This document shows positions 1-64,000 of a stretch of DNA of 64,000 nucleotides, piece by piece. Numbering within the stretch: the first letter of the stretch is position 1; the number at the start of each line of letters is the position of its first letter. The notes beneath the pieces are model-generated. The model saw nothing but the letters and a program-made list of their open reading frames with translations. It searched no databases and had not been told where the DNA came from. The stretch lies in the NCBI GenBank assembly GCA_965644295.1, contig CBFFRP010000386.1, positions 1 to 64,000 on the forward strand, in the 5' to 3' direction. The position numbers and the translations under genes are program-made. The DNA is from Paraphysomonas bandaiensis. Its lineage: Eukaryota > Protista > Chrysophyceae.

Positions 1-9
1 GTGTCCCAG

Positions 10-62
10 ATGACATCACATCACATCACATCACATCACATGCTACTATTAATCACATCACA
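10..62. repeat. (ACATC)n pentanucleotide microsatellite
   Basis: gacatcacatcacatcacatcacatcacat seen directly. Confidence 0.8.
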
Positions 63-302
63 TGCCACTATTAATGTGGTGTTGATGTGATAGAAACTAA
101 CTGCACATGGAGATGAAGTGAAGTGCATTTCAAAATATGTTCCTCGCACCGGACACTTCTAGACATGCATGTGCGCCCAGATCGAGCACGGCGCAGCATA
201 ACATATAGAAAAACACGTACAAAAAAAATTTGAATTTGACCAAAAACGCCCCACAAGAGCGTCGAACACGCGTCATGAGTGTGTGGTGAGGACGCGGTGT
301 GC

Positions 303-1152
303 ATCACACTACGCCGCAACCACACTGCACGAGCAGTAACTACAACACGCACATCTTGACCATAATACATATGCATAACTTAACACACACACATACACAT
401 ACATATAGGGATGGATCTTCTGAGTCAGTATCTTCTGGTGCTTAGATGGTGACATTGTTGATGACAGTGAGGAGTGCTCAGGAGGTGTGGTTTATCGGAT
501 GAGGTGTTCATTGTTGTGTGGATCACACCTCCTGAGCACACAGACAGACACACACATACACACACCTCCGAATGCTGCAGAGGTCACACCACTCTCAGAT
601 GACACTTCTTACTATGTGGTTCAGAGTTGCAGGCTTATAACTGCCTTCCAGGAAGGTCTTCATGACAGTGTTTGGTCACGAGGCTGTAGCACTGAGCCTC
701 ATACAGTGGATTGAGGAGAGTGGACTCGTGTAGAGAGGTCCAACAAGTACAAGCAGACGAAACATTATAACATCGTTTGATTGTGCACGTTAGAACACTT
801 CCTATTCCCCCTGCTTTGAGCCCACCTGAACATTGAACCCATCATACTACACCGCAACCACACTGCACGAGCAGTGCTTACAACACGCACATCATGACAA
901 TAATATATATATATGCATAACTTAACACACCATACACATACATACATATAGAGTGATGCATGTATCTTCTGAGTTAGTATCTTCTGATGTTAATATGGTG
1001 ACATTGTTGATGACAGTGAGGAGTGCTCAGGAGGTGTGGTTTATCGGATGAGGTGTTCATTGTTGTGTGGATCACACCTCCTGAGCACACAGACAGACAG
1101 ACACACACGTACACATACATCAGATTGCTGCAGAGCTGATACCACTCTCAGA
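303..1152. repeat. Direct duplication of a ~300 bp unit (about 303-599 and 841-1152); each copy holds a 66-nt hairpin
   Basis: Near-identical runs (ccgcaaccacactgcacgagcag...gtgctcaggaggtgtgg...cacacctcctgagcac...accactctcaga) about 540-550 bp apart. Confidence 0.9.
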
Positions 1153-1155
1153 CAT

Positions 1156-1771
1156 GGCGACATATCCAACGACGACCCGGAGGCGGAGGAAGAGATACCA
1201 CGAAAGTGCACGAGCAGGGTAAGCAATACTGTTCATAAAGATGGTGACGGGGTCGTATGTCGTATATATGCGGTATTGTTCTGATTATTGTTGTGCGTTG
1301 TTACTATACACTGCACTAACTGTGTACATATTATGGTGTAGGAGAAGTGCAACGGGAAGAAGAATGTTGTCAACATTCGTGGCGACATATCCAACGACGA
1401 CCCGGAGGCGGAGGAAGAGATACCACGAAAGTGCACGAGCAGGGTAAGTAATACTGTTCATAAAGATGGTGACGGGGTCGTATGTCGTATATATGCGGTA
1501 TTGTTCTGATTATTGTTGTGCGTTGTTACTATACACTGCACTAACTGTGTACATATGATGGTGTAGGAGAAGTGCAACGGGAAGAAGAATGTTGTCAACA
1601 TTCGTGGCGACATATCCAACGACGACCCGGAGGCGGAGGAAGAGATACCACGAAAGCGCACGAGCAGGGTAAGTAATACTGTTCATAAAGATGGTGACGG
1701 GGTCGTATGTCGTATATATGCGGTATTGTTCTGATTATTGTTGTGCGTTGTTACTATACACTGTACTAACT
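1156..1771 (+). repeat. 225-bp tandem repeat (2.7 copies); unit looks like a 102-nt exon plus a 123-nt GT-AG intron
   Basis: Units start ggcgacatatcc at 1156, 1381 and 1606; AGG|gtaag donor and tag|GAG acceptor; exon reads EKCNGKKNVVNIRGDISNDDPEAEEEIPRKCTSR. Confidence 0.85.
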
Positions 1772-2229
1772 GCTTATGATCCTTCACCTGCTTATGATCC
1801 TCCACCTACTAGCAATGTGCCCCCAGCGGCTGTTGCCGCGTCGTTTCCGAGCATAGGTACTAATACTACTGTAAGTAGTAGTGGTAAAGATGGCTATATG
1901 CGTATGCAATGTATCCGAAATCAGGCTATTCGGTTGGAGCGTTTGCAGTCTCAAGCGAAGCAGATGTAGCTATATGAGAATATGATATTACAAAACACAA
2001 GTAATAATAGCAGGGCCAACTTTTAACGCAATAAATACTGCTAATAACAACTATACTTGCGACTTTTTCTTTATCTTTAACCTCTCAGATACAAATTACA
2101 GTAAAATAATAACTCAATACTTATATATGAAACCTGGTGAAATTGCTTTACCAGGTTTTGGTATTACCTCGACTTTTAAGCAAGAACACGGTATCTTAAG
2201 CGTGTGCAACGCTGGTTTATGTGTTTTCA

Positions 2230-3437
2230 GTCGTTTGATGTACTTAGCAGGAGAACTTAAGGTGATTGCTGATGCTCTTAGTCGAATTTGTGGGGTGGAC
2301 GCATCCGATGAGATCGGTGAAAATATCTGTTCTTCACTCGAGCAGTGCCTTGAGGTGGAGCAGGGAACAGAGTGTGAGCATATCCTTAGTCGCTGCTGGA
2401 AAGTTATTTAGACCTGTCACAATAGTGTAGTGGGTCACCATGGGGTAGAACGAACCATGGGAAAGTTGCGAAGGAGCAACAACATTTGGAAGAACATGCG
2501 TCAGCATGTAATAACTTTTATTAAGAGATGTGTGTGTTGTCAGAAAATGTCAACGTTGAAACCATCTGTGTGGGTTCGTCCATTTACACTGTCGAAATAC
2601 TCGATGGGAGAATGTATTTATATGGATTATATTGAAGGCTTGATGCCGGATGAATATGAGTATATTAGTGCTGATGGATGCCTTCGCGAGGTGGGTTGAG
2701 TTATTCCCCACGAAAGGCATATCGGCGAAAGATACAGCCCGGGCTGTATTTTGGATAGAAAGAATTTATCATCTCGGGAGAGTCGAGATTTATTACAATG
2801 GGTGGCAGACAGACTTGTCGCTCAGGATAAGGTTAGGGCGTATGCACAACAGAATTTGCGTATCCGAGACCAGCACCATATTGAGTCTAATATGCCGGAG
2901 GGTATATCCTCATATCCGGTAGGGGCTTTGGTGCTAGTGGAATATCGCCATAACTCGTTGAGGAAGGGTCCTCCGAGCAAGTTATTACCATATTTGAAAG
3001 GCCCCATGAAGGTGGTGGCAATAGATGGTGGAATTTATACAGTGCAGAGTCTTTTGACCAAAGGCACGACGAAGCATCGTATCTCGAAGTTACGTCCGTT
3101 CTGTTATGATCCGAGGGTGGAAGACCCGGTGCAGATTGCGTTACGGGATGACACAGAGGGCGCCGAGTTTGTGATGGAGAAAATAACGAACATGCGAGGG
3201 GATGTAAAAGGGTCACGATTTGACTTGTACTTTGAGGTGTTTTGGTCTAATTATAGTGTACCAACTTGGGAGTCTTGGAAGACAGTGCGGGGTTCAGAGG
3301 CATTGCTAAGATACCTGAGATCCCACTCCAACTATCTTGTTCGGGCCCTATTACCCAAGAGAGGAAAGAAACGCTCCAGGTCAGTTGATTCGACGGAAGA
3401 AGAGGCCCAATCCGAGGAGGAGGGCTCGTCGAGTTAG
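2230..3437 (+). mobile_element. Degenerate Ty3/gypsy (chromovirus-type) pol remnant: RNase H end, integrase, chromodomain
   Basis: YLAGELKVIADALSR (RNase H C-terminus), GHHG...C-x2-C integrase Zn finger, DAFARWVELFP core, GPMKVV, chromodomain-like FVMEKI...FEVFWSNY..PTWE; broken by frameshifts and deletions. Confidence 0.85.
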
Positions 3438-3604
3438 TTTAGGGATTATGAGTTTTGACGGTTAAAATCCGCTCTGTCCATGTAGTGGACACCTATGATA
3501 AGGTTCTCGTAAGTCAGAATAATGCTTGGAGTGATATGTAGGGTAGTAGTGGTGAGTTTTTTTAGGAGTAGTAGTTTTCGTAGGCTAAATGCCAGGTTTT
3601 CTTC

Positions 3605-3759
3605 AAAAAAAAAGGAAGGAAGGGGTAGTGTGGCATGAAACCCCAGCCTTTTGGGAAAACCTTGGGTTTTTAGATTTGCGATCACTCTCCTTCAGGGTTT
3701 GCCTTGGGCACGTCCCTTCAGGATCGTGATATAGTGATAGGCAGTTGCTTCATGCCAGC
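3605..3759 (+). mobile_element. Polypurine tract plus probable short 3' LTR of the gypsy remnant
   Basis: aaaaaaaaaggaaggaagggg PPT, then tag, then TGTGGCATGAA (3629); inverted counterpart TTCATGCCA at 3749-3757. Confidence 0.6.
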
Positions 3760-3868
3760 CTATACATACATGATTCTTATATACATAATAACCATATATT
3801 CCTAGTCTTCTTTCTCTTGGTGTCTGTCAGCTACAGTATGTATGTATGTATATGGTATATGCATTCAA

Positions 3869-4515
3869 GTATGTGGAGAGGTGGGACTGACGTGGATTAA
3901 GTTGTTGTATATCTATAGCAGCACTTGCTTATACACATCCGTTTCAAACTGCAGTACTTTATCAGTACGATTCAACGAAATGCTTAATCGTTGGCATCAA
4001 GTCTAGGATGTAAGTAAGACATTGTTGAAATAGCGTATTCCGGGTGCTATTAAATGATACAAGAACTCACGTGTCTGAAAACCTAATATACTTATGAAAA
4101 CTGCAAGAACTACACTTCAGAAAGACCGAGCTTGATACATGCGAAAGTAATGATCGAATAGCGTACCGTAAAAGGCGTAAGTTGCAGGCAAAGATCCTCA
4201 GAGTATATGAAGCTAGTAGTGTAGGTGATACTGCACTTCTCATTATTAGTGTGTTTACAATCTATGAAGGGAAGTACTATACCGTATATAGCATTATGAT
4301 GCAAAAATGCATAATAATATTACGGAAGTGGTCGCACCTTGGTGCTTGCGGCGACGCACAAGCAGCTTCTGTAGCGTTAAATAGTAGGATAATGGAATTT
4401 GTACTGATTAGTTATGGGTAGAGGTCGAACTAGTATGTCTAGCATTCAACTAGCCACTATTTTGGTGCAGGTTTTTAACGCCTATTGCTAAATAAAAAGA
4501 CTTTCAATATAATAC
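3869..4515 (+). mobile_element. Old 3' fragment of the non-LTR retrotransposon family
   Basis: 4323-4502 matches the 3' UTR of the 14805-18852 element (gcaccttggtgcttgcggcgacgcacaagcagc...cgcctattgctaaataa); upstream only weak coding traces, so the 5' limit is uncertain. Confidence 0.7.
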
Positions 4516-4628
4516 ATAATAATATTATTAATAGTACATGTGCTGTAAGTTTATATAGTCATAAAGCATCTAGAAGCCAGAAAATCTCCAACGACGATAG
4601 CAGAGTTCAGAGGAATAACTAAAGATGA

Positions 4629-7379
4629 TCAGTACTTGACATTGTTCCCCACTTTACCAGTGTAGACATCCTCAATTAGAGACGTATAATTCTATGCCAA
4701 TCATTACTTTCAGACCAAACAAACATAGTGTCAACTTACTTTCAATATATTATTCCGCCGGAGAGACATTTTTGCAGTCAACATCTCGTTTTCCTATGAA
4801 TTAAACTAATTTATACAACCAAAACACTCTTCACTAGGCACCTGTGAAAAAGGTTCAAGTACTGGAACCCAGGTGTTTATTCTCTCATAGTGCTTCACAG
4901 AATCAGAAAACTTAATAATCTATGATTTTCCCATTACCATATAAAGAATATATGGAAATTAGTATCTATACCTCAGAGTTTAGAAGCCTCACTACTGCAT
5001 CATGTCGAAGCAGGTCTTCCTTGGATATTGACGCAGGAATGTCTATATTTTCGGACGAAATCCATTGTTCTAGTTCAGCAAAATCTGGAACAACTAGAGC
5101 AATATTATATTCCCGATTGGCACCAACCACACAACACTGATCGATGTAGTTACTTCGTCCTAGCGCCGCCTCTACTTGCGAGGGCATTACAAATTTTCCA
5201 TTTTCCAGCTTGTACAGCTCATTAACTCGGCCGGTGAGTTTAAGAAATTTCCCATCTACCATGCAGCCGAGGTCTCCACTTCGAAAAAACCTCATTCCTG
5301 TGAGTGTGTACCATGATAATAGAAAGAACAAATGACGTGTAAGTACCATTCTTCGTTATGAATGCCTTGTCGTTGGCTTCCTGGTTGTTGCGGTAACCGG
5401 GAGTAACGTTGTCACCTGCGACACATATTTCGCCTTCGCTTCCATCATTCATCTCTTCCAGTGTTACCGGATCAAGAATAAGCACGGTAACACCAGGAAT
5501 AGGGACTCCAACACACCCAAGTCTCCTATTTTCCCAGCCACCAGGCGGTGAAGTCGTCACCACTGGGGAGGTTTCTGTTAACCCATATCCTTCCATGATC
5601 GGCATACCAATGTCTTCAAAAAATTGTAACACCTAAGAAAAGAATAACTTTCTGCCGAGGTTCCATGATGCTAACCTATGTACCTTGAGGTTGAGAGCAG
5701 ACCCCCCTGATGCCAAATAATCTACCTGCATAGTCCATTAGTAACAGCTGATATCTACAGCACAAGAACATACCCGTCCTCCAATAACCCCTCCGCGTAT
5801 CTTCGACATAACAATGCGGTTGACAGCTTTATATTTTATGTCTAACCACCAACTCACAGGCAGGCCATACTCAAGATTATGGTTTCGCTCCCTGCGAAAT
5901 GTCAACTAACAAATATGCTATGAAAGCCTACCTCGCAATTCGAAAAGCAGTATCGATGAGCTTCTTCTTGGCAGGAGAAAAAGTGGCAAATTTGGCATGT
6001 ACACCATTATAAAGCTACAAACACTATCAGTAAAACGAGGAAGCTCCTAAGCTAGTACCCTGTTTAGAAGAAGAGGAACGGCTGCAAAATGAGTGGGCTT
6101 GACCATCTCGATGCCAGTCAAAATATGGTCACGTGAGGGTACTAGAGCGGTGGCAGAACCATGTGCCATAAGTGAATGTAGGCTGCATGTCTGTACATAT
6201 ATATATAGACCTGAGAAGTGCAGACAAACTCATGGGCACTCTCGACGTACCAGCCCGAAGATGTGAGACCAAGGTATGAAGCAGACGGTGTCATGACGTT
6301 TCATCACTTCCTCCTCACCCCATAGCTCCTGAATCACCGCAACAAGAAATTTTAAAATATGACACAAATAAGTGCACGTGCAGATAACCTTGAGAGACAA
6401 GAGATTGGACACAATGTTCCCGTGTGTGAGGTTAACACCCTGCAGCAGAGCTCAGTAATGTACTGGAAATGCGGAGCAAGCTATAGTACGCACCCACCTT
6501 AGGCCGCCCAGTCGTTCCCGAAGTATACATAACAGTTGTCAGATGTGAGCTAACAAGATGTAAGGTACAATACAATGATAATTGATTTCACACCTTGGAG
6601 GAATGAACGGAGCAGGAATCTCGGAATCTGATATGTTATTCATCAACCTAAAAACAATCGCACATGATGTAATCCATGTAGTTCAACAACATGCAACTAA
6701 CCTCTTATAACTGTGTGCATGACTAGACTCCGCATCAAAACATATGACACTCTTCACTCGCGCGAACTATGACAAAGAGGTTTGACTGCACAGATTCTAA
6801 GTCGTAACCACGCCTTACGTTATTTATGTAGCGACTGGTGATGTCGTATATCCTCTCTGTCGCAACTAGCAGCACCTCAGCTTCAGAATCTTCAATGATA
6901 TATTTCCAATCCTTTTCTTGTTGTGCCTCGTACATGGGAATGACTTGTGCACCCAAACTATTGACAGCATAATATGCCACTGCCCATTCCACCCGATTAT
7001 TACTTATCAGAGCCACCTTGTCGTTCACATTAACGCCATGTAGGGAAAGAACTCCGCGGAACCGATTTACATCCTCTGCAAACTCTCCAAATGTAATATA
7101 CTCAAATCCATCGCTTGTCATAGTGCCCAAAAACTTCTCATTACTATTCATCTCACAGGACTTTATCTGCATCTCCACCTATCTCACATTATAGACGGGA
7201 GAGTTGAGGGGTATAACACTTACAAGATTATTAAAGTCATAGTCTTGTCTTACTCCTTTCAGTGGTACGCTCTGTGTCGATAGAGCGGATGATATGCTCA
7301 TACGAGGCCGACAGCGATGAGCCGCACATGTATATTTCACGCTGCGACAAGCGAGAGACGTGAGACGAGTACCAATCAT
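4629..7379 (-). CDS. Long-chain acyl-CoA synthetase (AMP-binding family), multi-exon, possible mitochondrial presequence
   Basis: YTSGTTGRPK, EGYGLTETSP, GYRNN, FFRSGDLG, GRVNELYKLENGKFV motifs across GT-AG exons; ends ...GNNVKY*. Confidence 0.9.
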
Positions 7380-8457
7380 TTAATAATGAAATGAATGATG
7401 TACTTGGTTTATTCGTTAAGCTTAACTGGGTTTGTTATTATGGTTACTCGACACGTTGATATATCAATAGGAACATACTGCTGTACACTGTGTATGTATA
7501 TATATATAATAGATACTGCTGTACGCGCATGATACCATGCATAGATATTTATCATACGGAACACAGAATACTGCGTAGATGCACTTTATATGGACATTAA
7601 AAACGCCCATTTTCAACTAGAAGTTCATTTTTTTTCTAAAAATAAAGGGTTTCGAGCCTTCTGGGGTGACAGGATGCGTCCAAGTACTCCCTGCTGCATA
7701 TACAGCACACATATACAGCTGTGCTGAGTATGTATGCGTCCAATGTGGACATTGATAAGATACGGTGGCCACGTATCCACTGAGACGATAGGAATTAGAC
7801 AATGTGGTCGTCGCCTGTGTAGTGTAAGAGACATACAGTTTTCTCAGAGTGACTGATATATCATTGTGAACTCGATACTCTCTTCCACTGAGTATAGTTG
7901 ACCGGGATTCACAGGTGTCTGCTGCTTGACGATTGGTGTGATACAATGACAATGTGTGCGATGTAGAGAACGATATACTCTTCTTACTATTGGTCGTCTT
8001 TGTTCATTGCATTGCTACGGAGGCTAACTACGACTATTCTTTAGAGACTTGTATGATACGAAAATCTCGAGAATTCGTAGTCGTTTTCTTCTGCTATATT
8101 ATCATTAGCTTAGAATGGTTCCGTTCTTGAGTTTTTCCACCTTCGTCGAGCTCAGGTCTCTATAATATTGTTACAGTAATTCTTTTTTCGGTCCAGTATA
8201 CATTGCTAAATATTACAAATGCCTTGTTGTTTTTAAACTAGAAGTATAGTTTTGATTGTAGCGTTATTGACTCAATAAAATGTTCTTAACCATATATCAA
8301 CACAAGCACTACAATTATTTAAAGGCACAGTAGTCACTAGTCTTGCACAACCCATTGACACTTGTATATACAAAAAATAATATAAAAAATTAATACTCTA
8401 TCTTCTACCTCTGTCATGATATGTGCAACATACTCAGCAATATCAATCCACATCCTA

Positions 8458-10807
8458 TCACTTGAAATATTTCTGTATTCCATTTTTCTTGCGTTTGCGC
8501 TCATCTAGCACAGCTGATACTGTTTTAGTCTTCGGAATCCTAAATTCGGGCGTGAAACAATACAGTTTAGCAAGTAAATATAATACACACCTCATCGTGC
8601 CGGACATATCGGCACGGGACCGTTGAGTAGATCCCACGCCCAGCTTATAATGGGCGCTGAGCTCTTTCTGTAGTGCTTCTGGTAAGGAATTAAAAACTTC
8701 CATATCTATGTCGTCGATACCTGCGACAAAACCATCATCAGTACTACAATGAAGTTACAACACTTTCTTCTTACCTTCACGCGACATAACAGATATATGC
8801 TCTTTATCTTCGATAGGATCATTGATATCACAATTAGTTTTTTCGTGGTTGCCAATTTCAACTGATATTGGCCGATCAGTGGCAGAGTCACGACTTTCCA
8901 AAGGCTGTAAACCCTTTTCATCATAAGCAGTACTGTCTGTAGATGTCCCATCAAGTGTACTAGAAATATTAGTTGTTGGGGAGGACCTTGTCTGTGGAGA
9001 GTAGTATCGCTGAATTCCTCCACGATGGCGTTTCAATGGTGGAGTTGAGCATGATTTCTCGCTTGTTCTCTCTCTTGAGTCCGTACACATGCTGGAATTT
9101 GAAGATTTGGATGGAGAAACAGATGCCAGAAGTGTCGCAATATTTTGCTTACTGGAAGCCCTTGTTTCGAACGATGACGCATGTACGTATATGGACACAA
9201 TATGCCAGGGATCGCTGCTAGATATAGAAACCTTGTCAGATTTCTCCATCACGGATGTAATCATGCCATAGAAGAGGACAGAAAGCTGCTCAGGAGAATG
9301 AGAACGATGTGGAAAGGGAGCATTTTTGGACAGCGATACAGGCGACGAGGTTGTTACACTTTTACCCGCGTTGTTGAGCTTAACAGAAAAGCTGACACCT
9401 ATATGTTTCGGGAACCTGCCGTGCGTCGCAGCTCCTTCTAGCCTCTCCGTAAGCTCCGTCGACAATGCTGTCAGCCAATTTTTGACCCTTCCATCTTCCA
9501 TTGCCGCTGATGGAAGGCTTGAAGGACCTCGGAAAGTTTTGCCACATGATATAATATTAGGAAATGTGCGTGGTGTAAGGGGCTCGTCAAGGTCTCCTCT
9601 CGCAGCAGAGAGCATCCACACACACTGTGCACGATCGAAGTGAGCCAAAAGTCGATCCATCCCAATTTCAAGTAAGTCGGCAGCGGCACTCACTCCAAAT
9701 TCCTCCTGAAGGGTCTGGCCTAGTTTGCCACCGAAGCCCTTGAGGCGAGAGAGGGGCACTGTCTGCATCAGAGGACTCACTCCGCAATGGGGAACGATTG
9801 TCTGCTTGTTGGGTTTGTTCATTGCGGACACTACCTATATACTAGTTAGGCTGTTTGCAACACCAAAAAGTAGAAGCGATTACCTTGGCAAGCATCTTTG
9901 TATGAGCAATTCCTGCAGAGCAAGTGTATCCGAGACGGTCAAGAACATCCCGGCGTAGCTGACTTACCAGCGCAGATGCGCAAAGGAGGAGTCTGTCGGG
10001 GTGTCTGCCCTCATCCTCATCATCTTCCTCCAGAGACGAACACTGGCGTGTTAGCCACGCCTCACCACCACAATCACCAGCAGCAACTATAACCCCCGGT
10101 GCGGTTGCATGTTGTAATATCTCTGCGCTGATCGAAGGCCAGCGTTCCAGCATTCTTTCCGACTCTTCAGTTACATCGAGGTACACTTCATCTACGCTTG
10201 CACGCTCCACTACGCATTTATACCGCTTGCTCAGTACATCCACTACTCGCTCTCCGGCGTTGCGATATATACCAATGTCTGCTTTACCATGAGCAACAGG
10301 TACTTGTACTAGTTCCAGACTTGGACACGCTTTCTTTGCTTCCACTCCTCGCATTGATCTTGATACTCCTGCAGCTCGAGCTTCATAGCTGACTGCCTCA
10401 ATGGGAAATCGTTAAAGTTGTCTGAAAGAAAACGTACAGCACCTGCAATTAGACTGCCGTTATTATCAACTCGTCTATTATCTTCAGAAGTGAGTGTTTT
10501 CAAATCACCAAAAGGATTGTACTGAACCACTGTAAACATAATGTCAGTTGAGTGCGATATATTGTCTACAGTTAGCTAGATACAATACCTGCAACAGGTT
10601 TGCCACATAGAGTCGGGTCTAAGCCACGCTCAACCTAACAGACATGATTAGATATATAATAAAATCATCCGTAGTGATTGTATGCCTGAACATAGAAACC
10701 TGTGTATGTCTATTACTCGGTATAAGATAACATATACAGTATAACTTACAGTCCATATCAATGTGAGCTATAGCTCGATGATTACTACTCTTCTGCTTCC
10801 GATTCAT
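8458..10807 (-). CDS. POLH: Y-family DNA polymerase eta, multi-exon
   Basis: HIDMDC, VQYNP, YRNAG, ERASVDEVYLD, SAGIAHTKMLAK, NKPNKQT, GFGGKLG; C-terminal UBM-like LPEALQKEL, NLS and PIP-like GIQKYF. Confidence 0.9.
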
Positions 10808-11304
10808 CGAGCAATTATGGGCCCTTATCTTTTAAACACAGGTCAGTTGCACAGGCATCTATCAGGCCCAGATGCGTTAATGCCTGTACCAGCACTCCTC
10901 TATGCAACTTTTAAGAGGAGGTGGAGCCTATACATACTCGTATCAGACATAAACTCTAACGTATGCGTGTATATGCACTGAACTGTACAGTGTACGTGGT
11001 ACTCGCGCCATCTGCACCTAAAAACCCATGGAACCGTGAACAAAAACCACGAGTTTTCATGTTACTGAAATTTTTCTGAGTTTTCTCTGGAAAGAGATTT
11101 TCCAGAGTACACAGCAGTATAGCAATGAAAACTGAAATAAGTACCCCTGTAAGATACATTTTGATAGGTGGATGATATATGTATATGTGTGTATACATGC
11201 GTATATGTGTATATATGTATGTGGATATGATGAGGCGTCTCTCTCTCTCTATATGTGAGAGGGCTCATTATTATCCTGTGTGGCAATAGGAATAGTGGTC
11301 GAAA

Positions 11305-11994
11305 ATGAGTAAACTTAACAGCGAACTTCTCAGCCAGTCTGTCGAGAACCTCTTGAAGTACGCCCAGGGCGAGACTATCAATGTCCGTGGCAATGATATC
11401 AAGGGAAAGAAGCGTAACTTTGTGGAGACCATTGACCTCCAGGTTACCCTCAAGAACTACGATCCCCAGAGAGACAAACGTTTCTCCGGTACCTTCAGAC
11501 TCCCCGCCATCCCTAAACCCAACCTGAGAGTTTGTGTTCTTGGTAGTCAGAGCCACTGCGAGAAGGCCGATCAGATCGGTATTGATCGCATGACTATTGA
11601 GGACTTGAAGAAATTCAACAAGAATAAGAAGATCATTAAGAAGTTTGCCAAGAAGTACGATGCTTTCCTTGCATCTGGTGCTCTTCTTAAGCAGATTCCT
11701 CGTATCCTTGGTCCTGGTCTTACCAAGGCTGGAAAATTCCCTACCCTTCTTGACGAGAACGATAACTTGCAGGAGAAGGTTGACGCTCAACGCGCCACCA
11801 TCAAGTTTCAGATGAAGAAGGTCATGTGCATGTCCCTTGCCGTGGCTAATGTTTCCATGACTGAAGCTGAGATCGCCCTCAATATTCAGCTTGCTGTTAA
11901 CTTCCTCGTCTCACTCCTGAAGAAGAACTGGCAGAACGTGAAAGTCTTGTACATCAAGTCTACCATGGGCCCTGCTTTCCAGATTTACTATTAA
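11305..11994 (+). CDS. RPL10A: 60S ribosomal protein L10a (uL1), intronless
   Basis: [28 protein letters not shown]...[19 protein letters not shown]; strong codon bias. Confidence 0.98.
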
Positions 11995-12591
11995 TTGTTG
12001 TGCATCGATGATCTGGCTTGGCGCTTTACCAGTATTCAACTTGTAACTATGTCTGTTTATCTGGGAGCTGTGCATTTTACTCTGCTCAACAAGTCTATTG
12101 CCATAACTAAATGAGGATTTTTTCCGCACATTGTGTCACTTCTAGTATAGCATGCATAATCCTAGCTGCGATGTACAGTGGATAATATAAATTTGTGGTC
12201 ATACAAGCTGTAGTCTGAGTAGCTGCCGAGCTGTACACAGTTACACACTATTGACTATTGTCAATCTCTTACGATCGTTAAGATAGTTTTTTGTATTCAA
12301 ACTAGATAGAAGATAGACTCTTTTATTATATTGCATACGCAATTGTGTGTGCTGTCATTTCGTTCATGTCGACCACTGTTCAACTTCCTATCTTGAACAG
12401 TAGTGAATACGTGAATATTGCATGCATGCAACGTATGTTAAAGTATGCTCCCACGTTTAACAAGGTAAATACCCTATTCCACCTAGTCATTGTGAACTTA
12501 AAAATTTAATTATTTAATCACTAGGTTTTTACACCAATTTTGGTGTGACTAGGAAATTCCATTAATTTGACTAGGTCGAAAAATAGATCCC

Positions 12592-12818
12592 ATATCTGAT
12601 TATATTATCAATAGACGTGTACGAGCCAGAACTAATGTAGCAAAACAATTTAACGAACTAGTACTTAACTATTATATACTACTATTATTATTTACACAAG
12701 CACCAAGGTGCAACCATTTTCGCTCTATCACTTAAGGTGAACTAGCCTGGATGCTTGACTTAAGTAGGCAGCCCAATACCCCGGATTCCCTTAAGGTGAG
12801 CCCATTCCCGGAAGCCTA
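12592..12818 (-). mobile_element. 5'-truncated copy of the SINE-like family
   Basis: Reverse strand reads ggcttccgggaatgggctcaccttaag...gcaccttggtgcttg...aattgttttgctacattagttctg...ataatcag, matching 42125-42375 and 54577-54661. Confidence 0.8.
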
Positions 12819-13101
12819 GTTCTATAGAACTATATAATTAGTAGTAGAACTTCCTATTGAATAAATAATAAATCTATAAATAAATGAAGCATCTGTCTAT
12901 AAAAGGTATGGATATATGAATAACAACCTTAAAGCTGCTTACAACTTACAATTACGCCAAACTCATATTATTACTCTGAAAGTTTAAAGTTTAATTAATA
13001 AGTTGAAGTTGTGTGCACTAATTCTTAAATATTAAAATTACATATAAATATATATATTTTATTCCATTGTTTATTAGTATATAGCGACACCTTCAGTCTC
13101 T

Positions 13102-13240
13102 CCCTCAACAAAGTCGGACTCGCACCTTTTCGTGAATTTATGGGGAATAAGTACCGGATATATTTTCCGGGAAACAAGTAAGCAGCATATATAGCCAGCA
13201 GGTATTGTTTTACCAAATGCTTGTGTGATACAAGGGACAT
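13102..13240 (+). mobile_element. 5' part of the SINE-like family with a decayed HDV-like ribozyme head
   Basis: ccctcaacaaagtcggactcgcaccttttcgtg is identical to the start of the 54371 copy and begins at the same nucleotide. Confidence 0.8.
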
Positions 13241-13561
13241 ATAATTATTATTTCAGTGTAAGTTTAGTAATACTCATGATAATAAATAAATTCCTCTGCT
13301 TTTGTTGTTGCCTTCAGTAAAAGTGTGCACATTTGTTCTTGCCTTAGACCTAAATACACTTACTAAGGAACTAACAAGCTCAATATAAAATACAAATTGC
13401 TGATGGTAGCACTATTCCTTGACGACATAGTTGCCTGATTAACGTTATAAGAGAAACTCAACAGTGTGTCAGTTGACATGTTTTAGTTCTCTACGAGAAA
13501 ATAATTGATATTCTGCACATTCAAGTTGTCGAGATTTTTTAAGATAACGACATAATTAGTA

Positions 13562-14528
13562 TTATTAAAAGTCTTATTATTTAGCAATAGGCGTTAAAAA
13601 CCTGCACCAAAATAGTGGCTAGTTGAATGCTAGACATACTAGTTAGACCTCTACCCATAACTAATCAGCACAATTTCTATTATCCTACTATTTAACGCTA
13701 CAGAAGCTGCTTCTTAATGTTGTTTGTGAGTTTCGCCCTGCTCGTGTGGCTTTGGACTCACTGGCGCGCGTTGTCCGGGGGTCTCCCCTTGGGATGAGAT
13801 TCCACCAGGCTCTGAGGTACAGGGTTCTGCATTAAGGTCTTGAGTGTACCGAGCACTAGATGTGTGTGCTGAGAGGTGGATGGTGTGGTGGAATGTGGCG
13901 TTGTCGCCGTGCACTGTGTGGGCGTCAGGCATATGTGGAGGTGCCGGAGACGGCGTCGCCGCTGTCTAGGGCCTGATGGTTTCATGCGGTCCGGTGCTAT
14001 TTTCCTGTGTGTATGAGTGGTGGGGCTCGTGTGTGCAGTGGGCGGTGTTCCAGTCTGTGGATTCCTAGTAATCGTAGCACCCTTGGGCATTTCCACTTCT
14101 GTCTATGTTTTGGACGAGGTCGAGGTAGTAGCCTAGGGGGTCCTTTCTGTAGGGAAACGTATCGTCTACTTCGATCTTGGATCATTAGCTTTGCTGCAGC
14201 GAAAAGCGGTAGAAGTAATCTGATGACCGCTGATTCGATGCTGCGCAGTCCTTGGGGTGTCAGTGACTCGTGGATGTGATCTCCAAATACCGTCTCGAGT
14301 TGAGCAGTTGTGATGGTACCCGTCTAGAATCTCTCCACCTGAGGCACGGAGGGATTCCAGGCCCTGCTGGAGAGCCGCTGTAGTGCAGTGGTGGTCCATT
14401 GGGGTAGTACCGGATTTCTCAGTTCTTCTTGAAGCGCGTTTTTGTGACAACTGTGAAATGCAGACTCCCGAATCTGCGTTTTGGCGTCATTTGTACAGTC
14501 TAGACACATGTGCTTGAGTGAGTCTAGT
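13562..14528 (-). mobile_element. 5'-truncated non-LTR retrotransposon copy with a 14-bp TSD
   Basis: Paralogous to the ORF C-terminus and 3' UTR of 14805-18852 (KHMCLDC...HPKGRPPD); TSD cgacataattagta at 13548-13561 and 14529-14542. Confidence 0.9.
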
Positions 14529-14619
14529 CGACATAATTAGTAGTTGAACTTAGTAAGAGCGCTTAATAAACACTTTAAGCAGAAAATTAATAATTATAAG
14601 AGTTTTCATACATCATTCA

Positions 14620-14775
14620 TAAGAGTCGATTAATCAAGTATATTTTCTAAGACACACTAGCATGAGCAATATATATCAATATATTGCGAGGTCAAATTTT
14701 GCTAAAATAATAAGTAATATATTTTAGCAAGCAAGTATAAATAATTGCAATCCAATATATTTTTGACTGGCCCTG
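14620..14775 (-). mobile_element. hAT/MITE-like terminal fragment (CAGGGCC end)
   Basis: Reverse strand cagggccagtcaaaaatatattggattgcaatt resembles cagggccaggtaaaatattatattggatagcaatt at 42409; absent from the empty-site paralog at 48050-48210. Confidence 0.5.
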
Positions 14776-14804
14776 TTGTCATTCACCAACTCGATTTATC
14801 TCTA

Positions 14805-17800
14805 GTAGTGAATGTCTGATTATTTAGCAATAGGCGTTGAGACCTTGCATCAATTAGTGGCTAGAAGAATGCTAGTCATACTAGTTAGACCACTACCCGT
14901 AACTAATCAATACAAACTCTTTTATCCTACTATTTAACGCTACGAAAGCTGCTTGTGCGTCGCCGCAAGCACCAAGGTGCAACCACTTCCGTTCTTTTTG
15001 TGTGATATGAAATTCGCCTTTATCGTGTGTCCGTGGACTCACCGGCGCTTTTGATCTGGGGGTCTCCCTTTGGGATGGGTCTCCATTGGTTTTGGAGGGG
15101 GCTCAGCATTCTGAATTAGGGTCCTGAGTGCACCTAGTTCCAGATGTGTGGGTTGGGAGTGGTGGGGATTGTTGGGAGGAGGAGTTGGGTTTGTAGTATG
15201 TGTTACTGTGCTCCTGTGGGGCCGCGGGTGTAGATAGAGTTGTCGAAGCCGTCGGCGTTGTGGAGGTCTGGGCAGTCCAGTGCTCTGTCGGGTAGGACCT
15301 GTGAGGTGTGCACGTGTGTCTGGAGTCGGATACGCTGTGGGGGGTTTTCGTTGGACCCCTAGTAGTCGAAGGACTCTCGGACGTTGTCTTGACTGACTGC
15401 GTTTCGGACGGGGTCTCGGGAGTAGCCTGGGCGGCCTTTTGGACATGGTGATATAGCGACAACCGCGATCCTGTAACATAAGCTTCGCTGCAGTGTAAAG
15501 CGGTTGCAGGAGATTAATAACCACTGTTTCTAGGTTCCGTAGACTGTGAGCCGTCAGGTGGTTGTGTATGTCATCTCCGAAGACCGTTTCCAGTTGGGCT
15601 GCTGTGATGGTTCCAGTCCAGTATCTCTCGACCTGTGGGATGGAGGGATTCCAGGCTCTGCTGGAGAGTCTCCGTAGTGCAGATGTGATCCAGTTGGGTA
15701 AGGTCTGAGTTCTCTGTATTTCGTGTAGCACATTTTTATGCGATTGAAATGCAGTTTCCCTTATTTGGGTGATGGATTCATGTGTGCAGTCGAGGCACAT
15801 ATGTTTTAGGGAATCTAGTCGAAACCCGCAGTCAGAGCATGCGGCTTTGGTCAGGTCAAGCCCCTGTTTGGTTTTGGCCCGGTTCCTCCCTATGCAGAAA
15901 GATTTGTCCCATGTCAGTGCCGTGTTGAGAATTCTTTGGCGTAGATTTGAGCTGAGTTTGTCTTTGGATGCACTGCCATCCGCTTGAGCTAGTTTGCGCG
16001 GGAGGTGTACTCCGCTATTGGTCCAGTAGCCAGGCGCTCGATCAGGATTGTTTCCGTAGCGTTGATCTCTGGTTGAAGTGTAGTTCTCAAGTGTCCTTAG
16101 GTCGCAGAGATCTTGGAAATCAGTAAGGAGTGGGCTAGCGTAGTATGGCCGTCTTGTACTGTGCAAACGCCAGTGCCATAATCCAGCGGTTAGTAAGCGT
16201 TCAATGGCACTGTCAATCGCAATTGTACAGACAGTGTAGTTATTTTTTCCAAGGATGCGATCGACTTCATGCCAGTCTTCACCCGCGACTGCGTCCGCAA
16301 TATAGATGCCCTTGTCCTCAAACGTCCACTCCGTTTCATCTGTGGTACGTCGTTCGGGATGGGACCTCACCCAGGTCACCTGTCTTTTGCAATCTCTACT
16401 GGCCGCGATGCTTTCGAGTAGTACCCCTTTTGCACGGTGACCGAGAGCTCTGCGTCTTGTGGAGAGTGCTTCCTCAGTACGGGTGCACACTGCCTGACAG
16501 TCTGTGTGGCTTCTTATGTGTTCGGGAATGCGTGTTGAGAGTATAAGCCCCATGGCTGTGCCTATGAGTTCATATGCGTATGAGTCCAAACCTGGCACAT
16601 CACGAAAGGGTGTATCTAGTCGTAGTATTATGGTTGTACCATCTTCCCAGGCATTTTCTGGGGGTAAGTAGACGACCGCTGCACCTCCTCGGTGTGTCCA
16701 TCGTGTTCGCGGATTGACATGAGTGAGGCGACGCGTGGAGAGCGCACTGGCTGTGTATGATCCATCTGTGAAGATTGCCTTGAAAGTATCTGGTTGGACG
16801 CTATTAAGGCCGAGTTCTTGTTTTAGATTGGTCAGCATGTGTTCATCCTGTGGTTCGGGGGGCTCAGGTTGCTGAAGGGTAAGGCCCAATTCCGTTCCCC
16901 ATTCCCTGAGGCTGAGAACATAGTGGTGGTATTGGGGCTGTGGCTCTGTTGTCTGAGTGAGTAGAAAATGTGCTGCTTGACCTGCTTCTCCCCCGAGGGT
17001 TATTGCGCGCTGTAGAGATCCCCATTTTTGCTCCTGCGCCGAGTCTGAGAAACGTTTCATACCTAATCCGTTGTGCTTGAGTGAGAGGTAGATCAGTTCC
17101 GTGGGGTATCCAGGGCCTAGACTGAGGGCCTTTCTGTAGAGGGTTGCGCAAGCAGCGTCAATTTCTCTGTACCAGTGTAGCGGCCATGAAGCTTTGGTGG
17201 CTCTATAGAGCAAAGTCGGTATGATTTGGGTCTCGATAACCATGACTTTACAGCCGGCTGAGGCCTGTTTAATCCCTAGGTGTGTGGTCACGACTTTCAG
17301 GTATTTTAGACACCAATCATGGGAGGCCTTGTCTGTGATTGTGAGAGGAAGGTCTGCTCCGAGGTAATGTATCGACTCTAGTGATGTTTGGATAGGGACT
17401 GGGTGTCGACGCCACGACCAGTCGTAGAGAATGATGTAGCCAATGGGGTCGGAGGACTTGTTGGAATCTTGTAGGATCGGAAACACTGTGCAAACTACTT
17501 TGGGGATAGAGAGTTCCATTCCCGAAAGTACGCAGAACGCAGATATTTGTTGGGCAATGAGTTGGGCAGCGTGTATGGGTTTAGCTATTGTGTTAAGATC
17601 ATCCGCGAAGGAGATCTTTATTTCGCCGGTAGTCGGAGTCGTGAGTTGAATAGTTGGTAACGTTGGACTCGTTGTTGACAGTTCAATGTCCAGCCACGTG
17701 AGAAGGATGTCGTAGAGTGCCACCCAGGCGCATGTGGATTCTGTGCCCCCTTGGGTGATACCCCTTTCGGCTTCGAAACCCAGACTGAATAGTGCAATGA

Positions 17801-18852
17801 AGTGGCCGTCTGCGGACAGGAGGTCAAGGAGAGAACGTGGCTCTATGTTGTTTGCCATGAATGGTGTCCAGGGAAATGTTAGACCGCCGGCATCTAAGTT
17901 GCCAAACCAGTCAACTACATCGTCCGGAACGCCCAGTCGTGCCCACGCGAGACGCATGAGGTTAGGCGCAATTGAGTCGAAGGCCTTCTTGAAGTCCCAG
18001 AGTGTACATATATGCTGGTCGCCTTTTCGTCTTGCTTCTTCTGCAGCCGCGAGTACCCTTAGTATCGCTGTGTCCGTCCCGTTCCTCCAGCGATAACCAT
18101 GCTGGGACGGATGCAAAACTTTCTGTTCCTCCCATACGGTAAGAATTCTATGAGTGATTATCCTTGTTAATATTTTCCTACTGACTTCAAGCAGACCAAT
18201 CGGTCGGAGATTAGTGAGGGAGGATTCTCCTGGTTTCTTGAGAATGGGAGACATTACCCTGTCTCTCCACCAAATGGGCACATGTTTATGTTTCCAGAGA
18301 GATCTGGTGAGGATGTAAGCCTCTCGCTGAACTACCGGTGGCCAGGATTTGACCATGTTGGAGGAGACCATTGAGGGTCCAGGCGCGCGGTTGAAGGAGA
18401 GAGAGTGAAGTGTGCAGTAGAATTCATCCTGGGTGATGTCTTTTGCAAGAGTAGATTTGAGTGTGGCTGCCATGGCCGGAGTGGTCTTGGTACAAAGGGC
18501 CCGTCGTAACCCCAGTTGCAGGGGAAGAGGGATTTTCGAGCGGGGGTGGAGTGGTTCCTGGCATGTCGCTGAGCCCGGATCAAGAAGGGATTTCCACCAT
18601 GTAGGGTCATCCTGGAGCTGTTGTGCTACAGGGTCAAGTCCAGGAGGTTTGGCATGATGTTCACGGAAGTGCGCATTAATGCCTTCATGAATGTCTTGCG
18701 GTGTTGTGAGGATGTGTCCGTCAGTTGTTTTCACCGTGGTAAGTCGGAGTGGTGTTTTGACCTTGAGACCAATTTTCTGAAGAATTGCTTGAAGTCTTTT
18801 CTGCTGTAGCAGTGCCTCCATCTGATTGGTGCGAGCCGTGAGTCTAGTCCGC
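14805..18852 (-). mobile_element. Non-LTR retrotransposon, 5'-truncated, 11-bp TSD, no poly(A) tail
   Basis: TSD atttatctcta at 14794-14804 and 18853-18863; 3' UTR with stem-loop ending AAATAATCAGACATTCACTAC. Confidence 0.92.
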
Positions 18853-18854
18853 AT
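15039..18854 (-). CDS. LINE ORF: reverse transcriptase + RNase H + CCHC knuckle; no endonuclease in the retained part
   Basis: RAPGP, NLRPIGLLE, QHGYR, DFKKAFDS, GITQG, FADD, YLG; RNase H FTDGS...AYEL...TDCQ...SH...ADAVA; CSDC-x8-H-x4-C. Confidence 0.92.
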   Translation of the reverse strand: MRTRLTARTNQMEALLQQKRLQAILQKIGLKVKTPLRLTTVKTTDGHILTTPQDIHEGINAHFREHHAKPPGLDPVAQQLQDDPTWWKSLLDPGSATCQEPLHPRSKIPLPLQLGLRRALCTKTTPAMAATLKSTLAKDITQDEFYCTLHSLSFNRAPGPSMVSSNMVKSWPPVVQREAYILTRSLWKHKHVPIWWRDRVMSPILKKPGESSLTNLRPIGLLEVSRKILTRIITHRILTVWEEQKVLHPSQHGYRWRNGTDTAILRVLAAAEEARRKGDQHICTLWDFKKAFDSIAPNLMRLAWARLGVPDDVVDWFGNLDAGGLTFPWTPFMANNIEPRSLLDLLSADGHFIALFSLGFEAERGITQGGTESTCAWVALYDILLTWLDIELSTTSPTLPTIQLTTPTTGEIKISFADDLNTIAKPIHAAQLIAQQISAFCVLSGMELSIPKVVCTVFPILQDSNKSSDPIGYIILYDWSWRRHPVPIQTSLESIHYLGADLPLTITDKASHDWCLKYLKVVTTHLGIKQASAGCKVMVIETQIIPTLLYRATKASWPLHWYREIDAACATLYRKALSLGPGYPTELIYLSLKHNGLGMKRFSDSAQEQKWGSLQRAITLGGEAGQAAHFLLTQTTEPQPQYHHYVLSLREWGTELGLTLQQPEPPEPQDEHMLTNLKQELGLNSVQPDTFKAIFTDGSYTASALSTRRLTHVNPRTRWTHRGGAAVVYLPPENAWEDGTTIILRLDTPFRDVPGLDSYAYELIGTAMGLILSTRIPEHIRSHTDCQAVCTRTEEALSTRRRALGHRAKGVLLESIAASRDCKRQVTWVRSHPERRTTDETEWTFEDKGIYIADAVAGEDWHEVDRILGKNNYTVCTIAIDSAIERLLTAGLWHWRLHSTRRPYYASPLLTDFQDLCDLRTLENYTSTRDQRYGNNPDRAPGYWTNSGVHLPRKLAQADGSASKDKLSSNLRQRILNTALTWDKSFCIGRNRAKTKQGLDLTKAACSDCGFRLDSLKHMCLDCTHESITQIRETAFQSHKNVLHEIQRTQTLPNWITSALRRLSSRAWNPSIPQVERYWTGTITAAQLETVFGDDIHNHLTAHSLRNLETVVINLLQPLYTAAKLMLQDRGCRYITMSKRPPRLLPRPRPKRSQSRQRPRVLRLLGVQRKPPTAYPTPDTRAHLTGPTRQSTGLPRPPQRRRLRQLYLHPRPHRSTVTHTTNPTPPPNNPHHSQPTHLELGALRTLIQNAEPPPKPMETHPKGRPPDQKRR

Positions 18855-19263
18855 TTATCTCTACTACGCCAATAATTTCTAGTGCGATCTTACGTCGTCA
18901 TATCTTGTACAGTCAGTTTATTTCAGTTTCAGTAGTATAATAGCTTACATATCATTGGTTCTCATAATACGGTTAGCTACTACTGTATTCTTTGAGTAAC
19001 GGTTATAATTCAAATATCTTAGAAACTGCGGCTTTTAATTGCTCACAAACTGCAAAGCTCAACATTCCAAGATCATGCGTGTACTTCGCAGAATTCTAAC
19101 TGTCGCACATAGGTAGCCAAATATTCAAATAACTATGGATTCATATTGAAAACATTTTATATTACTGCAGCTAGAGATCACAGTTGCAGACCTCACCCAT
19201 CAAATATATACATATAAGAGTGACTAAGAACACCCCCACCCCACCACTATGCGAATATCATAC

Positions 19264-22200
19264 TTACAACAAACACTGCGCTTTTTTATCTTCTTTCCAA
19301 GCCTCTATATTTAAAGCTGGAAACGACATTCGTCTATTCCGTCTTTTCGCAACTTTCTTGTGAAACTTATGGTCCGTTAAATTGGGGCAAGATCTACTCC
19401 TCTTAAACAGCGCACGAGACTTGATTAAGTAGAACTCATCGTAAACCTTCTTATCTTCATCTGAATCATACCACTCATTTCCATCAGTTAAGAACATTAC
19501 TTTCGCTCTACGCTTGTTATTCATTTGTTTCTTCACTACGGCAGCTATAGACATTGTAGTGTCTTGTTCTCCAGCCTTTTTATCCCCCACACTCGAGAGT
19601 CTACTAAAGTTTCTAGACATTCCTCGACTACCCATTGACGACAATTGTTTCCGCATGGGCTTCAGCTTCACATTGTTATTAATTGTTGGAAGACCAGATT
19701 TCATTTCATCCATATCCATTGATTTGCTGTTGCTGACGTTAGATTGGATAATGGCCATCGACGCGGGATCGTTCACCACTGCACGGACAATATTCCACCT
19801 CGAATCTGACCGGGCAATGTTGGAGGCTGTCGAGGCGCTTCGCGACGGCGGGGGGTGACTTGAAGGCCCAGGTTTATCACCATCTAGACGACTTTCACTG
19901 ACAACTGTCTCCAAGGGAACGATCTGTGATGGTCCCCGCGACATTGCAGTGGATGTGGCGGTGGCTTTAGTATCATAATCGTCTTTGCTAACGTTTGAGT
20001 CAAACGACAGAAGCTGTCCATACCGGGCCTTGGATTCACCAGATCCGCCCAGTAGCTGAGATAAACTTCCGCGTCGTTTCATTCTTGGCTCCCCTGATTT
20101 AGTCTCACCACTGTCGAAGAAGTCCTTGGAGTTAATACGGCTTACTAAGTTACCGATAAGATCAGTGGACGATTTCGTTTTTTCTGCCATCATTCTGGCT
20201 CTCGCTTGAACGTATGCTGTACCTAACTTCGAAATAAACTCTGCTCTCTTATCTCGCAAATGCCTTCTTCCAAAATCACTGGTAGCATTGATAGCCATCG
20301 CCAATGCACCCTGAAGGCTAATAGCAACTGCAGGGAAGTGCCGGAGTAACTTTGTTATTTCCAGTTCGCTTAACAAATAGACACTACACGGCATAAACGT
20401 CCGAACAGAAGCCCTGAAGGGCCGTCTTTCCATCATTGCAACGTGGCCAAAAAAATCACCCGCAGTCAATTGGTATATTAAGTCACACATTTCTATCGGA
20501 ACCACCTTGTTACTTGGACTCAAAGACGTTGTGCGTTCAGAAGTACGCATACTTTTCCTAGAAGGGCGTCTTCTGATAATTGAGTCCCTACTCACACGGG
20601 ATTTATAGACATTGGCCCGCCCTGAGACCAGAAAAACAACTTCATGGGCACGTGACCCCTCCACCGCTATGTAGTGCAGTGCGTCGTAGAAGACTGGAGT
20701 CATACGCCTAAAAAGATACAGTATGACACCTTTGCTTTGAATGTATTTAAATATTGCAATCTTGCTCAGGGTATCTGCATGCTGAAAAAATATCATCTTT
20801 CTAGATAGATGCAGCGGTAACCGAGAAAGAATAGCCCTTTCGTCAAAAGCTGATGTTTGTGTGAACATGTACTTAATGTGTTTCACGATGCTATCCGCCA
20901 GAGGAGCTGAGGCATTTTTCTCGATGAGATATTCGGAAACTTCTGCGATTCTTTCATTCATGCGCGTAGAGGTTACATCAAGACTGCCCATAAGACTAGA
21001 TACATTTGCCACGATATAACCAAACACAGTCGCACCGAGAATCATTACAACGATGGTAACAATTCTCCCTTCAGAGTCTACGGGAACTATATCACCGTAT
21101 CCCACAGTTGCAAGGGTTGTGAATGTCCAATATACAGTCGTTACGTACTGTTCTTGGAGAGATGCATCCCTCAGGTTGAGTTTATCATACCATGCATACG
21201 TAGAGAGTGTAGTGCTCAAATACCAGTACAAACAAGAAATGAGATGACCAATGAATAAAACCTCCAAAAGCATTTTAACCAATTCAAAGGTGGCGGGATT
21301 TATTCCCAGTTGATCTTCTAAACGTGCGATATATTTTCTAAGTTTAGCTAATCGTGCTAACTTGAGCAGTCGCATCAACCGAATCACCTTGAGTAGTTTG
21401 AATGAGCTAAATATATCCGTATTACCAGTAGCAAACTTGGACATGATTGTCTCAAATGGCATCACCGAGAAAAAATCTATCCAAAACCAAGTTACGAAGT
21501 AATGTCGATACATTCTCTTCGGAACAACTATATACGCATCTTCATCATCGTCAAAGTAACATGTTCTCATACTCACGAGCATATCGATACCGAAGAATAC
21601 ATCCACCACTATGTCAAATATGCTCAAAGCCCCTGTAGATTTTCGGGCGAAGCCTATCTGGACAGGTATGACAAGTACGCTGAATAGAATAAGGGCCCCA
21701 ATAAACATGTCCCACTTTATCTTATTGTCGCTCTTCGGCAGAATAATATACCGCGCTATGAGGTCCTCATAATGCTCCTCTGCGTGCTCTTGGACCATCT
21801 TCTGTCCCTTTCGCACTTCCCGTACAGTACGGTATACCTCCAGTACCTGATTGGTGGAGTTCATTCGTTTAGCATATAGCTTGCTAGAGCTATCCTCCTG
21901 TTGCATAGCTTGCAGCTTCCCATCCACAACCAGAGTTTCCTTTACGTATATTCGGTGACCTTCCCTCTTGTGTGCCTGACTCTGACTGGCCTCGACAAAA
22001 TTCTCGTACCTCTGCTGCAGCTCCGCTGTCACCCTGTCTCCAGTAACAGGGTACGTTCCTATTGCCTCATCCAACACTCCTGTTGGAATTGCGATCACAT
22101 TGCAATTGCACATGGCACGATGGGACACCATCCGAATAGTTCGTTTGTAGTACTCAAAGTCACCAAAGTATCCTCCCTCAGAGCTGTACCCAGTGACAGC

Positions 22201-23761
22201 GTCAACTACGCCATCGAGCTCAGTGTATCCCACAGTTGTGAACTGCACCAATCCACGCATGACAAACATAATCTCGTCCGGCACATCACCCTTTTCTGCG
22301 ATAAGAGTTCCTGGTAGCGCCTGGAACGGCTTGCTATGTATAACAAGCTTTACAATGAAGTTCTCGTCACACTCCTTGAACAGATGAATGCGGTGGACTT
22401 CTGTGGAATAAATTGATAGAACAAGTTTATTAAGAAGATTCGGCGGCAGGTCGGTGAAAATTCCCGTCTCACCAAATGAAGACTTGCGACCAAGGAAATA
22501 CCCATACGCATCTCTGGCAGCAATCTTGAGTTTGGTGGGAAGGAGTTTCTCGTTCAGATATGCCTTTAGCTCATCCATCTTTTCCTTGAATGCTCTAGCC
22601 TGGGGGTTACGGCTTTCTATCAGTCGCGTCACCTGAGCAATCACAGCACCGAACAAGACTGCTCCAACAAGTTCAGTGCAGATACAGTATATACGCTCCG
22701 ATGAGTTCACCCCACTTATGTCTCCATAGCCTATCGAGAGCATTGTACTGATCGTCCAATAGAAAGAAGCGATATATCGAGTGCCCAGACTTGATGTCTC
22801 ATAACCGAAACGAGTTGTCCAAGTATTCCCATCCGGGTTCGGCCGATCATTGCTGTAGTCGGCGGGTACGTCATCACGTACATCGTCAGTGGTGAGGAAA
22901 TGCCAAAAGCATGACACAATATGTGCTACGAAGCATATCTCCAGCACCAGTTTCTGTACCCCCAAGAGAGCAGGATTGATGTTATATGAGTCTAAAAGTT
23001 TGCCAAACTTGCTGAGTTTCAAAACACGGAGGAGCTTAAGCATTCTAGTGAGACGGAGTATCTTGATCAGTCGCAGCGATTCCAACTGACTCCCACCCCC
23101 AGTGTACTTGTGGACGATAGAATCGAACGGCACGGTCGAGAAAAGGTCAATCCAAAACCACACCTTTAAATAATTCGAAGCAATTTTGCTACGACTAGTT
23201 ACTACTAATTCAGTTGTCGGATCTACAAATGAAGTGTTGAAGCTAAATAGTATATCCAATCCGAAAAGACTGTCCACCATTAGGTCAAACACAGATTCGC
23301 CATAACTTGGTGTAACTTGAAATCCTATTCGAAATGGAATGATGATAATAGAGTACAATATTAGCAAGCCAATAAAACAGTCCCACAGCATTTTCCAGAC
23401 ACCTTCGGGGTCAAAGAGGCTCATTTGCTCAAGTAGCTATCAAACAAAAACATTAGCAAAAAGACACACACACACGCATTAGTTATACCTCTTTAGAATG
23501 TTCTGCATATATTTTATCAGAACTAACAGATCCAGGACCTAAATCTCTTTTGAACTTTGTCTTTTTTGTGTTTCTAACAAGCTTTTCTCTCTGTATAATT
23601 GAGGCCGACTTAACGCCTTCCCAAAAACTAGTGTATGTGTCGATCTCAGCCAGCATCATCTCCCGCTCCTTCTGTTGCTCCAGTGCATCAGCAACAACCT
23701 TATCATTCGACTGATTCTTTTTTATCGTCTTCTTTGATACAGTTGCTGCCTTTGCAATCAT
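19264..23761 (-). CDS. Voltage-gated K+ channel of the CNBD superfamily with two tandem 6TM-CNBD repeats
   Basis: Two S4 helices (RLIKILRLTRMLKLLR; KLLKVIRLMRLLKLAR), two pores (SIGYGD, TVGYGD), two C-linker/CNBD regions; one intron near 23437-23486. Confidence 0.9.
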
Positions 23762-24474
23762 TTTCTTTGAATTGTATAGCGAATCGTGTGAATAGTAATG
23801 AGAAGTAATCAGAGCATATCACTCTTATAGCTCAGCATGTGGAGAAAGAGATGATGATATGGTCATTCCTAATATCTCCTCTGTCCTGTATCTCACTTGC
23901 AATCATCATAACTTCTACTCCTGATTGATCGAGATGTCTAGTGGGTAGTGGGGTGGAAGTTATATGAGAGATCACACTCCCCCGCACATACACATATATA
24001 CAGTACACGCTACTAGCTATACAGGCGTACATACTGTACATATATATACTGCTGTTATACGCATAATGCTGTACTATACTACAGCTCTCTGTCATACTGA
24101 ACGATGCATATAGCGGTCTCTATATGGAGGTCTCCATACAGGAGTGGGATGAGCTGCTGCTGCTGTGTACATATTCCTTCCAGGCGTTTCACTCGTTTCT
24201 TGTTCGAATATACAGGCATTAGAAATCTGGTGCTGGTGATGTCAGAGTCATATCTTCAAGGGGTACGAATACGCTGTATTAACAATAATACGGTTGGGAA
24301 ATGCTCAACAGAAGATGCAGACTGTATTGGTGATACTACGGCACATAATACAGGACACAACAGCAGCAGCTGTCTCTGTATGTGTATGTGTGTATGTGTG
24401 CAGATGTGTGTGATGATGCGGACATTAATGAGAATTAAGTTCCAGCACATCTACTCGATCTTGATGAGTATGAT

Positions 24475-26120
24475 ATGGGGTGTGGCGATGACGACTGCAA
24501 GACCATCACTCTGACAGCTCCATTGACTGTACAGCAGAGAGGCTCCAATCGAGACTCAGCGATAGAGACTGATGAGTTCTGTCAGCGGCTGCAAGAAAGA
24601 CAGGAATTAAATGATTCATTCAGACAGTTGACTGATAGTGATGTGGATCGGATGATTGAGATATTAAATAGCGTCATAGCGACTCGTATTGATATACACA
24701 CAGCCTCGCTAACGCGTCGGAGAGAGCAACTGATTAAATACCTGCAAGCGACTCTGTCACAGGCATGTATCGGGCAAAATACTAGACCAGATTGGACATA
24801 AGCGCAAATTTCGCAGAAATATAAACTTCGGCGCTTAAATTTGGCATTTAATGGATACATAACGGATAGAACGAAAGTAGATATTGCCGTTAAAATCCTA
24901 CGCAACATAACAGACACTTCGAATGAACAGCTCAACTTTGATAATTTCGGCGACGAAGAAAATGTAGAACAGAGGGATCGTGAATTTCATTTTGCCCCTG
25001 AACTCTATGTGAGCGGTCAAGCCTTCGGTGATGAAGCTGTGGAAATGTTATGTACTGCCCTGGAAGCCACTACAACACTGAAAAGGCTATATCTAGATTA
25101 TGAGGCTACTAGAATCCAACACTCTGCAGTGTTTAAATCTCGAGGAAAATTATGAGCTAAAATCTGAATATAAAGATGAAATTGGTGCATATCTTGTTCG
25201 CAGCCGTCATTTACGGGTACTGTATTTGCAGCGATACTCCGTGGAAGACGTCCCCCAGATACATCGTTCACAGACTAGTGAAGTTGTATTCGGAAATGAT
25301 ATGAAACGAACCCCGCATGCGCTAGTTGCATTAAAGGAAATGAAAAGTCGAGAGCAATTTGAGCGCGAGCTACGGTGTAGAATGGAACTAAAACAGACTC
25401 GTATAGAGGGGAAGGAAGCGTGTGGTGTAGTGGTTGATTTAGTGGGATGGCATGCTACGTCAGATGCTGATATGTGTGGCATTGTCACAGTATCCCCTCG
25501 ACGGAATGGAAACTGTGATGCGAGATGTAAAGAGTACGTTTAGTCTTGCCGCAAGGGCGGACTCCGCTGTGGCAGTTGCTTTGTAGCCAGCGCTTTACGC
25601 GCTATGACCTTCAAGAAACACTTACCTCGCTCACCAAATTGTTGTGTTAATTCAGCACTTACATGACGCATTGCGCACAGTGATCTCAAACTTCACAACA
25701 TACTATTCTCATAGACCCATCGATTAATTTTATACGATTTGGATGCTGCTGTATTAAGTGGAGCACTGCTTATAGTCCACCAGAACTATTTCGACTCTAT
25801 AAGAGTTCTAATTATCAATCAAGAGTTCTACTTATCCATCAAGATGCAAGTTTTGATGTTTGATCTATTGGAGTTATTTTATTTGAAATGTTCACAGGAC
25901 GACACCTTTTCCCACAGGATATAAGCGACGATAATATGGTTGATGTAGCTTCAGCAACGAAACTCAGTTTGTGGCTATGTATTAACGACGCATTATTCGA
26001 TATTGTATAGAAAGAATGCAACAATGCTGAGTTGAGATTGGATGCTCATTACCTGATCCGATGGTGTCTACAAGAGGACCCTATCCTGCGGCCCTGCGTT
26101 TTTGAAATTCTCACATTTTT
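24475..26120 (+). pseudogene. Disrupted LRR (RI-like) + protein kinase pseudogene
   Basis: LRR-like pieces (TTLKRLYL, LQCLNLEEN), VALKEM, AHSDLKLHNILF near 25674-25710, DLDAA, LQEDPILRP; several stops and frameshifts. Confidence 0.65.
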
Positions 26121-26254
26121 ACCCTTTGGCGTAAAACGCAGCCCCCCTGATACCTTGTCTTTGGTGTAAACATCTAGTTAAAGTAATAAATACTTCAATA
26201 TCTGCATTCACAAAGCAAGATGTATATTGTATTCACCTAGCCATCAATTTGTGA

Positions 26255-26636
26255 ATGCAAATATTGTTGAGAAGCTCTTTAGTCGTGCAAAGTTGATTAT
26301 GACATCTGAGCATAGAAACACGAATCCATATCGTCTAGAATCGTTGCTATTCCTACGAGCCAATTGTAGGATGCTTATACCCTCCATGAAGCCCTGCAAG
26401 AAGATTCGTTGTCTGTTTTATTTAACTGAATTTGTAATTAAGAGAGCACCACACTATCTATTATCTACTTATAGTAGGTATTAATGGCCATATTAAATGC
26501 CGGGACATTTTTCTATAATGCCATTATAATCGCAACCATTTATGGCCCATTAATGGTTACCAGGTTCTGCTTCTAGCCATTATTCCTAGCCACCGTAGTT
26601 GCAATAAGGCAATGGTAACATGGTAACCGGGCTTGT
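26255..26636 (+). mobile_element. hAT transposase C-terminal (dimerization domain) remnant with subterminal repeats
   Basis: NIVEKLFSRAKLIMT...RLESLLFLRAN, followed by clustered aatgg/ccatt motifs at 26480-26630. Confidence 0.7.
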
Positions 26637-26884
26637 GTAACAATTCATTGGTTTCCAAGTTGATATGATTCATACACCATGAGAAATTACCCAAACTATT
26701 TTCGTGACACACACAAAATAAGTGTACGAAGACAGAAATCAAAAGTTGAAAGTGGTATAGTTTACACCTTACAATTCAAGTTTTCGGAACAAAGCACTTG
26801 CACAGCACTAGCCGTGCATTTCATATTGATGCCCTCTGTAATCAGGGCTCTCATATTATTACAACTAACATTAATTTCCACTGA

Positions 26885-28470
26885 TTATGTCTTCTCTACA
26901 ACGCGACCTTTTTTGTTAGCTTTAAAATCTCGTCCTCCACCACTTCTCTTCTTGTCACTATTGCCCCCTTTGTTGTGATGCCCCTCCTTACCACCATTAC
27001 CACCGCCTCCGCGACTTCCACTAGATCCTCCTCCGCGACCAGCATTAGCTCCACCTCCGTGACCGCGTCCCCCACTTCTTCCTCCATGTCCACCGCGCCC
27101 GCCACCTCTACCCATATCTCGTGATATTGCTGCTTTCGCTCTGTGTAAAGGTAGATTAGTCACATCTCATACAATGCCAATAGGCTCTCACACCAAAATT
27201 TTACCTGCTCTCTGATAATGGTCTCCCGCCTCTGTCTGGAACTCTTCCAATCATCACCTTCTTTATAAAGCTCCCCGCCGTACTACCCACAGACTCCGAT
27301 CCGGTCACCCTCTTTGAGTGTTCGTGCAAAATCGACACAGGGGTGGATAGTACATCAGATACCTGCAGAGAGAACGCCATGTGACTAGGGATATAAAGGT
27401 GTATACAAAACGTACCGTATACACGGTAGGTTTCACTGAGAGATGCCGCCTCTGCGTGTCAATTGTAGACACTATTTCATCCTCGCGTCCGACAACCTTT
27501 CCTCCACGCATGAAGGATTGCATTGTGACGTCAAGGCGCTTTAGCAGCATACCTCGACGCAACGCAAAGTCCTGCAAAGAAATATTAAATTACAGGCAAA
27601 TACTAGACTCGTGATGTTAACTTACATCTATCAGAGCCTGTGCAACCCGTTGGAAAAGAGACTTCTGTGCGGGGGAGAGATTCACTGCGGCCAATCCCTT
27701 CAACACCGGTGGTGGGTTCGTCAACAACGACCGCGGCACCTTCTTTACTTTTTCTGAAAAATGTGGTAAAATTTCATGCATTGCCTGTGTTTCGTCCTAG
27801 TAGCACAAGTAGAGCATAAGAGTCGCAGAGTTGAGTTTAATATAATTACCGCCGCGTTTACATCTATTCGCATGTCGCGATTGATTCTGTCGAGCTGAAA
27901 TAAGATCTTTCCGCGATCAGAAGACATTTCAATCCTACTACGCTTATTTCCATTACGAGTAAAGTGTGCCATTCTTTCGGCCTATGTGACAAGAATAACA
28001 AAACTGTTGACGAGTTACAATGCTGACCTGAAGGTGTGTGCATAAGTAGTCCACCAGCCTATACGCGACAGACTCATCACGCACGAAGCAAGGCATCCGG
28101 GAACTTAGGGCAGCAATGACCTGTTCTTATAGCTGAGTGGTATTAACAGCACTAGATGAACACACCTGATCCACGTCGGGGCTATCACTAACTGGCATCA
28201 CCGAGTTGTCGTAATATCTACTAGAGTATTAACAGTAACAGAGAGGTATGTCTGAAACGTGCCTGAGCTTTCTAAGTAGCCAGGAGCATGCACTTGCAGC
28301 CATAGGGGAGAACTCCTGGCCAGTAAAGTCATCCGGTGTGAATCTGTGTCGTTGCATGAGTTACATATACGAGAGTCAATGCAGTGCAGCCGTTACCGAT
28401 AAGAGTCAGGTGACGACAGACTCGTTAGCTTATTGTTTATACTCTCAATGCAGTGTTCAGATATGGTCAT
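26885..28470 (-). CDS. FAM98: FAM98-family protein with Gly/Arg-rich tail, multi-exon
   Basis: DFALRRGMLLKRLDVTMQSF and KKVMIGRVPDRGGRP motifs, RGG tail; start codon inferred. Confidence 0.85.
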
Positions 28471-29422
28471 TATTACTGTGTTCGAATGAGAAGATAATAT
28501 CAGCTGACGGGAGCTCAGTGCTACTAACTATGAGCACTTGTGCGTCTCTTAACAATCACACTCACTGCTCGTGTACCGCAATACACTGTACATATACACC
28601 AGTATACAATACCTTATAAGTGTACCTATACAGAGTACAGCAGTACTGGTATGTGTCCACTCTACTACACTGCTTTGGTGTATTCTTGCTTGTCGTAGAA
28701 CACTGTAATTTCCTTCCAATCATTTAGAAAAGTATAGATATGATTTGCTTATAAGAAAGAAAGTGAACTTCTCTCTCCCCTCCTTCTCTCGATATGATAC
28801 GAGAGGCTCAGGAGTGTATGTAGCTGACAACTAGTTAACAATAGACACCAATGCGTTCACAGAGAAGAGTTGAGATCTACAGGAAGGTACAGGCGCATAA
28901 GAGGAGCAATGTGATGTTGTGCATAAAGGGCAGTGAGCTGCTGCAAGATATCATACAAGTAAACAATGAGTCTGTGATGTGTCGGACCTCATGCAGCAAT
29001 GAGAGTGTCATTAGCACAGCCAGAAATATGCTGCGTGGTAGTTAAGATTTAAGTATCAGTTTCTTTCGGTGTATAGGTTTCGTTCGTTCGTTTGCGTGTT
29101 ATCACCACTTACTATAATTAAGCACTAAGCACGATGTCGGCAATGAAGCAGTGATATCCTAATGGATGGTCTCAGCAGAGGAAATACATCCCGCTCCTCA
29201 CTAGTGTGTATGTATTTGTGCATGTTAGCGGAGAACAGGAATAAGAGTTGTATGTGTGCAGTAGTAGTGAAAGTGCTATTGACCGAGTAACAGAATAATG
29301 AAGCGAATTACATGTTAGCGACGTGAATTAACACAGCGCAATTTTTATATAAGTTAAGAACTAGCCCACAAACTATATGTTTAAAGCTTCATGTATCAGT
29401 GCGAAGACAACGTGATAATTAA

Positions 29423-31785
29423 TTATAACTCATCCTCGGGTAAGCTTACATCGGTACTGAGCTCAATATCATTTACTCGTAAGAATTGAATAATATCTTT
29501 AACTGTCCGTTCGCCATTGAACTCTACAACGCTGACTGTGTCCACGTCTTTTCTGTACGACATTTAAATAGTGAAAAAGTATAGGTAGTTATCATCTAAC
29601 CTGAACAGTAAGATGGTTGGAAAACCACGAATTCTAATATCGGGATAGCCGATATCATTCTTAGATCCATCTATTTTGGCAACCAATATTCGCCCAGTGT
29701 GCTGAGGGCCTGAAAGAGAGGAGGATGTTCGTACTCCTTGAAAAAGTTGTCCGAGTGCCTGAATGACAGGTTCTATTGACTTGCAATGAGCACACCTGGG
29801 CAACACGGATGTAATGTAAACTATGGAACATTAAAAAAGTTTCATACCACGACGCCACCACGAACAATATCACGTGTTCTGCAGATTCAACAACACTGCA
29901 CATTGTCAGACTCAAATAGTACACACACATGTACGCACATGTCATCGAAATTTGTAGACACCACTCTAACGACAGGGGATATTTGATGGTCATCGTCGTT
30001 GAGCTCCTCTTCTTCCTCACTTTCTGTTGACAGGGTTTGTGCAAGTCTACCTGCAAGGTAGTCATCCAAAAACTCCCTTAAACTTTCCTCTGTTAGAGTC
30101 GATTCAGGAATACTATCACTGCCAAAAATCTATTAGAACTAACACATAAGCGAATATAACAGAGCACCTATCATCTTCATCAACAATGTGAACTGTTCAA
30201 TTGAGAGACAACGTTAGCGAATATCTGACACCAGCAAAAAAAAAATCACCTGGAGTGTCCATAACATATTTCTTTGTATTGTCTGGATCTGTCATGTTAA
30301 CAATAATGACCTTGGGCTGGTCATCGGTAGACACATGAAAAGTTTTGTAGACATGCGTCTCACTGACAGGGATGTGCACAAATAAAAGTCTGTACGTTGT
30401 ATTAATATTCTACTTTAAGCAATTAAAACGTATGCTTACCTTCCTCTATAGTGCACGGACACTACATGTGCAACATCGAGACATGCCTCTCCCATGGCAC
30501 TACTAACATCGCAAAAGAGAAGAACGTGTGCCTAAAACCCGCTCAGTGATGTCGATAAAACATTCCGAACACGTACCTTGGGCACGTAAGGCCCTTGCAT
30601 GGACCTATAATTGCTGGGAGAGAACTGAACAATTGAGGGAACGGAAAGCTCGGCGATTACATATCTCATGTCATCAATGCTAGTACGATTAGCATTAATT
30701 CTGCGCACGACCGGCTACAGAAAATTAATTGTTGTATTAGCATACCACAAATTGAAATTCTCCACAGAGGCTTACACTTAAATCCATAGGTGGATAAACC
30801 ATCGACACAATGGTAGCAGCTGACGTCTAATACAAAATTGAACCACAGTCAGAAAACATAGAGTAATATTTCAATTACCAGAGGCACTTTGAAGTGATGT
30901 AATATATCATCAGAGCTTGATATCAAAAATTTGATAGTCTCATCACTCTCTTCAGCTGCTGCTAAAAAAGTCTTAGCAATTGCACTGTTCACTCCCTGGC
31001 AGAAATCAGTGCAAAGACTACAATTCAACGTGATCACTACCTGTGGGGCGCTATCCGCAACATCAGTACCATTGTTTCGAAAAATTCCCAGTATAACTTT
31101 GCTATGTATTCTGTTGGTATCAGACACGGTGTCTTTCATGGCAGGTCCAGCTCGAGCCTCCAACATCATATCCGAAACAGTGTTAACAAGTGTAGCAGAA
31201 GGGCCAGATTTTGATTTGATATATTGGACAATGTGGCTACATGTGAAAATTATGCATTCATAGGTATCGTATGGCAACGTACTCATATTCCCGCCGACCA
31301 GTATAAGTTGCTATTTGCCTTCCATTTTTATACAGCAAAAACGTGGGATACCCTCTAATTCCAAGTGACTCCGTGAATTCTCTATCAGTGGTACCGTCGA
31401 ATCTTCCCAATGTGCACTGGTCATACACATACACAGTAACGGCACAGAATCAAACAAGTGATATACTGAACCTCAACATTATCCTCACGCAGTTTCTGTG
31501 CGGCTTTGTAATAATCTGGCATAATTTGTTTGCAGTATCCGCACCTGAGAGACAGAGCATTACAATTTAGCAGCATATGCTCAGGTACATTACCATGGGG
31601 CATAATACTGTACTAGCACCATATTCGAAGCCTCCAGAACATCTGTGATATTGTCGCTGCTAAGATTAACAACTGCATCCATGTTCTATACATAATAATA
31701 AGAAAGCAGATGTGGTGGGTTCATGTATACATACATTAGCTGCCACTGCACCACACCACACTATAAATAAGAGATAAAGCTTCAT
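29423..31785 (-). CDS. Protein disulfide isomerase, multi-exon
   Basis: Signal peptide MKLYLLFIVW, YAPWCGYC and ASWCAHC active sites (both split by introns), GYPT and GFPT, C-terminal EDEL. Confidence 0.9.
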
Positions 31786-32156
31786 GCTGAGATAAACGGC
31801 AATAAACGAAATAATCTTAATATCAATCTGCTTCTAGACACCAGCAAAGTGTCCACTCGTTAATAACTGCAGCGCTACTATGCGCTCAGTTGAGAGCAGT
31901 GCTTACAGTACTGTACTGCTGTGTACATAGCATACGTATACGTATAGTATACTATAGTGGCACAGTATACAGTGCTGCACTCTACATGTACTACTGTGCT
32001 GTATATACCGGTATACACAATATACCTCCCTGTATTGAGAGGATCTACTGCACTGTACACTGTAGCATAGTATAGTAAAGTATAGAACACACGTACAGTG
32101 CAGCAGCAGATGTCTTGATTCAACACACTTCCAGTGACAAGTAATCAAATCACAGT

Positions 32157-34334
32157 ATGTTCATCCATCTCCTTCTCGTATCATCTCTGTGTGTATCTGT
32201 CTATTCACTGGGTCTCAATAGAGGTGTATATGACTGTGGCACATGTGTATTCTCTCTGCAGCATATGATCGACACAGACCCATCTAAGTATCCATCTCAC
32301 TCTATATCTGAGTCATTCTCCTCCGCATGTGACTCTCTATTTGGTACCACTGACTACTGCAAACAGTTTAACATGAACTATGATACATCCGCCCTGAAGG
32401 TGTCGTCCACTGCTCGCGCAGCATGTGAGGAGTTAGGAGCATGTTTTCCAGGCGAAAAGGAGCTATGGAAACAAGCGGATGCCACTTCTGATATAGATAT
32501 TCGTGTGGCTAAAGTACATGGCCCGCGCGGATATGACAAGATTCGTGTGTCGGCTATTTCAAATGAAACCATTAATTCGGAATTGTTCTCCTACTCACAG
32601 CCGTTCAAGTATCGATGGACCTCAAATACTCTCAATACTGGTGTATTGTCTGTAACACCAGGTCAAAAGACTTCGATCACTATACAGGATCAGACATTTG
32701 AGATCTACGTTCCTGAGGAAAACTCTCCTGTACGTGGAGCTTTGTTTGCAGACCCCTGCTACGCTAATGACTACGTTTGGTGCACATATCGGGATACGTT
32801 TAATACGTTCAATAGAAGTACAGAACTGTTGAATGCGATATCTGCTCATGGCGATACCGACTTTTGGATGTTATTAGGAGATAACTTTTACGATCAAACT
32901 GGCGAAATAACGGCGAACTGGTTCAATGCTTTGTCTTCGAAGACGAAGTCAATGGTATGAACATTTACATGTAGCTTATATTGGTGTTTGCGCACAGTGA
33001 GCTGTTTATGAGTTGATATAATAATTTTGTGCTCATGTGTTTTGACAGGTATACGGTACTGTACCAGGAAACCATGGTAACGCTGGCATAGTATAGCCAC
33101 TTGGGTGACTGAATGTGTTTTTTGTAGACTTTTGGATCATGTCTGCCCCACTGGTATGGATGCCGAAACAAGACCAGGTAGTGTCATGTCGTTATAGTGA
33201 TGTAATTGTATATATGCTCTACCCCTGAAGTAGATATCGTATATTGCTACATGTATATACCTCTTCCTCATTCTCCTACTTTGTCTGTACGCAGCTCGGG
33301 AATGGATTCATGCAATGGAACGGGCAAGACGTGGCATCTTCTGTGTACTCTGACGGTGGTGTACTTACAGAAGCTTATGACTTCAGCAACGATCCTGACG
33401 ATCCAAATGGGGATGCGCACAATTTACCTCCTGCGGGTGACTTCTTCTGGTACGCCACCGAAATGTGTTCTATATGCTGATACAGCACATTGCTTCTGAA
33501 CACTCAGTAATGAATTACTTGTTTACCAGGTACTATAAGCTTGGTAATGTAGGGTTTATAGCGTACTCTGGTGGCCACTCATACGAAGAAATGCTTCCTT
33601 ACTTCGAGGAATCATGTGAGTTCATGACCTCTGCTGACCCTGAAGCGGTTCTACTTCTCGGACACTGGAATTCTCCAGGTACTTGTTCTGCCATATTAGC
33701 AGTCCGCTGCATTGTTCAGTTTTATTCTTAGTACTGTGGTGGGTTGCGATTTATAGTCTTAGAGGTATTACTCTGTCTGCATGATTGATGCGATTTTTCT
33801 ATTGTAGGGTTAGGCTGTCCAAAGGATATGTTTGTCCCGGCCACATACCATGAGATTCTCTCTCTTCCAGCTTGCGCGCCAATCGCTGATAGAATGAAGT
33901 ACTTTATGGGACACGAGCACTGCAACAAAGTTGTTGAAAAAGATGTGGGATTCATGGTAATAAAATTGATTGTAAATTACTCTAGTACTTTTGTACTGTC
34001 GAGTGTAGTTCGCTCTGTATTTAAATCATTTTTGATTTGTGTATAGATCGCTGGCCAGGGAATGACCGCCTCGCTCCCTTGTGGGGGTAACTTTGGATTC
34101 CCTGTGGTCGACACGTATGGTGGAAACTTCACGGTGTATTTTTTCGATATTGCACAAGTGAGTATTTTATCTTTTTCCTTTCCGAGTTGTATAATGTGTT
34201 TCTCCCTTCAATCCACTTTTCAGGTTGATGAGTATGACAACTATGATAGCATCATTGACTGCATCACTCAGTACGGCGTGTCGTCATGCTATCACTTGGC
34301 AACAGTTTGGACTGACATTCCATTTGCTCAATAA
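32157..34334 (+). CDS. Secreted calcineurin-like metallophosphoesterase with an N-terminal saposin-B-like domain
   Basis: Signal peptide; C-x2-C...C...C...C-x5-C pattern; FADP, LGDNFYD, PGNH, GHW, GHEH. Confidence 0.8.
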
Positions 34335-34839
34335 CACTAATAGAAGTCAATGCGAAGTAAACCCATCAACACACACATTTGGTTTTATGAGTATTAAAAA
34401 TGTTGAGGTAGTGTTGCTATGCTATATATGAAGTATTACAATTGTGCTCTGGGGGGCAATATCAGACTTTGCATTTGATCACTGTATTTATCTTGCCCAC
34501 CTACGTCAGTGTGTTTTAGCGCAAAATAAAGTAAAAGTCATAGTTCTTTTGGCCGTATATTTTAGATACTATTGGTTCTTTCTCTTATGTTGAAAATTAG
34601 TAGGTGTAGGTGTATGACCGATTTATGTTAAAAAGGTTTGCAATGATTACCAGCATAATCAACTAGTAAAGTCAAGATGATATCTATATTATAGGAATAT
34701 CTAGTGCTGTCGAATTAATACGTGTATGTACGATTTAACCATAGAGCTGTATGCGAAGTAGATGTAGGAAATAGCTGGTGTAAACTAATTTTAGATTGAT
34801 CAGTGGAATTCGTGCTTTCATGATATTGAGACTTGAGAC

Positions 34840-35950
34840 TGTAGTAGTGGACGTCGTATTATTAGCAATAGGCGAGTAAGAGTTAGAACTATTGTAGTAA
34901 AACAATTTAACTAACTAGTTCTTAACTCTGCAATCCTACAATTTTGCGATAGGAAAGCTGCTTGCGCGTCACCTCAAGCACCAAGGTGCAACAATTTTGC
35001 TCTATCGCAATGAGAAAGCAAACGCAATGAGAAAAAGCAGAATGTTGATATACCTGATATCTGCTGAATTCAGGATGGTGAGTCTTTAAGTAAGTGTGAT
35101 AGCTGCTCGCGAACGTGCAGTCCTTCAGTCTCAACAGGTGCGGTTCATAAAGGGACGTCCTTTTGGGTAGGGGTCCGCGAGGGTCGGAGTTAAGTAGATG
35201 GGAGGATAGTGTTCCGAGGTAAAGTGAGATGGTGCAAGGTAGAGGTGTAGTATCTATAGAGTCTCGCTGACTGCAGTGAATCAGTTGAACATAAATAGAG
35301 TTGGCGGAGTCTTCTACGTTAGGGTTCGCGTGTGTGCGGCGTGAAAGCGTTAGAAGAGTAGGGAAAGTGGCCAGTCGCCCAGCTAGGATTTTCTGCTAAG
35401 GCACCATTGTGGCCGAAGTGGGGGGACTTGTAGGTTGATAGTTGGAGGTCGAATTGCGAAGGAAGCTGTTGACCTGAGACAAGGTTGGGTAGAGGGCACG
35501 GATCGTCTTGTCACTCCAAGGAGTTGGAGGACCAGCGGTTGTCTTTGCCGGAATAGCCTACGTGTTCTGGGAGGAAGTCAATGTGGATCCCTCAAGGAAG
35601 CAGCGTAGCGTTGACTGCAATCTTGTAGCAACTATTTGACCACTGTTTAAAGTTTGAAGTATACTCACCACCGCGTTTTTAAAAGTAGTACGAGGTCCAC
35701 GCAATGTCAGACAGCAGTAGATTGGTGAACCATAGACTTCTTCAAGTTGAGTTTGAGTTATGATGCCTGTCGAAAATCTTTTAACCAGAGGGAATGATAA
35801 GTCCCACGAGTTACTGGAGATGATTTTTAATACTGGGGTGATCCTAGGCGGTAGTGTTTCGCCTCGTAAGGCTTGAAGCCTTTATTTGTGCAACTGAAAT
35901 GCTGATTCACGTATTTGAGTGATAGAACATATGTTGTAGAGTCGATAGAG
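34840..35950 (-). mobile_element. Degenerate 3' fragment of a divergent subfamily of the LINE
   Basis: Traces of ITQIRESAFQ and PKGRP; 3' UTR stem-loop; tail AATAATACGACGTCCACTACTAC; this UTR best matches the SINE tail. Confidence 0.75.
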
Positions 35951-36063
35951 ACCCATACGTTTAGGGCTTCGAAGTGACAACTTATCTGCATAGGTCGTTT
36001 TCACACGAATACTATATAATACAATATTACATTTACGTAGACTATTCCAAAAAACTATGCTGA

Positions 36064-36547
36064 CTACTTTCTCCCCATTGCAAAATATATTAATACAAAT
36101 ATGAACACAACAAACACTATCAGAAGGTACATATGACCTGATCCACCCGAAGACATCATGGCTCCTAACTTGCCAAGTGTACTGGAAAACATATCCGAAG
36201 CAGACATGATGTTCGATCCCTATTTCGTATAAGTTTAAACTAAAACAGTATTATTTTGCCGCAGTGTACCATAGAATCCAATAAGTTGATTTGGCTTTTT
36301 ACTTCCTGGTTAATGTCTTCAGTCATCTGTTTCGCTATGAGAAATACAATGCAATAAGAGGTTTACATACAGATTTGAGCATTGACACTTGCTCTCCTAG
36401 CTCCAACCAGCGGCTATCATTCTCCTGTTCGAGTAATGTCCGCCCAACCTCACCAGCCCGCTGATCATTTGATCCAATAGAATAGCCGTTGCTTCCCCTG
36501 TCATGAGAGGCTCTTGATACTCCATTATGCTGCCCACGATAGTACAT
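36064..36547 (-). CDS. Bet1-like Qc-SNARE, 3 exons
   Basis: Spliced: LLEQENDSRWLELGEQVSMLKS|MTEDINQEVKSQINLLDSM|GSNIMSASDMF...HMYLLIVFVVFIFVLIYFAMGRK*; C-terminal TM anchor. Confidence 0.85.
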
Positions 36548-37815
36548 CAATCAATAGGGTGAGTGTATGGGGTGGGTGGACTGATGCGTGTTAACTATAC
36601 TATGAGACGATTGTACATACGCATACTCCTGCTATACACATACACGCATATATATACACACCGTGCACATCTATACGGCACTAGGATACTGTGTACAGTG
36701 TATTCCATTCCTAGTCCCTGTGCTGCATGATATACACCTTCACTACATATAAACTACACTAGAATACATATGGATATGCCGAAGTTCTCATAGATATGAG
36801 CGAGATGATGTCTTGATTCCATCAATTTTGTTTCTGTTAAAGGCTCACAATATTTTGATAGTCATATACAGGAGATGGTCATATATAAATGTCTCAAGAT
36901 GGTCCTCTAACTTTCAGATTTTGATAAAATGGTTGCGTATAAACGATCCACATGCATTGACTCGACGGAATTCCGATATCACCGTCCTTGTAGATGACCT
37001 GAGAAAGTTTGAAAGCGTTTCGAAGCTGCTTCGAACAGGAGGCTCAAGCCAAGTGGGACAGCTATACATGTAAACGCCTGTTTAGCGCAACTAAACTTAT
37101 TATATCAGCGTTGCGCAAACGTATGCATCCTACTACGCTTAATGTGCAGTTGTTTCTGTAAGCTAACCGACAGTTGTGGCCGGATGCAAACATATTCTAA
37201 TAATTTTACTTACTTACTGATTAATGACACTAATATATTTCCATAGTATTGTTGTATTGTTGAGCCGGTTTACAAACTCCACCAATACTATTGACGGAAC
37301 GCTATCTAACAATAGTATTGCAATATATTGTTTCCTATCCCTGCTCCAGTGGTACATATCACCCAATATATTGCACCGCGAGAGCACAACTAGAAAGAAA
37401 TAATTAGTTTTTACGTTTTTACTGTAGAGTATAGCTAGTTTGTTGGAACTCAAGATTAGGACTACACTTGTCTAGTACTATATATATACAATTCTACGTG
37501 GTACTATTCAAAAGTATCTGTGTTGTCGTAACATTCATGTATTCTAACAATTAAAAAGAACTCGTATACTTCACCAAGCAACCCCACAGATTTTAGCCAT
37601 GGGTCTATTTCGAGTATTCTGAAACGACAAGTCGCCATTCGTTTCCACGTTGACTTAATTACTAAAATATTACACTGATTACTCAGTATTCTTTCTCGTC
37701 GCCATGTATCTTCTCTAAGTCTATAAGGACTACTCACGCGCAGTCAATACCAACAAATGCATTCCTGAAAAAAATTATTTACATGATCTAATCGTAGGTA
37801 AACATGTAGCAACCA

Positions 37816-39063
37816 CTAGAGGGTTTCCATCCTGGGTAGTAACTTGTTTCTCGATGCCGGAGGTAGTGGCATGTCACCTGTAGCTGGAGGAGTCAAAGCA
37901 TTGTCTGGTGGCCTGCTCAATGGATGAAGAGCCACACCCGCTCCTTTCGTTTGCGTCTTCGGAGGGCGTGACTTGAGCCCCTCGCCCATTGACTTTGGAA
38001 GTGGAGGAAGTGCCATGGATACGGAACTACGCAGAGACCTATTCTTTTTTCTCCGCCTCTCAGGAAGCTCAGATTGTGTAAGCTCCCGCAATCTGACTCC
38101 CGCAGCAGCGCCACTCGTGGGTGCCGTGTGTGACCTGAACTCCCAATTACCATGCAGCCTACAGAGATTTAGTAGTACAAACCTCTTGTTCAAAAAATCT
38201 CTGGTCTTCTGAACTGCGTTCTGTTTAATCACTTTGTGCACGGCCCACATCCAACGCTTTCTGGCAGCAGTGGTGTTTTCAGGATCTAGAGAAGGTCGCC
38301 TGGCACCTGGCATCTCCAACACAGACTGAAATGCATTTACTGACATCTTCGAGAGATGGAGCAGTCTTTCTGCCTGACCACACACGTCGTTCAGCTTCTT
38401 TGACTCGGCACGTAGGTTGTCCAGGGACTCTTTGAAGTCATCAGGCCTGCGATCGATTAGAAACATTCTGACACAATAATAAACTCTGCCAAACCTCGTT
38501 CGTCGTCTTCGGCTAGCGAATGCTGGGGTCAAGTTCGGTGGGCAAGAAATTTCTAGAGACGAAACCTCACACATATCTGCATAGTCCCCCGCGAGTTGTT
38601 GCATGCTCGCTTTTAGTCGGCCCGGACCATCTCCAGATCGCTCCAAAGTCACATTGATCCTCGCTAGTATATAATCAACACTGAGTGGAATCTGAAAAGA
38701 AGAAACTAAAGACTCGCGCGTTGGTAACCGCTTGATCCTTTGATCATGCCGTAGAGTAGTAAGCTTTTTATCAACTGCCATATTGACGTCATCTTGAACA
38801 CGGTTGAATACTTCAGTAGCAGACAAGTAGAGGCGATCCAGTTCAGCCCACTTATCTATATCAAACAGCGTCAACTCAAAGCACGAGTGTTCGATGTGGT
38901 GGTGTATGCATATGTCTAAATTAACTCTACTCCTCCAGAAAAATTTAGAGCCTTCATACACCTGTACACAGCCATCGTTACGAGGCAATTCCTCATCCCC
39001 AGATTTGCTCAGAGCTGGAAGCGGACGCAGAGAGTTCTGCCTCTTTAAATAATTCATAACCAC
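37816..39063 (-). CDS. Uncharacterised protein; probably includes short in-frame introns
   Basis: 415-codon ORF with a globular N-half and a low-complexity tail; no recognised motif. Confidence 0.7.
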   Translation of the reverse strand: MVMNYLKRQNSLRPLPALSKSGDEELPRNDGCVQVYEGSKFFWRSRVNLDICIHHHIEHSCFELTLFDIDKWAELDRLYLSATEVFNRVQDDVNMAVDKKLTTLRHDQRIKRLPTRESLVSSFQIPLSVDYILARINVTLERSGDGPGRLKASMQQLAGDYADMCEVSSLEISCPPNLTPAFASRRRRTRFGRVYYCVRMFLIDRRPDDFKESLDNLRAESKKLNDVCGQAERLLHLSKMSVNAFQSVLEMPGARRPSLDPENTTAARKRWMWAVHKVIKQNAVQKTRDFLNKRFVLLNLCRLHGNWEFRSHTAPTSGAAAGVRLRELTQSELPERRRKKNRSLRSSVSMALPPLPKSMGEGLKSRPPKTQTKGAGVALHPLSRPPDNALTPPATGDMPLPPASRNKLLPRMETL

Positions 39064-39232
39064 GACTATATGTACTGGAGTGGCTTGAAATATCTTAGTG
39101 GACTTTCCTTGTAATGTGGTATATATGCCTATATATATATGTATACGTGATAGGATTGTAACGTTAATATCATAACACTTAAGAACACTTCCCTTCCACT
39201 GTAGTCACCCCTTTATACGGCGGTATACCGCA

Positions 39233-39684
39233 ACATACATACATACATACATACATACATACATACATACATACATACATACATACATACATACATACAT
39301 ACATACATACATACATACATACATACATACATACATACATACATACATACATACATACATACATACATACATACATACATACATACATACATACATACAT
39401 ACATACATACATACATACATACATACATACATACCTACATACATACATACATACATACATACATACATACATACATACATACATACATACATACATACAT
39501 ACATACATACATACATACATACATACATACATACATACATACATACATACATACATACATACATACATACATACATACATACATACATACATACATACAT
39601 ACATACATACATACATACATACATACATACATACATACATACATACATACATACATACATACATACATACATACATACATACAT
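39233..39684. repeat. (TACA)n microsatellite, about 450 bp, one interruption
   Basis: Seen directly. Confidence 0.99.
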
Positions 39685-39788
39685 GTACTGTAGTATACAC
39701 AGGAGTGTATGATGTGGAGTTGCATGGCATGCATACTCAAGTGTGTCCACCGCAGCAGCTGATAGTGAATTTATATTAAAATGGACTA

Positions 39789-41122
39789 ATGATTAACATA
39801 AATCCCTTGCGTATCAGCGGTGTAGTCGGCATTAGTCAAGCCTATAGGTGTCTCTGTGTATGTTCGTCCCCCTCATCATCAGCAGTGTCTGGTGCTATGA
39901 GGGTGGTGTATATGGGCAGTCCTCAGGTCGCTGCGGATGTACTTCGAACACTCCTTACTGCATCCAGAGACCCACAGAGGTACAGATATACTATTACTGC
40001 TGTATGTGTCAGTGTCTGATAGGGGTGTTGTTACAGTGTGTTCAGTATAGTGGCTGTGGTCACTCGTCCCCCTGCACACAGCGGAGAGAAAGAGGCATCA
40101 CTTTACTCTCCCGTACACACAGCTGCGGAATATAGTTCATTGCCAGTGCTAACTCCATCCAAGCCTTCAGACCCGGAGTTTTTGACAGAACTTTGCTCTT
40201 TAAAACCAGATCTTTGCATCACTGCTGCATATGGACACTATCTACCGACCAAATTTCTCAGCATACCGAAGTATGGAACTGTGAATATTCATCCAAGTTT
40301 GTTGCCTAAGTACAGAGGTGCCTCCCCAGTACAGCGCGCATTGGAAAATGGAGAGACCGAGGTTGGTGTTAGTCTGTTATACACCGAGAAAGAGCTAGAC
40401 GCAGGACCGGTGATCCATCAGGAGCCCTGGCGTCTCGTGGGTCATGAGAAAGCTCCTGAAGTGATGTCGACTCTGTTCGGGCGGGCGGCAGAGGCCCTAC
40501 TCCGACTATTTCCTGTAATGCGCCAGGGGTGTCCTCAGGATGGTAGCTCCAGCAGTAGACACAAGATGCACAGGCAACTAGGTGTGGAACAGGAAGGTGA
40601 TGCGTCATATGCACATAAAATATGTGCCAAAGAGAGCCGTATTGACTTTGCAGAGATGGGAGCGACTGCTATTCACAATAAGTAAGAACAGATTGAGCGA
40701 TTTTATTCTACCTAATGATGAACAGGTGTCGGGCTTTTGCGGAGTGGCCTGGGACCTGGGCACAGTTCGATCTGGAGCACAGGAACCGTATAAAAACTAG
40801 TAGAATTAAAATAGTTACAACTGTAGTTATAAAAGAAAGCTGTGAAAGAATCTCGAACCCACACAGCTACATTAATCGTGAAGTTGTTTTTGTAAAAGGG
40901 GACCACGATGGTTACCTCAGAATAGTTTGTGGTGACGGAAGTGTTTTGGGAGTGACTGAACTACAACCTGTAGGAAAGCGGGTTATGAAGGCAAAGGCAT
41001 TCAATAATGGATTGGTCGGAAAGACATTTCGTTGGACAGCAGGGAATGGTGCATCCAATACAATGTATAAAGATCGTAGTAGATCAAGCGACCAAGCTGT
41101 ATCAAAACTGCAACCCAGCTAA
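39789..41122 (+). CDS. fmt: Organellar methionyl-tRNA formyltransferase, 3 exons
   Basis: MRVVYMGSP, TAAYG, NIHPSLLPKYRGASP, LDAGP, RAFAEWPG, LQPVGKRVM. Confidence 0.93.
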
Positions 41123-41277
41123 CTAATGATGATAATTCCTGATATTTAGAATTTAGAGGCGATATGACAGAATATACTGTCAATAATATTAGCCTGACCT
41201 ACTCTTTACTCTAAACTTTAGAACGTTCTTTGCAATGCTCTATAATTACTAAACTGTCTACTAGTAACTAGTAGAGC

Positions 41278-41990
41278 CAGGGCCCGATAACAATATATTG
41301 CCAGCTCAAAAATAATGATAATATATTAAAGATTAATAATAAATATATATTGATATATTTTGGGCACTATGAAGAAATCATTAGCTCGATCGGTACTAAC
41401 TAGAGGGTAGAAGTTACGAGGTTACGACATGATAATGAAAACCCAAAAACAATATACAATGCAGCAACTAGTACTCTAAGTTTTCCAACTCTTCGTACTG
41501 TCATCCTCATTCTCGCCATGATCGGACGGTTTATCATCGATGACCTGTTGCACTGCCTTGAACCAGCAGCAGTTCGAGGCGTTGTGGGGTCATTTCTTGT
41601 TGTAAGTGTGTCGCAAGTGGCTATGCTCGATTATATTATAATGCCTAATTATTTAGCAATATAGGCATGGAAGTATTAAAACTAAGAGAAATAGAAACTA
41701 AACAAGCGTCTGTCAAGCACCTAATACTAATATCTTACTATTTATTGCAACAGAGGCTACTTGTGCCAAGGTGCAACCACCTCCACTTTGGCTCTACTGA
41801 ACAAACGCTCCACAACGTTAGTTGTACTGAATATGAGCTTGGTCGACCAATACTGGGTGTCAAGCTATCGTCGTAACTTCTTGGTGGCTCTGTGGCATTC
41901 AACAGCAGCAGCAGTGTTCCTTGTATTTTTGCCACTTCGATGGCTATATCCGGTAATTCAGCTACTTCTGCATCCTTTCGAATTCTCGCA
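41278..41990 (-). mobile_element. hAT transposon 3' remnant interrupted by a LINE tail
   Basis: Reverse strand STTNVVERLFSRAK...MTPQRLELLL; CAGGGCC terminus at 41278; paralogous to 56345-56785. Confidence 0.75.
41645..41787 (-). mobile_element. Short LINE/SINE 3' tail inserted in the hAT remnant
   Basis: Reverse strand gtggttgcaccttggcacaag...ctatattgctaaataa. Confidence 0.65.
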
Positions 41991-42050
41991 ACCGGTCAGT
42001 TTACTATTTGGTGAATAGCTTAATATATTATTATGTAAGTACTCATATCT

Positions 42051-42376
42051 TAATGCTTGTGTGTGGTATACAAGGGACAAGTGTCACTTGTATAGATGCC
42101 TTTTTGGGCCTTGACGAATAAACAGGCATTCGGGGCGGCAGGGCCCACCTCAAGGGCATCCGGGGTATTGGATTACCTGATGAAGGCAAGCATCCGGCCT
42201 GTTCACGTTAAGAGCAGAGGCGAAAGTGGTTCAACCTTGGTGCTTGCGGTGACGCACAAGCAGCTTTTTTCGTAGCGAAAAATAGTTGGATATCAGAGTT
42301 AAGCACAAGTTAGTTAAATTGTTTTGCTACATTAGTTCTGACTCTTATATACGCCTCTTGCAAATTATCAGACATC
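42051..42376 (+). mobile_element. 5'-truncated copy of the SINE-like family (body plus tail)
   Basis: aatgcttgtgtg..acaagggac..gtgtcacttgt..gacgaataaacaggcat..ccttggtgcttgcggtgacgcacaagcagc..tatcagac. Confidence 0.85.
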
Positions 42377-42913
42377 CCCTCTAACTCTAGGCAAATAGAC
42401 GCAGTATTCAGGGCCAGGTAAAATATTATATTGGATAGCAATTTTAATTATTATTGGTCTTTAAAATATCACCTCCTGGCGATATTCATATATTATAGCA
42501 ATGTACAGTAATTAGGTGATATCTTATGCCTAACTTACAGAGTCAAGGAAGAAGCGCTTTATTACCAAAATCTCTCTAATATACGTCGTATCAGAAAATA
42601 TGTAGTAGCAGGAATTGTGTTTGAGAAGTCGTGTTGATTCCACACATCATGTTGCAGTTATTTGTAAGAAGCTACAGTATTCTGTCTAGTGGTTGAGCTA
42701 TACATTTGTCTAATTTTATTTTAAGCTTTAACACTATAACTACCCCCTTCTATCTCATTGTTACACACAAGCTTCTCACATCAAATTTGAGATACGCATT
42801 ACGTAACAAGCCAGAAAACCAAGGCTACAACAACTCTACCGCTTCAAAATACAAATATACAGAATGCTGACAGTCTCCGCAGCAAAAAAAGTGTGAACAA
42901 ACATAACCTCACA

Positions 42914-45900
42914 TTACATGCTGTATCCTCTTCTTTGCTTTGAGATACGATAGTGGGCGTCTTGTGCATCTTCAGTACCATCTTGGTCTTCTTCTGCCTG
43001 TCGAAGTCTCGAAAATTGGCTGAACTGCGACAGCAGCATGTCGTTGAAGGCACGTCGATACTCCACATCGCGAGTTGAAGGCAACTCACGTAAGTTTTTT
43101 TCGTTATTTGTACCATTCGATAAAGTTTTATTGTCGTGCACACTATCTACTATCCTTTGCGAGTCCTTTGGACCATCGGCTGCAAACGCAATTAAGAATC
43201 TATATGAGAGGCATGTTCACAAAATACCTGAAATATGACTGCTTCCGCTAATACTCCTAACTGGAGAGCCAGGTTTATCGATAAAAACCGAAGACGAATC
43301 ATCATGCAAGGAGAGGGAAAACATCTGCTATATACGTTAGTAATATAACACAAATAAGCATTGACACATGCCTCAGTTATAACGCTGCCACCGCTAGACA
43401 AATAAGAATTAGCGAGAGCACTTCCTACACGGCCACTATATCGGATCACGAAGTTTTTGAACCGATCGTTTGCCTCTTGGAAGGCACGCTGCACGCATGC
43501 AGCATTGTAGCAGTTCTTAGCCACTATGATATAAGGAATTAATATAATTACTAAGTAGGGCGCATTAGCGGTTACCGTTGTTCATCACATTCACCGGGTC
43601 TTCAATTACAAATGGATGACACGCTTGAGGGTGTGCAACTCCTGAACCATGAACTTCAAACCGGAATCCCCCGTCTCTCACACTGAATCCATGCCTGCCA
43701 CATTCCAGTGCTTCTCCGTAGAAGTCTAAAAACTCAACAACAATTACACCCAAGATAGGACTTGGAAGCTGATCTACTTCAGCATTTAGCTGGAATGAGT
43801 CATCACTGATCGTAGGTTCACTAGTGGAGTGATCGGCGCCAACCCCCTTTTAACCGCAGATCACTTAATTCTATGAAGAAAAGTACGTAACAGTATGCTT
43901 ACCGCTGTGTCACCATCAAACTCCAGTAGCTTCGCTGCTACTTTCTTTCCGTACTCCCGCTGTGCCTCTACCCCAGTCCAGGAGTACGGCTCGCCATATC
44001 GATGGCGTGGAAAATCTGTCACCCGCATCTGGCCCTCAGACTGGCGTCGGGCGGGAGTACCACGACGTGAAGGAAAGGAGATAGATTCCTCCGATACAGC
44101 TGTGCCCCGACGGAGGGGTTCGGGTGGAGTACTGAGTTGGCATTGCGGGAGACTTTCAGTAGAAGACAGTGTTAAAGGGTCACCAGTGGGTGGCGGTAAG
44201 GAAGAAGAAGGCACGCCGGAATGGTTATTTAAGAGACGACTTGCTTGGTACCTGTGTATCATTAGGTCTTACACATCACAATGCAGTAACAATACACCAC
44301 CTCCTCAAAAATAGCAGTAGGACCAAGAGTACAATTCCATACGACGGCAAGCCACCAGTATACGCATCACAGAGTCCCTATATGCACATAATATAGAATA
44401 CTAATTAAAAAATCGCCAGTAGTGTTGCAAAAGCACCTTTGACTTGAGATACTCTTTTATAAGAGTGCTGACTGGCCCTATACCCGGCAAGGCATTGAGC
44501 ATGAATTGTGTTACAGCAGTGGTAGCCAAGCCTGCATCCATAATTTCAGACAGTGCAGTATTAATGCATATTCATAGGCTTTACCACTATGCTCCGGGCC
44601 ATCTATTGATATATCAAGCGAGACTGTGATTCGCTCCGCGTTAGGGCTGTCAGCTGACATAGGCTCGCCAGTTACAGGATGGGTGTAAATATTAGCTTCA
44701 GCCTTAATCAGAGGGACTCGAGTATGCAGCAGCACCTGTGTAACGGTGAAAACCAACAAACATTTTGTCAGAAAATAATTGCCTCACCTTCTTTATCGTG
44801 ATAATATCACAAGCATCTTTCTCCAAAAAGTTGGCGAGGCCTTGCAGCAGCGGAATGACCCCAGTGATGGTGGGGAGCGTTACACACTCGTCGCTAAAGC
44901 ATACTACTAAGTCTACATCACTTTCAAGTCCCGGTAGTCCAGTTGCCCACGACCCAAATGCTTCCAGCGTTGCAAATGGCCAAATACGCCGCACACAACA
45001 TCTCAGAGAGTCTACAAGAGCCTCTTCACCGCGGCGCCTTCGGTTACGCATTTTTGTCCATCGTCGCCAGTATGTCACGACCTGTAATAGCAACAAAATC
45101 GTAAGCATTAAAACTTTCACAAAGAATGGCAAACCTCATCGTGTAAACTGGTCACCACGGTCTGCATCTGCGTCTCCATGAATCTACAGTCGTGTCATAT
45201 AAGAATACACCTATACAAGATAAATTAGCACACCGTTGCAAGGATGCCTTCCTAACGGCCTTTTCATCCCTTCCTTTCACTTTTTTTTCCTCGCCGTCAG
45301 ATATATGATCCACAGAGGTTGTGTGACTGATCACCGAAGACAGACCTGTAGTCCCCGCGTCGTTATCTGCAAAGCACATAAGGCACGACGTCAAATATAA
45401 CAGATGGATACAGAGCACGAACCATTAACCCTGCGCACGCGCTCTTCTTCGCATTCTGATATTACAAATTCTTTCAGCATTCGTCGCTCCTCGTTTTCCT
45501 GCTGTGTGCTCTTTCCCCTGTATGCACATCCCTCTTCCAGATGTTGATGTAGTTCCTGTCGCCCACCTATATAGGAACACCCTAAAACGCAATTGGGACA
45601 TACAACTTCGTAGTCCGCAGCCAATATTTCCGAGTTGTCTCTTGTAGCAACTTCAATTGCATACTTACAATGGGTCATATGTTTCTGGATATTAGTTTTT
45701 TTCACTACTGCACGACATCCCAGCTTATAGTACGGGCACACTACTTCATAGTCTGTAATATTGAGCTGTGATATGGTTTCATTGAACCAGTTGGTCGAGG
45801 TTAGGTTGGCAAGAAATTGCGTAGATATACGTTCATTGCGCTCTTGTTCTAAGGCCTTCACTGCCCACCGCTGCCGCTTTAGACGTTCCTTGGCTTCCGC

Positions 45901-46497
45901 CTTGTCGATCTCCTCCAGAATCAGCATCCGTCGTCTGCGTTCCGTCTCAGCAGCATGCATGGCCCACGCACTCCATTTCTTTCTCTCCGCGTCCTCAGCT
46001 GCCAACTCCGACTCAGCTGCATATTGCTTTGAACCCACCCATTCAGCCTGCAGGTCCAACCATTGTTCACTACTCCCGGGAGCACCGTCTCGACTGGGGC
46101 GTTGCGATGTCAACAATCCCTCAGTGAGGCTAAAATGATCATTATTCTGTATGCCAATGAGCCCGCTGAGCCAATCCGTGAAATCAATAGTGTCACTATG
46201 GGTATAGGTGCTCTCCGAAGGCACTCTCTCTCTGGCGTGTCGTCTAGTGTGACCGGAATGACCGCTACTCTGTGAGCGCTTCTCAACTAAGTCCGATGTA
46301 TCTAAATCAAAGTCACTGATATCAGATTCAGCCTCCTTCTGATGAGTCTTCTTTCTTCTTCGTCTTCTTGGAGCTGCTCGTGTTTCTTTAGTCTTCTTTG
46401 GTTTGGATGGAACAGACTGACCACTCGGAACAAACTCAGGAGCATCAGGAGAGAGACTCGTGTGAGTGGCACTTGAGATTGACTCCGGGCTCTTCAT
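42914..46497 (-). CDS. Non-canonical poly(A) polymerase (TRF4/TENT4-like) with N-terminal PAM2 motif and TRAF-type zinc fingers, multi-exon
   Basis: FGSWATGL...SDVDL, RVPLIK, SLDIS, AYTGGLPSY, IEDPVN; LSPDAPEFVP; two CP-x4-GC...H-x3/4-C fingers; 3' end approximate. Confidence 0.85.
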
Positions 46498-46579
46498 ATG
46501 CTGATTTGCCCAGAAGTCGATTAGATAGGAGCTATTTATGATTTCTTCTCTGGATTATTGAGATAGCAGCACACGACTT

Positions 46580-46840
46580 GCCTACCCACACACACATATA
46601 TATACCGTACCTATCTACCCACCCATTGTACCTACTTACTTACGTACACACATACATACTGCTGTACCTATCAACCGTACCTACTTACCTACACATATAC
46701 ATACTGCCGTACCTATCAACCGTACCTACTTACCTACACACATACATACTGCCGTACCTATCAACTGTACCTACTTACTTACGTACACACATACATACTG
46801 CCGTACCTATCAACTGTACCTACTTACCTACACACATATA
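46580..46840. repeat. 45/49-bp minisatellite, about 5-6 copies
   Basis: gtacctactta...ccgtacctatcaac units starting at 46628, 46677, 46722, 46767 and 46816. Confidence 0.9.
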
Positions 46841-47879
46841 TAGTCTCCTCCATGTACCTCCCTATCTATCTCTTATCAAGTATTGTGTGCGTAATTCTGG
46901 GTACAACAAAAAACATTCGCCAAAACTCTGCAACAATTTTTGTACACCGTATACCCGGTATACGGCACTGTTAATACAATCACCCTGCTGTTGAATCGTT
47001 GGATTGAGTGTTGTGCTGATTGATGTCAGTGACTCAACAGTATCAGGGCCCTAAGCAACACTTGTGGTAGTGCCCTCGTCAACTGCTTGAGGTGCTGGTT
47101 CCTAACTCGGCCTTCGACCTGTACCATTAGTGAGTATAGAGCACGTCTTACTCTCAGTAGTTGTAGCACAATCAAGTTATAATTATGAGCAGGTGGTAAT
47201 ATATTCTTCTTCTGGGTGCACTCAACCTGTAGTTAGATATTAAGAAGGGCTTACATTAAACAGGCAGATATTGACAATGATTATTTTATTTTAAATATAA
47301 CTTAGTCCTGCGCAGTGGGCCGCTAATTGAAGCTCTATTTTATATGTTTCAAATGCCTAATAGACCTTGATTGGGTTCATAAATTTTAATAATAAATATA
47401 AAGTATAACTATACTCTACTTTGAATAAATTTAGCTGTAATATAGTTTTTACTTTTACTCATGGTTGTATAGTTAAAATAATAACAGAAAAGGGATGTTG
47501 TGTGATAAAGTTACACATGTTACATCATAGGTAAACTTATCCAGAATACCATACATTATTTGACTTGTACGTACTGTTTAACCCAGCAAGAAAATATCTA
47601 GTATAATGGTCACCAGAGAATACAGTTACTAGTACCAAAATGAATGAAAGTGATGTACTTTAAATTATCTAATACGATTGCCGACAGTGAAATACGTTTT
47701 AGCGTAGTAGACAGAATACGAGAAAATATAAACATATTACCATGAAGACTAAAAAATTTAAATAAAAATTTCAATCTCACATCAATCATGTAGTAAATGA
47801 CAAGCTCACAAAAAAGAGACAATGCCAAGTTAAAGACAATACACGTGGGGAAGCAAACGGAAATTGAGGGAACAGACTA

Positions 47880-48215
47880 CTATGAGCTTTGCTGTATGTG
47901 AGCATTTAAAAGCCGTAGTTTCTAAGACATTTAAATTATAACCATTACTCAAAGAATACAGTAGTAGCTAACCGTATTGTGAGAACCAATGATATGATAG
48001 CTATATTATAGTACTGAAACTGATATATATATTGACTGTACAAGATAGTGACGATGTAAGATCGTACTAAAAATGGTTGGTGTAGTAGAGATAAACCGAG
48101 TTGGTGAATGATAATGAATGATGTATGATATCTCTTATAATTTATAATTTATAATTTTCTTCTTAAAGTGTTCATCTAAGCTTTCTTACGAAGTTCAACT
48201 GCTAAATATGTCGCT
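47880..48215 (-). repeat. Uninterrupted copy of the AT-rich repeat that hosts the LINE insertions
   Basis: Reverse complement aligns in order to 14529-14620, 14779-14804 and 18853-19060; a more diverged copy lies near 54080-54290. Confidence 0.85.
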
Positions 48216-48611
48216 TTCAAACATTCAAAATTTTCTTCCGGCCGAAATTTCTCATAAATTGAAACACGGGTAACATCTCAAGAAAGAACAATGAAAAATT
48301 GCTACATATTGGTATTGATGATGGCTCCACTAGCTCTCATATAATGTCAGTTTTCCATATAAGTGGCGTCGACGGCTTGGGAGAAGTTTTAAAATAAAAA
48401 AAATTCATCGAATCTTCTTCTAAAAGAGACAACACAATACACATGCATCATTCAACGGCTGTGAATAATATTTATTAAAATATGTATGGAGAACATAATT
48501 ATAATCTACCGTCCAGGAATTTAAGGAATGCTTATAGAATACGTGGCAGTGACATGAACCTAAACCTATTCAATACTATGAGAACTTCAACTATAAGCTA
48601 ATTACAATATT

Positions 48612-51578
48612 TCAACTACTGTTATCGCAGTTAGCCTGGCGATATGCTCTTGCATTAGCCCAAGGTTTTCCAATACGCATGAGAAACCTGATATCGGTAA
48701 CATGTAAAACGAAATGAAGAGTTTAGCTCATAGTGATCCTACCTCTCTAGGTCAACCATGGTTTCATCATATACATCTGTGTAACGTCCCGGTAGAGTTC
48801 TCTTTTGTGGTCCCGCACCATCCTCATCTCTACCTTCATCAACCACATCCAGCGTCCGGACTCTTAATTCGTACGCCTTTTCTTTGTCGATAGCTATACT
48901 CTCTGCAATCGCTACGTATTCCGCCACACTGTCCGCAACCAACTCGCCTCCGAGTCCCACCCTTTCGTAGAAAGCCCCCAAAGGTGATATCGTAGACACC
49001 CATGGGGCACTTCCTAAATGAGAGACTATCTTGTAAGCGAGGTTCGTGGAATACCTACTCTTCATCTGAACCAACGTCTTCCGGAGATCTGAAGACTGTT
49101 GCTGTGTGGGCCGAAGCGTAATCCCAGGTCGCATTGTAACAACGGGAGTCCCAACACTAAGTGCCAGCCCAAGGGGGTGAAGTGATGCGCCAATAGGAAA
49201 AGAATCTAATACTACGTCAGCGCGCCGCATGAGCTGAATCATCCTGGCATCACTGAGAGGAGAGGGTAAAAGGCGAATGCGTTGGTGGAGATTACCACCC
49301 CGAGACCAGAACCGTCTCACTAGTTTCTTAGCCCATTCAACAGAAAGCTGTCGCTGCGGAGTATCGTATTCGGCAAGCGAAGGGGCCTGAGGTGATGCAG
49401 ACGGCAGAACATGTGCATATGCTTCAGGAAGGGCGATAACCACCTGCATGTGCGGCACAGACCGCAGAAGTGTGAAGATCGCCTCGTCCATCAATGGGTG
49501 AACGTAGCTCGGATCTAATGGTAGCAGTGCAACTGCTTGACCTTCAAAGAATACCTGCCCTTCATACTCATTGGGCATGAAATTTGCGTCAATGACTTTC
49601 TCTTCCTCAGGGAAAACGGGCTGTTTCTTGTGTGGAAAGGCCGGTGCCGCCGCTATAGAGACCACTCTGTCGATAGAAGAAGGCGTGAACACTGGCCAAT
49701 CCAGAAGTACAACTTGCTCCGACCAACGTTCTAGTAAGGGAGATCGCCCCTTCTCCCCCTCTCCTGCAAGGTAGGAGTCTTGCGCGTCCGTAGGCAGTAT
49801 GTAGTAGTCAACAGTTGCGGAGCTACAACTGGACCCCCGAGTATAGACACACACCTGCACGGGAGCAATCCTTGTAGACTGTAGGAATACGCTCTGTTGA
49901 TCGGGAAAGGGTTGCCAGTCGGGAAATAGGAGGACATCCAGCTCGAGGCGGTCCAGCACTGCCCATGCTTGTGTGGAGTCGGCAGGGAGGTTAACGATGC
50001 GATGGGCATACTCCGCAATCTTAGAGGTGACAGTGTCGGGAACGAGTGGCAAGGCAATGAGGGTGATTGAAAACATGCGGCGTGCATTAAGATTTCGCAG
50101 TACTCGGTGCAGAATAAACTGCCCCACTGCATGACCATTAAAGTGTCCTCCAAGTATACCTACGACAAATATTGCGTCATAAACATATCATAGCACCATG
50201 AAATTGACACACCGATTTCAACAGGGACTCTATCTTTAAGTGCGCGGCGGCTATCTCTGCCTCTCGTAGAAGACATAGAGGAGGACGATGTTGCTAGAAT
50301 ATCGTTGCCGTTGTCGCTTACACTACCATGTCCACACATAGATAAATCCAGCTGATGTGTAATCCATTGCTGAGCGGAAATGTTGTGTCTCACGGGACGG
50401 TTGTCAAAGTAATTCTCTACCAGCTCGCCCAACACTGGGGCCATTGGCAAGGCGGACCACCATACCAGCGGCAGTGGCCAGAATACGTCGATTACGTTCT
50501 CCAAGTGAATTTTTCCTTCCTGCGAGGCTGAGTACTGTCCAAGAAACTCTGTCGTGTTGAGGTATGTCTCGATAATATGCCAAACTGAATTTGGAACAAC
50601 GGGATACTCCATCGCGTGTCGAAGTCTTACCACTTGCATTGATACACGTCCTTCCGATGCGACATCGCTCGTATCAAGACCACGGCGCATCATCGCCAAT
50701 CCAATAACTGGTCGTCCTCGTTCGTACAGACTCTGACCCAAGTCAAAGACAAACCTGCCCTTCATTTCTCCCCGCGACATCCAGTCGATTAAGTTCGTAA
50801 AAAATCCGTACAGCTCCAGAGTTGCGCTGGGTATAAATATGAATTCCCCGCGATACACTTTCACCGCAAGGTCTTCCACGCGACTGCGGAGGAGGGGGAG
50901 TCCATGAGTTGCAGATGATTCCACTAGCTTAGTGCGATCTTTGCCGAACAAACTGGACAGCTTTTGAAGCTTACTATCCAAAGAATTCAGAATGCGGGAA
51001 ACATAAAACTTCGCCTCGTGTACTTTTCCTTCTGTCAGGAGAATGGTCGATAGGTATATTAGTATCAATGTATCGGACTCCTTATAAAACAAGCAGTTCT
51101 TGAAGTGCATTTTCGCTCTATCGACATCTTCCTTATCCAGTAATAACAATCCTAGTTGAAAGTGTGCTTCGTGTGGCTCCTTCGAATAAGACATGGCTTC
51201 ATATAAGAGCAATTCCGCTCGTTGGTAGAAGCCCATCATCTTCAGTAGTTTGGACATGGACAGGAACACATCATATCGTTCTTCCATAGGCATCTCTCCA
51301 AACATATAAGGGTGTCTGATGAGCTGTCCATACTCATGTAAAGCCGCTTGAATCATCTGTTCTGATGCCTTCTTGTCAGCGAGAGCCTTCATAGACTTCC
51401 ATGCGGGCTCGAGTGACACCTCAGGCAGCTCAAAGGGTTCTGTCACACCCTCCAATACATGATGACTAACAATACGGGGCTCATCGTCACCACGTATTCG
51501 ATCATGACTAAATACTTGTGAATAGATTACTGGAATCCATATGAGAGTTAAACATATCCACCTCATATACCGCTCCAT
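48612..51578 (-). CDS. Signal-peptide TPR + GT41 (OGT/SPINDLY-like) glycosyltransferase-fold protein, 3 exons
   Basis: TPR (AHFQLGLLL...A...F), GHAVG, LDVLLFPD, RIAPVQ, ADVVLDSFP, ALSVGTPVVTM, LVADSVAEYVAIA. Confidence 0.8.
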
Positions 51579-51764
51579 ACACTATAATACACTACACTAC
51601 ACTATATATACTATACACTATACACTGTATGGGATACGCTGTACTGCTATATCTTTAAGAGGTCAAGAAGTTCAACAGCCTTTCCTAATTAGACATGCAA
51701 AACACTTCCTCCCGATTACATATACCATTCCACTGTACCAACAATCACATACTGGAAGTTACGT

Positions 51765-51991
51765 TATGTATGTATGTATGTATGTATGTATGTATGTATG
51801 TATGTATGTATGTATGTATGTATGTATGTATGTATGTATGTATGTATGTATGTATGTATGTATGTATGTATGTATGTATGTATGTATGTATGTATGTATG
51901 TATGTATGTATGTATGTATGTATGTATGTATGTATGTATGTATGTATGTATGTATGTATGTATGTATGTATGTATGTATGTATGTATGTAT
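51765..51991. repeat. (TATG)n microsatellite, about 225 bp
   Basis: Seen directly. Confidence 0.99.
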
Positions 51992-52142
51992 CTGTTGTTT
52001 GAAGACGTGTAATTATCAGCAGAGTTTGCTTCTCTGTGTATAGGGAATGGTGCGGTCTCCCTTGTTTACGTTTTATTGTTTCTGTTGATTTGATTTAGAG
52101 TCGTGTCTGTGTCAGTGTGTTTGTTGTCTGTAGAATTTCATC

Positions 52143-53807
52143 ATGCTGAGAGCGGAGCAACTCGCGCTCATTCAAGAGGTTCACAGTATCTTTCAATATG
52201 TTTACCTGAATGACTGGTATCGCGTATATTAACAGGCTAATCAACAGCTGCTTGCGATCCGAGCAGCGGAGATGGACTATTATGTGGCTGCATTCTCTAG
52301 TTTTGGGACACAGGCCTCCCTTATCGCAGGATTTACTTTAGGTTGTTATTGTATTACGCTTGTGTTGTTTGTAATATAGATTTAGGAACATTGACGGGAC
52401 TAGATGTCGCCTCTTATTCTGTAAGTGAGGTATGGAGAGCTGTATTCTGGATATCTACTAGCATATCTATGGCGGCGTCAATACATTGCGTGCTCACCAC
52501 TACGTTCGCTAATATATACGGACCAAATTTAGCGTTGCGGGGACCCTCTGGGTTAGTGTTATACTTTAATACTTCTTGTCTGTAAATAATTCCATCATTG
52601 CAGGTCTATGGTGCGCGCCGTAAAGGGAATGATTGCTGAGAAGTCTGGTATATTCGTGTCTTTTATTATAGCTCTCGTGGCCTTCCAGTGCATGACATTA
52701 GCGACTACCTGGGTGGTGATGAAGTTTTATGGTGCATGTGTTTGTACCGTGCTTCTTATTGGCGGTGGAGTGTACTGGTACAAGTATTGCCTGAGGATTT
52801 ATAACCGCTTCAAGTTCATAGAACCGGACATCGAATGGCGTAATAGTGACATGGAGAATTCCAATCTCGCTACCACTGCCTCTTACAATAGCAAGGAACC
52901 AAAGCGCGCACCTGCGGTTAATACAGATAGCTCCTTTGAGGGGTGCGTTCGTACATATTTGATGCTAATGTTTGACTAAATTGTTTGTGTGGGATGCTGT
53001 GTACCAGATCTCATAATTCGGATGATCGTGGCGGGGATTCAGTTTCTTCCAGTCAACGAAGCCAAACATCTTCATTCATGTCGTTTATGTGGCGATCGAA
53101 AGGGAAAGACCAGCGGACTGATGGGTCTCATATCCCTTCCGCTACAGAAAGAGCACTGCAAGCGGCGGCGGCTCCTGTTGAGATGCAAGGATACATGTCC
53201 GAAGGGGTGTCTTCCCGAAAGGGGTCGAAAGTAGAATGGGCTCGTAGATATTTCGTTTTGAAGGTAAGTTTAGTTGTAGGAATTATTGCTATGGTTATGA
53301 TTTTATAAATATGTATTAGGGATGCAGAATGTTATCTTATAGACGGCGAGAGGTACATGGCATTTATTATTTACTCTTCACTCTTCAATGTATGAATTGT
53401 AATCAACAGGACTTTGAGGCGGATGCATCTAACAGTATCAGAAGCCGTCCATTGGACTTGTTTGGGTTGGTTTTACTCTAAAACTACATCACCCTTGCTG
53501 AACTTAACCGTATGCCCTGCTTAGGTATGCCGTAATTAGTTCCTCACGCGAAGCCTGTCCTCCATATGAGATCCTCCTTCAGGTGGAATAGCACTGTACA
53601 GATTTTAAACCAATTTAATATTTTGCACCTTCAGCCTGAAGATCCCGATGACGATAGGCGTGCCTGGTGTTTCAGGTTGATTTTTATATTGCTTTTAATT
53701 AAAACATTATGCGTAATTAATGTCATTGACATGTCAGATGCGACACAGAAGAGGAGATGAAATCGTGGATACAAACATTTACCATTGCTGTTCGACAGGA
53801 GTACTAG
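52143..53807 (+). CDS. 4-TM membrane protein with a C-terminal PH domain, multi-exon
   Basis: GTQASLIAGF, GPNLALRGPSGSMVRA; PH: MQGYM...WARRYFVLKG...WCFRCDTEEEMKSW. Confidence 0.8.
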
Positions 53808-54370
53808 TGAACGTGTGTCACTGTCGCAGCTGTGAGTTCCAGTATTGGTTGTACTGAAATATATATTTATATACACAAATTCTAACAAATATACTAAATA
53901 CATATGTAAGCTTGGAATAACTTGTAATGGCTTGACTCTACTGAACATAAACTTCCGGACCGACAGTGAAAAAATGATAGTACGCAGTTTTAAGTTTGAA
54001 GTAGGTTAATAAATACTACTTTGCAGTAGTTGTGCAGTATTTCTAATAGACACTCTTGTTAAGTTTTGATTGTTTTGTACGCAATTAAAGCTCCATTGCA
54101 AGGTATTTAAATTATGGCCGTTACTTGAATGTAATACAGTAGCTAAAAAAGTAGTACATGAACTCATGATAAGATATGAATTATGTTAGTAAAACTGAAA
54201 TATATTGACTATATAACGTTGTCACTACCTAATATCCTTTGATATTGGTTGGTAATATATATAGATGACATAGATTTAGCGAATTACAACATTACAACAA
54301 ATTGATTATTGAGTACGCCAAGGTCACCAAGAGAGCTCGACTTAGATATTAATATATTATGAGGACTTCG

Positions 54371-54457
54371 CCCTCAACAAAGTCGGACTCGCACCTTTTC
54401 GTGGTGTTCTGGGGGATAAGTACCGGAGATATTTCTCCGGGAAACTAACGTGAGCCG
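54371..54457 (+). ncRNA. Candidate HDV-like (L1Tc/ingi Pr77-type) self-cleaving ribozyme
   Basis: P1 CCCTCAAC/GTTCTGGG (imperfect), P2 CTCGC/GTGAG, P3 ACC-TTTTCGT-GGT, AGTA, P4 CCGGAGA-TATT-TCTCCGG, GAAACTAA. Confidence 0.65.
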
Positions 54458-55543
54458 CATATTATATAGTCAGCAGATATATTGTTCTGCCCACTCATAG
54501 CCAAATGCTTGTGTGGTACAAGGGACACTAACAAGTGTCACTTGTGTAGACGTCTTTGGGCCCTGACGAATAAACAGGCATCCGGGAATGGGCCCACCAG
54601 AAGGGTAACCGGGGTATTAGGCTGCCTGCTGAAGTTAAGCATCCGGGATGTTCACCTTAAGAACTCAAAACACCTGAAGTCAGCAGATGTCAGGTATATC
54701 AACATTCTGCTTGCTCCCTGCGTTTGCTTTGAGTGATTGATGCTGAGTATGAGTTCACATTATTCGGTATCTGTGTGGCCAATGACCGAGGTAATGCGTC
54801 AAACTTTCCTCATGGATGCATGGCAATGGCAATGATGTGATTAGACCTGTCATGTCTTCTCACACGTCTACTGCCTAGTCTTGGTTTCTCCTGACCCAGG
54901 TCATTGAGATTATATCAAGGCTCTGGCACTGTTCTCCAAGCAGTGTCAGGTACATTTGTGGTGCTTTAAATTATGTTATTCTTGCTTAGTAGGTTTTCAT
55001 CCGAGCGGGGAAGGTGCACGGTTTCCTACTAGTGTAAGTCACTCGGGAGAAGAGTGCAAGGTGGATGCATGTGCTGGATGAGTGCACACAATGGAGGGAA
55101 GATATTGGAGTCAGCTTGAATTTGTAACAGATTTTGGTAGATGTCTGTTTCATGCGTCAGTGTGCAAAATTGCACCAGTGAGACCGCTTCGTGACCGTGG
55201 GAGGACCCGGCGCTATAGAGCTACTTTATTCTCCCTTCCAGACTACCTGCTGCTGTGAACACCACCTTGAAGAGGGCCGCATATACAGGAGACATATGCC
55301 GAAGACACCGACCGCAAGTTGTTTGTGTTAGGACAAGTAGATTGGGCAGGAGCGTATGATCCGGCTTAAACACGCAACTCGTCGTATGCCCATGTAGCTA
55401 ACTAAACCGTGTTGTATAGTTGAGCTTTTGTCGGTGCATGCAATAGTAACTAGATGAGAGTCATGTTATGCATAGTGTCGCGCGAGTTGTTAGGTTGGTC
55501 GCGGCAACGCACAAGCTTGCGCTTCTTAATAATCAGATTTTCC
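54371..55543 (+). mobile_element. Composite non-autonomous retroelement with a 15-bp TSD: ribozyme-like head, SINE body, cargo, LINE-like tail
   Basis: TSD attatgaggacttcg at 54356-54370 and 55544-55558; tail gcggcaacgcacaagc...aataatcag. Confidence 0.85.
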
Positions 55544-56020
55544 ATTATGAGGACTTCGTTTTTGAGCAAAAAAATGTACTAAGTAGCATGAATATCGCAC
55601 GCCTCTATTGATAGATTCGAGAACTAGAGCATTCTGTCATATCCAGCTGTCTAGTCTTGTTAACATAATGGAGTCGGCTTAAACTATAGTAGCCGATTTT
55701 GGTAGACGTTTGCAAATGTTAAATGTGAGACCGCTACGTGACCTGGGAGAACACGGTGTACAGTAGGTCTAACGTACTCACCTGCTGTGATCACCACCTC
55801 TTGAAAGGCCCTCCTATATAGATTTGCCGCATATATACAGGACAGATAATATGCTGAAAACACGCACCACAGGTTGTGTGTGCTAGGACAAGCACGTTGA
55901 TCTGGCAGCATCAGGCAACTCGTCGTATGCAAGCATGTAGATAATTTAATCGTGTTGCATAGTTCAGCATGCAATGGTAACTAGATGGAAGTCATGCTAT
56001 GCTTAGTGTCACGCAAGCGG
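54970..56020 (+). pseudogene. Two decayed tyrosine-recombinase-like fragments (about 54970-55490 and 55690-56020)
   Basis: VILA**VFIRAGK (box I-like), TDFGR, PVRPLRD, AVNTTLKRAA, HRL..GQA..DLAASG (box II-like); heavily frameshifted. Confidence 0.45.
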
Positions 56021-56344
56021 TGTCATGTTTTTTTTATGTGTTCCTACTTAATTGAATATGCCATTTGTTCCTACTAAACTAAAAGTGACAGTTGAGCCGA
56101 ATTTAAATACAGTAGTAGCATTAATTTGCTTTTTACGTAGTACGAATGTTTGAAAAATGAAGTAGGCTCGATTGCCATTTTTAATGGAATAGGAACGGCC
56201 GCAAATATTTTAGTAGGAGCAAGGAGCAAGTGGCACTTTGCAGTTACGTGGAGGAACGTCGGTTAAATTTAGAATTTAGTAGGGAAATATGTTTGTTGAA
56301 GCAACGCACAAGCTTGCGCTTCTTATAAATTCTATATATTATCA

Positions 56345-56785
56345 AGAAGTTACGACGACAGCTTGACACCCAGTATCGATCGACCAAGTATATATTTAGT
56401 ACAACTAACGTTGTGGAGTGTTTTTTTCATGACACACTTGCGACAAAGAATGAAGACCCCACGACGCCTCAAACTGCTGCTCTTCCTTCGCTTCAACAAG
56501 CACTTGTGGACTACAAAGACAGTGCAAAGGGTCATCGATGATGGACCGTCTCATGACGTCGTCGGTATGAGGGGTTGAAATACTTAGAGTACATTGTTTT
56601 TGGGATTTCATCATCATGTTGTAACCCCTCTACATAAACAACCTCTACACCACTACTAACTAGTTACTACCGATCGAGCTAATCTTTTTTATTAGCGCCC
56701 AATATATTTCAATATAATATTGAACATATTTATTAATTATTTTTTGTTTCTGCTGGCAATATATTGTTATTGTTATCGCCCCCGT
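56345..56785 (+). mobile_element. hAT transposon 3' remnant
   Basis: STTNVVECFF...MTHLRQRM..PRRLKLLLFLRFNKHLW; inverted paralog of 41278-41885. Confidence 0.75.
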
Positions 56786-57253
56786 TCTATATACCATTCA
56801 CGACCTCGTACAAGCGGATCCACACGATCAATTGTATTGACAGAGACAACTCAGTGAACAGTAAAGCAAATCTGAAGTTTGCAAACCAATAAATTGTTAC
56901 CCATTCCTATGGGATCTGTAATCTGTACGACATACATTGTTACAGTCGGCGGTAAGTGCTATGATTCAGTGCAGAAGGGGTCGTACCTAAAGCATGTCAT
57001 ACGAAGAAACTATCGGTAATTCAGCATCCATTATATTATTATGACTGCAACAAATGTTTGGCACACATCAGCCAAACAACAAATAAGTCAATAACACTAT
57101 AAATCACACAAAAAGAGTAATCATTCATCATTCGCCATTAAAATTGTGTCGTCAATTTCCATGGAACAGTGTAAAATTTCCATATTATCATTTGATCTTC
57201 AAAGACACGTTAATACATCCGCGCCGTCACACATGGCAACGACTAGCCAACGA

Positions 57254-58918
57254 TTACTTATCCGTGACAGCCAGTTTAACTAGAGCCAGGAAATGGGAAA
57301 TATTACAGTCGTCATAGAGTGGGAAAATGCGTATAAAGAGCCTCTTTTTTGTTCCATCAGGCATTGTGTGCGTATACAGTGCATAGCAGGATATCTGGTT
57401 CTATGAAACATACGTCAGAGCCGCGTGTGTGACAAATGGATATCAACTGACCTGTACACCTCTAACCAGGTCAGAGGTGTTATCTTCAGTATCTTGTGAG
57501 TTCCGGGTCTGACTTGAGTCACTTAGAAAGGGACAAGGCATGTCTATTGCATCAGCTGCAGGGATTCCACACATACTACACCATTTCTAAAGCAAAGCAG
57601 TGAGAAACGCAACATTTTCGGAGTTGTCTGGACTTACCTCCGAGGCAAAGTTAATCCTATAGGGAGAAGAGGGCTTAAATACGACGCGGGCTTCGTCAGG
57701 TGGACAGTCTGGATTCGTAATCATCACCAGAGCTAGTGTATTCGGAATTACTCGGAAACCTGTCACCTGAGAAGAGGAGGCTCGCCGCAAATGTTGCATA
57801 AATGACATTACGTCGAAAATCAACTCAACGGATTGCAGTTTTCCTTGGAGATTGAAGACTGCCGTCATCATACCCTGTTTGTAACACTCGAAGTTTGCAC
57901 CACAGGCGACCGCATTCTCAGTTTTCATTACCCAGCGGCACATGACAATATCACCAGTGCAGACCATGTCTTCCATTCCACAATAATACTGCAATCTAAC
58001 CTATATACACATGTCAGGACGGAAAGTCAAAGACATCTTCCATAGGGAGTACACCTTTTCATTATGATGTGTAGCAAGGGCCTGAAGCATGGTGTGTAAG
58101 CTGGCAGTGTCGGCCACAACCGCATCGACACCCTGAACACATCGTATACCACACACCACTTCGGCAGGAGAGAATATTCTGTATGGGGTGATTGGAGTAG
58201 TTAAATAAAAATCGTCTGCCAGAATAGTTGACCATTTCTGGCGATCTGTTTCACCGAATGCACGAAGAAAAAAGAAAGTCTGAAGCACTTGTTTCCTGAG
58301 CATTGACTGCGATATATATTAGTAAATATTACTGGATTAAGTTCTGAGAACTGACTTCATTGGCGATTCTGGATAACTCTGCCCGAAGATGCACTTCATC
58401 GGCATCACGCTCACACCCCAATGCATGTATTGTTTGTTTGAGTGTATCTATGAAGTTCTTCTTTCTTAATCTTGTATTACGAGCATGTTCTCTATTCTTC
58501 TCCTTAATATTACTCGTAGAGGAGTTATAGTCATCATACCGAGGTCGTTTACCCCCACCATTATCACTGTCAGAATCTGTGCTACAATAATCCGCATGTT
58601 TAGTTGAATCGTCATCTGAATTAGATGCGAAATCATCAGAGTTACTCTTTGAAGAGTTATGATCGAATCGCACTGTAACATCTCCTGACTTCCTCATATC
58701 CTCCTTCCCTTCATGCCCGCCTTCAGAGGACAGACCGGTACAGTACGCACTTGATGATATTTCCATTACAACCGCTGCTCCATTTATGCACTCTGTGTTA
58801 GTTCTAGTGAGAGCTCCACTCTGCTGTTGCTGTAAGCACCTCAACATATAGTGTATACACACATCAAAGTGCCGTACGTACGTATATGAAAACACCGCTT
58901 CAGTTCTCAACCTTCATG
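57254..58918 (-). CDS. bZIP transcription factor with a C-terminal PAS-like domain, multi-exon; start uncertain
   Basis: KEKNREHARNTRLRKK basic region; EARVVFKPSSPYRINFAS...WCSMCG...LFIRIFPLY...HFLALV. Confidence 0.8.
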
Positions 58919-59262
58919 ATTATGGTCCAGTAACCGTATTACGGAGTAGTGACGCACGCCACACATGCAGTGATACCGTACACTACTGAATGTAATGTCT
59001 TGAATTTTTTTCTTGGACTTTTGGTCATTCTATATAAAACCAGGAGTTTTAAAACTCTTCAAAAACTCTGCACTTCAAAAAGCATAAACCATTTAGAAAA
59101 ATGGTGGTTTTGATGCCACAGTTCTAGAGAATCTCCACCTTCATACTGCACACAACAGCAAGAGTGCTGCAGCGGATATCGTTTCAGTTCAGTCATTTGA
59201 AATCGATAATTAAAGCACCTGGCTTGCAAAACGTAATTGGTGATCAAGACATATATCTTGAG

Positions 59263-60446
59263 ATGAACTCTGATCAACAACATCCTTATGATGAGGTGTT
59301 CATGCAAGTTGCAGGGCGACTTGGGGGAATACAACCTCTACTAGATACATTCTTCGGATTCCTGCATCGAAAGACTGATTTCTATGTACAGTTTGAAAGA
59401 ACCCAAAAGGCTAGCATGGGGTTTCCGAAAGGTGTTGCTGAGAAGATGGTAATAACCAACCTTTTTTTCTTCTTTCACGTTTATGCATTTAACATACGCG
59501 CAGCTTCTAGATTCTTTTCACAAGTATCCATATAAGCAATACACCGACCCCAGCCAGGATACTCATTGTGGCCGGACCATTTTAGATGAGTCGTCTCCGA
59601 AGAAAGAAAAAAGCCCTGTCGCGGATATTTCTCCCGTATCTCCGAGAAGTATGCCTGTTGTAGATGAAGGTGGACCCCAGGTGCCAATTGGGAATGGCGG
59701 CCATGCAGAGCGGTATTACTGGACACAAACTCTGAAAGAAGCCACAGTTTATGTGGATATAGATGCACCAGGCGTGCGAGGGAAGGATGTGAAGTGTGTA
59801 ATAAAGCCTAGAGAGCTTTCTTTAGTCGTCAAGGGGGAGAATATCATACAGGGCGAGTTTGAAGATGCAGTTAAAGTGGATGAATCAATGTGGACCCTCC
59901 TTTCCGATGACACTAGTGAGGGAAGAAATCAGCAAGTTATAATTACTCTAGACAAAACGCGGCACACCTGGTGGAAGCATATACTGAAAGGCGATCCTGA
60001 GATAGATACTACAAAGGTAAATTTACTCGCTCGAACTGCTACCCCTAGTATAGTTTTTCATGCTACGCTATACGCTGAGAGCATGATGTAAATACTTTTG
60101 TGACTATATCTTTCGGTGATTACGTATTTCTATGTGATGTGAATTGAACTAGGTGGATTCGACGCAGAATATTAGTGAGTATGACGAAGAGACTCAAGCC
60201 ACTATCAGGAAGATAATGTTTGATCAGAAACAAAAGGTGATGTTCTTCCTGTATGAATGCATGGTAGATTTTTTTAGTAGTTGTAGTGATTTGTATAGCA
60301 TTATTCGAAGTAGTAAATGTTGGTTTTAACAGCGGCTTGGTCTTCCGACGTCTGAGGAATCGAAAGCTGATGAGATACTAAAGAAGGCGATGTATGCACC
60401 GGGTAGTCCATTTATTCCTTCTGGCGAACCCGACTCATCTTCGTAG
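59263..60446 (+). CDS. NudC-family CS-domain co-chaperone, 4 exons
   Basis: LLDTFFGFLHRKTDFY, GNGG..YYWTQTL, GDPEIDTTKV, DEETQATIRKIMFDQKQK. Confidence 0.92.
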
Positions 60447-61785
60447 GTATCGCATCTTAGTACACCACAGACTACATAACAATATATACAATTTAAGATA
60501 CATCACTATCTCGAAATATGTTACGTACAATATATTCGTGTAAAGCGGATTAGTGTTTGGTATGTTCCTTGGAGGCATGTTTCGCGAAACCAGTCATGTT
60601 ATAGAGGTCGCGTTCGATTCCCTCCTACAAAGTGTTTTCAAAACATTAAAAAATGTCACTCTACTACCTTACAATATTGACACAATTATATTTGGTGCCT
60701 ACTACCCTACTCAGACCCTTTTAGGCAGTGATTATATCAGTCACAGTTGTGTCGTATATATTAAACATAGCCACTGAGGAGAAGATCACTCAGAAATATA
60801 TACTATATACCAGCTCACCCACAACCAAACCACTCAGTGAAGGCTGAGCAGTGCTATTGTTTGCAACATATAGTTTCATTTAAAAAGAATTTAATTACTT
60901 TATGATTTTTTACACACTAGTAATGTATCACACTACCCCGACAATGTTTCAATAATACGGGTTCAACTTTGTCAGGCGTGTCATCAAAACATCTCAAATT
61001 CGGTTTAGGTTTATGCAACTATGTGAACGTTAATATTGTTATCATTCAAATACAATCAAACCTCAAGTATCGTTTAAACACATACCAATAGTTAGCTTTA
61101 AAAAGTAAATAAGACATAAGTCCGGTAGAACAGAGAGTGGAATTATCAATTGAATAACAATTTTAAAATATGAGGGATGAATTTCTACAAAAACACATAT
61201 ATGACACAACAAGGCATATAACAATGTAGAAAACTATAGAAATATACATGATATATACGGCACAGTGATGCATCATATAAGGGGAGGATGCCGATACGGT
61301 GCATTCATTAGCGGCATATGGGGAAATCAAAATCCCATCCTTGGAGCTCTACCTCAGAGAGGACTCGAAAGCCATGGAAAGCAGTGGAGTGATATGAGTG
61401 ATATCCTCACAACAATAACACCAAGATCGCTCGTGGAATCCTAGTCCGTAAACTACAGTGTATTCCACGTACTGCTGTACCTGAATCCCACTTTTTGGAC
61501 TGCAGAGGGCAACAACAGGCACACGCCCAGCTGTCTGGCTGTGTCCCATGACACCCTAAAAAGCGAGGAAAAGCGATAAAAAAATGCCATTTTTTTTAAA
61601 TTTAAACACATTTTGATTGAAGGCAGCAGGCAGCATCCACTTCTCGTACCTGCAGTGTCCACATGAGGAATATGATGCACACGCTGCAGCGTATGATATA
61701 CGAGTATGTTGCCGCTATATGTGTATTGACTATCTTGTATTTGTAGTCATTCATTTCGAGGGTATCAGGAGGGATAAGCTCACCA

Positions 61786-63449
61786 ATGAATGATTTATCG
61801 CACAGCAGCTTAGACGATATTCCCTCTAAGAGGGCTCGTATCGATTGGAATGCAGAGTTGAGTGAGCACAACATCATCGACCTTGACGATATCCCCACCC
61901 AAACTGACTTGTATCCAGAAGATTCAGGGGAGACAGTCATCTATCTTCCTCGTCTGCGTGCTCGAGATATCTGTTTCTTTATGGGCATATGTTATGAAGA
62001 AGAGAAGATCGAGAGATTTGCACAAAACAGCATTCCGATTCCTGATTTCTTGAAACGCATTACAATTAGGAACAATAACAATCATGAAGTTATTGACACC
62101 ATAAAGAAAAGAATAAAAGAGTATGAAGTATTCTGTAAAATATACCTGGATGAACCACACGAAGAAAATAGAGAAATTTTGCGACGGGAAATCAGGAACT
62201 ATCAGGAAGCTGTATTATCACCAGAGAAAAGCACAATTCCTTTTATAAACTGCTTGCCATTATCGGTCAGACTATATTGAATATATAAAATTACCATGAC
62301 CTTGGAAATGTAGGCCGTCCTTAATATCAATTGCTTTGAGGACAGAAGAGACTATTCAAGTAACCCGCCTAATACGGATCACCGTTCCCTAATGTTTATA
62401 GAGATATCTGGTTTACCAGAGATGGTTCTCCATTGCTCCGACTATATTAGGAATATTGCCCCCTCACTCTCGACCTGGAGTATGCCTAGTCACTGGTCCT
62501 TAGGGTGTGTTTCTAATGCATATGTGCTAGTTGAGGTGGAAAGCAACTCACTTGAGTGGAATAATGTTTTGCGAAATGGAAGGTAGGCTACCCGAGGTGT
62601 TGTGGTGGATATTCTATATTTTTGTATCAATTAGTGCCATGGCTTTTTATATATTGATAGTTATATGAATCGCCTTATTACAGATATACGGAGAGTTTAC
62701 CAATCGAAATCCAATCCATAAAGCGCATAGAAAATTTTAACTTGTATCGACAATACGCTGAAAAAAGGAAGAATCTCGTACTTTATAAACAAGAAGCAGC
62801 TTACAATGAGATGTGGCTCTGGCATGGGACTAGTGCGCTTTCGACAGATTGTATTGCGAAAGAAGGATTTGATTTTCGTCTTGCAAAGAGAACTGGGCGG
62901 TGGGGAACTGGAACCTATTTCACCGATAGTGTGTTATACGCCACAGGATACTCAAAAATGAGAGACCTCCCTAAAGAATATCCAGATATCGTGAAAGTTT
63001 TAAAGCAAGCAAAGGTATCATAGGTACTACTTCTGTTCTTCGACGTTCTGATTTATTGTGAATATTAGTCGATGGAGGATCAACACAAATATGGGTTCAT
63101 TCGTGATAATCTCTTTAAGAAATATGGACAACTCAAAGTAGAGGAGATTTTTAGGTACATACGAACAAAAAAAAGATGTTTCGATATCATTCTAGCTCAA
63201 GTCGCGGTAGGAAGAGTGGAGCATCGATATGCAGATCCTGTCAGTATAAAAGTACTATAATATGCTGAATCTCATCTATGTATACAGAACATTTCACGAC
63301 CAAGTGATCAATATGACTCCGTTTGTGGGACAATAAGCCAGGATAGAAATCAGGGCAATATACATATTATTTATGACTTCCATCAGGCATATCCAGCGTA
63401 TATTATATCCTTTAATAAACAACAGAATTTTTCCGATATGACTCGGTAA
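61786..63449 (+). CDS. PARP-catalytic-domain protein (probable mono-ADP-ribosyltransferase), multi-exon; may start further upstream
   Basis: WLWHGT, GFDFR, WGTGTYF, LAQVAVG, YDSV, NIHIIYDFHQAYPAYII. Confidence 0.85.
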
Positions 63450-64000
63450 ATTTTGGATAAAGTATGAAAATGTTGGGTAAATGTGAGTAATATTGCTGCA
63501 GAATAGGAGTAATAATACAGTGATTATAGAGTAAATAAGTAAAATCTATATAAAGCCAAGGTCAAGATTTTGAACGACACTTCCTTTCTAACTAATATCC
63601 TACTTTTTGGGTATTTCACCTTTTGCAATTGCACTCAATATAAATATCATAGAATACGCAGCACTCTCACACAACCATCATTGCTCGAATACTTTTCTTT
63701 AAGAACACCTTCCTCATTGTCGACACGAACAATACTTGTGGAATCTCCAGCAACCTATGAGTTCATACCCGAGAAATCAAAGAATTCCGCCAGAACATAT
63801 AATACTTTTCACTTCCTGCGAACATATACTATATATTCTAGTATTATTCCGGTCCATAAATTGTCCAAATCAATTATACTGCCAGCAGCCCCCTGCTCTT
63901 ACCATTGATTAAAAACCATTCATATTGTGAATGATAGATACTACCTGGAATCTGTCAGATAGAGGGTAATATGTAGTGATACTTCCTCGGTAACCTACTA

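Follow-up and report, generated by a model that had tools for sequence, protein, structure and literature searches.

The window analysed here is a 64,000-nucleotide stretch of Paraphysomonas bandaiensis DNA, in which a non-coding retroposon lies between two 15-bp copies of a target-site duplication (TSD). The element begins with a candidate HDV-like ribozyme and ends in a tail derived from a LINE. A second, decayed copy of its head and a truncated copy of the presumed partner LINE are located elsewhere in the window. These features are as follows.

54371-55543, plus strand: the whole non-autonomous retroposon, 1173 bp, longest ORF 88 aa in an ORF scan
54356-54370, plus strand: left 15-bp TSD copy, whose last base directly precedes C1 of the element
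54371-54456, plus strand: candidate HDV-like ribozyme head (Pr77/L1TcRz class), predicted cut 5' of C54371
55478-55543, plus strand: LINE-derived 3' tail, GCGGCAACGCACAAGC ... AATAATCAGATTTTC
55544-55558, plus strand: right TSD copy, the 15-mer ATTATGAGGACTTCG, identical to the left copy
13102-13239, plus strand: second head copy with the start of the body, decayed and truncated, same first base, 84.5% identity
14802-18856, minus strand: presumed partner LINE copy, 5'-truncated, 99.9% identical to LINE positions 5314-9368, with the RT domain

The retroposon and its partner LINE

The initial annotation placed a 15-bp TSD before the first base of the element, and this TSD is present at both ends. 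A search of the 62.5-Mb assembly with the first 160 nt as query gave 22 copies that are 100% identical, together with 2226 first-look candidates; nucleotides 1-53 are identical to those of the window copy in 161 genomic copies. Full-length copies occur at about 20 loci with 95-98% identity, and the differences are mostly short tandem indels. Short tandem duplications with a unit of about 25-30 nt (CATCCGGGA...GGGCCCACC) distinguish the copies (window 54587-54640 and the same region in L001-L030).

The initial annotation named scattered 5' ends as evidence against its reading; all 27 loci checked start at the same base, the C of CCCTCAAC, with upstream flanks that are unrelated right up to this C. 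Of 22 full-length copies, 19 have a TSD of 11-18 bp that runs directly into C1, no base being added at the 5' junction. At the other end the copies also coincide (...AATAATCAGATTTTCA) and are followed by 0-6 extra bases and then the TSD. A fixed end point combined with TSDs that abut C1 is the hallmark left by target-primed reverse transcription when the template RNA always has the same 5' end. As the initial annotation claimed, the copy at 13102 shares this first nucleotide, but it is decayed: the 3' strand of P3 is gone, and a covariance model of the class (described below) gives it 16.4 bits (13106-13185).

Like a classical SINE, the element is short, abundant and non-coding and has the 3' tail of a partner LINE and variable TSDs. 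Unlike one, it has a head that is not derived from tRNA, 7SL or 5S RNA, and at 1.17 kb it is longer. The label SINE-like used in the initial annotation therefore suits a non-coding, LINE-dependent element, but not its length or its lack of a pol III-type head. A pol III SINE head was considered and rejected given TTTT at +26-29, where pol III would terminate, the absence of A and B boxes, and the lack of a small-RNA match; no match to tRNA, 5S or 7SL was found in Rfam at E<=10 within 54250-54750. Transcription by pol III is thus unlikely, as judged from the T4 run and the absent tRNA/5S/7SL match. The variable TSDs of 11-18 bp together with the LINE-type tail contradict classification as an LTR element, a DNA transposon or a Helitron.

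Several other arrangements of the same sequences occur in the genome. A short form of about 500 bp joins the first ~300 nt of the element straight to ~170 nt of LINE 3' UTR (joining at window 54667; L050:1067-1555), and members of this type indicate that a module made up of the head plus ~300 nt is reused with other bodies and tails. At L002:1660-1775 two heads are arranged head-to-head, 7 nt apart; one is of the master type, and the other is diverged, with P4 deleted and P2 reading CCCAC instead of CUCGC. Within the element of the window, 55276-55486 (~210 nt) is about 70% similar to 55826-56017, just past the right TSD.

The full-length LINE is about 9.4 kb and has a single 3021-aa ORF with SET, APE and RT domains (Pfam: SET 1.1e-8, Exo_endo_phos 1.8e-9, RVT_1 8e-15), the SET domain lying upstream of APE and RT (L051:1-1236(-) plus L043:2174-10000(-)). 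To our knowledge, no LINE with a SET domain of the histone-methyltransferase type is known. By eye, the tail of the element and the LINE 3' UTR have in common a motif of ~16 nt and the terminal ~18 nt, and BLAST aligns a single 16-nt stretch with an E value of 0.75. The start of full-length LINE copies, AAATTCTCTGCCC..., lies about 60 nt ahead of the ORF and is unrelated to the head; no head was found on the partner LINE, the covariance model having no match in L043 or L051. Since the element is non-coding and has a LINE-type tail, and since the LINE start is unrelated, the element appears to be a non-autonomous passenger of the LINE that carries a head of its own. The likeness to RIME and NARTc suggested in the initial annotation stands insofar as the head sits on a non-coding derivative, but it does not extend to the partner: the head is common to LINE and derivative in L1Tc/NARTc and ingi/RIME, whereas the SET-APE-RT LINE here lacks it.

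A second LINE subfamily, with ~72% protein identity to the first and the same type of 3' tail (...AAAGACATTCAAT), is found at window 13563-14529(-) and in G000:C143 (L044+L052); its fragment in the window directly adjoins the copy of the first LINE. Directly upstream of the LINE insertion is an intron-less ORF of 1386 aa (window 19264-23424(-)) for a cyclic-nucleotide-binding ion channel with two Ion_trans regions.

Fold of the head and its likeness to L1TcRz

The segments P1-P2-P3-L3-P3'-P1'-(P1.1)-P4-J4/2-P2' are all found in this order at 54371-54456, which is the layout of a nested double pseudoknot.

54371-54378, plus strand: P1 5' strand CCCUCAAC, pairs with 54406-54415, identical in every subfamily seen
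54386-54392, plus strand: P2 5' strand (G16, C18-C22), pairs with 54450-54456
54393-54405, plus strand: P3 (ACC/GGU) with the 7-nt L3 UUUUCGU; P3 and the CGU of L3 occur in 13/13 environmental relatives, where the search pattern fixes them
54406-54415, plus strand: P1 3' strand GUUCUGGGGG, 2-nt bulge at 54409-54410, where the covariance model places an insertion
54416-54422, plus strand: J1/4, A and U followed by AAGUA (class motif NAGUAC); A46 is a candidate P1.1 partner of U26
54423-54440, plus strand: P4 hairpin, perfect 7 bp with a UAUU loop, strands 54423-54429 and 54434-54440
54441-54449, plus strand: J4/2 GAAACUAAC with candidate catalytic C54445; matches GAARCUAA, itself part of the search pattern

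The head sequence and the segment coordinates given in the initial annotation are correct for P2 (54388-54392/54450-54454), for P3 with its 7-nt loop, for P4 and for CUAA with C54445. P2 is short, with 4-5 bp before a mismatch, its pairs being C22-G80, G21.U81, C20-G82, U19-A83 and C18-G84, followed by the A17.C85 mismatch and G16-C86. For P1.1 only a single pair can be proposed, and A46 would be the partner of U26 in it. The motif CGTG occurs at +30-33 of the head, after CACC-N4.

The register of P1 is where the initial annotation needs correcting. It had paired 54371-54378 with 54406-54413 and accepted two mismatches (U4.U40 and C5.C39), an arrangement of 3+3 bp with a nested energy of -18.7 kcal/mol. 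If C39 and U40 are bulged instead, all eight bases of the 5' strand are paired (C1-G45, C2-G44, C3-G43, U4.G42, C5-G41, A6-U38, A7-U37 and C8-G36) and the energy is -20.0 kcal/mol; a third register, of 6 bp with 4 unpaired nucleotides, gives -20.4 kcal/mol. The bulged helix keeps both spacings of the class, with P1' right after P3' and exactly 2 nt from the end of P1' to AAGUAC, and the covariance-model alignment, to which C1 adds a further pair, puts an insertion in the 3' strand and leaves zero non-standard pairs in P1. P1 thus reads better as a helix of 8 bp from which C54409 and U54410 are bulged than in the two-mismatch register. P1 is irregular whichever register is taken, and compared with the class it has one additional nucleotide in the 5' strand and three in the 3' strand; no relative is alike, all 13 having a plain 7-bp P1. 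Mismatches in P1 are uncommon in HDV-like ribozymes and single ones have been linked to loss of activity in vitro, although in R2 ribozymes the top of P1 may contain one or two mismatches, and a P1 of no more than 4 bp is tolerated as well (PMC3774820). Based on these facts, cleavage with an irregular P1 is plausible, though not assured.

The closest comparison is with L1TcRz, an experimentally active ribozyme (PMC3185411). The first 77 nt of L1Tc were rebuilt from published primers and positions (PMC3185411, PMC4748587) and compared with the head by eye. The rebuilt sequence has P1 as CCCUGGC/GCCAGGG, then ACC-AUUGCGU-GGU, 2 nt and UAGUAC, the P4 hairpin, GGAAGCUAA, 2 nt and the P2 3' strand (PMC3185411, PMC4748587), and its P1.1 is a single pair (PMC3185411). 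The head in the window has ACC-UUUUCGU-GGU, AAGUAC, GGAAACUAA, 2 nt and the P2 3' strand, so that more than layout is common to the two. The L1Tc/ingi Pr77 layout recognised in the initial annotation (ACC-7nt-GGT, AGUAC, GAA(A/G)CUAA, 2 nt before P2') is therefore accompanied by likeness in sequence. C54445 lies within GAAACUAA, in the same sequence position as the C of GAAGCUAA in the proven L1TcRz. Because L1Tc was found independently of the search pattern that fixes P3, the CGU of L3 and GAARCUAA in the environmental relatives, its agreement in these motifs is independent support. Each head takes up the opening ~77-86 nt of its non-LTR retroelement, the cut, which is a prediction for the window element, falls 5' of a +1 C (CCCU...), and both have P3 as ACC/GGU, a 7-nt L3 ending in CGU, 2 nt and then NAGUAC, GAA(A/G)CUAA, and 2 nt before P2'; in both cases the head is also found on non-coding derivatives. 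The differences are a plain 7-bp P1 in L1Tc compared with strands of 8 nt and 10 nt and a 2-nt bulge here, and CGTG at +25-28 in L1Tc compared with +30-33 here. The host of L1Tc is a trypanosomatid, whereas the element here, with its putative promoter and predicted cleavage, is in an apparently marine protist.

HDV-like ribozymes at the 5' ends of retrotransposons are established for R2, L1Tc and others, and non-coding carriers of such ribozymes are known in trypanosomatids (NARTc, RIME and SIDER). Other ribozyme-bearing non-autonomous retroelements are the Schistosoma Sm-alpha SINE, which has a hammerhead, and the retrozymes of plants and animals. Twister-variant ribozymes are described for non-LTR elements of S. 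mansoni (PMC8501958). Like the element here, these elements carry a small self-cleaving RNA in a non-coding or LINE-type element where it is thought to process the transcript, but the ribozymes belong to other classes and retrozymes have a circular-RNA life cycle. Retrotransposons with HDV-like ribozymes include R2, R4, Dong and baggins (PMC3774820). In the R2 type a double pseudoknot at the 5' end likewise frees the element RNA from a co-transcript, P1 sets the cut, and P4 and J1/2 are variable; R2 differs in being site-specific in 28S rDNA and in often having 28S sequence in P1, and the ribozymes of this group have other core sequences and are carried by autonomous elements.

Environmental relatives and variation within the genome

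Relatives of the head were sought in metagenomes with a pattern in which CACC-N4-CGTGGTG ... AGTAC ... GAARCTAA was fixed while P1, P2 and P4 were left free. The scan yielded 23 loci, which represent at least six unrelated families after removal of duplicates and of L055 and L060. Examples of these families are listed below.

L058:4730-4813
L061:346-425
L057:1329-1421
L065:292-376
L068:127-202
L077:1776-1856

Each family has a perfect or near-perfect 7-bp P1 straight after GGU, a P2 of 6-9 bp and a P4 hairpin of its own, and the helix sequences differ from family to family. The core motifs and spacings are identical to those of the head in the window, and the regular 7-bp P1 found in all families is what sets them apart from it. 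Two spacings deserve mention: the distance from the end of P1' to NAGUAC is exactly 2 nt in 13/13 relatives, a spacing that the pattern left free while fixing AGUAC, and P2 pairing begins exactly 2 nt past CUAA in every relative. No RT or other informative ORF was found downstream of the environmental relatives. In one group (L056:4900-5022, L061, L062, L070, L072, L073, L075 and L076) about 30 nt upstream of the predicted cut are conserved between contigs, suggesting that the ribozyme there is inside a larger conserved unit rather than at the 5' end of a repeat. In another (L057, L059, L063, L064, L067 and L074) the predicted cut is preceded, at a distance of a few bases, by an A-rich run, aaaaaaccaaaaaaaaa, which would fit head-to-tail elements or insertion beside poly(A) tails.

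Thirteen environmental sequences were aligned on the double pseudoknot. The 5' strand of P1 was located in the relatives by best complementarity within 40 nt and fell in the same alignment columns in every row; L055, whose best P1 partner pairs at 5/7 positions and which starts only ~40 nt into its contig, and L060, in which the 3' strand of P1 is decayed, were left out. The alignment has 95.2% standard pairs, compared with 40-52% when the partners are slid, and both sides have changed in 16/21 pairs; the covariation score is 0.75 compared with 0.08-0.17 in the slid controls. None of 500 shuffles reached the alignment on four of the five measures, and 7/500 reached it on the count of further pair types. 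A covariance model trained on these 13 rows only, with no sequence from the genome of the window, finds the head at 54372-54457 over the full model length with 39.9 bits and, for a search of the window, an E value of 5.5e-8, in agreement with the initial annotation. Across the examined loci the model found 44 heads, 43 of them besides the window copy. In Rfam, no HDV-type match to the head was found, either in the whole window at the gathering threshold or in 54250-54750 at E<=10, a silence that carries little weight since Rfam also misses the canonical environmental relatives. Given one proven member of the class and strong covariation in others, the head is very probably homologous to the HDV-like ribozyme class of L1TcRz, as judged from sequence comparison.

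Within the genome the core motif has 397 exact matches compared with 0 for a reversed-pattern control. When a different base was forced after GGUG, only seven variants were recovered, all of them products of single-base decay, which indicates a single head lineage with one P1 in this genome; the genome pattern search found no second head family with a different, regular P1. P1 is invariant in at least 161 copies, and the only change in P2 is an improving one. The P4 hairpin, by contrast with the constant nt 1-53, occurs in several forms, of which subtypes b and c were read from the pattern outputs.

P4 subtype a (the window copy): pair 55:68 is G-C
P4 subtype b, 168 exact copies: pair 55:68 is G.U, with an extra closing G-C pair through a substitution and an insertion
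P4 subtype c, 29 copies: pair 55:68 is G.U
Diverged copy at L052:5248-5332: pair 55:68 is A-U, and A17G closes the P2 mismatch

The path from G-C through G.U to A-U at 55:68 points to selection on the hairpin of the sense-strand RNA. The covariation of P1, P2 and P4 proposed as a check in the initial annotation is thus seen in all three helices among the 13 environmental relatives, but within the family it is P4 alone that varies in a compensatory manner, P1 and most of P2 being invariant. Decayed copies were considered as a further source of covariation and set aside, their changes being neutral, CpG-type decay.

Maintenance of the 5' end

With moderate confidence, self-cleavage of the head is favoured over the alternatives as the way in which the family maintains its 5' end. 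The predicted cut coincides with the first base of the element, no extra base is present at the junction, and the subfamilies have retained both the motifs of the catalytic core and the pairing of P4. In the mechanism proposed, copies of the element would be transcribed within longer host or read-through RNAs, and the head would fold into the nested double pseudoknot (P1, P2, P3/L3 and P4) with C54445 of J4/2 as the general acid. The cut directly 5' of C54371 would free an RNA that begins with the whole ribozyme. The machinery of the SET-APE-RT LINE would then recognise the LINE-type 3' tail and insert a copy by target-primed reverse transcription, and because the freed RNA is what would be reverse transcribed, each daughter would inherit the ribozyme and an identical 5' end. 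Three parts of this mechanism are inferences: that the RNA is indeed cleaved, that the bulged 8-bp P1 is tolerated, and that the RNA comes from read-through transcription.

RNA data consist of assembled contigs from 24 runs, in which the starts and ends of RNAs are not readable and the contigs break at repeat boundaries. The element is found in marine metatranscriptome assemblies (polyA and cDNA) of two studies, where contigs of 836 and 922 nt cover the body, and the unique flanks of the window locus are silent in these assemblies. A few contigs from RNA libraries (X3, X9 and X1) carry foreign sequence upstream of the head; the X3 contig has 154 nt of such flank at a depth of 19, compared with ~100 for the body. 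Such junction-crossing contigs may come from read-through RNA that escaped cleavage, from copies that are dead, or from carried-over DNA.

The main rival to self-cleavage, itself unlikely, is that the head serves as a promoter in the manner of Pr77, whether or not some cleavage remains. The head would then be an HDV-like descendant that now acts mainly or only as an internal pol II promoter, with transcription starting precisely at C54371, CGTG at +30-33 as downstream element, and a ribozyme that is weak or dead from its disrupted P1. In T. cruzi, the Pr77 of L1Tc drives focused pol II transcription, for which its CGTG at +25-28 is essential (PMC4748587). The promoter role stands as the main rival because of the CGTG in the head and because P1 is both irregular and invariant, as expected if it is the DNA sequence and not the pairing that is constrained. 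Such a promoter would equally explain the sharp 5' end and would keep ~1000 dispersed copies transcribable, and RNA contigs that cross the 5' junction do exist. Against this, a DNA promoter needs no pairing in P4, where pairing has been kept through compensatory changes with G.U intermediates, and all catalytic-core motifs are intact. In 19/22 copies there is no extra 5' base between TSD and C1, such as a G derived from a cap, and promoter activity of Pr77 is known in trypanosomatids only. The two functions are also not exclusive, both being present in L1Tc.

Less probable still is that the head is a conserved structured module of the 5' RNA with another role (LINE-protein binding, RNA stability or packaging) and no present catalysis, the uniform 5' end arising because a defined master transcript is reverse transcribed in full. 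The maintained P4 hairpin would suit such a module, as would the presence of the head plus ~300 nt in several families that otherwise have bodies and tails of their own (for example the short form with its junction at 54667, and the C80 copy). A structured module leaves unexplained, however, why the core motifs (L3 CGU, NAGUAC and GAAACUAA with its C) are kept and why the element starts at the exact predicted cut site, and since the partner LINE lacks the module, it is not required for recognition by the LINE protein. That the 5' end of a repeat can be drawn as an HDV-like fold by chance is highly improbable: short helices (3-bp P3, 5-bp P2) are easily found by eye and Rfam has no match, but the independent covariance model matches at full length with the E value given above, motifs of 7-9 nt in the right order and spacing are common to L1TcRz and six covarying environmental families, and the reversed-pattern control gave no match against 397.

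New here are a host outside the trypanosomatids, a head uncoupled from its LINE, a bulged P1, and environmental relatives that define a compact core motif. A broader view can be offered tentatively, namely that the Pr77/L1TcRz class, described to date from trypanosomatids only, is widespread in eukaryotes and that it has been captured here as a head by SINE-like retroposons that have no promoter and whose LINE has no head, with host read-through and self-cleavage replacing the pol III promoter and with an unprecedented bulged 8-bp P1. The core CACC-N4-CGUGGU ... NAGUAC ... GAARCUAA is a simple and specific probe with which the class can be found where Rfam models fail, in eukaryotic as well as environmental data. 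Without cleavage, the head would be the fossil of a ribozyme that has been retained for some other function, which could be that of a promoter, as for Pr77. If the bulged P1 is functional, it would widen the design rules for HDV-like motif searches. If the head does cleave, the L1Tc-type ribozyme would be extended beyond the kinetoplastids, and there would be a second route to a SINE, in which a self-trimming RNA head takes the place of the pol III promoter and is combined with a borrowed LINE tail.
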